A stretch of 32,000 nt of DNA, taken from assembly GCA_029851105.1 (NCBI GenBank), contig CP099822.1:1-32000 (forward strand). The letters run 5' to 3'. The DNA is from Candidatus Saccharimonadota bacterium. Its GTDB lineage: Bacteria > Bacteroidota > Bacteroidia > Flavobacteriales > Blattabacteriaceae. Within the stretch, counting starts at the first letter, position 1. Every line of letters starts with the position of its first letter. Below the pieces are notes generated by a model, which saw only the letters and a list, made by a program, of their open reading frames with translations, was not told the DNA's origin and ran no database searches. A program made the translations under genes and the position numbers. This document shows, in pieces, positions 1 through 32,000 of the stretch.

Positions 1-14
1 TAAATTAATTTTTT

Positions 15-3000
15 TTATTCTAAATTAAGATTTAAACATAACCCTTTTAATTCATTTGTTAAAACATTAAAAGATTCAGGAATACCAGGTTCAGGTATTT
101 TTTTACCTTTTACTATAGATTCATATGTTTTAGATCTACCTTTAATATCATCAGATTTTATAGTTAATAATTCTCTTAATATATTAGAAGCACCAAAAGC
201 TTCTAAAGCCCATACTTCCATTTCACCAAATCTTTGACCACCGAATTGTGATTTTCCACCTAATGGTTGTTGAGTAATTAAAGAATATGGTCCTATAGAT
301 CTAGCATGCATTTTATCATCTACCATATGACCTAATTTAAACATATATATAACTCCTATAGTTATTTTATTATCAAATTTTATTCCTGTTTTACCATCAT
401 ATAAAACAGTTTTAGAAAAATTTTTAATATTATTTTTTTTAGAATATTTATATATATTTTTAATATTTTTACCATTAAAAATAGGTGTATAAAAATTTTT
501 TTTTATTTTTAATCCTATTAATCCTAAAATTGATTCTAATACTTGTCCAATATTCATTCTAGAAGGTACACTTAATGGATTTAATATTATATCTATTACA
601 GTACCATCTTTTAAAAAAGGCATATCTTCATCTTTTATTATTTTTGATATAACCCCTTTATTACCATGTCTACCTGACATTTTATCACCTACTTTTATTT
701 TTCTCTTTTTAGCTATATAAATTTTAGCTATTTTAATTATATCATTAGATAAATCATTACCTATTAATATTTTAATTTTTTTTCTTTTATATTTATTTAA
801 TAAATATTTTTTTTTTAAATTTAAATTAATAATTAATTTATTAATTAATTTTAATATTTTTTTATTTTTTATTTTTAAAAAATTAAAAAAATCTTTTTTT
901 TTTTTTTTAAAAAAAAAACTTAAAGATTTAGTTTTTAAATTATTAAAATTAATATTATAATATTTTAAAATTAAAAAAATTTTTTTAAAAAATATTTTAT
1001 ATAATTTTTTTTTTTTAATTTTAATTTTTAAATCTAATTTTTTTATTTTTTTTTTTTTTTTAATTATTTCAGTATTTATAACAGTACCATATAAAGATGA
1101 ATGGGCCCTTAAAGATGAATCTTTAACATTATTATATTTATTACCAAATATTGATTTTAATAATTTTTCTTCTGGTTTTATTATAATATTATCTTTAGGT
1201 ACTATTTTACCTATTAAAATATCTCCAGGTTTTATTTTAGTACCTATTTTAATTAACCCATTTTCATTTATATTTTTAATATCATTTTTATTAATATTAG
1301 GTATATCATTAGTAAATTCTTCTTTACCTAATTTATTATTTCTTATTTCTAATGAATATTCTTCTATATGAATAGAAGTAAAATAATCATCTCTTAAAAT
1401 TCTATTTGAAATTAAAATAGCATCTTCAAAATTATAACCTTTCCAAGACATAAAAGCTACTAATAAATTTTTACCTAATGCTAATTTACCATTTTTAATA
1501 GCAAAACCTTCAGATAAAATTTGATTTTTTTTAATTTTTTGATTTTTATGAACTTTAGGTTTAAAATTTAAACAAGTATTTTGATTAGTTCTTTTAAATT
1601 TACTTAAATAATAAGTATAATATTTTTTATAAAAATTAATATATTTTTTTTTTTTAGAAAAATTATATTTAATAATAATTTTATTAGAATCTACATATTT
1701 AATAATACCATTTTCTTTAGCTTTTATTATATTTCTAGAATAATTAACAATTTTTTTTTCTAATCCAGTACCTACTATTGGAACTTCTAATTTTAATAAA
1801 GGTACAGCTTGTCTCATCATATTAGAACCCATTAATGCTCTATTAGCATCATCATGTTCTAAAAAAGGTATTAATGAAGCTGAAATAGATAATATTTGAT
1901 TATTAGAATAATCAATATAATTTATTTTTTTTTTTTTAATTAAAATAAAATCATTATTGTATCTTACAATAATTTTTTTTTTTTTTTTTAAAAAAAAATT
2001 AAATGAAGCTATTTTTTTATTATATTCTTTATCAGATATTAAATATTTTTTTTTATAATTTTTTTTATTATAATTGATTATTTTATAATAAGGAGTTTCT
2101 AAAAAACCTATATCATTTATTTTAGCAAATAAACATAATGATGATATTAATCCTATATTAGGTCCTTCTGGAGTTTCTATAGGGCATAATCTTCCATAAT
2201 AAGAATAATTTACATCTCTAGCTTCAAAACTAGCTCTTTCTCTAGTTAATCCTCCTGGACCTAATAAAGTTAATCTTCTTTTATGAGTAATTTCAGATAA
2301 TGGATTAGTTTTATCCATAAATTGAGATAATTGATTAGTACCAAAAAAAGTATTAATTATTGAAGTTAATATTTTAGTATTTATTAAATCAATTGGTGAA
2401 TATTTTTTTTTTTTTAAAGTAAATTTTTTTTTTATTTTTTTTGATATTCTTAATATTCCTATATTAAATAAATTAAATAATAATTCACTTATTGTTTTAA
2501 CTTTTTTATTTGATAAACTATCTATTTCATTAGAAATTTTTTTTTTATTTTTAATTAAATTTATTAAATATTTTATTATATAAATAATATCTTTTTTAGT
2601 TATTACCATTAAATTATAAGGTAATTTTAATTTTAATATTTTATTTAATTTATATCTACCTATTCTACCTAAAGAATATTTTTTTTTTGAAAAAAATAAT
2701 TTTTTAATAAATTTTTTAGCTATTTTTATATTGGGAGGTAAAATTTTTTTATATTTTTTATAAAAATAAAAAATAGATTCTTTATAATTTTTAATTTTAT
2801 CTTTTTTAAAAGTATTTTTTAATATATTATATTTTTTATTATTATTTTTAATATAAACATATTTAATATTATTTTTTTTTAAAAAATTAATATTTTTTTT
2901 ATTAAAAATAATATTTTTTTTAAAATCTAATTTTTTATTAATTTTTATTTTAAATAAATTTTTTTTACCTATTATATGTTTTATATTTTTTTTTTTAATT

Positions 3001-3657
3001 TTAATTTTTTTATATAAATTAAAATTTTTCATAATATTTTTATTAGACCTATATCCTATAGCCTTTAAAAATATTGTTAATAAAATCTTTTTTCTTTTGT
3101 CAATATAAACATATATTATATTATTAATATCTATTATAAATTCTAACCAAGAACCTTTACTAGGTATTAATTTTGAATAATATAATTTTATACCACTATA
3201 ATGATAAAAACTATTAAAAAATAACCCAGGTGATCTATATAATTGATAAACAATTACTCTTTCAGAACCATTAAATATAAATGTACCATTAGGAGTAATA
3301 TATGGACAAGTACATAAAAAAACTTTTTGATTTTTTTTTTTTATTTTTTTATTATTATTATAATATAATTTTAATTTAATTTTAATATTAACATTATAAG
3401 TTAATCCATTATCAATACATTCTTTAATAGAATATTTAGGGGGGATCTATATAATAATTAATAAATTTAATTATATAATTTTTTTTTTTATTATAAATAG
3501 GAAAAATATTATTTAATACTTTAAATAATAATTTTTTTTTTTTATTTGTAGTTTTTAAATCTAAAAATTCTTTAAAAGATCTTATTTGTTCTTTTAAAAA
3601 ATCTGGATATTTTATATTATTATTAATATAATTTAAATTAATAGTTTTTTTAAACAT
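15..3657 (-). CDS. rpoB: DNA-directed RNA polymerase beta subunit, interrupted by a +1 frameshift at 3439..3444
   Basis: Hand-joined from 3657..3439 (MFKKT...YPDFLKEQIRSFKEFL...YYIDPP) and 3437..18 (KYSIKECIDNGLTY...GSERVIVYQLYRSPG...GSWLEF...GDKMSGRHGNKG...FGEMEVWALEAFGA...), with TAA at 17..15. The stretch 3033..3446 is stop-free in the frame of the 1005-aa ORF. The joined product is about 1213 aa. The C6 run breaks the frame. Confidence 0.9.
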
Positions 3658-3667
3658 TTAAATTAAT

Positions 3668-4078
3668 TTATTTTATTTCTATAACAGCATCTATTTTTTT
3701 AAATTCTTCTTGTATTTTTTTAGCTTCTTCTATTTTTAATGATTTTTTAATTAAACTAGGCATATTATCTATAAATTTTTTTGATTCAGTTAAACTTAAT
3801 CCAGTAATATTTTTTAAAAGTTTTATAACAGGTAATTTAACAGTACCAACTGATTTTAAATAAATATCTACTATAGATGAAGTAATATTTTTTTCTTTAT
3901 TTAAATTATTATTATTATTATTATCTTTTTTATCTACTAAAATATTATTTTGTTGTTCTAAATTTAAATTATTATTTATTTTTATTTCATATTTTTTTTC
4001 TAAAATATTAGATAATTCATTAATTTCTTTTATATTTAAATTAACTAATATTTTAGCTATATCTTTTATATTTTTCAT
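3668..4078 (-). CDS. rplL: 50S ribosomal protein L7/L12
   Basis: The C-terminal domain VKLPVIKLLKNITGLSLTESKKFID...IEEAKKIQEEFKKIDAVIEIK matches the L7/L12 pattern. The gene sits between rplJ and rpoB. The hinge is replaced by an Asn run. Confidence 0.9.
   Translation of the reverse strand: MKNIKDIAKILVNLNIKEINELSNILEKKYEIKINNNLNLEQQNNILVDKKDNNNNNNLNKEKNITSSIVDIYLKSVGTVKLPVIKLLKNITGLSLTESKKFIDNMPSLIKKSLKIEEAKKIQEEFKKIDAVIEIK
3906..3923 (-). repeat. (AAT)6 trinucleotide repeat encoding the Asn6 hinge of L7/L12
   Basis: The plus strand reads ttattattattattatta. In frame it gives DNNNNNNL. Confidence 0.9.
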
Positions 4079-4082
4079 TTTT

Positions 4083-4631
4083 TTATTTATTTATTTTTTT
4101 TATTTTAATATTTTTTATTATATTATAAATATTAATTTTATTATTTAATAAAATAAAATTAATAAATTTAATAATTTTTATTTTTAAATTTATAATTAAT
4201 TTTAATATTAAATCTTCTTTAGATTTTATATTAGATAAAAAATCTAAATATTTTTCACCATAAAAAAATTCTTTATTTAAAGAAGCTAATTTAAAAAATG
4301 GATAATTTTTTTTTTTAATTAAAATACTATGTTTTTTAATAATATTAATTAATATATTTATATATTTAAAAAATACTAATGTATTATTATTATTTAATAC
4401 TTTAGTAATTTTCTTTAAAATTTTTTTTTTATTATTTAACAATAATGATTTTTTTATTAAATTATTTTTAATATTAAAAATTTTTATATTATGTAAATAA
4501 CATTCTTTTTTAAAGAAAAAAAAAGATTTAGAATCTAATCTAGATATATCTATTATAGAATAATTATTATATTTATTAAAAATTTTATTAAATTTTAATA
4601 AAATTTTTTTCTTTTCTATTTTATTTTTCAT
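4083..4631 (-). CDS. rplJ: 50S ribosomal protein L10 (highly diverged)
   Basis: Syntenic slot between rplA and rplL. Residual L10 blocks remain: IDISRLDSKSFFFFKKEC, NIKIFNIKNNLIKKSL, LSNIKSKEDLILKLI. Confidence 0.75.
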   Translation of the reverse strand: MKNKIEKKKILLKFNKIFNKYNNYSIIDISRLDSKSFFFFKKECYLHNIKIFNIKNNLIKKSLLLNNKKKILKKITKVLNNNNTLVFFKYINILINIIKKHSILIKKKNYPFFKLASLNKEFFYGEKYLDFLSNIKSKEDLILKLIINLKIKIIKFINFILLNNKINIYNIIKNIKIKKINK

Positions 4632-4636
4632 TTTAA

Positions 4637-5308
4637 TTAAATTAACAGTTTTAAACTAGGTCCCATAGTACTAGAAATATATATATTTTTAATTTTTAAA
4701 AAATTATATTTTAATAATATTTTTTTTATTTTTTTTAAAAAAAAATTTAAATTTTTAATTAAAATTTTTTTCTTAAAAGATATTTTACCTATAGTAACAT
4801 TAATAATATTTTTATTAATTTTTAATTCTATTATTTTACTTTTTATTTTTTCTTTTATATATTTATAAGGATTATCACTTATTGTATAATTTTTTTTATT
4901 AGGTATAAGCCCCTTACTACCTAAAATTTTACCTAATTTTAAAATTTTATTCATATAATAATCAGTAGTATATATAATATCAAAATTAGTCCATTTATAT
5001 TTTTCTATTTTTTTTATATAATTAGTACCTCCAATATATTTAATATTTAATTTTTTTATTTTTTTTCTCATATATTTAGGTACTAAAGCTAGTATAATAT
5101 ATTTTTTACCATTACTATAAGGTAATTTTACAAATTCATTAAAAATAAAATCTTTTTTTTTTTTAAAAATTATATTAATATATAAATCTATTGAAGAATC
5201 AAATTTATTATTATTTATTTTTTTAATAATATTAAAAATTTCTTTTTCATTATAAAATTTATTAAAATTATATTTTTTATATAATTTTTCTTTATTTTTT
5301 TTTTTCAT
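4637..5308 (-). CDS. rplA: 50S ribosomal protein L1
   Basis: L1-like blocks FDIIYTTDYYMNKILKLGKILGSKGLIPNKK and VTIGKISFKKKILIKNL. Position between rplK and rplJ. Confidence 0.85.
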   Translation of the reverse strand: MKKKNKEKLYKKYNFNKFYNEKEIFNIIKKINNNKFDSSIDLYINIIFKKKKDFIFNEFVKLPYSNGKKYIILALVPKYMRKKIKKLNIKYIGGTNYIKKIEKYKWTNFDIIYTTDYYMNKILKLGKILGSKGLIPNKKNYTISDNPYKYIKEKIKSKIIELKINKNIINVTIGKISFKKKILIKNLNFFLKKIKKILLKYNFLKIKNIYISSTMGPSLKLLI

Positions 5309-5732
5309 TTTTTATTTTTATACCTATTGATTTTAATGTACCTTTTATCATAGAAATAGCTGATTTAATTTTAAAACAATTTAAATCAGACATTTTATAT
5401 TTAGCTATTTTTTTAATTTCTTTAATATCAATTTCACCTATTTTTTTTTTATTAGGTTCATTAGAACCTTTTTTAATTTTTAATAAATTAAATATTTTAT
5501 CTTTTATAGATTGTTTTTTAATTTCAAAATTAAAACTTTTATCATCATAAATATTAATAATTACAGGAATACTTTTATTCATATATTCTTTATTTTTAGT
5601 TTCTTTATTAAATTTATTACAAAAATCCATTATATTAATACCTATAGAACCTAATGCAGGACCAATAGGAGGTGAAGGATTAGCTAATCCCCCTTTAATT
5701 ATTAATTTAATTGATTTTATTATTTTTTTCAT
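5292..5732 (-). CDS. rplK: 50S ribosomal protein L11
   Basis: The N-terminal KLIIKGGLANPSPPIGPALGSIGINIMDFCNKFN is the conserved L11 signature. It overlaps rplA by 17 nt. Confidence 0.92.
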   Translation of the reverse strand: MKKIIKSIKLIIKGGLANPSPPIGPALGSIGINIMDFCNKFNKETKNKEYMNKSIPVIINIYDDKSFNFEIKKQSIKDKIFNLLKIKKGSNEPNKKKIGEIDIKEIKKIAKYKMSDLNCFKIKSAISMIKGTLKSIGIKIKNEKKK

Positions 5733-6178
5733 TTTTTTTTTTTAATTTGATCAATTTTTATTTTTATAGGTATTATTTTACCTAAAATTAAAATTAATAT
5801 TTCTATTTTTTTTTTTTTTTTATAAATTTTATTTATTTTACCATTTTTATTTTTAAATATACCTTTTTTAATAATAATGGTTTCACCTATATTATATTTT
5901 TTTTTTTTTTTATAATTAATATTTTTTTTTTTATAATAATTATTATTATTAATATTTAATGGTAATTTATTTATTCTTTCATTTAAAAAATAAGATACAC
6001 CTTCTATATTTTTTATAAAAAAAAAAATTTTTTTATTTAAAAAAATTTTAATCATTAAATATCCTAAATAATATTTTTTTTTAATTTTTTTTTTAATTTT
6101 TTTTTCTATTTTATTTATAATTATATCTTCATAATTATTTTTTATTTTTAAAATATACCATTTTTTTTTTTTTAACAT
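5729..6178 (-). CDS. nusG: Transcription termination/antitermination factor NusG (shortened, 149 aa)
   Basis: KKWYILKIK NGN start, YLGYLMIKI (resembling fPGYvlv), and a KOW-like GETIIIKKGIFKNKNGKINKI. Syntenic slot upstream of rplK, with an ATGA overlap. Confidence 0.75.
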   Translation of the reverse strand: MLKKKKWYILKIKNNYEDIIINKIEKKIKKKIKKKYYLGYLMIKIFLNKKIFFFIKNIEGVSYFLNERINKLPLNINNNNYYKKKNINYKKKKKYNIGETIIIKKGIFKNKNGKINKIYKKKKKIEILILILGKIIPIKIKIDQIKKKK

Positions 6179-6257
6179 TATATTATTAATTAATAATTAA
6201 TTTAATATAGTTTTTTTTTAAAAAAAAAATATAAATATAATATTAATTTTAAATTAA

Positions 6258-6329
6258 CACGGATGGTAAGATTTGAACTTACAACCTTCAGTTTTGGAGA
6301 CTGATGCTCTACCATTAAGCTACATCCGT
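6258..6329 (-). tRNA. trnW: tRNA-Trp (anticodon CCA)
   Basis: Hand-folded cloverleaf: acceptor ACGGATG/CATCCGT, anticodon loop CTCCAAA, T-arm GTAAG-TTCAAAT-CTTAC. It is a G+C island in AT-only flanks. No CCA end is encoded. Confidence 0.9.
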
Positions 6330-6377
6330 AATTTTTTTTAAAATTTTTTAAATTATTAATATTAATATTAATATATA

Positions 6378-7556
6378 TTATTTAATAATTTTAATAATTT
6401 TACCAGCACCTACTGTTTTACCGCCTTCTCTAATAGCAAATTTTAATCCTTCATTTAATGCTACAGATTTATTTAATTTTACTTTTATATTTAAATTATC
6501 TCCTGGCATAACCATTTCTATACCTTTATCTAATTTAATAGTCCCTGTTATATCAGTAGTTCTTAAATAAAATTGTGGTTTATATCTATTATAAAAAGGA
6601 GTATGTCTACCACCTTCTTCTTTTTTTAAAATATAAATTTTAGCTTTAAATTCTTTATAAGAATTAAAAGTATTAGGTGTACAAATAATCATACCTCTTT
6701 TAACTTGATTTTTTTCTATACTACGTAATAATAATCCTACATTATCACCCGCTTCACCTTTATCTAAAATTTTTCTAAACATTTCAATACCTGTTACAAT
6801 AGTTTTTATTTTTTTATTCATTCCTATACATTCTACTGAATCACCTGTTTTAATAACCCCAGATTCTATTTTACCAGTACATACAGTACCTCTACCTGTA
6901 ATAGTAAAAATATCTTCTATAGACATTAAAAAAGGTTTATTAATTTCTCTTATAGGATTAGGGATATATTCATCTATTTTATTCATTAATTTATAAATAC
7001 CATCAATATATTTTTTATCACCTTTTAAGGCTTTTAAAGCTGAACCTTTTATAATAGGTACATCTTTATAACCATATGATTCTAATAATTCTTTAGTTTC
7101 TTCTTCTACTAATTCTAATAATTCTTTATCTTTTAATAAATCTATTTTATTTAAAAAAACTAAAATTTTAGGTACTCCTACTTGTTTAGCTAATAATATA
7201 TGTTCTCTAGTTTGAGGCATAGGTCCATCTGTAGCTGCTATAACTAAAATAGCACCATCCATTTGAGCTGCCCCTGTTATCATATTTTTTATATAATCTG
7301 AATGTCCTGGACAATCAATATGTGCATAATGTTTATTTTCAGTTTGATATTCTATATGTGAAGTATTAATAGTAATACCTCTTTCTATTTCTTCAGGAGC
7401 ATTATCAATATTAATAAATTTTTTTTCTTCTGCTAATCCTTTTAAGGATAATGCTTTAGTAATAGCTGCAGTTAAAGTAGTTTTACCATGATCAACATGA
7501 CCTATTGTACCTATATTTAAATGAGGTTTATCACGATTAAATTTTTCTTTTACCAT
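6378..7556 (-). CDS. tuf: Elongation factor Tu
   Basis: [18 protein letters not shown] and NKIDL G-domain motifs. The 392-aa ORF is conserved along its full length. Confidence 0.98.
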
Positions 7557-7576
7557 ATATTTTTTTTTAAAAATAA

Positions 7577-7649
7577 AGCGAGAAACGGGATTTGAACCCG
7601 TAATCTTCAGCTTGGAAGGCTGGTATTCTACCTATTGAACTATTCTCGC
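7577..7649 (-). tRNA. trnG: tRNA-Gly (anticodon UCC)
   Basis: Acceptor GCGAGAA/TTCTCGC, anticodon loop CTTCCAA, T-arm ACGGG-TTCAAAT-CCCGT; 73 nt. Confidence 0.9.
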
Positions 7650-7677
7650 AGTTTAATTTAAAAATAAAATTTTTAAA

Positions 7678-7761
7678 TGGGGAGAGTAGGATTTGAACCT
7701 ACGAAGATTATTAATCAACAGATTTACAGTCTGTCCTCGTTAACCACTTGAGTATCTCCCC
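7678..7761 (-). tRNA. trnY: tRNA-Tyr (anticodon GUA), long variable arm
   Basis: Acceptor GGGGAGA/TCTCCCC, anticodon loop containing GTA (ACTGTAAAT), T-arm TAGG-TTCAAAT-CCTA; 84 nt. Confidence 0.9.
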
Positions 7762-7823
7762 TTATTATATTTAATTTTAATTTAAAAAATTAATATTTTT
7801 TAAATAAAATAATTAATAAATAA

Positions 7824-7896
7824 AGCCGATGGAGGGATTTGAACCCCCGACAACGAGATTACAAATCACGTGCTCTACCTTCTGAGCTACATCGGC
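7824..7896 (-). tRNA. trnT: tRNA-Thr (anticodon UGU)
   Basis: Acceptor GCCGATG/CATCGGC, anticodon loop TTTGTAA, T-arm GGGGG-TTCAAAT-CCCTC; 73 nt. Confidence 0.9.
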
Positions 7897-7915
7897 AATA
7901 TAATATATATTATAT

Positions 7916-7930
7916 TATATATATATATAT
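7916..7930. repeat. (TA)7 dinucleotide run in the G/C-free divergent spacer between tRNA-Thr and leuS
   Basis: Read directly: tatatatatatatat. Confidence 0.9.
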
Positions 7931-7941
7931 TTTTAAAAAAA

Positions 7942-10554
7942 ATGAAATATAATTTTAAAAAAATTGAAAATAATATAAAAAAAAAATATAAAAAATTTAA
8001 TTTTTTTAATATAAATAAAAAATCAAAAAAAAAATTTTATATATTAAATATGTTCCCTTATCCTTCAGGAAGTGGATTACATGTAGGTCATACTATAGGT
8101 TATATATTTTCAGATATTATTGCAAAATATAAATCTAGTTGTGGTTATAAAATTTTAAATCCTATAGGATTTGATTCTTTTGGATTACCTGCTGAACAAT
8201 ATGCTATTAAAAATAATAAAAGTCCTAATAAAATAATAAAAAAATGTATTAAAAATTATAAAAAACAAATTAAAAAAATTAATATTTTTTTTAATTGGGA
8301 AAAAGAAATAATAACTAGTAAAAGTAATTATTATAAATGGACTCAATGGATTTTTATAAAATTATTTAATTCTTGGTATGATAATAAAAAAAAAAAAGCT
8401 AGAAATATTAAAGTTTTAATTAAAAAATTAATAAATAAAAAAATTAAATATAAAAATAAAATAATAAAATGGAATAAAATTAATTATAAAAAAAAAAATA
8501 AAATATTAAATAATTTTAGATTAATTTTTTTAAAAAAAAGTTATGTTAATTGGTGTCCTAAATTATCTACAGTATTAGCTAATGAAGAAATTAAAAATGG
8601 TAAAAGTATTAGAGGAAATTATAATATAATTATAAAAAAAATGTTACAATGGCATATTAGAATTAAAGTTTATTCTGATAGATTATTAAGAGATTTAAAA
8701 TTATTAAATTGGCCTAAAAATATAAAAAATTCTCAAAAAAAATGGATAGGTAAATATTATTATTATTATTCTTATTTAAGAATAAATAAAAAAAAAATAA
8801 AAATTTATTTTAAAAAAAAAAAAAATTTAAAAAATATAAAAAATATAATTATTAATTATCCATCTTCTAAAGCTAATAAATTTATTAATAATTTAAAAAA
8901 AAAAAAAATTAAAAAATATATTAAAAAAAAAATTAATTTAAATGAAAAATTTAAAATTTTAATTAAAACTAATATTTTAAATGAAAAAAAAAAAAAAATA
9001 AATATATATATAAGTAATTATTTTAATAATAATGATATTAATATTAATAATACTGTAATAAAAACTAATAGTAATAATAAATTTTTCTTTAAAAGAAATA
9101 ATATTTTATTAAATATTTTTAAAGATTTTAATATAAAAAAAATATATATATCTAAAAATAAAAAAAAAAAAAAAATTTTAAAATTAAAAAATATAATTTT
9201 TTCTAGACAAAGATCTTGGGGAGAACCTATTCCTATTTTTTATAAAAAAAAAATACCATTTAATATAAATGAAAAATATTTACCAATAAAATTACCTTAT
9301 AAAAAAAAATATTTTAAATTAAAATATTATAATAAATGGTCATGGGATGATAATAAAAAAAAAATAGTATATAATAAATATTTAAATGAAAAAAAAAAAA
9401 TTTTTAAATTAGATACTAATACTATGTCTAGTATAGCCGGTTCTAATTGGTATTTTATAAGATATATAGATAATAAAAATAAAAAAAAAATTATAGATAA
9501 AAAAAAAGAATTATTTTGGAAAAATGTTGATTTATATATAGGTGGTGCTGAACATACTAATGGTCATTTATTATATTCTAGATTTTGTCAAAAATTTTTA
9601 AAAGATATTAATATTTTAAAATATAAAGAACCTTTTAAAAAATTTATAAATCAAGGTACTATTTTATATAAATCAATTTCTATTTTAAAAATAAAAAATA
9701 AGAATATTTTTATATCATATGATTTAATTAAAAAATATAAAAATAAAATAAAATATAAATATATAAAAAATAAATATTTAAAAAAAAAAAATGAATTAAA
9801 TATAAAAAAATTTAAAAAAAAATATAAAAAATATAAATTTATTAAAAAAAAAAAATTTATATGTTATTTAAAATTAGAAAAAATGTCTAAATCAAAATTA
9901 AATATAATTAATCCTATTAAAATTATTAATCAATATGGTATTGATACATTTAGATTATATCAAATTTTTATTGGTCCTTTTAATAAAAAAAAAATATGGA
10001 ATATAAAAAATATAAAAGGAATTTATAAATTCTTAAAAAGAATATGGTTTTATTTTAAAAAAAATAAAAAAAAAATAAAAAATAAAAAACCATTAATAAT
10101 AGAAAAATATTATATTAATGATTTAATTAAAAAAATTAAATTTAATTATTTAAATTTAAATTTAAATACTTCAATTAGTTTTTTTATGATTACATTTAAT
10201 TTTTTTATTAAAAATAAATGTATAAATAAAATTATTTTAGAAAAATTTTTAATAATATTTTCGGCTTTTGCACCTTTTATATCAGAAATGATTTGGTTTT
10301 TATTAAAAAATAAAAATAGTATTTTTTATGAAAAATTTCCAAAATTAAATATAAAATATTTAAAAAAAAAAAAAATAAAATATATAATTATGATAAATAA
10401 TAAAAAAAAAATAATAATTTATATTAAAAAAAAATATAATAATAAAAATTATATTTTATATAAATTAAAAAATAATATTTTTTTTAAAAAAAAAATTAAA
10501 AAAATAAAAAAAATTATTTTTATAAAAAATAAAATATTAAATTTATTAATTTAA
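7942..10554 (+). CDS. leuS: Leucyl-tRNA synthetase (start corrected to the internal ATG; CP1 region eroded)
   Basis: MFPYPSGSGLHVGH (HIGH motif), WIG..., SRQRSWGEPIPIFY, GGAEHTNGHLLYSRF, KMSKSK. The first 24 codons of the track ORF (7870..7941) overlap tRNA-Thr and are non-homologous, so MKYNFKKIENN at 7942 is the likely start. Confidence 0.9.
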   Translation: MKYNFKKIENNIKKKYKKFNFFNINKKSKKKFYILNMFPYPSGSGLHVGHTIGYIFSDIIAKYKSSCGYKILNPIGFDSFGLPAEQYAIKNNKSPNKIIKKCIKNYKKQIKKINIFFNWEKEIITSKSNYYKWTQWIFIKLFNSWYDNKKKKARNIKVLIKKLINKKIKYKNKIIKWNKINYKKKNKILNNFRLIFLKKSYVNWCPKLSTVLANEEIKNGKSIRGNYNIIIKKMLQWHIRIKVYSDRLLRDLKLLNWPKNIKNSQKKWIGKYYYYYSYLRINKKKIKIYFKKKKNLKNIKNIIINYPSSKANKFINNLKKKKIKKYIKKKINLNEKFKILIKTNILNEKKKKINIYISNYFNNNDININNTVIKTNSNNKFFFKRNNILLNIFKDFNIKKIYISKNKKKKKILKLKNIIFSRQRSWGEPIPIFYKKKIPFNINEKYLPIKLPYKKKYFKLKYYNKWSWDDNKKKIVYNKYLNEKKKIFKLDTNTMSSIAGSNWYFIRYIDNKNKKKIIDKKKELFWKNVDLYIGGAEHTNGHLLYSRFCQKFLKDINILKYKEPFKKFINQGTILYKSISILKIKNKNIFISYDLIKKYKNKIKYKYIKNKYLKKKNELNIKKFKKKYKKYKFIKKKKFICYLKLEKMSKSKLNIINPIKIINQYGIDTFRLYQIFIGPFNKKKIWNIKNIKGIYKFLKRIWFYFKKNKKKIKNKKPLIIEKYYINDLIKKIKFNYLNLNLNTSISFFMITFNFFIKNKCINKIILEKFLIIFSAFAPFISEMIWFLLKNKNSIFYEKFPKLNIKYLKKKKIKYIIMINNKKKIIIYIKKKYNNKNYILYKLKNNIFFKKKIKKIKKIIFIKNKILNLLI

Positions 10555-11055
10555 TTTAATTTTATATTTATATATATTTATTATATAACATAAAGCTACA
10601 CCTAAACTATCACTAAAATCAAAATTTTTACTATAATTTAATTTTTTATTAAATATTTTTTCTAATTTTTTTTTTAAATCTTTTTTTGTAGAATTACCAT
10701 ATCCAGTAATTAATAATTTAATTGTTTTAGGAGAATATTCAATAATTGATAATTTTTTATGAATAGCAGCAAAAATAATTGAACTTTGACATTGTATTAA
10801 TCTTTTTAAAGATTTTACATTTTTACCTAAAAAAGTAGATTCCATTACTAATATATTAGGATTATATAATTTTATTATTTTTTTTATTTTTAAATAAATT
10901 ATATTCATTTTATTTAAATAATTTTTTTCTTTTTTTAAATTTATTTCTTTAATATATAAAATATTTAATTTATTATTTTTAATTTCTAAAATTGATAATC
11001 CTGTTATATTAAATCCTGGATCTATCCCCATTATTATTTTTTTTTTTATTTTCAT
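10546..11055 (-). CDS. ruvC: Holliday junction resolvase RuvC
   Basis: IMGIDPG (catalytic Asp), LVMESTF (Glu), DFSDSLGVALC (DxxD). 169 aa. Its 3' end overlaps the leuS 3' end by 9 nt. Confidence 0.8.
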   Translation of the reverse strand: MKIKKKIIMGIDPGFNITGLSILEIKNNKLNILYIKEINLKKEKNYLNKMNIIYLKIKKIIKLYNPNILVMESTFLGKNVKSLKRLIQCQSSIIFAAIHKKLSIIEYSPKTIKLLITGYGNSTKKDLKKKLEKIFNKKLNYSKNFDFSDSLGVALCYIINIYKYKIKLN

Positions 11056-11139
11056 AATAATAATTATTATAATTATAATAAATAATTAAATTATATATAA
11101 TAAATAAAAATTATATTTAATAAAAATTAAAAAATATAA

Positions 11140-13455
11140 ATGATAAAAAAATTTAATTTTTTTTTAAAAAAATATATATATATTTTACCTATTAAAAATA
11201 TAATTTTATTCCCTGGATTAATTTTACCTTTAATAATAAGTAAAAGTAAAAATATTAATTTAATAAAAAAAATTTATAAAAAAAATAAAACAATAGGTAT
11301 AATAACTAAAAAAAATAAATATAAAATATATAATATAGGTACTATAGGATATATAATAAAAATTTTTAGTATGCCTAATAATAATTTAACAGTTATTTTA
11401 CAAGGTAAAATAAGATTTAAAATTATTAAATTATTTTTTTTTAAAAAATTTTTTTTTTCTAAAATTAAAATATTAAATTATTTTTTTTTAAAAAAAAAAT
11501 ATTTTTTTTTTATTTTAGAATTAATTAAAAGTTTATCAAAAAAAATTATTAATAATAATTTTATATCTTTTTTAAATAAAAAATTTAATTTTAAAAAAAT
11601 TAATAATATTATTTTTTTAATTTATTATGTAACTATTAATATTAATATATCTATTAAAAAAAAACAAATTATTTTAATTCAAAATAATATAATTAAAAAA
11701 TCTTTAATTTTATTAAAATATTTAAATATTGAATATAAAAAAATAAAAATTAAAAATTTAATACAAATAAAAATAAAAAAAAAAATAATATTACAACAAA
11801 AAAAATATTTTTTAGAACAACAAATAAAAATTTTACAAAAAGAATTAAATAAAAAAAATTATAATAATGAAATTAATAATTTAAAAAAAAAATCATTTAA
11901 AAAAAAATGGTCTAATGAAGCTAATAAAAAATTTAATATAGAAATATCTAAATTAGAATTTATTAATAGGCAACAATATGAATATAATATAATTAAAAAT
12001 TATTTAATTTTTTTATTAGATTTACCTTGGTATAAATATTCTAATGATAATTTTAATTTTAAAAGAGCTATAAAAATTTTAAATAAAAATCATTATGGTT
12101 TAGAAAAAGTTAAAAATAGAATATTAGAATATTTATCAGTATTAAAATTTAAAAAAAAAAAATATATTAAATCACCTATATTATGTTTTTTAGGTCCACC
12201 AGGTGTAGGGAAAACTTCATTAGGTAAATCTATTTCAAAAGTTTTATGTAGAAAATATGTAAGAATATCTTTAGGTGGAATTCATGATGAATCTATTATA
12301 AGAGGTCATAGAAAAACTTATATAGGAGCAATGCCTGGTAGAATATTACAATTAATAAAAAAAGCTGGTACTTCAAATCCTATTTTTATTTTAGATGAAA
12401 TAGATAAATTAAATATTAGTAATAATGGTGATCCTTCATCAGCTATGTTAGAAGTTTTAGATCCAGAACAAAATAAATATTTTTATGATAATTATTTAGA
12501 AATAAATTATGATTTATCTAAAATTTTTTTTATAGCTACTGCAAATAATATTAATAATATAAATAATGCTTTATTAGATAGAATGGAAATAATTAATATA
12601 AATGGTTATTCAATAGAAGAAAAAGTTAAAATAGTAAATAAAATTTTATTACCTAAAATATTAAAAAATAATAAATTAAAAAAAAAAAATTTTATTTTAA
12701 AAAAAAAAAATATAAAAAAAATAATAATAAATTATACTTATGAAAGTGGTATTAGAAATTTAGAAAGATGTATTTCTAAATTAGTTAATTTTATAATTAA
12801 AAATATAGTAATATATAAAAAATATATTAAAAATATTAATTCTAATATAATAGAAAAAGTATTAGGTTATAAAAATAACCTAATAAAATATAAAAAAATA
12901 AAATTACCTGGTATAAGTATAGGATTAGCATGGACTAATTTTGGTGGGGATATTATTTATATAGAATCAGTTTTATTAAAAAGTAATATTAAAAATAATG
13001 GTGGTAATTTAAGTATAACAGGTAATATAGGTAAAATAATGAAAGAATCAGCTATATTAGCTTTTAATTATATTAAAGCTAATTATAAACTATTAAAAAT
13101 AAATTTTAATTTATTACAAAAATATAATATACATTTACATATACCTGAAGGATCTATACCTAAAGATGGACCATCAGCAGGAATTTCTATATTAATATCT
13201 TTTATTTCTTTATTTAAAAAAAAAAAAATAAAATCTTTTTTAGCTATGACTGGAGAAATTACATTAAAAGGTAAAGTTTTAGAAGTAGGTGGAATAAAAG
13301 AAAAAATATTAGCTGCTAAAAGATCATCAATTAAAAGAATAATATTACCTTATAATAATAAAAAAAATTTATTAAATATAAAAAAAAAAAATTTATTAGG
13401 ATTAAAATTTAATTTTGTAAAAAAAATTGAAGAAGTTATTAAATTATCTTTTTAA
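11140..13455 (+). CDS. lon: ATP-dependent Lon protease
   Basis: LPIKNIILFPG in the N-domain, GPPGVGKTSLGKSI (Walker A), FILDEIDKL (Walker B), PKDGPSAGISIL (catalytic Ser), GGIKEKILAAKR (Lys). Confidence 0.92.
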   Translation: MIKKFNFFLKKYIYILPIKNIILFPGLILPLIISKSKNINLIKKIYKKNKTIGIITKKNKYKIYNIGTIGYIIKIFSMPNNNLTVILQGKIRFKIIKLFFFKKFFFSKIKILNYFFLKKKYFFFILELIKSLSKKIINNNFISFLNKKFNFKKINNIIFLIYYVTININISIKKKQIILIQNNIIKKSLILLKYLNIEYKKIKIKNLIQIKIKKKIILQQKKYFLEQQIKILQKELNKKNYNNEINNLKKKSFKKKWSNEANKKFNIEISKLEFINRQQYEYNIIKNYLIFLLDLPWYKYSNDNFNFKRAIKILNKNHYGLEKVKNRILEYLSVLKFKKKKYIKSPILCFLGPPGVGKTSLGKSISKVLCRKYVRISLGGIHDESIIRGHRKTYIGAMPGRILQLIKKAGTSNPIFILDEIDKLNISNNGDPSSAMLEVLDPEQNKYFYDNYLEINYDLSKIFFIATANNINNINNALLDRMEIININGYSIEEKVKIVNKILLPKILKNNKLKKKNFILKKKNIKKIIINYTYESGIRNLERCISKLVNFIIKNIVIYKKYIKNINSNIIEKVLGYKNNLIKYKKIKLPGISIGLAWTNFGGDIIYIESVLLKSNIKNNGGNLSITGNIGKIMKESAILAFNYIKANYKLLKINFNLLQKYNIHLHIPEGSIPKDGPSAGISILISFISLFKKKKIKSFLAMTGEITLKGKVLEVGGIKEKILAAKRSSIKRIILPYNNKKNLLNIKKKNLLGLKFNFVKKIEEVIKLSF

Positions 13456-13483
13456 AATAAAAATTATTTATTTTTAAAAAAAA

Positions 13484-15169
13484 ATGAAAAAAAAATATAT
13501 TATTACAGCAGCATTTCCATATACTAATGGATATATACATATAGGGCATTTATCAGGTGTATTTATACCTGCTGATATTTATTCTAGATATTTAAGAAGT
13601 ATTAAAAAAAAAATAATATTTATTTCAGGTTCTGATGAATATGGTACTTCTATTTTAATTAAATCTTTAAAAGAAAAAAAAAATAAAAAAAAATTAATTG
13701 ATAAATATCATTTTTATATTAAAAAATATTTATCAAAATTTAATATTTCATTAGATAATTATTATAGAACATCAGATAAATTACATCATAATTTATCTAA
13801 AAAAATATTTAAAAAATTATTTTTTAAAAATTTTTTTATTAAGAAAAAAAAATATCAATATTATGATAATTATTATAAATTATTTTTAGCTGATAAATAT
13901 ATAAAAGGTACATGTCCTTATTGTAAAAATAATGATAGTTTATATAATCAATGTTATAAATGTGGTAAAATAATTAAAAAATATGAATTATTAAATCCTA
14001 TTTCTATTTTAAGTAAAAAAAAACCTATATTAAAATTAACATATAATTTTTATATATCATTTGAAAAAAATAAAAAAATAATTAAAAATATTATTAATAA
14101 TTTTAAAAAAAGAAAAGTAAAAAAAAATGTAATTAATACTATGATTTCTTTTTTAAAAAAAAATTTATTAGAAGAAAGATCTATAACTAGAGATTTAAAT
14201 TGGGGAATAAAATTACCTATAAAAAAAAATAAAAAATTTAAAAAAAAAGTTTTATATGTATGGTTCGAATCTTTAATAGGTTATTTATCTTGTACTATAG
14301 ATTGGGCTAAAAAAAATAATAAAAAATGGCAAAAATATTGGAAAAATAAAAATAATATTTTAATAAATTTTATTGGTAAAGATAATATTATTTTTCATAG
14401 TATATTATTACCTATAATTTATAAAAATTTTAATAAAAAATTAATTATACCATATAATATACCTGCTAATGAATTTTTAAATTTTAAAAAAAAAAAAATT
14501 TCTAAATCTAAATCTAAAAAAAATAATATTTATTTACATGATTTTTTAAAATTTTTCCCTAAAATGCAAGATTCTTTAAGATATAGTTTAATAATGGATA
14601 TGCCAGAAAAAAAAGATACTAATTTTACATGGGAAAAATTTGTATTATATAATAATTCAATATTAGTAGGAATTTTAGGTAATTTTTTAAATAGAGTTAT
14701 TATATTTATAAATAAATATTTTAATAATAAAATACCTAAACCTAAAAAAATAGAAAAAGAAGATTTAATTTTTTTAAAAAAAATTAAAAAATATCCTATT
14801 AAAATTTGTAAATTAATTAAAAAATTTAAATTTAGATTATCATTATGTAAATTTATTGAATTATCTAGATTAGGTAATAAATATTTATCTGATAAAAAAC
14901 CTTGGGATTTTAAAAAAAAAAATATAAATAAAATTAAAAAAGTAATTTATATATCTTCTCAAATAATGGGTATTATTACTCATATATCTTATATTTTTTT
15001 ACCTAGAACTAATAAAAAACTTTTAAATATACTTAATATTAAAAAATGTAATATTAATAATTTATTAAAATTAAAAGTAATATTACCTTTTAATCATAAG
15101 ATAAAAAAAGCTAAATTATTATTTAAAAAAATTATTATTTTAAAAAAAAATGATAAAAAAAAAATTTAG
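13484..15169 (+). CDS. metG: Methionyl-tRNA synthetase (short form)
   Basis: AFPYTNGYIHIGHL (HIGH motif), zinc knuckle CPYCK...CYKCG, KISKSKS (KMSKS-like), YVWFESLIGY. Confidence 0.9.
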   Translation: MKKKYIITAAFPYTNGYIHIGHLSGVFIPADIYSRYLRSIKKKIIFISGSDEYGTSILIKSLKEKKNKKKLIDKYHFYIKKYLSKFNISLDNYYRTSDKLHHNLSKKIFKKLFFKNFFIKKKKYQYYDNYYKLFLADKYIKGTCPYCKNNDSLYNQCYKCGKIIKKYELLNPISILSKKKPILKLTYNFYISFEKNKKIIKNIINNFKKRKVKKNVINTMISFLKKNLLEERSITRDLNWGIKLPIKKNKKFKKKVLYVWFESLIGYLSCTIDWAKKNNKKWQKYWKNKNNILINFIGKDNIIFHSILLPIIYKNFNKKLIIPYNIPANEFLNFKKKKISKSKSKKNNIYLHDFLKFFPKMQDSLRYSLIMDMPEKKDTNFTWEKFVLYNNSILVGILGNFLNRVIIFINKYFNNKIPKPKKIEKEDLIFLKKIKKYPIKICKLIKKFKFRLSLCKFIELSRLGNKYLSDKKPWDFKKKNINKIKKVIYISSQIMGIITHISYIFLPRTNKKLLNILNIKKCNINNLLKLKVILPFNHKIKKAKLLFKKIIILKKNDKKKI

Positions 15170-15944
15170 TCAAATTTTTTTAAAAAATAATTTAATAGTT
15201 TATAAAATAATTAATATTATTTTAAAAAATAATATTAAAAATAAAAATTGCATACTAGAAATAGGTCCTGGATTAGGTATAATAAGTAAAAAAATAATAA
15301 AATTATATAAAAAATTTTTATTAATAGAAATAGATAAAAAATTAGTAAAATATATTAAAAAAAAATTTTTAAAAAAAAAAAATAAAAAAAAAATATTAAA
15401 TAAAAATATTTTAAATTGTAAATTAAAAAAATTAGGATTTAAAAAATATTTTTTAATAGGTAATTTACCATATAATATATCATCTAAAATAATTTTATGG
15501 ATTATAAATAATAGAAAATATATAAAAAAATGTATATTTATGTTACAAAAAGAATTTGTTGATAGTTTAATTTGTAAAAAAGGTAAAAAAAAAACAAAAT
15601 TATCTTTTTATTTACAATTTTTTTTTAAAATTAAAAAATTATTTAATATTAATAAAAAAAATTTTAATCCTATTCCTAAAGTAAATTCTAGTTTAATAAA
15701 AATTAAATTTTTTAATAAAAATATAAAATTATTAAAAAAAAATAAAATAAAAAAAAAAAAATTTTTTAATTTTATAAAAAAATGTTTTTTATATAAAAGA
15801 AAAATAATTAAAAATAATTTAATAAAATATTTTAATTTTAAAAAAATTAAAATATATAAAAATAATTTATTTTTAAAAAGAGCTGAAGAATTATCTAACA
15901 AAAATTTTATAAAAATTTATAAATTTTTTTTTAAAAAAAAATGA
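15150..15944 (+). CDS. rsmA: 16S rRNA (adenine1518/1519-N6)-dimethyltransferase
   Basis: FSQIFLKN (resembling GQNFL), ILEIGPGLGIIS (SAM site), GNLPYNISS. Overlaps metG by 20 nt. Confidence 0.85.
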   Translation: MIKKKFSQIFLKNNLIVYKIINIILKNNIKNKNCILEIGPGLGIISKKIIKLYKKFLLIEIDKKLVKYIKKKFLKKKNKKKILNKNILNCKLKKLGFKKYFLIGNLPYNISSKIILWIINNRKYIKKCIFMLQKEFVDSLICKKGKKKTKLSFYLQFFFKIKKLFNINKKNFNPIPKVNSSLIKIKFFNKNIKLLKKNKIKKKKFFNFIKKCFLYKRKIIKNNLIKYFNFKKIKIYKNNLFLKRAEELSNKNFIKIYKFFFKKK

Positions 15945-16537
15945 AATTATGTTTAATTAAATCTTTAATAAAAAAAAAAGATAATAATATTTTTTTTTTA
16001 TTAAAAAAATTTAATATTAAAATTATTATAACAAATAATAAAAAAAAAATTATAAAATCAGATAAAATAATTATATATATATCTAATAAAATTAGTATTA
16101 AAAAATCTATAAAAATAATTAAAAAAAAAAAATTAGATAATGTTATTTTAAATTTAAAACAACCAATATTAGGTATATCTAATGGATTAAATATTTTATG
16201 TTCTAATTTTAGAAAAATTAAATGTTTAAATATATTTAAAAATATTAAAATTAAAATTTTTAAAAAAAAAAATATTGGATGGTATAAAGTATATCATAAT
16301 AATGATGAAAAATTATTTTCAAATATTAAAAATAATAATTTTTATCAATATTTTTTAAATAAATATTATATACCAATAGGTGCTTATTGTATCTCACATA
16401 CTAATAATATTATAACTTATAGTTCAGCTTTAAAAAGAAAAAATTTTTATGGTATACAATTTAATCCAGAATTATCTGGTTATAATGGATTTAAAATTAT
16501 TAAAAACTTTTTATTTAAAATAAAAAATGAAAATTAA
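15941..16537 (+). CDS. Class-I glutamine amidotransferase, HisH-like, catalytic triad substituted (probable pseudoenzyme or relic)
   Basis: Collinear with the HisH pattern: PILGISNGLN (vs GICLGMQ), GWYKV (vs GWN.v), FYQYFLNKYY (vs fYFVHSY), GIQFNPELSG..G..IIKNFL (vs QFHPEKS...G..ll.nFl). Cys is replaced by Ser (TCT 16178..16180) and His by Asn (AAT 16463..16465). Confidence 0.6.
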   Translation: MKLCLIKSLIKKKDNNIFFLLKKFNIKIIITNNKKKIIKSDKIIIYISNKISIKKSIKIIKKKKLDNVILNLKQPILGISNGLNILCSNFRKIKCLNIFKNIKIKIFKKKNIGWYKVYHNNDEKLFSNIKNNNFYQYFLNKYYIPIGAYCISHTNNIITYSSALKRKNFYGIQFNPELSGYNGFKIIKNFLFKIKNEN

Positions 16538-17930
16538 AAAAAAAAAATATAAATATGGATTTACTACAAACATAGAATCTAATACTTTACCATTAGGATT
16601 AAATAAAAATATAATTAAAAAAATATCTAAAATTAAAAATGAACCTAAATGGATAAAAAAATTAAGAATTAAATCTTATTATTATTGGAAAAAAATTAAA
16701 AAATATCCTAAATGGTCTAACTTAAATTATAAAAAAATAAATTTTAATTTTATTAGTTATTTTTCTGAAATAATTAAAAAAGAAAAAAAAATAGAAAATA
16801 ATAAAAATATTATTAAAACATTTAATAAATTAGGTATACCTATTAATAAAAATATTAAAAATGTTTCAATAGATTATATTTTTGATTCTAGTAGTATAAA
16901 AACTACTTATAATAAAATTTTAAAAAAATATGGTATTATTTTTTGTTCTTTTAGTAAAGCAATAAAAAAATATAGTAAATTAATAAAAAAATATATGGGT
17001 ACTGTAGTACCTTATAATGATAATTTTTATTCTGCTTTAAATACTTCTGTTTTTTCTGATGGTTCTTTTTGTTATATTCCTAAAAATGTAAAATGTCCTA
17101 TTGATTTATCTACATATTTTAGAATAAATAATAATTTAATAGGTCAATTTGAAAGAACTTTAATAATAGTAGATGAAAATTCATCTTTAAATTATTTAGA
17201 AGGTTGTACAGCACCTATTAGAAATAATAATCAAATGCATGCTGCTGTAGTAGAATTAATAGCATTAAAAAATGCTAAAATAAAATATTCTACTATTCAA
17301 AATTGGTATCCAGGTAATAAAAGAGGTAAAGGTGGTATATATAATTTTGTTACTAAAAGAGGATTATGTCATAAAAACGCTAAAATTACTTGGATACAAG
17401 TAGAAACAGGATCAGCTATAACTTGGAAATATCCATCTTGTATTTTAAAAGGTAATAATTCAATAGGAGAATTTAAATCTATTTCTTTAACTAAAAATTA
17501 TCAACAAATAGATACTGGTAGTAAAATGATTCATATAGGTAAAAATACTAAAAGTATTATAATTTCTAAAGCTATATGTACTGATAATTCTATTAATACA
17601 TATAGAGGATTAGTTAAAATTAATAAAAAGGCTATTAATTCTAAAAATTATACTCAATGTGATTCATTATTAATAGGGAATAAATGTATATCATATACTT
17701 TACCTTATATTATAAATATGAATTCATCAAAAATAGAACATGAATCTACAATTTCTAAAATTGAAAAAGAACAAATATTTTATTGTAATCAAAGAGGATT
17801 AAATAATGAAAAAGCTATGTCTATAATAGTTAGTGGTTTTAGTGCTGATATTATTAATGAATTACCATTAGAATTTGTTTTAGAAGCTAAAGAATTATTA
17901 AATTTAAAATTAAAAAATACAATAGGTTAA
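16527..17930 (+). CDS. sufB: Fe-S cluster assembly scaffold SufB
   Basis: Strongly conserved C-terminal two thirds: FERTLIIVDENSSLNYLEGCTAP, IQNWYPG, GIYNFVTKRG, TWIQVETGSAITWKYPS, HIGKNTKS. Confidence 0.93.
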   Translation: MKIKKKKYKYGFTTNIESNTLPLGLNKNIIKKISKIKNEPKWIKKLRIKSYYYWKKIKKYPKWSNLNYKKINFNFISYFSEIIKKEKKIENNKNIIKTFNKLGIPINKNIKNVSIDYIFDSSSIKTTYNKILKKYGIIFCSFSKAIKKYSKLIKKYMGTVVPYNDNFYSALNTSVFSDGSFCYIPKNVKCPIDLSTYFRINNNLIGQFERTLIIVDENSSLNYLEGCTAPIRNNNQMHAAVVELIALKNAKIKYSTIQNWYPGNKRGKGGIYNFVTKRGLCHKNAKITWIQVETGSAITWKYPSCILKGNNSIGEFKSISLTKNYQQIDTGSKMIHIGKNTKSIIISKAICTDNSINTYRGLVKINKKAINSKNYTQCDSLLIGNKCISYTLPYIINMNSSKIEHESTISKIEKEQIFYCNQRGLNNEKAMSIIVSGFSADIINELPLEFVLEAKELLNLKLKNTIG

Positions 17931-17936
17931 AAAAAA

Positions 17937-18695
17937 ATGTTAAAAATAAAAAATTTATATGTAAAAATAAAAAAAAATTTAATTTTAAAAAAATTAAATT
18001 TAAAAATTAAAAAAAATAAAATACATATTATAATGGGTCCTAATGGATCTGGTAAAAGTACATTATCTAATGTAATAGTAGGTAAACCTAAATATAAAAT
18101 AATAAAAGGTAATATTTATTTTTTAAAAAAAAAAATTAATAATTTATCACCTGATATAATTTCTAAATTAGGTATTTTTTTATCTTTTCAATATCCTATA
18201 GAAATTAATGGTATTACTATGTATAGTTTTTTAAAAAATATTATTTCTTCTAAAATAAAATCAAAAAAAATATTTAAAATAATTAAAAAAAAATGTAATT
18301 TATTAAAAATTAATTTAAAATATTTAAATCGTTATTTTAACGTAGGATTTTCAGGTGGTGAAAAAAAAAAAAATGAAATTTTACAAATTTTATTATTAAA
18401 ACCAAAATTTATTATTTTAGATGAAATAGATTCTGGATTAGATATAGATACTTTAAAATTAATTTTTAATATTATTAAAAAATATATTAATAATAAAAAA
18501 AAAAAAAGATCATTATTAATGATAACACATAATATAAATATTTTTAATTATATAAATCCTAATTATATTCATATATTATATAATGGTAATATCATATTAT
18601 CAGTTAAAAAAAAAAAAAAAAAAATTATAAATTTAATAAATAAATATGGATATAAAAAAATAATTAAAAAAAAATTAAATAAAAATGAATTTTAA
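17937..18695 (+). CDS. sufC: Fe-S cluster assembly ATPase SufC
   Basis: GPNGSGKSTL (Walker A), FSGGEKKKNEILQ (signature), ILDEIDSGLD (Walker B), ITHN (H-loop). Confidence 0.9.
   Translation: MLKIKNLYVKIKKNLILKKLNLKIKKNKIHIIMGPNGSGKSTLSNVIVGKPKYKIIKGNIYFLKKKINNLSPDIISKLGIFLSFQYPIEINGITMYSFLKNIISSKIKSKKIFKIIKKKCNLLKINLKYLNRYFNVGFSGGEKKKNEILQILLLKPKFIILDEIDSGLDIDTLKLIFNIIKKYINNKKKKRSLLMITHNINIFNYINPNYIHILYNGNIILSVKKKKKKIINLINKYGYKKIIKKKLNKNEF
18606..18624 (+). repeat. A19 homopolymer inside sufC (encodes K6)
   Basis: Counted directly. It is the longest of many A/T runs of 15 nt or more inside CDSs. Others: 1046..1061, 5806..5821, 28737..28752, 29129..29145, 31129..31145. Confidence 0.95.
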
Positions 18696-19932
18696 TATAA
18701 AAAAGATACTTAATAATATAAAAAAAAAAAAAAATATATATATATATGTTTTTAATATAATTAAAAAATTATATTTAAAAAAAAAAAAATATAAAAATTT
18801 TTCAAAATTTAAAAAATTATTTAATAATAAATATTATTATAAAAAATATAAAAAAAAAAAAATTATAAAAAAAAATATTAAAAATAAAAAAAAAATATAT
18901 ATTTATTTTAAAAATGGTTTTTTTTTTAAAAAAAAATTATATTATTTTAATAAAAAAATTATTATTAAAAAAATATCTATATATAAAATATATAAATATA
19001 TTTTTTTTTTAAAAAAATATAATTTTTTTTCTATATATAATATATTATTATCTTTATTAAATTATAATAATTTAATTTTAATAAAAATTAAAAAAAATCT
19101 AAATAAATTAAAATTAATTTTAAATTTTTTATTTAAAATTAAAAAAAAAAAAAAAATTATAATTAATACTACTATATTAATAGTAGTAGAAAAAAATAAT
19201 TTTTTAAAAATAAAAGAAAAATATTTTTTTAAAAAAAAAAAAAAAATTTTAAATAATTTATTAATATTAATTTTAATAAAAAAAAAAAGTAAAGTTTTTT
19301 ATTTAAAATTTAAAAATAATAATAATTATTTTAAATCTATTAATAATTTATTTATTTATCAAGATTATTTAAGTAAATTTATTTTATATGATTTATATTT
19401 AAATGAAAAAATAACTATTAATATAGTTAATATTTTTTATTTAAAAAATAAATGTAAAACTAATATAAATGGTATTATATTAGCTAATAAAAATCAAATA
19501 ATAGAAAATTATATATATATATATAATAATTATAATTATTGTTATAATAATCAAAAATATATTAATATTTTAAGTGATAAAACTTATACTATTTTAAATA
19601 GTATAACTACTATTAAAAAAAAAACTAAAAAAAATATTTCATTACAAAATTATAAATCTTTTATTTTATCTAAAAAAATTTTTTTTTTCTCTAAACCTCA
19701 ATTAAATATTTTTTCTAAAAATGTAAAATGTTCACATGGAGTAACAATAGGTAAAATAGATAAAAATATAATTTTTTATTTACAAACTAAAGGAATAAAT
19801 ATTAAAAATAGTAAAATTATTTTTTTTTTATCTTTTTTAAATAAAATTTTAAATATAAAATTTATAAATAAAAAAATTAAAAAAAAAATAATAAAAAAAT
19901 TAAAATTAATTTGTAATAATAATAATGTTTGA
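18685..19932 (+). CDS. sufD: Fe-S cluster assembly protein SufD (N-terminal ~300 aa eroded to K/I/N/F low complexity)
   Basis: Position between sufC and sufS. Only the C-terminal part is SufD-like: NVKCSHGVTIGKIDKNIIFYLQTKGINIKNSK. Confidence 0.65.
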   Translation: MNFNIKKILNNIKKKKNIYIYVFNIIKKLYLKKKKYKNFSKFKKLFNNKYYYKKYKKKKIIKKNIKNKKKIYIYFKNGFFFKKKLYYFNKKIIIKKISIYKIYKYIFFLKKYNFFSIYNILLSLLNYNNLILIKIKKNLNKLKLILNFLFKIKKKKKIIINTTILIVVEKNNFLKIKEKYFFKKKKKILNNLLILILIKKKSKVFYLKFKNNNNYFKSINNLFIYQDYLSKFILYDLYLNEKITINIVNIFYLKNKCKTNINGIILANKNQIIENYIYIYNNYNYCYNNQKYINILSDKTYTILNSITTIKKKTKKNISLQNYKSFILSKKIFFFSKPQLNIFSKNVKCSHGVTIGKIDKNIIFYLQTKGINIKNSKIIFFLSFLNKILNIKFINKKIKKKIIKKLKLICNNNNV

Positions 19933-21148
19933 TAAAAAAAAAATTTTAAAAATAAGAAAAGAATTCCCAATTTTTAAAAAAAAAATTAATAATTATCCTT
20001 TTATTTATTTTGATAATGCTTCTACTACTCATAAACCTAAAATATTAATTAAAAAATTAAAATATTATTATTTTAATTTAAATTCCAATATTAGAAATAA
20101 TACTTTTTTAAGTTTTAAAAATTTTTATTATATTAAAAAATGTAGAAAAGAAATTAAAAAATTTATAAATGCTAAAGAATATAAAGAAATAATTTTTACT
20201 AAAAATACTACTGAATCTATTAATTTAATATCTAAAAGTTTAAATTTTTTATTTAATAAAAATGATGAAATAATAATTACTCAATTAGAACATCATTCTA
20301 ATATTATTCCTTGGCAAATATTATCTTTTAAAAAAAAATTAAAATTAAAAATTTTAAAAATTAATAAAAAATTTAATATATCTTTAAAAAGATTAAAATT
20401 AATTTTAACTAAAAAAACAAAATTAATTTCTTTAACTCATATTTCTAATGTATTTGGTACTATTTTACCTATAAAAAAAATAGTAGAAATAATTAAAAAT
20501 TATAATAAAAATATTATTATTATTTTAGATGGTGCACAATCTATAAGTCATTTAAAAATAAATGTACAAAAATTAAATGTAGATTTTTATGTTTTTTCAG
20601 CCCATAAAATATATGGACCTACAGGATTAGGAATATTATATGGTAAAAAAAAAATTTTAAATAAAATGTCATGTTATCAATATGGAGGTGGTATGATTAA
20701 AAAATATAATTATAAAAAATCATTATTTTTAAAAATACCTAATAAATTTGAAGCTGGTACTTTAAATTTATCATCTATTTTTTCTTTTTTATATATAATA
20801 AAATTTATTAATAAAATTAATATTAATAATATTAATAAATATGAAAATATAATTACTAATTATTTAATAAAATTATTTTTAAAAAATAAAAATATTATTT
20901 TATATAATAAAAATTATTATTCACCTATTATTTCATTTAATATTAAAAATATTAACAATTATGATATAGGTAATTTATTAAATAATTATGGTATTTCAGT
21001 TAGAACTGGTTATCATTGTACTAATCATTTATTTAAATATTTAAAATTAAATGGTACTATTAGAATAAGTTTTGGTATATATAATAATATTGAAGAAATT
21101 AATAAATTTTATTTTTTTTTATTAAAAATAATTAAATTATTATATTAA
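19925..21148 (+). CDS. sufS: Cysteine desulfurase SufS
   Basis: FDNASTT, DGAQSISH, FSAHKIYGPTGLGILYG (PLP lysine), RTGYHCTNHL (catalytic Cys). Confidence 0.9.
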   Translation: MFDKKKILKIRKEFPIFKKKINNYPFIYFDNASTTHKPKILIKKLKYYYFNLNSNIRNNTFLSFKNFYYIKKCRKEIKKFINAKEYKEIIFTKNTTESINLISKSLNFLFNKNDEIIITQLEHHSNIIPWQILSFKKKLKLKILKINKKFNISLKRLKLILTKKTKLISLTHISNVFGTILPIKKIVEIIKNYNKNIIIILDGAQSISHLKINVQKLNVDFYVFSAHKIYGPTGLGILYGKKKILNKMSCYQYGGGMIKKYNYKKSLFLKIPNKFEAGTLNLSSIFSFLYIIKFINKININNINKYENIITNYLIKLFLKNKNIILYNKNYYSPIISFNIKNINNYDIGNLLNNYGISVRTGYHCTNHLFKYLKLNGTIRISFGIYNNIEEINKFYFFLLKIIKLLY

Positions 21149-21234
21149 TTTTTTATTTTTAAAATATTATATATTTTTTTTTCTTCTATTATTTTTTCTA
21201 TAAAAGTATAAAATTTATTTTTTTTTTTTATCAT
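21145..21234 (-). CDS. 29-aa ORF, possible truncated DUF4295 family mini-protein (tentative)
   Basis: Hand translation gives MIKKKNKFYTFIEKIIEEKKIYNILKIKN, 22 nt downstream of rpmG. That is the slot where Flavobacteriia carry a ~50-aa DUF4295 gene. The YTF.E.I block resembles my recollection of that family. Not in the ORF track. Contains an A12 run. Confidence 0.25.
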   Translation of the reverse strand: MIKKKNKFYTFIEKIIEEKKIYNILKIKN

Positions 21235-21256
21235 TTTAATAAATTTAACTTTTTTT

Positions 21257-21445
21257 TTATTTTTCTTCATGGATAGTTCTTTTTCTTATAATATAATTAT
21301 ATTTTTTTAATTTTAATTTTTTTTTATTATTTTTAATATTTTTAATAGTATAATATTTAGATATATTTTTATTTTTATATTTTTTATTTTTTTTTTGTTC
21401 AATACATTCTAATATTATTACTTTTCTATTTTTTGATTTTGCCAT
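21257..21445 (-). CDS. rpmG: 50S ribosomal protein L33
   Basis: MAKSKNRKVIILEC...YYTIKN...KLKLKKYNYIIRKRTIHEEK matches the L33 pattern. Confidence 0.85.
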   Translation of the reverse strand: MAKSKNRKVIILECIEQKKNKKYKNKNISKYYTIKNIKNNKKKLKLKKYNYIIRKRTIHEEK

Positions 21446-21662
21446 TTTTTTTTATATTTAAAATATTATTTAATCCTTTTTTTTTTATTAATCTTATAGT
21501 ATATGAACATATTTTTAATTTTATCCATTTTTTATTAATTTGATCATAAAATTTTTTTTTTAAAAAATTTATTTTAAACCATCTTTTTGTTTTAATATTA
21601 GAATGTGATTTCCTATATCCTGATATAGATTTTTTATTAGTTATTTCACATATTTTAGACAT
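21426..21662 (-). CDS. rpmB: 50S ribosomal protein L28
   Basis: MSKICEITNKKSISGYRKSHSNIKTKRWFKINF matches the L28 N-terminus. Overlaps rpmG by 20 nt. Confidence 0.85.
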   Translation of the reverse strand: MSKICEITNKKSISGYRKSHSNIKTKRWFKINFLKKKFYDQINKKWIKLKICSYTIRLIKKKGLNNILNIKKNGKIKK

Positions 21663-21714
21663 AAATAAAAATTTTTTTTTTAATAAATATAATTTATATA
21701 TTTTTAAAAAAAAA

Positions 21715-22257
21715 ATGAAATATTATAATAAAAATAAAAAAATTATTATACCAGAATATGGTAGAAATATACAAAAATTAGTAGAATATACTTTAAAAAT
21801 AAAAGATAAAAATATAAAAAAAAAAAATTATAAATATATATTAAATTTAATGAAATTAGTAAATAAAAATAAATTTTTAAATTTAAAAATAAAATTTTTA
21901 TATCAATTATATTTAATTTCTAATATGAAAATTAAAGAATTAAATTTTTTATTTAAAAATTTTATAAAATTAATTAATAATAATAATAAAAAAATAAAAT
22001 ATCCTAAAAAAAATTTAATAAAATTTAAATATTATGGTAAAATAATACAAGATTTTATTAATAAATATATTATATATATAAAAAATAAAAATAAAAAAAT
22101 AAGAATTATAAAAATAATAATAAATATAATGAGAAATAATTATAAAAAATGGAATAATAAATATTTTATAAATAATTTAATTTTATATAATGATATAAAA
22201 AAAATATCTAATAAAAAATTAGATATAATAAAAGAATATAAAAATATTAAAATATAA
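21715..22257 (+). CDS. DUF4290-family conserved Bacteroidota protein of unknown function
   Basis: The N-terminal YNKNKKIIIPEYGRNIQKLVEY matches the family hallmark (YNT.r..L.lPEYGRN.QkMV), recalled from memory. Confidence 0.7.
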   Translation: MKYYNKNKKIIIPEYGRNIQKLVEYTLKIKDKNIKKKNYKYILNLMKLVNKNKFLNLKIKFLYQLYLISNMKIKELNFLFKNFIKLINNNNKKIKYPKKNLIKFKYYGKIIQDFINKYIIYIKNKNKKIRIIKIIINIMRNNYKKWNNKYFINNLILYNDIKKISNKKLDIIKEYKNIKI

Positions 22258-22292
22258 TTTTTTTTTTAATATAAAAATATTATTATTTAAAT

Positions 22293-22367
22293 GGGTGGTT
22301 AGCTCAGTTGGTTTAGAGCATTTGTTTTACAAGCAAAAGGTCACTAGTTCGAATCTAGTATCACCCA
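22293..22367 (+). tRNA. trnV: tRNA-Val (anticodon UAC)
   Basis: Acceptor GGGTGGT/ATCACCC (one G-U pair), D-arm GCTC...GAGC, anticodon loop TTTACAA, T-arm ACTAG-TTCGAAT-CTAGT. Confidence 0.9.
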
Positions 22368-22415
22368 TATAATTTTTTTTAAAAAAAATATTATTTTTTT
22401 TTAAAAAAAAAAAAA

Positions 22416-23204
22416 ATGTTAATTAAAAGTATTAAAGAAATTAAATTAATTAAAAAAAGTTCTATTTTAACTTCTAAAACATTAGGTATTTTATCTAAAT
22501 ATATTAAACCTGGTATAAATTTATCTAAATTAGATAAAATAGCTTATGATTATATTTTAGATAATGGTGGTAATCCTGCTTTTTTAGGTTTATATAATTA
22601 TCCTAATACTATTTGTACATCTGTTAATAATGAAGTAGTACATGGTATACCTAGAAATAATATTTATTTAAAAGAAGGTGATATAATTTCTATAGATTGT
22701 GGTGTTTTAATGAATAAATATTATGGTGAACATGCATATACTTTTAAAGTTGGTAATATATCTAATATTAAAAAAAAATTATTAAAAAATACTTTAAAAG
22801 CTTTATATTTAGGTATTAAAGAATGCAAAATAGGTAATAAAATAGGTAATATAGGATATATAATTAGTAAATATATAAATAAAAAAGGTTTTAAAATAGT
22901 AAAAGATTTAGGTGGTCATGGAATAGGTAAAAAAATGCATGAAAATCCTTATATTTCAAATTATAATAATAAAAATAATGGGTTATTAATAAAAAATGGT
23001 ATGGTTTTATCTATTGAACCAATAGTAAATCAAAAAACTAGTAAAATAAAATTAGATAAAGATAAATGGACTTATTTAACTAATGATAATTCATTATCAG
23101 CACATTATGAACATAATATTGCTATTATTAATAATAAAGTAACTTTATTATCTACTTTTAAATATATTAAAAACAATAAAATAAAAATTAATTTTAAAAA
23201 TTAA
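22416..23204 (+). CDS. map: Methionine aminopeptidase type I
   Basis: VVHGIP, ISIDCGV, GGHGIGKKMHENP, LSIEPIV, SAHYEHNIAI. Confidence 0.92.
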   Translation: MLIKSIKEIKLIKKSSILTSKTLGILSKYIKPGINLSKLDKIAYDYILDNGGNPAFLGLYNYPNTICTSVNNEVVHGIPRNNIYLKEGDIISIDCGVLMNKYYGEHAYTFKVGNISNIKKKLLKNTLKALYLGIKECKIGNKIGNIGYIISKYINKKGFKIVKDLGGHGIGKKMHENPYISNYNNKNNGLLIKNGMVLSIEPIVNQKTSKIKLDKDKWTYLTNDNSLSAHYEHNIAIINNKVTLLSTFKYIKNNKIKINFKN

Positions 23205-23208
23205 ATAA

Positions 23209-23616
23209 ATGCCTACTATTCAACAAATAATTAAAAAAAAAAGAAAAAAAATAAAAAAAAAAAATAAATCACCAGCTTTAAAAAAATCCCCTCAAAAAAG
23301 AGGAGTATGTATAAAAGTTTATACTACTACTCCTAAAAAACCTAATTCAGCATTAAGAAAAATTGCTAGAGTTAAATTAACAAATAAATATATAGTTAAT
23401 GCTTATATAAAAGGTGAAGGACATAATTTACAAGAACATTCTATGGTTTTAATAGAAGGAGGTAAAGTTAAAGATTTACCAGGAGTTAAATATCATATAA
23501 TACGTGGAACTTTAGATACAGAAGGTGTTAAAAATAGAAAAAAAAGTAGAAGTAGATATGGGACTAAAATAAATAAAAATAAAAAAAATGAGAAAAAAGA
23601 AAATAAAAATAAATAA
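23209..23616 (+). CDS. rpsL: 30S ribosomal protein S12 (with K/N-rich C-terminal tail)
   Basis: [56 protein letters not shown]. Confidence 0.95.
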
Positions 23617-24073
23617 ATTAAAAAATAAAAATAATGATTTTAAATATAATGATAAATTAGTTATTAATTTTATTAATAATTTAATGAAAAATGGTAAAAA
23701 ATATTTAGCATATAAAATATTTAATAAAACTTTAAAAGAAATAGAAAAAAAAAATATAAAAAAAAATATTTTACCTTTAAATATTTTTAAAAAAGCATTA
23801 AAAAATATTTATCCTAAAGTAGAAATTAAAAATAGAAAAATAGGTGGTACTACATATAATATACCTATTAAAATAAATGAAAAAAAAAAAGAATATTTAG
23901 CTATTAAATGGTTAATTTTTTTTTCTAAAAAAAGAAAAGAAAATTGTATATATAAAAAATTAGCTAATGAAATTATATCTGCTTATAATGGTATAGGTAA
24001 TACTATTAAAAAAAAAAATGAAATACATAAAATAGCAGAATCTAATAAAGCATTTTCTTATTTAAAATTTTAA
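23588..24073 (+). CDS. rpsG: 30S ribosomal protein S7
   Basis: [52 protein letters not shown]. Overlaps rpsL by 29 nt. Confidence 0.9.
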
Positions 24074-24094
24074 TTTTTTTTAAAAAAATTTAAA

Positions 24095-26170
24095 ATGAAT
24101 ATATTAAAATATACAAGAAATATAGGTATAGTAGCTCATATTGATGCTGGAAAAACTACTACTACAGAAAGAATTTTATTTTATTCTGGTATAAATCATA
24201 AAATAGGAGAAGTACATGAAGGTAATACTACTATGGATTGGATGATACAAGAACAAGAAAGAGGAATAACTATAACATCAGCTGCCACTAGATGTAAATG
24301 GATATATAATAATAAAAAATATTATATAAATATAATTGATACTCCTGGGCATGTAGATTTTACTGTAGAAGTAGAAAGATCATTAAGAATTTTAGATGGA
24401 ATGGTAGTATTATTTAGTTCAGTAGACGGAGTAGAACCTCAATCAGAAACAGTATGGAAACAAGCTAATAAATATAAAATACCTAGAATAGGATATGTTA
24501 ATAAAATGGATAGAAAAGGATCTAATTTTTTTAATGTTTGTAAACAAATAAAAAATAAATTAAAAAGTAATCCTATTATAATTCAAATACCATTAGAAAA
24601 AAAAGATAATTTTATAGGTATAATAGATTTAATATTAGAAAAATCTATAATATGGGAAGATAAAAATTATGGTACTAATTATTATATAAAAGAAATACCA
24701 GATGATAAAAAAAAAATATTTAAAAAATATAAAATTAAATTATTAGAAATTTTATCAGAATATGATGATAAAATAATGAATAATTTTTTATCTAAAAAAA
24801 AAATAGATAAAAAAAAAATAATATCAGTAATTAAAAATGAAACTTTAAAATTAAATATAGTACCTATATTATGTGGTTCTTCTTTTAAAAATAAAGGTGT
24901 ACAAACTTTATTAAATTATATATGTTTATTTTTACCTTCTCCTTTAGAATCTAAAAAAATTATAGGTATAAATAAATTTAATAAAAAAAAATATTTAATA
25001 AAACCTAATATAAATTCTTTTTATTGTTCTTTAGTATTTAAAATAACTACTAATAAATTTGTTGGTAAATTAGTTTTTATAAGAGTTTATTCAGGTACTT
25101 TAAATATAGGTGATTATGTTTATAATACTAGAACTAATAAAAAAGAAAAAATTTCTAGAATGTATCAAATGCATGCTAATAAACAAATACCTATTAATAA
25201 AATTTTTGCTGGTGATATTTTTGCAGGAGTAGGATTAAAAAATATTAAAACAGGTGATACATTATGTAATGAAAAAAATCCAATAATTTTAGAAAAAATT
25301 AAATTTCCTAAACCTGTAATGGGTATTGCTATAGAACCTAAATATAAAACAGATATAGATAAAATGAGTATAGCATTATCTAAAATAATAGAAGAAGATC
25401 CTACTTTTAGTATTAAAATAGATAATAAAACTAATCAAATAATTATTTATGGTATGGGAGAATTACATTTAGATATTATAATAGATAGAATTAAAAGAGA
25501 ATTTAATGTAGAAATAAATAAAGGTACACCTAAAGTAGAATATAAAGAAAAAATAACTAAAAAAATAAAACATAGAGAAATTTATAAAAAACAAACTGGT
25601 GGTAGAGGTAAATTTGCTGATATTTTATTTACTATTGGACCATATAAAAAAAAAGGATTAAATTTTATTAATAAAGTTAAAGGTGGTCATATACCTAAAG
25701 AATTTATTAGTTCTATTAAAAAAGGCTTTTCTTATGCTATGAAAATAGGTCCTTTATTAGGATATGAAATAGAATCTATGGAAGTAATTTTATTAGATGG
25801 TTCTTATCATGCTGTAGATTCAGATTCTTTATCTTTTGAAATAGCTGCTAAAAATGGATTTAAAAAATCAACTAAAAATACTAATCCTATTCTTTTAGAA
25901 CCTATAATGAAATTAGAAGTTACATGTAAAAATAATAATATGGGAAATATAGTAAGTGATATAAATAAAAGAAGAGGTATTATTAAAAATATAGTAGATA
26001 AAAATAATGAAAAAATAATAAAAGCTTTAGTACCTTTATCAGAAATGTTTGGTTATGTTACTGTATTAAGAACATTATCTTCAGGTAGTGCTAATTATAA
26101 TATGTATTTTTATAATTATAATGAAGTACCTAAAAATATTTTAAAAAAAATAATAGAAAATAAAATTTAA
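24095..26170 (+). CDS. fusA: Elongation factor G
   Basis: RNIGIVAHIDAGKTTTTERIL, IIDTPGHVDF, NKMDR, GELHLDIIIDR, QTGGRGKFA. Confidence 0.97.
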   Translation: MNILKYTRNIGIVAHIDAGKTTTTERILFYSGINHKIGEVHEGNTTMDWMIQEQERGITITSAATRCKWIYNNKKYYINIIDTPGHVDFTVEVERSLRILDGMVVLFSSVDGVEPQSETVWKQANKYKIPRIGYVNKMDRKGSNFFNVCKQIKNKLKSNPIIIQIPLEKKDNFIGIIDLILEKSIIWEDKNYGTNYYIKEIPDDKKKIFKKYKIKLLEILSEYDDKIMNNFLSKKKIDKKKIISVIKNETLKLNIVPILCGSSFKNKGVQTLLNYICLFLPSPLESKKIIGINKFNKKKYLIKPNINSFYCSLVFKITTNKFVGKLVFIRVYSGTLNIGDYVYNTRTNKKEKISRMYQMHANKQIPINKIFAGDIFAGVGLKNIKTGDTLCNEKNPIILEKIKFPKPVMGIAIEPKYKTDIDKMSIALSKIIEEDPTFSIKIDNKTNQIIIYGMGELHLDIIIDRIKREFNVEINKGTPKVEYKEKITKKIKHREIYKKQTGGRGKFADILFTIGPYKKKGLNFINKVKGGHIPKEFISSIKKGFSYAMKIGPLLGYEIESMEVILLDGSYHAVDSDSLSFEIAAKNGFKKSTKNTNPILLEPIMKLEVTCKNNNMGNIVSDINKRRGIIKNIVDKNNEKIIKALVPLSEMFGYVTVLRTLSSGSANYNMYFYNYNEVPKNILKKIIENKI

Positions 26171-26185
26171 ATATTTAAAATAAAT

Positions 26186-26491
26186 ATGAATAAAAATATT
26201 AAAATAAAATTAAAATCATATGATTATATTTTATTAGAAAAATCTATAAAAAAAATAATTAAATCTGTATTATTAACAGGTGTAACTATAAATGGTCCTA
26301 TACCTTTACCTACAAAAAAAAAAATATTTACTGTATTAAGATCTCCTCATGTACATAAAAAATCTAGAGAACAATTTGAATTATCTTATCATATAAGATA
26401 TTTAGAAATATTAAATGCTAATACTAATACAATAAATGAATTAATGAAATTAGAATTAGCTAGTGGTGTAGAAGTAAAAATTAAAATATAA
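26186..26491 (+). CDS. rpsJ: 30S ribosomal protein S10
   Basis: IKIKLKSYDYILLEKS, GPIPLPTKKKIFTVLRSPHVHKKSREQFE. Confidence 0.93.
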   Translation: MNKNIKIKLKSYDYILLEKSIKKIIKSVLLTGVTINGPIPLPTKKKIFTVLRSPHVHKKSREQFELSYHIRYLEILNANTNTINELMKLELASGVEVKIKI

Positions 26492-26500
26492 AAAATATAT

Positions 26501-27118
26501 ATGATAAAAATAATAGGTAAAAAAATTAAAATGATAAGTATTTTTTTTAAAAAAAAAATATATACTTGCACTATTATTAATTCTAATCCATGTAAATTAG
26601 TAAAAAAAAAAGGTAATAAAAATATTTATTTATTATTTTATGATAAAAAAAAAAATATTAATAAATGTTTAAAAGGATTTTTTAAAAAATATAATACTAA
26701 TTATTATTCTAAAATAATAGAATTAAATAAATTATCTAATAAAGAATTAGATTTTTTAAAAAAAAAAAAAAAAATAAATATTAATATATTTAATATAGGT
26801 GATAAAGTAGATATTACAGGTTATTCAATAGGTAAAGGGTTTCAAGGAGTAATTAAAAGATATAATTTTTCAGGAGTTGGTGGTAAAACTCATGGACAAC
26901 ATAATAGATTAAGATCACCTGGTTCAATAGGTGCTGGTACTTATCCTTCTAAAGTATTTAAAGGATTAAAAATGGCTGGTAGAATGGGTAATAAAAAAAG
27001 TACAGTTAAAAAATTAAAAATTTTAGATATTGATATTAATAATAATTTATTATTAATAAATGGATCTGTACCTGGTAAAAAAAATAATTATTTAATAATA
27101 AAAAAAAATGAAAAATAA
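26501..27118 (+). CDS. rplC: 50S ribosomal protein L3
   Basis: IIGKKIKMISIF, GKGFQGVIKRYNFSG, THGQHNRLRSPGSIGA, MAGRMG. Confidence 0.9.
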   Translation: MIKIIGKKIKMISIFFKKKIYTCTIINSNPCKLVKKKGNKNIYLLFYDKKKNINKCLKGFFKKYNTNYYSKIIELNKLSNKELDFLKKKKKININIFNIGDKVDITGYSIGKGFQGVIKRYNFSGVGGKTHGQHNRLRSPGSIGAGTYPSKVFKGLKMAGRMGNKKSTVKKLKILDIDINNNLLLINGSVPGKKNNYLIIKKNEK

Positions 27119-27758
27119 TTTAATTCTTTTAAATAAGATTGATTTTTTTAAAAAAAAATTTAATTATATTAAAAAAATTAATGATTATAAAAATTATAAT
27201 CATATTATATATTTATATGTAAAAAGTTATTTAAATTCTAAAAGATTAGGTAATAGTAAAACTAAAGAAAGAAGTGAAATAAAAGGTAGTACTAAAAAAA
27301 TACAAAAACAAAAAGGTACAGGTAATTCTAGAAAAGGTGATATTAAAAATCCTTTATTTAAAGGTGGTGGTAGAGTATTTGGTCCTAAAAAAAGAAATTA
27401 TAAAATAAAAATTAATAAAAATATTTTTAAAAATATAAAAAAAATTTTATTTTGTAAAAAAATTTTTAAAAAAAAAATTTTTCTTTTAAAAAAATTTAAA
27501 TTTTTATCTCATAAAACTAAATATTTTATTAATTTTTTTTTAAAAAAAAAAATTAAAATAAATAATAAAAAAAAAAAATTTTTAATTTTAACTGATAAAA
27601 TATATAAAAATTTATTAATTTCATCTAAAAATTTAAAAAATATTAATATAAATTGGATAAATAATATTAATTTATATAAAATATTAATATCAGATTATAT
27701 TATATTAATAGGTAATAATATAGATGAATATATATTAAATATAATTAAAAAAAAATGA
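27108..27758 (+). CDS. rplD: 50S ribosomal protein L4
   Basis: QKQKGTGNSRKGDIKNPLFKGGGRVFGPKKRNY. S10-operon order. Confidence 0.85.
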   Translation: MKNNLILLNKIDFFKKKFNYIKKINDYKNYNHIIYLYVKSYLNSKRLGNSKTKERSEIKGSTKKIQKQKGTGNSRKGDIKNPLFKGGGRVFGPKKRNYKIKINKNIFKNIKKILFCKKIFKKKIFLLKKFKFLSHKTKYFINFFLKKKIKINNKKKKFLILTDKIYKNLLISSKNLKNININWINNINLYKILISDYIILIGNNIDEYILNIIKKK

Positions 27759-28051
27759 AATTATTTATTAATCCATTAAAAACATTAAAATCATTTTTTT
27801 TATATAAAAAATATTATATATGTACTTTTATTTTAAATAAAAAAGGTTTTAATAAAATACAATTAAAAAAATATTTTTATATAAATTATTCTATAAAAAT
27901 TAATAAAATTAATATTATTAAAGTTAAAAAAAAATTTAAAAAAAAAAAAATAATAAAAAGTAAAATTAAAATTTTAACTAAAATAATTGTAAAATTTAAT
28001 AAAACTATATATAGTAAAAAATTTATAATAGAAAATAAAAAAAATGAATAA
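27755..28051 (+). CDS. rplW: 50S ribosomal protein L23 (diverged)
   Basis: Syntenic slot between rplD and rplB, right size (98 aa), weak L23 pattern. Confidence 0.7.
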   Translation: MKLFINPLKTLKSFFLYKKYYICTFILNKKGFNKIQLKKYFYINYSIKINKINIIKVKKKFKKKKIIKSKIKILTKIIVKFNKTIYSKKFIIENKKNE

Positions 28052-28781
28052 AAAATTAATTTTTGGTAAATGTAAAACAGGAGGTAGGAATAATAAAGGT
28101 AGAATAACTGTTAAATATATAGGAGGAGGTCATAAAAAAAAATATAGAATAATAGATTATAAAAGAAATAAATTAAATATAAAAGCTATTGTTAAAACAA
28201 TAGAATATGATCCTAATAGATCATCTTATATATCATTATTACATTATATAGATGGTGTTAAAAAATATATTTTATCAATAAAAGGATTAAAAATAGGTAA
28301 TATAATAATTTCATCTAAAAATAAATCATCTTTTCATTTAGGTGATACTGCACCTTTATTAATAATTCCTTTAGGTACTATAATATGTTGTATAGAAAAT
28401 ATTCCTGGTAGAGGAGCAATTTATTCTAGAAGTGCTGGTACTTATGCTAAAATAATATCTAAAGATAATAAATATGCTATTATAAAATTATCTTCTAACG
28501 AAAAAAAAATGATTTTATTAAATTGTATGGCTACTATAGGTAGTATATCTAATAATAATCATAAATTTAAAAAATTAAAAAAAGCTGGAATGAATAGATG
28601 GTTAGGTAAAAGACCTAGAACTAGAGGAGTAGCTATGAATCCTATTGATCATCCTATGGGTGGTGGTGAAGGTAAAGCATCAGGTGGTCATCCTAAAAAT
28701 AAAAAAGGAATATATTCAAAAGGGTTTAAAACACGTAAAAAAAAAAAAAAAACATCAAAATTTATTTTAAATAAAAAATAA
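28044..28781 (+). CDS. rplB: 50S ribosomal protein L2 (N-terminally short, 245 aa)
   Basis: [59 protein letters not shown]. Confidence 0.93.
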
Positions 28782-28782
28782 T

Positions 28783-29085
28783 ATGCCTAGATCTTTAAAA
28801 AAAGGACCTTATGTAGATTATAAATTATTAAAAAAAATAAGAAATAATAATTTAAATATTAAAAATAAAAAAAATATTAAAACATGGTCTAGATCTTCTG
28901 TAATTATACCTGAATTTATAGGTAATACTATTTTAGTACATAATGGTAAACAATTTATACCTGTATTTATAACAGAAGAAATGGTAGGTTATAAATTAGG
29001 AGAATTTTCACCTACTAGAATATTTAGAAGTCATTCTACTAGTAATAAAAATAAAAATAAAAATAAAAATAATATAAAAAAATAA
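28783..29085 (+). CDS. rpsS: 30S ribosomal protein S19 (with (NK)n tail)
   Basis: [66 protein letters not shown]. Confidence 0.93.
29044..29067 (+). repeat. (AATAAA)4 hexanucleotide tandem repeat encoding the NKNKNKNK tail of S19
   Basis: Read directly at the rpsS 3' end. Confidence 0.9.
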
Positions 29086-29088
29086 AAA

Positions 29089-29484
29089 ATGGGTAAAAGA
29101 AAAAAAAATAAATCTATAGAAATAAAAGAAAAAAAAAAAAAAAAATATTATTCTATAATAAAAAATTTAAAAATTTCTCCTAGAAAAATTAGACCTTTAA
29201 TAAATATTTTAAAAGGTAAAAATGTTTTTAATGCTATTGAAATATTAAAAAATTATATTAGTAATAAACAATCTAAAATTTTAATAAATTTAATATTATC
29301 TACTATTTCTAATTTTAGAATAAAAAAAAAAAAAAATGAAAATGAAAAATTTTTATATATACATAATATTATAGTAAATAGTTCAGGAATAATTAAAAGA
29401 ACTATATTTGCTCCTCAAGGTAGATTAAATAAAATAAGAAAAAGATTAAGTTTAATAAAATTAGAAATTAAAATAAAAAAATAA
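29089..29484 (+). CDS. rplV: 50S ribosomal protein L22
   Basis: NLKISPRKIRPLINILKGKNVFNAIEIL, FAPQGRLNKIRKR. S10-operon order. Confidence 0.8.
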   Translation: MGKRKKNKSIEIKEKKKKKYYSIIKNLKISPRKIRPLINILKGKNVFNAIEILKNYISNKQSKILINLILSTISNFRIKKKKNENEKFLYIHNIIVNSSGIIKRTIFAPQGRLNKIRKRLSLIKLEIKIKK

Positions 29485-30270
29485 ATGGGACAAAAATCAA
29501 ATCCTATTGCTAATAGATTAGGTATAATTTTTGGTTGGAAATCTTTATGGGTAAATAATTATAATTTATATATTATTGAAGATAATTTAATTAGAAATTA
29601 TATAAATAATAGATTTATAAACAAATATTGTATTTCTTCTATTATAATAGAAAGAATTAGAAATAAAACAATAATTACTATATGTACTTCTAAACCTGCT
29701 ATAGTAATAGGTAAAAAAGGTAATGAAGTAGATTTTTTAAAAAAAAAAATAAAAAAAATTATAATTAATAATTATTATAATAATAATTTAAATTTAAAAA
29801 ATAAAATTAATATTAATAATATTTTAATTTATATAAATGTAATAGATATTATTAATCCTGAAATAGATTCTTTATTAGTTGCTAAAAATATATGTAGACA
29901 AATAGAAAGTAGAATATCATATAAAAAATCTATTAAATTATCTATTATTACAGCTATAAAAAAAAAAGTAAAAGGTATAAAAATTAAAATTTCAGGTAGA
30001 TTAAATGGTAATGAAATGGCTAGAACTGAAACTTATAAAAAAGGTATTATTAAATTATCTACTTTTAGATCTAATATAGATTATGGATTTTATGAAGCTA
30101 ATACAACATATGGTAAAATAGGTATTAAAGTATGGATTATGAAAGGAGAGATATATGAAATTAAAAAAGATTTTACTAATTTTTATAAAAATTTTTTTAA
30201 AAAAAATGATAAATTTAAATTTTTTATAAAAAAAAAAAATGTCAAAAAAAATAAAAAAAAAATATTCTAA
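29485..30270 (+). CDS. rpsC: 30S ribosomal protein S3 (with internal N/I-rich insertion and long basic tail)
   Basis: [56 protein letters not shown]. Confidence 0.9.
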
Positions 30271-30658
30271 AAGACAAAAAGGTAGAATGAAAGGTTATTC
30301 TAATAGAGGTAATAAATTATATTTTGGTAAATATGGTATACAATCTATAGATAAACCTAAATATATTACTGAAAATCAAATAGAAGCAGCTAGAGTAGCT
30401 TGTACTAGATATATGAAAAGAGAAGGTAAATTATATATTAATATTTATCCTAATAAACCTATTACTAAAAAACCACAAGAAGTAAGAATGGGGAAAGGTA
30501 AAGGTAATGTAGAATATTTTGTAGCTATAGTTAAACCAGGTAAAATTTTATTTGAAATAAATGGTGTATCTAAAAAAGTTGCAATTGAAGCCTTAAGATT
30601 ATGTTCACAAAAATTACCTATTAAGGTAAAATATGTATTTTATAATGATTTTTTTTAA
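30239..30658 (+). CDS. rplP: 50S ribosomal protein L16
   Basis: [57 protein letters not shown]. Overlaps rpsC by 32 nt; a later start is possible. Confidence 0.93.
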
Positions 30659-30670
30659 ATTAATTAAATT

Positions 30671-30928
30671 ATGAAAAATAAAATTAAAATTAAAAAAAAA
30701 AAAGGTATTATTATAAGTGATAAAATGAATAAAACTAGAATAGTATATAATAATATTAAAATTAAACATAAAAAATATTATAAAACAATTTTTAGAAAAA
30801 AAAAATATTTTGTACATGATGAAAAAAATATTTCTAAAAAAGGTGATTTTGTAGAAATAATTAAAACTAGACCTTTAAGTAAAAAAAAATGTTGGGTAAT
30901 TAAAAAAATAATTAAAAAATTAAATTAA
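30671..30928 (+). CDS. rpsQ: 30S ribosomal protein S17
   Basis: GIIISDKMNKTRIV, YFVHDEKNISKKGDFVEIIKTRPLSKKKCW. Confidence 0.85.
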   Translation: MKNKIKIKKKKGIIISDKMNKTRIVYNNIKIKHKKYYKTIFRKKKYFVHDEKNISKKGDFVEIIKTRPLSKKKCWVIKKIIKKLN

Positions 30929-30934
30929 AAAAAA

Positions 30935-31303
30935 ATGTTACAACAAGAATCAAAATTAAAAGTTACTGATAATACTGGGGCAAAAGAAGTTTTATTAATA
31001 AGAATTTTAGGAGGATCAAATAAAAAATATGCTAGTATAGGTGATTTAATAGTAGTAACTGTTAAAAAAAATTTTATAAAAAGTAATATTAAAAAAGGAG
31101 AAATATATAAAGCTATAATAGTAAGAGTAAAAAAAAAAAAAAAAAGATTAGATGGTACTTATATATCTTTTGATGATAATGCTTGTATTTTATTAAATGA
31201 TAATAAAGAAATAAAAGGTACTAGAATATTTGGACCTGTAGCTAAAGAATTAAGATATAAAGGATATATGAAAATAATTTCTTTATCTAATTATGTTGTT
31301 TAG
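30935..31303 (+). CDS. rplN: 50S ribosomal protein L14
   Basis: MLQQESKLKVTDNTGAKEVLLIRILGG, DDNACILLN, GTRIFGPVAKELR. TAG stop. Confidence 0.95.
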   Translation: MLQQESKLKVTDNTGAKEVLLIRILGGSNKKYASIGDLIVVTVKKNFIKSNIKKGEIYKAIIVRVKKKKKRLDGTYISFDDNACILLNDNKEIKGTRIFGPVAKELRYKGYMKIISLSNYVV

Positions 31304-31330
31304 TATAATTTTAAATTATTAAAAAAAAAT

Positions 31331-31681
31331 ATGTTTAAATTAAAAAATGGAGATAAAGTAATAATAATAGCAGGTAAAGAAAAAGGTAAAAAAGGTAAAA
31401 TAATTAAAATTTTTAAAAAAAAAAGAAAAGTACATGTAAAAAATATTAATATAGTTAAAAAGCATTTTAAAAAAAAAAATATTAATATTAATAATAATAA
31501 TTATAAAATAATATTTAAAGAATCAAAAATAGATATTTCTAATGTTTCTATAGAAGATCCTATATTAAAATGTCCTACTAAAATTAAAATTAAAAAATTA
31601 AATAATGGTAATAAAATAAGAATTTGTAAAAAATCTAATACTATTTTAGTAGATAAAAAAAAAAAAATTAAATTAAATTAA
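31331..31681 (+). CDS. rplX: 50S ribosomal protein L24
   Basis: KLKNGDKVIIIAGKEKGKKGKIIKI (KOW motif). spc-operon order. Confidence 0.85.
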   Translation: MFKLKNGDKVIIIAGKEKGKKGKIIKIFKKKRKVHVKNINIVKKHFKKKNININNNNYKIIFKESKIDISNVSIEDPILKCPTKIKIKKLNNGNKIRICKKSNTILVDKKKKIKLN

Positions 31682-31684
31682 ATT

Positions 31685-32000
31685 ATGTATATACCTAGAT
31701 TAAAAAAAAGATATAAAATAAAAATTGTTAATTTTTTAATTAAAAAATTTAAATATAAAAATATTATGCAAGTACCTAAATTAATTAAAATTGTTATTAA
31801 TATAGGATTAGGTATAGCTATTAAAAATAAAAAATATTTATTTGATACAATGAAAGATTTAACATTAATAACAGGACAAAAATCTATTTATAGATTATCT
31901 AAAAAAGATGAAGCAGGATTTAAATTAAGAAAAGGTACTCCTATAGGTTGTATGGTAACTTTAAGAAAAAATATAATGTACGAATTTTTAGATAGACTAA
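31685..32000 (+). CDS. rplE: 50S ribosomal protein L5 (5' partial, runs off the window)
   Basis: Hand translation from ATG 31685 gives MYIPRLKKRYKIKIVNFLIKKFKYKNIMQVPKLIKIVINIGLG...ITGQKSIYRLSKKDEAGFKLRKGTPIGCMVTLRKNIMYEFLDRL. Not in the ORF track because no stop falls in the window. Confidence 0.9.
   Translation, partial: MYIPRLKKRYKIKIVNFLIKKFKYKNIMQVPKLIKIVINIGLGIAIKNKKYLFDTMKDLTLITGQKSIYRLSKKDEAGFKLRKGTPIGCMVTLRKNIMYEFLDRL

Follow-up and report, generated by a model that had tools for sequence, protein, structure and literature searches.

[quoted passage not shown] The extra base is real in the DNA, it is common to two lineages and absent from ten other genomes of the genus, and both halves of rpoB are kept under coding constraint, each in its own frame. 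The conserved element of the two carriers is the heptamer CCC_TAA_A.

Two reading frames of a single rpoB gene

The window, i.e. the whole stretch of 32,000 nucleotides analyzed, has a GC content of 14% and belongs to a complete genome of 177,918 bp. On its minus strand, rpoB is split at GAT CCC CCC TAA A (3444..3435), the coding strand at the junction reading ...AAT TAT TAT ATA GAT CCC CCC TAA ATA TTC... The elements of the split gene are the following:

3657..3436, minus strand: frame-0 open reading frame (ORF) of rpoB, 73 aa, ending in YYIDPP and a stop
3439..3657, minus strand: frame-0 segment, codons 1-73 (MFKK...FINYYIDPP), starting with the ATG (3657..3655) and ending with the second CCC (3441..3439)
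3447..3449, minus strand: TAG stop of the +1 frame, just upstream of the shift site
3439..3444, minus strand: run of six C (C6), forming two CCC proline codons; G6 on the plus strand
3435..3441, minus strand: proposed shift heptamer CCC_TAA_A, identical in the related genome DMIN1
15..3437, minus strand: +1-frame segment, from AAA (K74) to the TAA at 17..15; 1140 sense codons, residues 74-1213
3033..3437, minus strand: stretch before the first +1-frame start codon (ATG, 3032..3030), RpoB residues 74-208

Within the heptamer, the P-site proline codon would be the CCC at 3441..3439, followed by the frame-0 stop TAA (3438..3436); the A at 3435 completes the +1-frame AAA (3437..3435), and after the slip tRNA-Pro would pair with CCT (3440..3438). 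Following its TAG (3449..3447), the +1 frame is open from 3446 down to 15, a total of 1144 codons over which the window gene shows no further disruption; it reads IPPKYSIKECIDNGLTYN... and continues beyond the site as KYSIKEC... The TAG on one side and the TAA at 3438..3436 on the other confine any productive frame change here to the codons GAT CCC CCC. The 1005-aa ORF obtained mechanically merely starts at an internal ATG (3032), and it is ruled out as the true product, since the 135 codons upstream of this ATG evolve as coding sequence. No ATG, GTG or TTG occurs in the +1 frame of this genome between the TAG at 3449 and codon 209, and residues 74-208 align with conserved RpoB blocks, e.g. 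GSERVIVYQLYRSPG and KGSWLEF.

A preliminary description of this DNA had recognized rpoB as split into a 73-aa ORF and a 1005-aa ORF with an internal ATG, and both the re-derived ORFs and their RpoB matches agree with it. The frame-0 segment (3439..3657) aligns with the RpoB N-terminus of relatives, and the closest matches of the +1 segment are RpoB proteins of Shikimatogenerans (61-63% identity), with the domains PF04563, PF04561, PF04565 and PF00562. If one base is ignored (one C removed), the gene encodes an RpoB of 1213 aa, which in tblastn searches matches intact orthologs over its whole length and aligns without gaps across the junction with the RpoB of Bacteroidota, where YYIDPP followed by KYSIKEC corresponds to YYIDPPKYTIEEC and YYIDPPRYSIEEC in relatives. 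The same alignment bears out the intended product that had been proposed (...YYIDPPKYSIKEC...), its +1 direction, and the conserved character of the Bacteroidota block YYIDPP(K/R)Y, whose P72 and P73 are invariant. Full-length similarity, the ordered Rpb2 domains and the conserved operon position (rplK-rplA-rplJ-rplL-rpoB) identify the gene as rpoB; its two ORFs overlap, the downstream one lying in the +1 frame, and jointly encode one conserved protein with no gap at the junction. The 73-aa piece is annotated as a hypothetical protein (NHG11_00010), and NCBI calls no rpoB protein in either the window genome or DMIN1. A homolog search with this piece for more frameshifted alleles returned only the self match.

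An inserted base shared by two lineages

An independent k-mer assembly of the reads (Logan, SRR19201384) yields a contig identical to the window at 1267 of 1267 positions (2587..3853), C6 included; by elimination from the source paper (PMC10284843), these are HiSeq3000 short reads. The extra base recurs in DMIN1 (CP099824.1), a genome obtained from another beetle sample, in the form GAT CCT CCC TAA ATA, where the C run is interrupted and only three C remain, with YYIDPP and a stop in frame 0 and LPKYTIYECINNGLTYN in the +1 frame. The Logan contig of DMIN1 breaks off in an A16 tract, about 80 nt before it would reach the site, and the DMIN1 allele rests on the deposited assembly. The two rpoB genes share 91% nucleotide identity (9% diverged) with no indel at the site, and the DMIN1 allele was not copied from the window genome, since the flanking bases differ.

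An error of sequencing or assembly, in which the true genome would have C5 and an intact rpoB, is hardly credible on these data. Homopolymer discrepancies do exist among the genomes deposited by the project: the rpoB of CP099821.1 disagrees at two A-runs with the Logan contig built from its own reads, with a broken gene call as the result, and in CP099823.1 a poly(A) region of rpoB contains NNN. However, every discrepancy observed lies in an A-run, as do all the disagreements of the other pairs of NCBI assembly and Logan contig, whereas the independent assembly supports C6 without a single difference and the extra base of DMIN1 sits in CCTCCCT, which is not a homopolymer. The first of the three explanations put forward in the preliminary description, a plain assembly error, is in this way disfavoured.

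A comparison of the orthologous site, suggested in that same description, places the extra base in the window genome and DMIN1, which pair closely in a tree built from the RplL of 19 Shikimatogenerans. Ten other Shikimatogenerans genomes, namely all five nearest outgroups and five more distant ones, are in frame at the site, where the codon CCT or CCA precedes AAA or AAT. A pattern scan of genome contigs returned at least two Shikimatogenerans loci among the matches listed, one of them DMIN1. The conservation of the site rests on one shared ancestral event, since its carriers are two genomes only.

The composition of the site is also unusual. C6 is, as previously claimed, the only G/C homopolymer of at least 6 nt in the window, where about 0.01 runs of this length would be expected per 32 kb (hand calculation; C 0.065, G 0.078). 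The next longest are two C5 runs, one inside a tRNA-Thr (7844-7848), already noticed, and another at 5689-5693 that had been missed. CCC accounts for three of the 237 proline codons in the window, and two of these three fall at the shift site; nowhere else in the window is there an in-frame CCC_TAA. Both DMIN1 and the nearest intact relative have CCT in place of the first CCC (3444..3442); in the window lineage this codon changed from CCT to CCC, lengthening the C run against the AT mutational bias. The shift-site CCC is the only CCC triplet conserved between the rpoB genes of the window and DMIN1. The C6 homopolymer, initially taken as the key feature, gives way to the CCC-stop heptamer, which DMIN1 has without C6.

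Coding constraint in both frames

Substitutions with respect to DMIN1 amount to 1/2/9 by position upstream of the site, nine of the 12 at frame-0 third positions (p=0.009), and to 118/55/39 downstream, with an excess at +1-frame third positions (p=2e-11). The stretch before the first ATG (3033..3437) favours +1-frame third positions as well (28/12/9, p=0.0017), and the phase of the substitutions moves by +1 precisely at the shift site. The values of dN/dS are 0.12 for the frame-0 segment, and 0.34 and 0.27 for the +1-frame segments, with a dS of ~0.2. Purifying selection acts on both frames, and the site is conserved between species, in two carrier genomes.

It is most improbable, in the light of these values, that rpoB is a dead or dying gene in a symbiont that relies on something else. 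The missing rpoB protein call by NCBI in either genome would agree with such a pseudogene, as would the fact that tiny symbiont genomes do gather pseudogenes (10.1101/2025.10.31.685726). But an open frame of 1144 codons cannot persist by chance at 14% GC, where about 10% of random codons are stops (hand calculation), and a dN/dS of 0.12-0.34 together with the frame-specific third-position bias accumulated since the lineages split indicates continued coding constraint. [quoted passage not shown]

A proposed +1 ribosomal frameshift at CCC_TAA_A

The single-C insertion would have turned an ancestral ...CCT AAA... (Pro-Lys) into ...CCC TAA A..., and ribosomes would reach the site with peptidyl-tRNA-Pro paired to CCC, a rare codon, in the P site and a UAA stop waiting in the A site. 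Termination after a Pro-Pro C-terminus would be slow, and the tRNA-Pro would re-pair one base downstream, from CCC to CCU, after which AAA (Lys) would be read and translation would go on through 1140 codons to give a product with the conserved sequence ...YYIDPPKYSIKEC... Those ribosomes that terminate instead would release the 73-aa fragment, which is presumably useless. The frame would be corrected on the ribosome and not in the RNA, the Pro-tRNA of the genome would be a single species with a UGG anticodon that reads CCC weakly, and the efficiency of the slip would suffice for the supply of RNA polymerase, perhaps with operon feedback as in a frameshift mutant of Escherichia coli rpoB.

CCC_TAA_A combines a re-pairable P-site codon with a slow A-site stop, and neither C:G pair is lost when the tRNA moves from CCC to CCT. 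Both CCC_UGA and CCC_UAA are documented +1 shifty stops, the latter used by the phages SPP1 and Q54 (PMC3082878). On the other hand, bare CCC_UGA in E. coli typically shifts at 2% or less (PMC3082878), a level that may not suffice for a subunit that is both essential and stoichiometric, unless the translation system of the symbiont is far more shift-prone. Stimulatory signals, either an SD-like sequence upstream or an RNA structure on the 3' side, are common in programmed sites though not obligatory, and neither was found: the AT-rich sequence upstream of the site has no SD-like (GGAGG-like) motif, and the RNA fold at the site (151 nt) is unremarkable (z=-1.29). An Rfam scan around the site gave nothing specific, nor did a scan for promoters and terminators (34 sites versus 25±5 expected). 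The Pro-Pro end of the nascent chain might possibly act as a stimulator at the peptide level. A slip of -2 was considered as a shared mechanism and rejected, as it would add an extra proline on C6 and re-pairing on the CCTCCC of DMIN1 is impossible. Tolerated or programmed +1 ribosomal frameshifting at a CCC-stop, the last explanation listed in the preliminary description, is the one that best fits a CCC_TAA_A conserved in two genomes.

Whether the site goes beyond a tolerated lesion and works as a recoding signal tuned by selection is a different matter, and the answer is unlikely to be positive. In such a case, the change from CCT to CCC against the AT bias, which made CCC_CCC_UAA, could raise the shift through tandem re-pairing or through added slippage at the RNA level. 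A +1 slip at a Pro-Pro-stop could also couple the synthesis of RNA polymerase to the condition of the translation machinery, for instance release-factor activity, tRNA-Pro modification or EF-P, i.e. an analogue of prfB in which a translational sensor would set transcription capacity. As a related possibility, frameshifting could be near-quantitative through the loss in the symbiont of the factors that restrain tRNA-Pro slippage (m1G37/TrmD, EF-P and the tRNA with a GGG anticodon).

Other routes to a functional beta subunit

Two naturally separate pieces would also satisfy part of the data. The beta subunit is naturally split in archaea and can be artificially split in E. coli, and a two-piece enzyme, whose N-terminal part of 73 aa and C-terminal part with a start of its own would be made by termination and reinitiation and assemble non-covalently, would need purifying selection on both pieces just as a single chain does. 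In DMIN1, a +1-frame TTG located 11 nt upstream of the stop (ORF 6209..8623) could be the restart codon. This arrangement is nevertheless quite unlikely, as no restart codon is common to both genomes: in the window, the +1 frame has no ATG, GTG or TTG up to codon 209, yet residues 74-208 are conserved and evolve as coding, and a restart would need ATC or ATT. Furthermore, it is not a dispensable linker that is broken but the invariant block YYIDPPKY. Correction at the RNA level, with RNA polymerase dropping one C on the G6 template to give an in-frame mRNA, seems very unlikely. A G/C homopolymer of 6 nt is certainly highly unusual in DNA of 14% GC, it was lengthened against the mutational bias by the CCT to CCC change in the first proline codon, and slippage on poly(A) rescues frameshifted genes in Buchnera and Blochmannia (PMC5009743); a second frame break of DMIN1 rpoB, inside an A17 tract, fits that poly(A) mechanism. 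However, C6 is short when compared with the documented bacterial cases, which have runs of about nine or more A/T (PMC5009743), and no run of such length occurs at the site in either carrier, with C6 in the window and C3 (CCTCCCT) in DMIN1. With no more than C3 in DMIN1 at the site that both genomes share, RNA polymerase slippage on the run, another of the mechanisms initially proposed, is neither the ancestral nor the common one; in the window genome only, it could at most add to expression, and C6 could allow some replication slippage as well.

A change in the tRNA itself deserves mention. A modified tRNA-Pro with an expanded anticodon loop, a natural equivalent of sufA6 or sufB2, could read CCCU as a single proline; these Salmonella suppressor mutants raise +1 shifting at CCC_UGA (PMC3082878), and the near-absence of CCC from the window genes (three of 237 proline codons) implies that a tRNA misreading CCC-N would cost little. 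Such quadruplet decoding is judged highly unlikely, as neither the window nor the compared loci contain a tRNA-Pro gene and the ordinary slippage of a tRNA explains the data with no extra assumption. The obligatory +1 slip of an ordinary tRNA-Pro on CCC_TAA_A is the reading carried forward below.

Implications and comparison with known systems

If the obligatory +1 frameshift is true, the junction peptide FINYYIDPPK would be made from an mRNA that retains the extra C. Corrective ribosomal frameshifting would then extend from mitochondria to a bacterial endosymbiont and to a core enzyme of transcription; the endosymbiont cases in a review of recoding correspond to RNA-polymerase slippage at poly(A), not to ribosomal events (PMC5009743). 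Annotation pipelines drop this rpoB, leaving a 73-aa hypothetical protein and no beta subunit, so that gene-content tables and pseudogene counts of these genomes under-report an essential gene. With sister lineages that have or lack the insertion at hand for comparison, the system would also serve as a natural experiment on the extent to which the fidelity of the reading frame can be relaxed in a genome of 178 kb.

In motif and direction, the rpoB site resembles the shifty stops CCC_UAA and CCC_UGA of phages (SPP1, Lactobacillus phage Q54, and Listeria PSA, A118 and A500; PMC3082878, PMC5009743), and the hosts of the Listeria phages are also low in GC, with CCC as a rare proline codon. The phage sites produce a longer second protein beside the normal one and set the ratio of two useful products, whereas the frame-0 product of rpoB is a 73-aa stub and only the shifted product would be useful. 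The gene for release factor 2, prfB (CUU_UGA_C), is also chromosomal and bacterial, has an essential function, and yields its product only via a +1 slip at an early codon with an in-frame stop behind it. In prfB, however, a tRNA-Leu slips on CUU, the UGA is read by the gene's own product in a feedback loop, and an SD-like stimulator lies 3 nt upstream; the rpoB site, with its CCC_TAA_A, has no SD-like sequence, the gene does not encode a release factor, and no regulatory logic is evident.

Buchnera and Blochmannia, with their poly(A) slippage (Tamas et al. 2008, as cited in PMC5009743), are comparable in that an AT-rich insect endosymbiont retains a needed gene that is frameshifted, a lesion for which errors of expression would compensate. 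The mechanism in those symbionts involves long A-runs and the RNA polymerase step, whereas the rpoB site is a CCC-stop without a shared homopolymer, and it is the A17 break of DMIN1 rpoB that resembles their class. The corrective +1 frameshifts of animal mitochondria (PMC5009743) likewise involve a single inserted base that became fixed in an essential gene, within a genome that is small, vertically inherited and non-recombining, where the base is tolerated because the translation system ignores it; those cases are organellar and have other shift contexts, and the present one would concern a bacterial symbiont and an RNA polymerase gene.

A close parallel comes from E. coli, where a strain whose rpoB carries a +1 insertion survives by intrinsic suppression: tRNA-Pro(proM) slips on CCC-AGG-C at 5%, feedback lifts RpoB to 61-71% of the wild type, and growth improves when the proL tRNA, cognate to CCC, is lost (Huseby et al. 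2020, PMC7022156). The gene and the lesion are the same, and so is the proposed event, a slip of peptidyl-tRNA-Pro from CCC to an overlapping CCN while the A-site codon is slow. The E. coli mutation, a mid-gene lesion selected in the laboratory for rifampicin resistance, has AGG, a rare sense codon, in the A site, whereas the Shikimatogenerans site is natural, lies at codon 73, has the stop UAA as its A-site codon and has persisted while two symbiont lineages diverged. The mutant shows that a cell is viable on such an rpoB (PMC7022156), and Shikimatogenerans would be, if the proposed frameshift is true, its natural and evolutionarily retained counterpart.

Reading frames of rpoB

The window has a G+C content of 14.3%, and its rpoB gene starts at position 3657 of the minus strand. 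The coding strand at the site of the frame break reads ...AAT TAT TAT ATA GAT CCC CCC TAA ATA TTC TAT..., and the features concerned are:

Minus strand: conserved cluster of tRNA-Thr/Tyr/Gly, tuf, tRNA-Trp, nusG, rplK, rplA, rplJ, rplL and rpoB
From 3657, minus strand: frame 0 of rpoB, 73 codons ending in YYIDPP, then TAA at 3438..3436
From 3449..3447 to 17..15, minus strand: +1 frame of rpoB, closed upstream by TAG at 3449..3447 and open for 1144 codons to the stop at 17..15

The open +1 frame reads IPPKYSIKECIDNGLTYN..., and the in silico deletion of one C produces a 1213-aa RpoB, whose junction YYIDPPKYSIKEC aligns without gaps to YYIDPPKYTIEEC and YYIDPPRYSIEEC from other Bacteroidota, both junction prolines being invariant in the alignment. 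The preliminary description, which set a 73-codon piece against an open +1 frame and deduced a full product with one C fewer, thus holds in every material respect. In protein searches the best matches were RpoB of Candidatus Shikimatogenerans bostrichidophilus (61-63% identity), and the 73-aa piece is itself an NCBI entry, hypothetical protein NHG11_00010, on a 177,918-bp contig. A homopolymer count over the 32 kb finds the C6 run (3444..3439) to be the sole G/C run of 6 or more, as also claimed there, and two C5 come next in length; about 0.01 such runs would be expected by chance in the window (an estimate from base frequencies).

Reliability of the extra base

Shikimatogenerans belong to the Bacteroidota and live as endosymbionts in bostrichid beetles; their genomes, of 173-200 kb at about 15% GC, were obtained mainly from HiSeq3000 reads assembled with SPAdes, with long-read runs SRR19201352, 57, 85 and 86 (PMC10284843). 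A Logan contig, assembled independently from public run SRR19201384 (a short-read run, by elimination from that list), is identical to the window at 1267 of 1267 positions (2587..3853), C6 included. As a calibration, other NCBI assemblies of the project were compared with Logan contigs built from their own reads, giving 0 differences in three pairs and, in the CP099821.1 pair, differences at two A-runs within rpoB, where the NCBI gene call is broken:

L010:6094 (CP099821.1) vs Logan contig of SRR19201365 (L011): A7 vs A9
L010:6183 (CP099821.1) vs the same contig: A4 vs A5

This rpoB ends at 223 aa in the NCBI call and stays open for at least 611 aa in the Logan contig, so deposited Shikimatogenerans genomes contain length errors or heterogeneity in A-runs. 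The data set therefore does hold homopolymer errors; those seen affect A-runs and leave the C6 site untouched. Taken together, we are highly confident that the observation stands and that the frameshift is real at the DNA level.

Homopolymers in the window are strikingly long: A/T tracts extend up to 19 nt and dozens measure at least 10 nt, many of them genic and coding for strings of lysine. Even so, each of the 35 other ORFs examined is intact, and the sole frame break in 32 kb coincides with a C run rather than an A run. In CP099823.1 (L002:8650-8740), rpoB is annotated in two pieces of 885 aa and 402 aa, and the break falls within several A17-A20 runs including NNN, an unresolved assembly gap in an essential gene.

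Comparison with related genomes

A scan of one-genome-per-species contigs returned, among the matches listed, CP099824.1 of isolate DMIN1 (locus L004), which shares 88% identity with the window along 9.7 kb, rising to 91% within rpoB. Its rpoB breaks at the same codon and reads GAT CCT CCC TAA ATA TAC, with YYIDPP* in frame 0, LPKYTIYECINNGLTYN in frame +1 and no indel at the site relative to the window. Since the C run is interrupted in DMIN1, the common element is the heptamer CCC_TAA_A and not the homopolymer. The two genomes form a tight pair, well apart from all others, in a tree built from the RplL of 19 Shikimatogenerans. Ten other genomes were compared, the five nearest outgroups among them, and in each the reading frame continues across the site, where CCT or CCA precedes AAA or AAT:

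In-frame loci of relatives: L002, L003, L005, L008, L010/L011, L014, L015, L017/L018, L019

The comparison with sister strains proposed in the preliminary description thus recovers the extra base in DMIN1, as CCTCCC. The simplest history would be that one C was inserted in the ancestor common to the pair (CCT AAA to CCC TAA A) and that a synonymous change at the first Pro codon came later, most likely CCT to CCC in the window lineage, given that the nearest intact relative has CCT.

The DMIN1 gene shows a second frame change (L004:8602-8623), where the open frames overlap in an A17 tract (GATAAAAAAAAAAAAAAAAAGATATAA) inside a lysine-rich, lineage-specific insert, with an 11-nt indel relative to the window. 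Either the assembly is wrong at this tract, or the tract would be a site of transcriptional slippage on poly(A) like those of Buchnera and Blochmannia.

Coding constraint since the insertion

Of the 12 differences that separate the window from DMIN1 upstream of the site, 9 are at frame-0 third positions (p=0.009); of the 212 downstream, 118 are at +1-frame third positions (p=2e-11). The wobble phase thus jumps by +1 exactly at the site. The same bias is found (28/12/9, p=0.0017) in the 405 nt from the site to the first canonical +1-frame start (ATG 3032), which argues that residues 74-208 are translated; the 1005-aa ORF called from that ATG was accordingly rejected as the product. Nei-Gojobori dN/dS, at dS about 0.2, is 0.12 in the N piece (7 synonymous and 5 non-synonymous changes), 0.34 in the middle and 0.27 in the C-terminus. 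Moreover, a hand estimate puts stops at roughly one in ten random codons in this base composition, so that frames staying open for 73 and 1144 codons are themselves evidence of selection.

CCC_TAA_A as a shift site

Among the 10,227 codons of the window genes, proline is encoded by CCT (183), CCA (51) and CCC (3), never by CCG, and two of the three CCC codons lie at the rpoB site. In the whole rpoB alignment, in any frame, the P-site CCC is the only such triplet common to the window and DMIN1, the four others each being altered in the partner genome; no second in-frame CCC_TAA occurs in the window. The scarcity of CCC and absence of CCG make it very likely that the genome has a single UGG-anticodon tRNA-Pro, a shift-prone situation; no tRNA-Pro gene lies within the 32 kb. 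No stimulatory RNA structure (fold z=-1.29) or SD-like element was found at the site in the local sequence, and an Rfam scan gave no family but tRNAs.

At the sequence level, the site has the features of the shifty-stop class of +1 recoding, and in both genomes rpoB is probably expressed by +1 ribosomal frameshifting at CCC_UAA_A. The peptidyl-tRNA-Pro would sit on CCC in the P site with the stop codon in the A site, and would slip one base downstream to pair with the overlapping CCU; AAA would then be decoded as Lys, yielding the conserved RpoB sequence DPPK. Peptide release from a Pro-Pro C-terminus is inefficient, which would prolong the pause at the site. The main weakness of this model is efficiency: a bare CCC_UGA in E. 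coli shifts at about 2% or less (PMC3082878), which would call for much more permissive translation in the symbiont or for compensation by feedback.

Alternative explanations

An assembly error hiding an intact rpoB might be considered given the A-run discrepancies in the project, but it is highly improbable when the Logan assembly reproduces the C6 and the DMIN1 extra base sits in a non-homopolymer context. Just as improbable is a dead gene, against which stand the phase bias in both frames, the low dN/dS values and the long open frames.

A beta subunit split by reinitiation is unlikely, though the least so of these readings, since the +1 frame of the window runs for 138 codons before reaching any ATG, GTG or TTG, no restart codon is common to both genomes, and the break falls within an invariant block. 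Somewhat less probable is the restoration of the frame by transcriptional slippage on the C run: it cannot be the shared mechanism when DMIN1 has only C3 at the site, although it could add to expression on the C6 of the window, where the CCT to CCC change is unusual. There is also a small chance of a variant on the ribosomal route, with a suppressor-type tRNA-Pro reading CCCU as a quadruplet codon. A -2 slip was discarded, as it would insert an extra proline and no re-pairing is possible in DMIN1.

Other features of the window

A 98-aa ORF (27755..28051, plus strand) between rplD and rplB occupies the expected position of rplW and weakly matches Pfam L23 (E=3.6e-4; 21.3 bits, under the gathering score of 30.8). 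According to a comparative preprint (10.1101/2025.10.31.685726), no Shikimatogenerans genome has rplW, but it may be present, highly diverged, in the window. The usual secE is apparently absent from the gap of about 80 nt between tRNA-Trp and nusG (6178..6257), and NusG is short (149 aa vs 166-190 aa in several relatives). A 180-aa protein (21715..22257, plus strand) matches only DUF4290 (E=4.5e-24), and its retention in a genome of about 178 kb suggests an important, uncharacterised function. Stop codons of the 35 intact ORFs and the two rpoB stops are TAA (30), TGA (4) and TAG (3), and the tRNA-Trp anticodon is CCA; this suggests that UGA has kept its role as a stop and that the genome should require both release-factor specificities. 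No release-factor genes lie in the window.

Comparison with known systems

The rpoB site shows neither the hallmarks of prfB nor those of poly(A) slippage. No report of ribosomal frameshifting in a symbiont rpoB was found in the literature, and rpoB frameshifts are unmentioned in the genome paper (PMC10284843) and the later comparative preprint (10.1101/2025.10.31.685726). The site is a good candidate for a natural "corrective" +1 frameshift in an endosymbiont RNA polymerase beta gene, kept in two lineages. Documented +1 shifty stops include CCC_UGA and CCC_UAA (PMC3082878), and Listeria phages use a CCC_UGA shift site in a low-GC host with rare CCC (PMC5009743). The most relevant precedent comes from E. 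coli, where a strain whose rpoB carries a +1 insertion survives through 5% slippage of tRNA-Pro(proM) on CCC-AGG-C; operon feedback lifts its RpoB to 61-71% of wild type, and it grows better without the CCC-cognate tRNA (proL) (PMC7022156).
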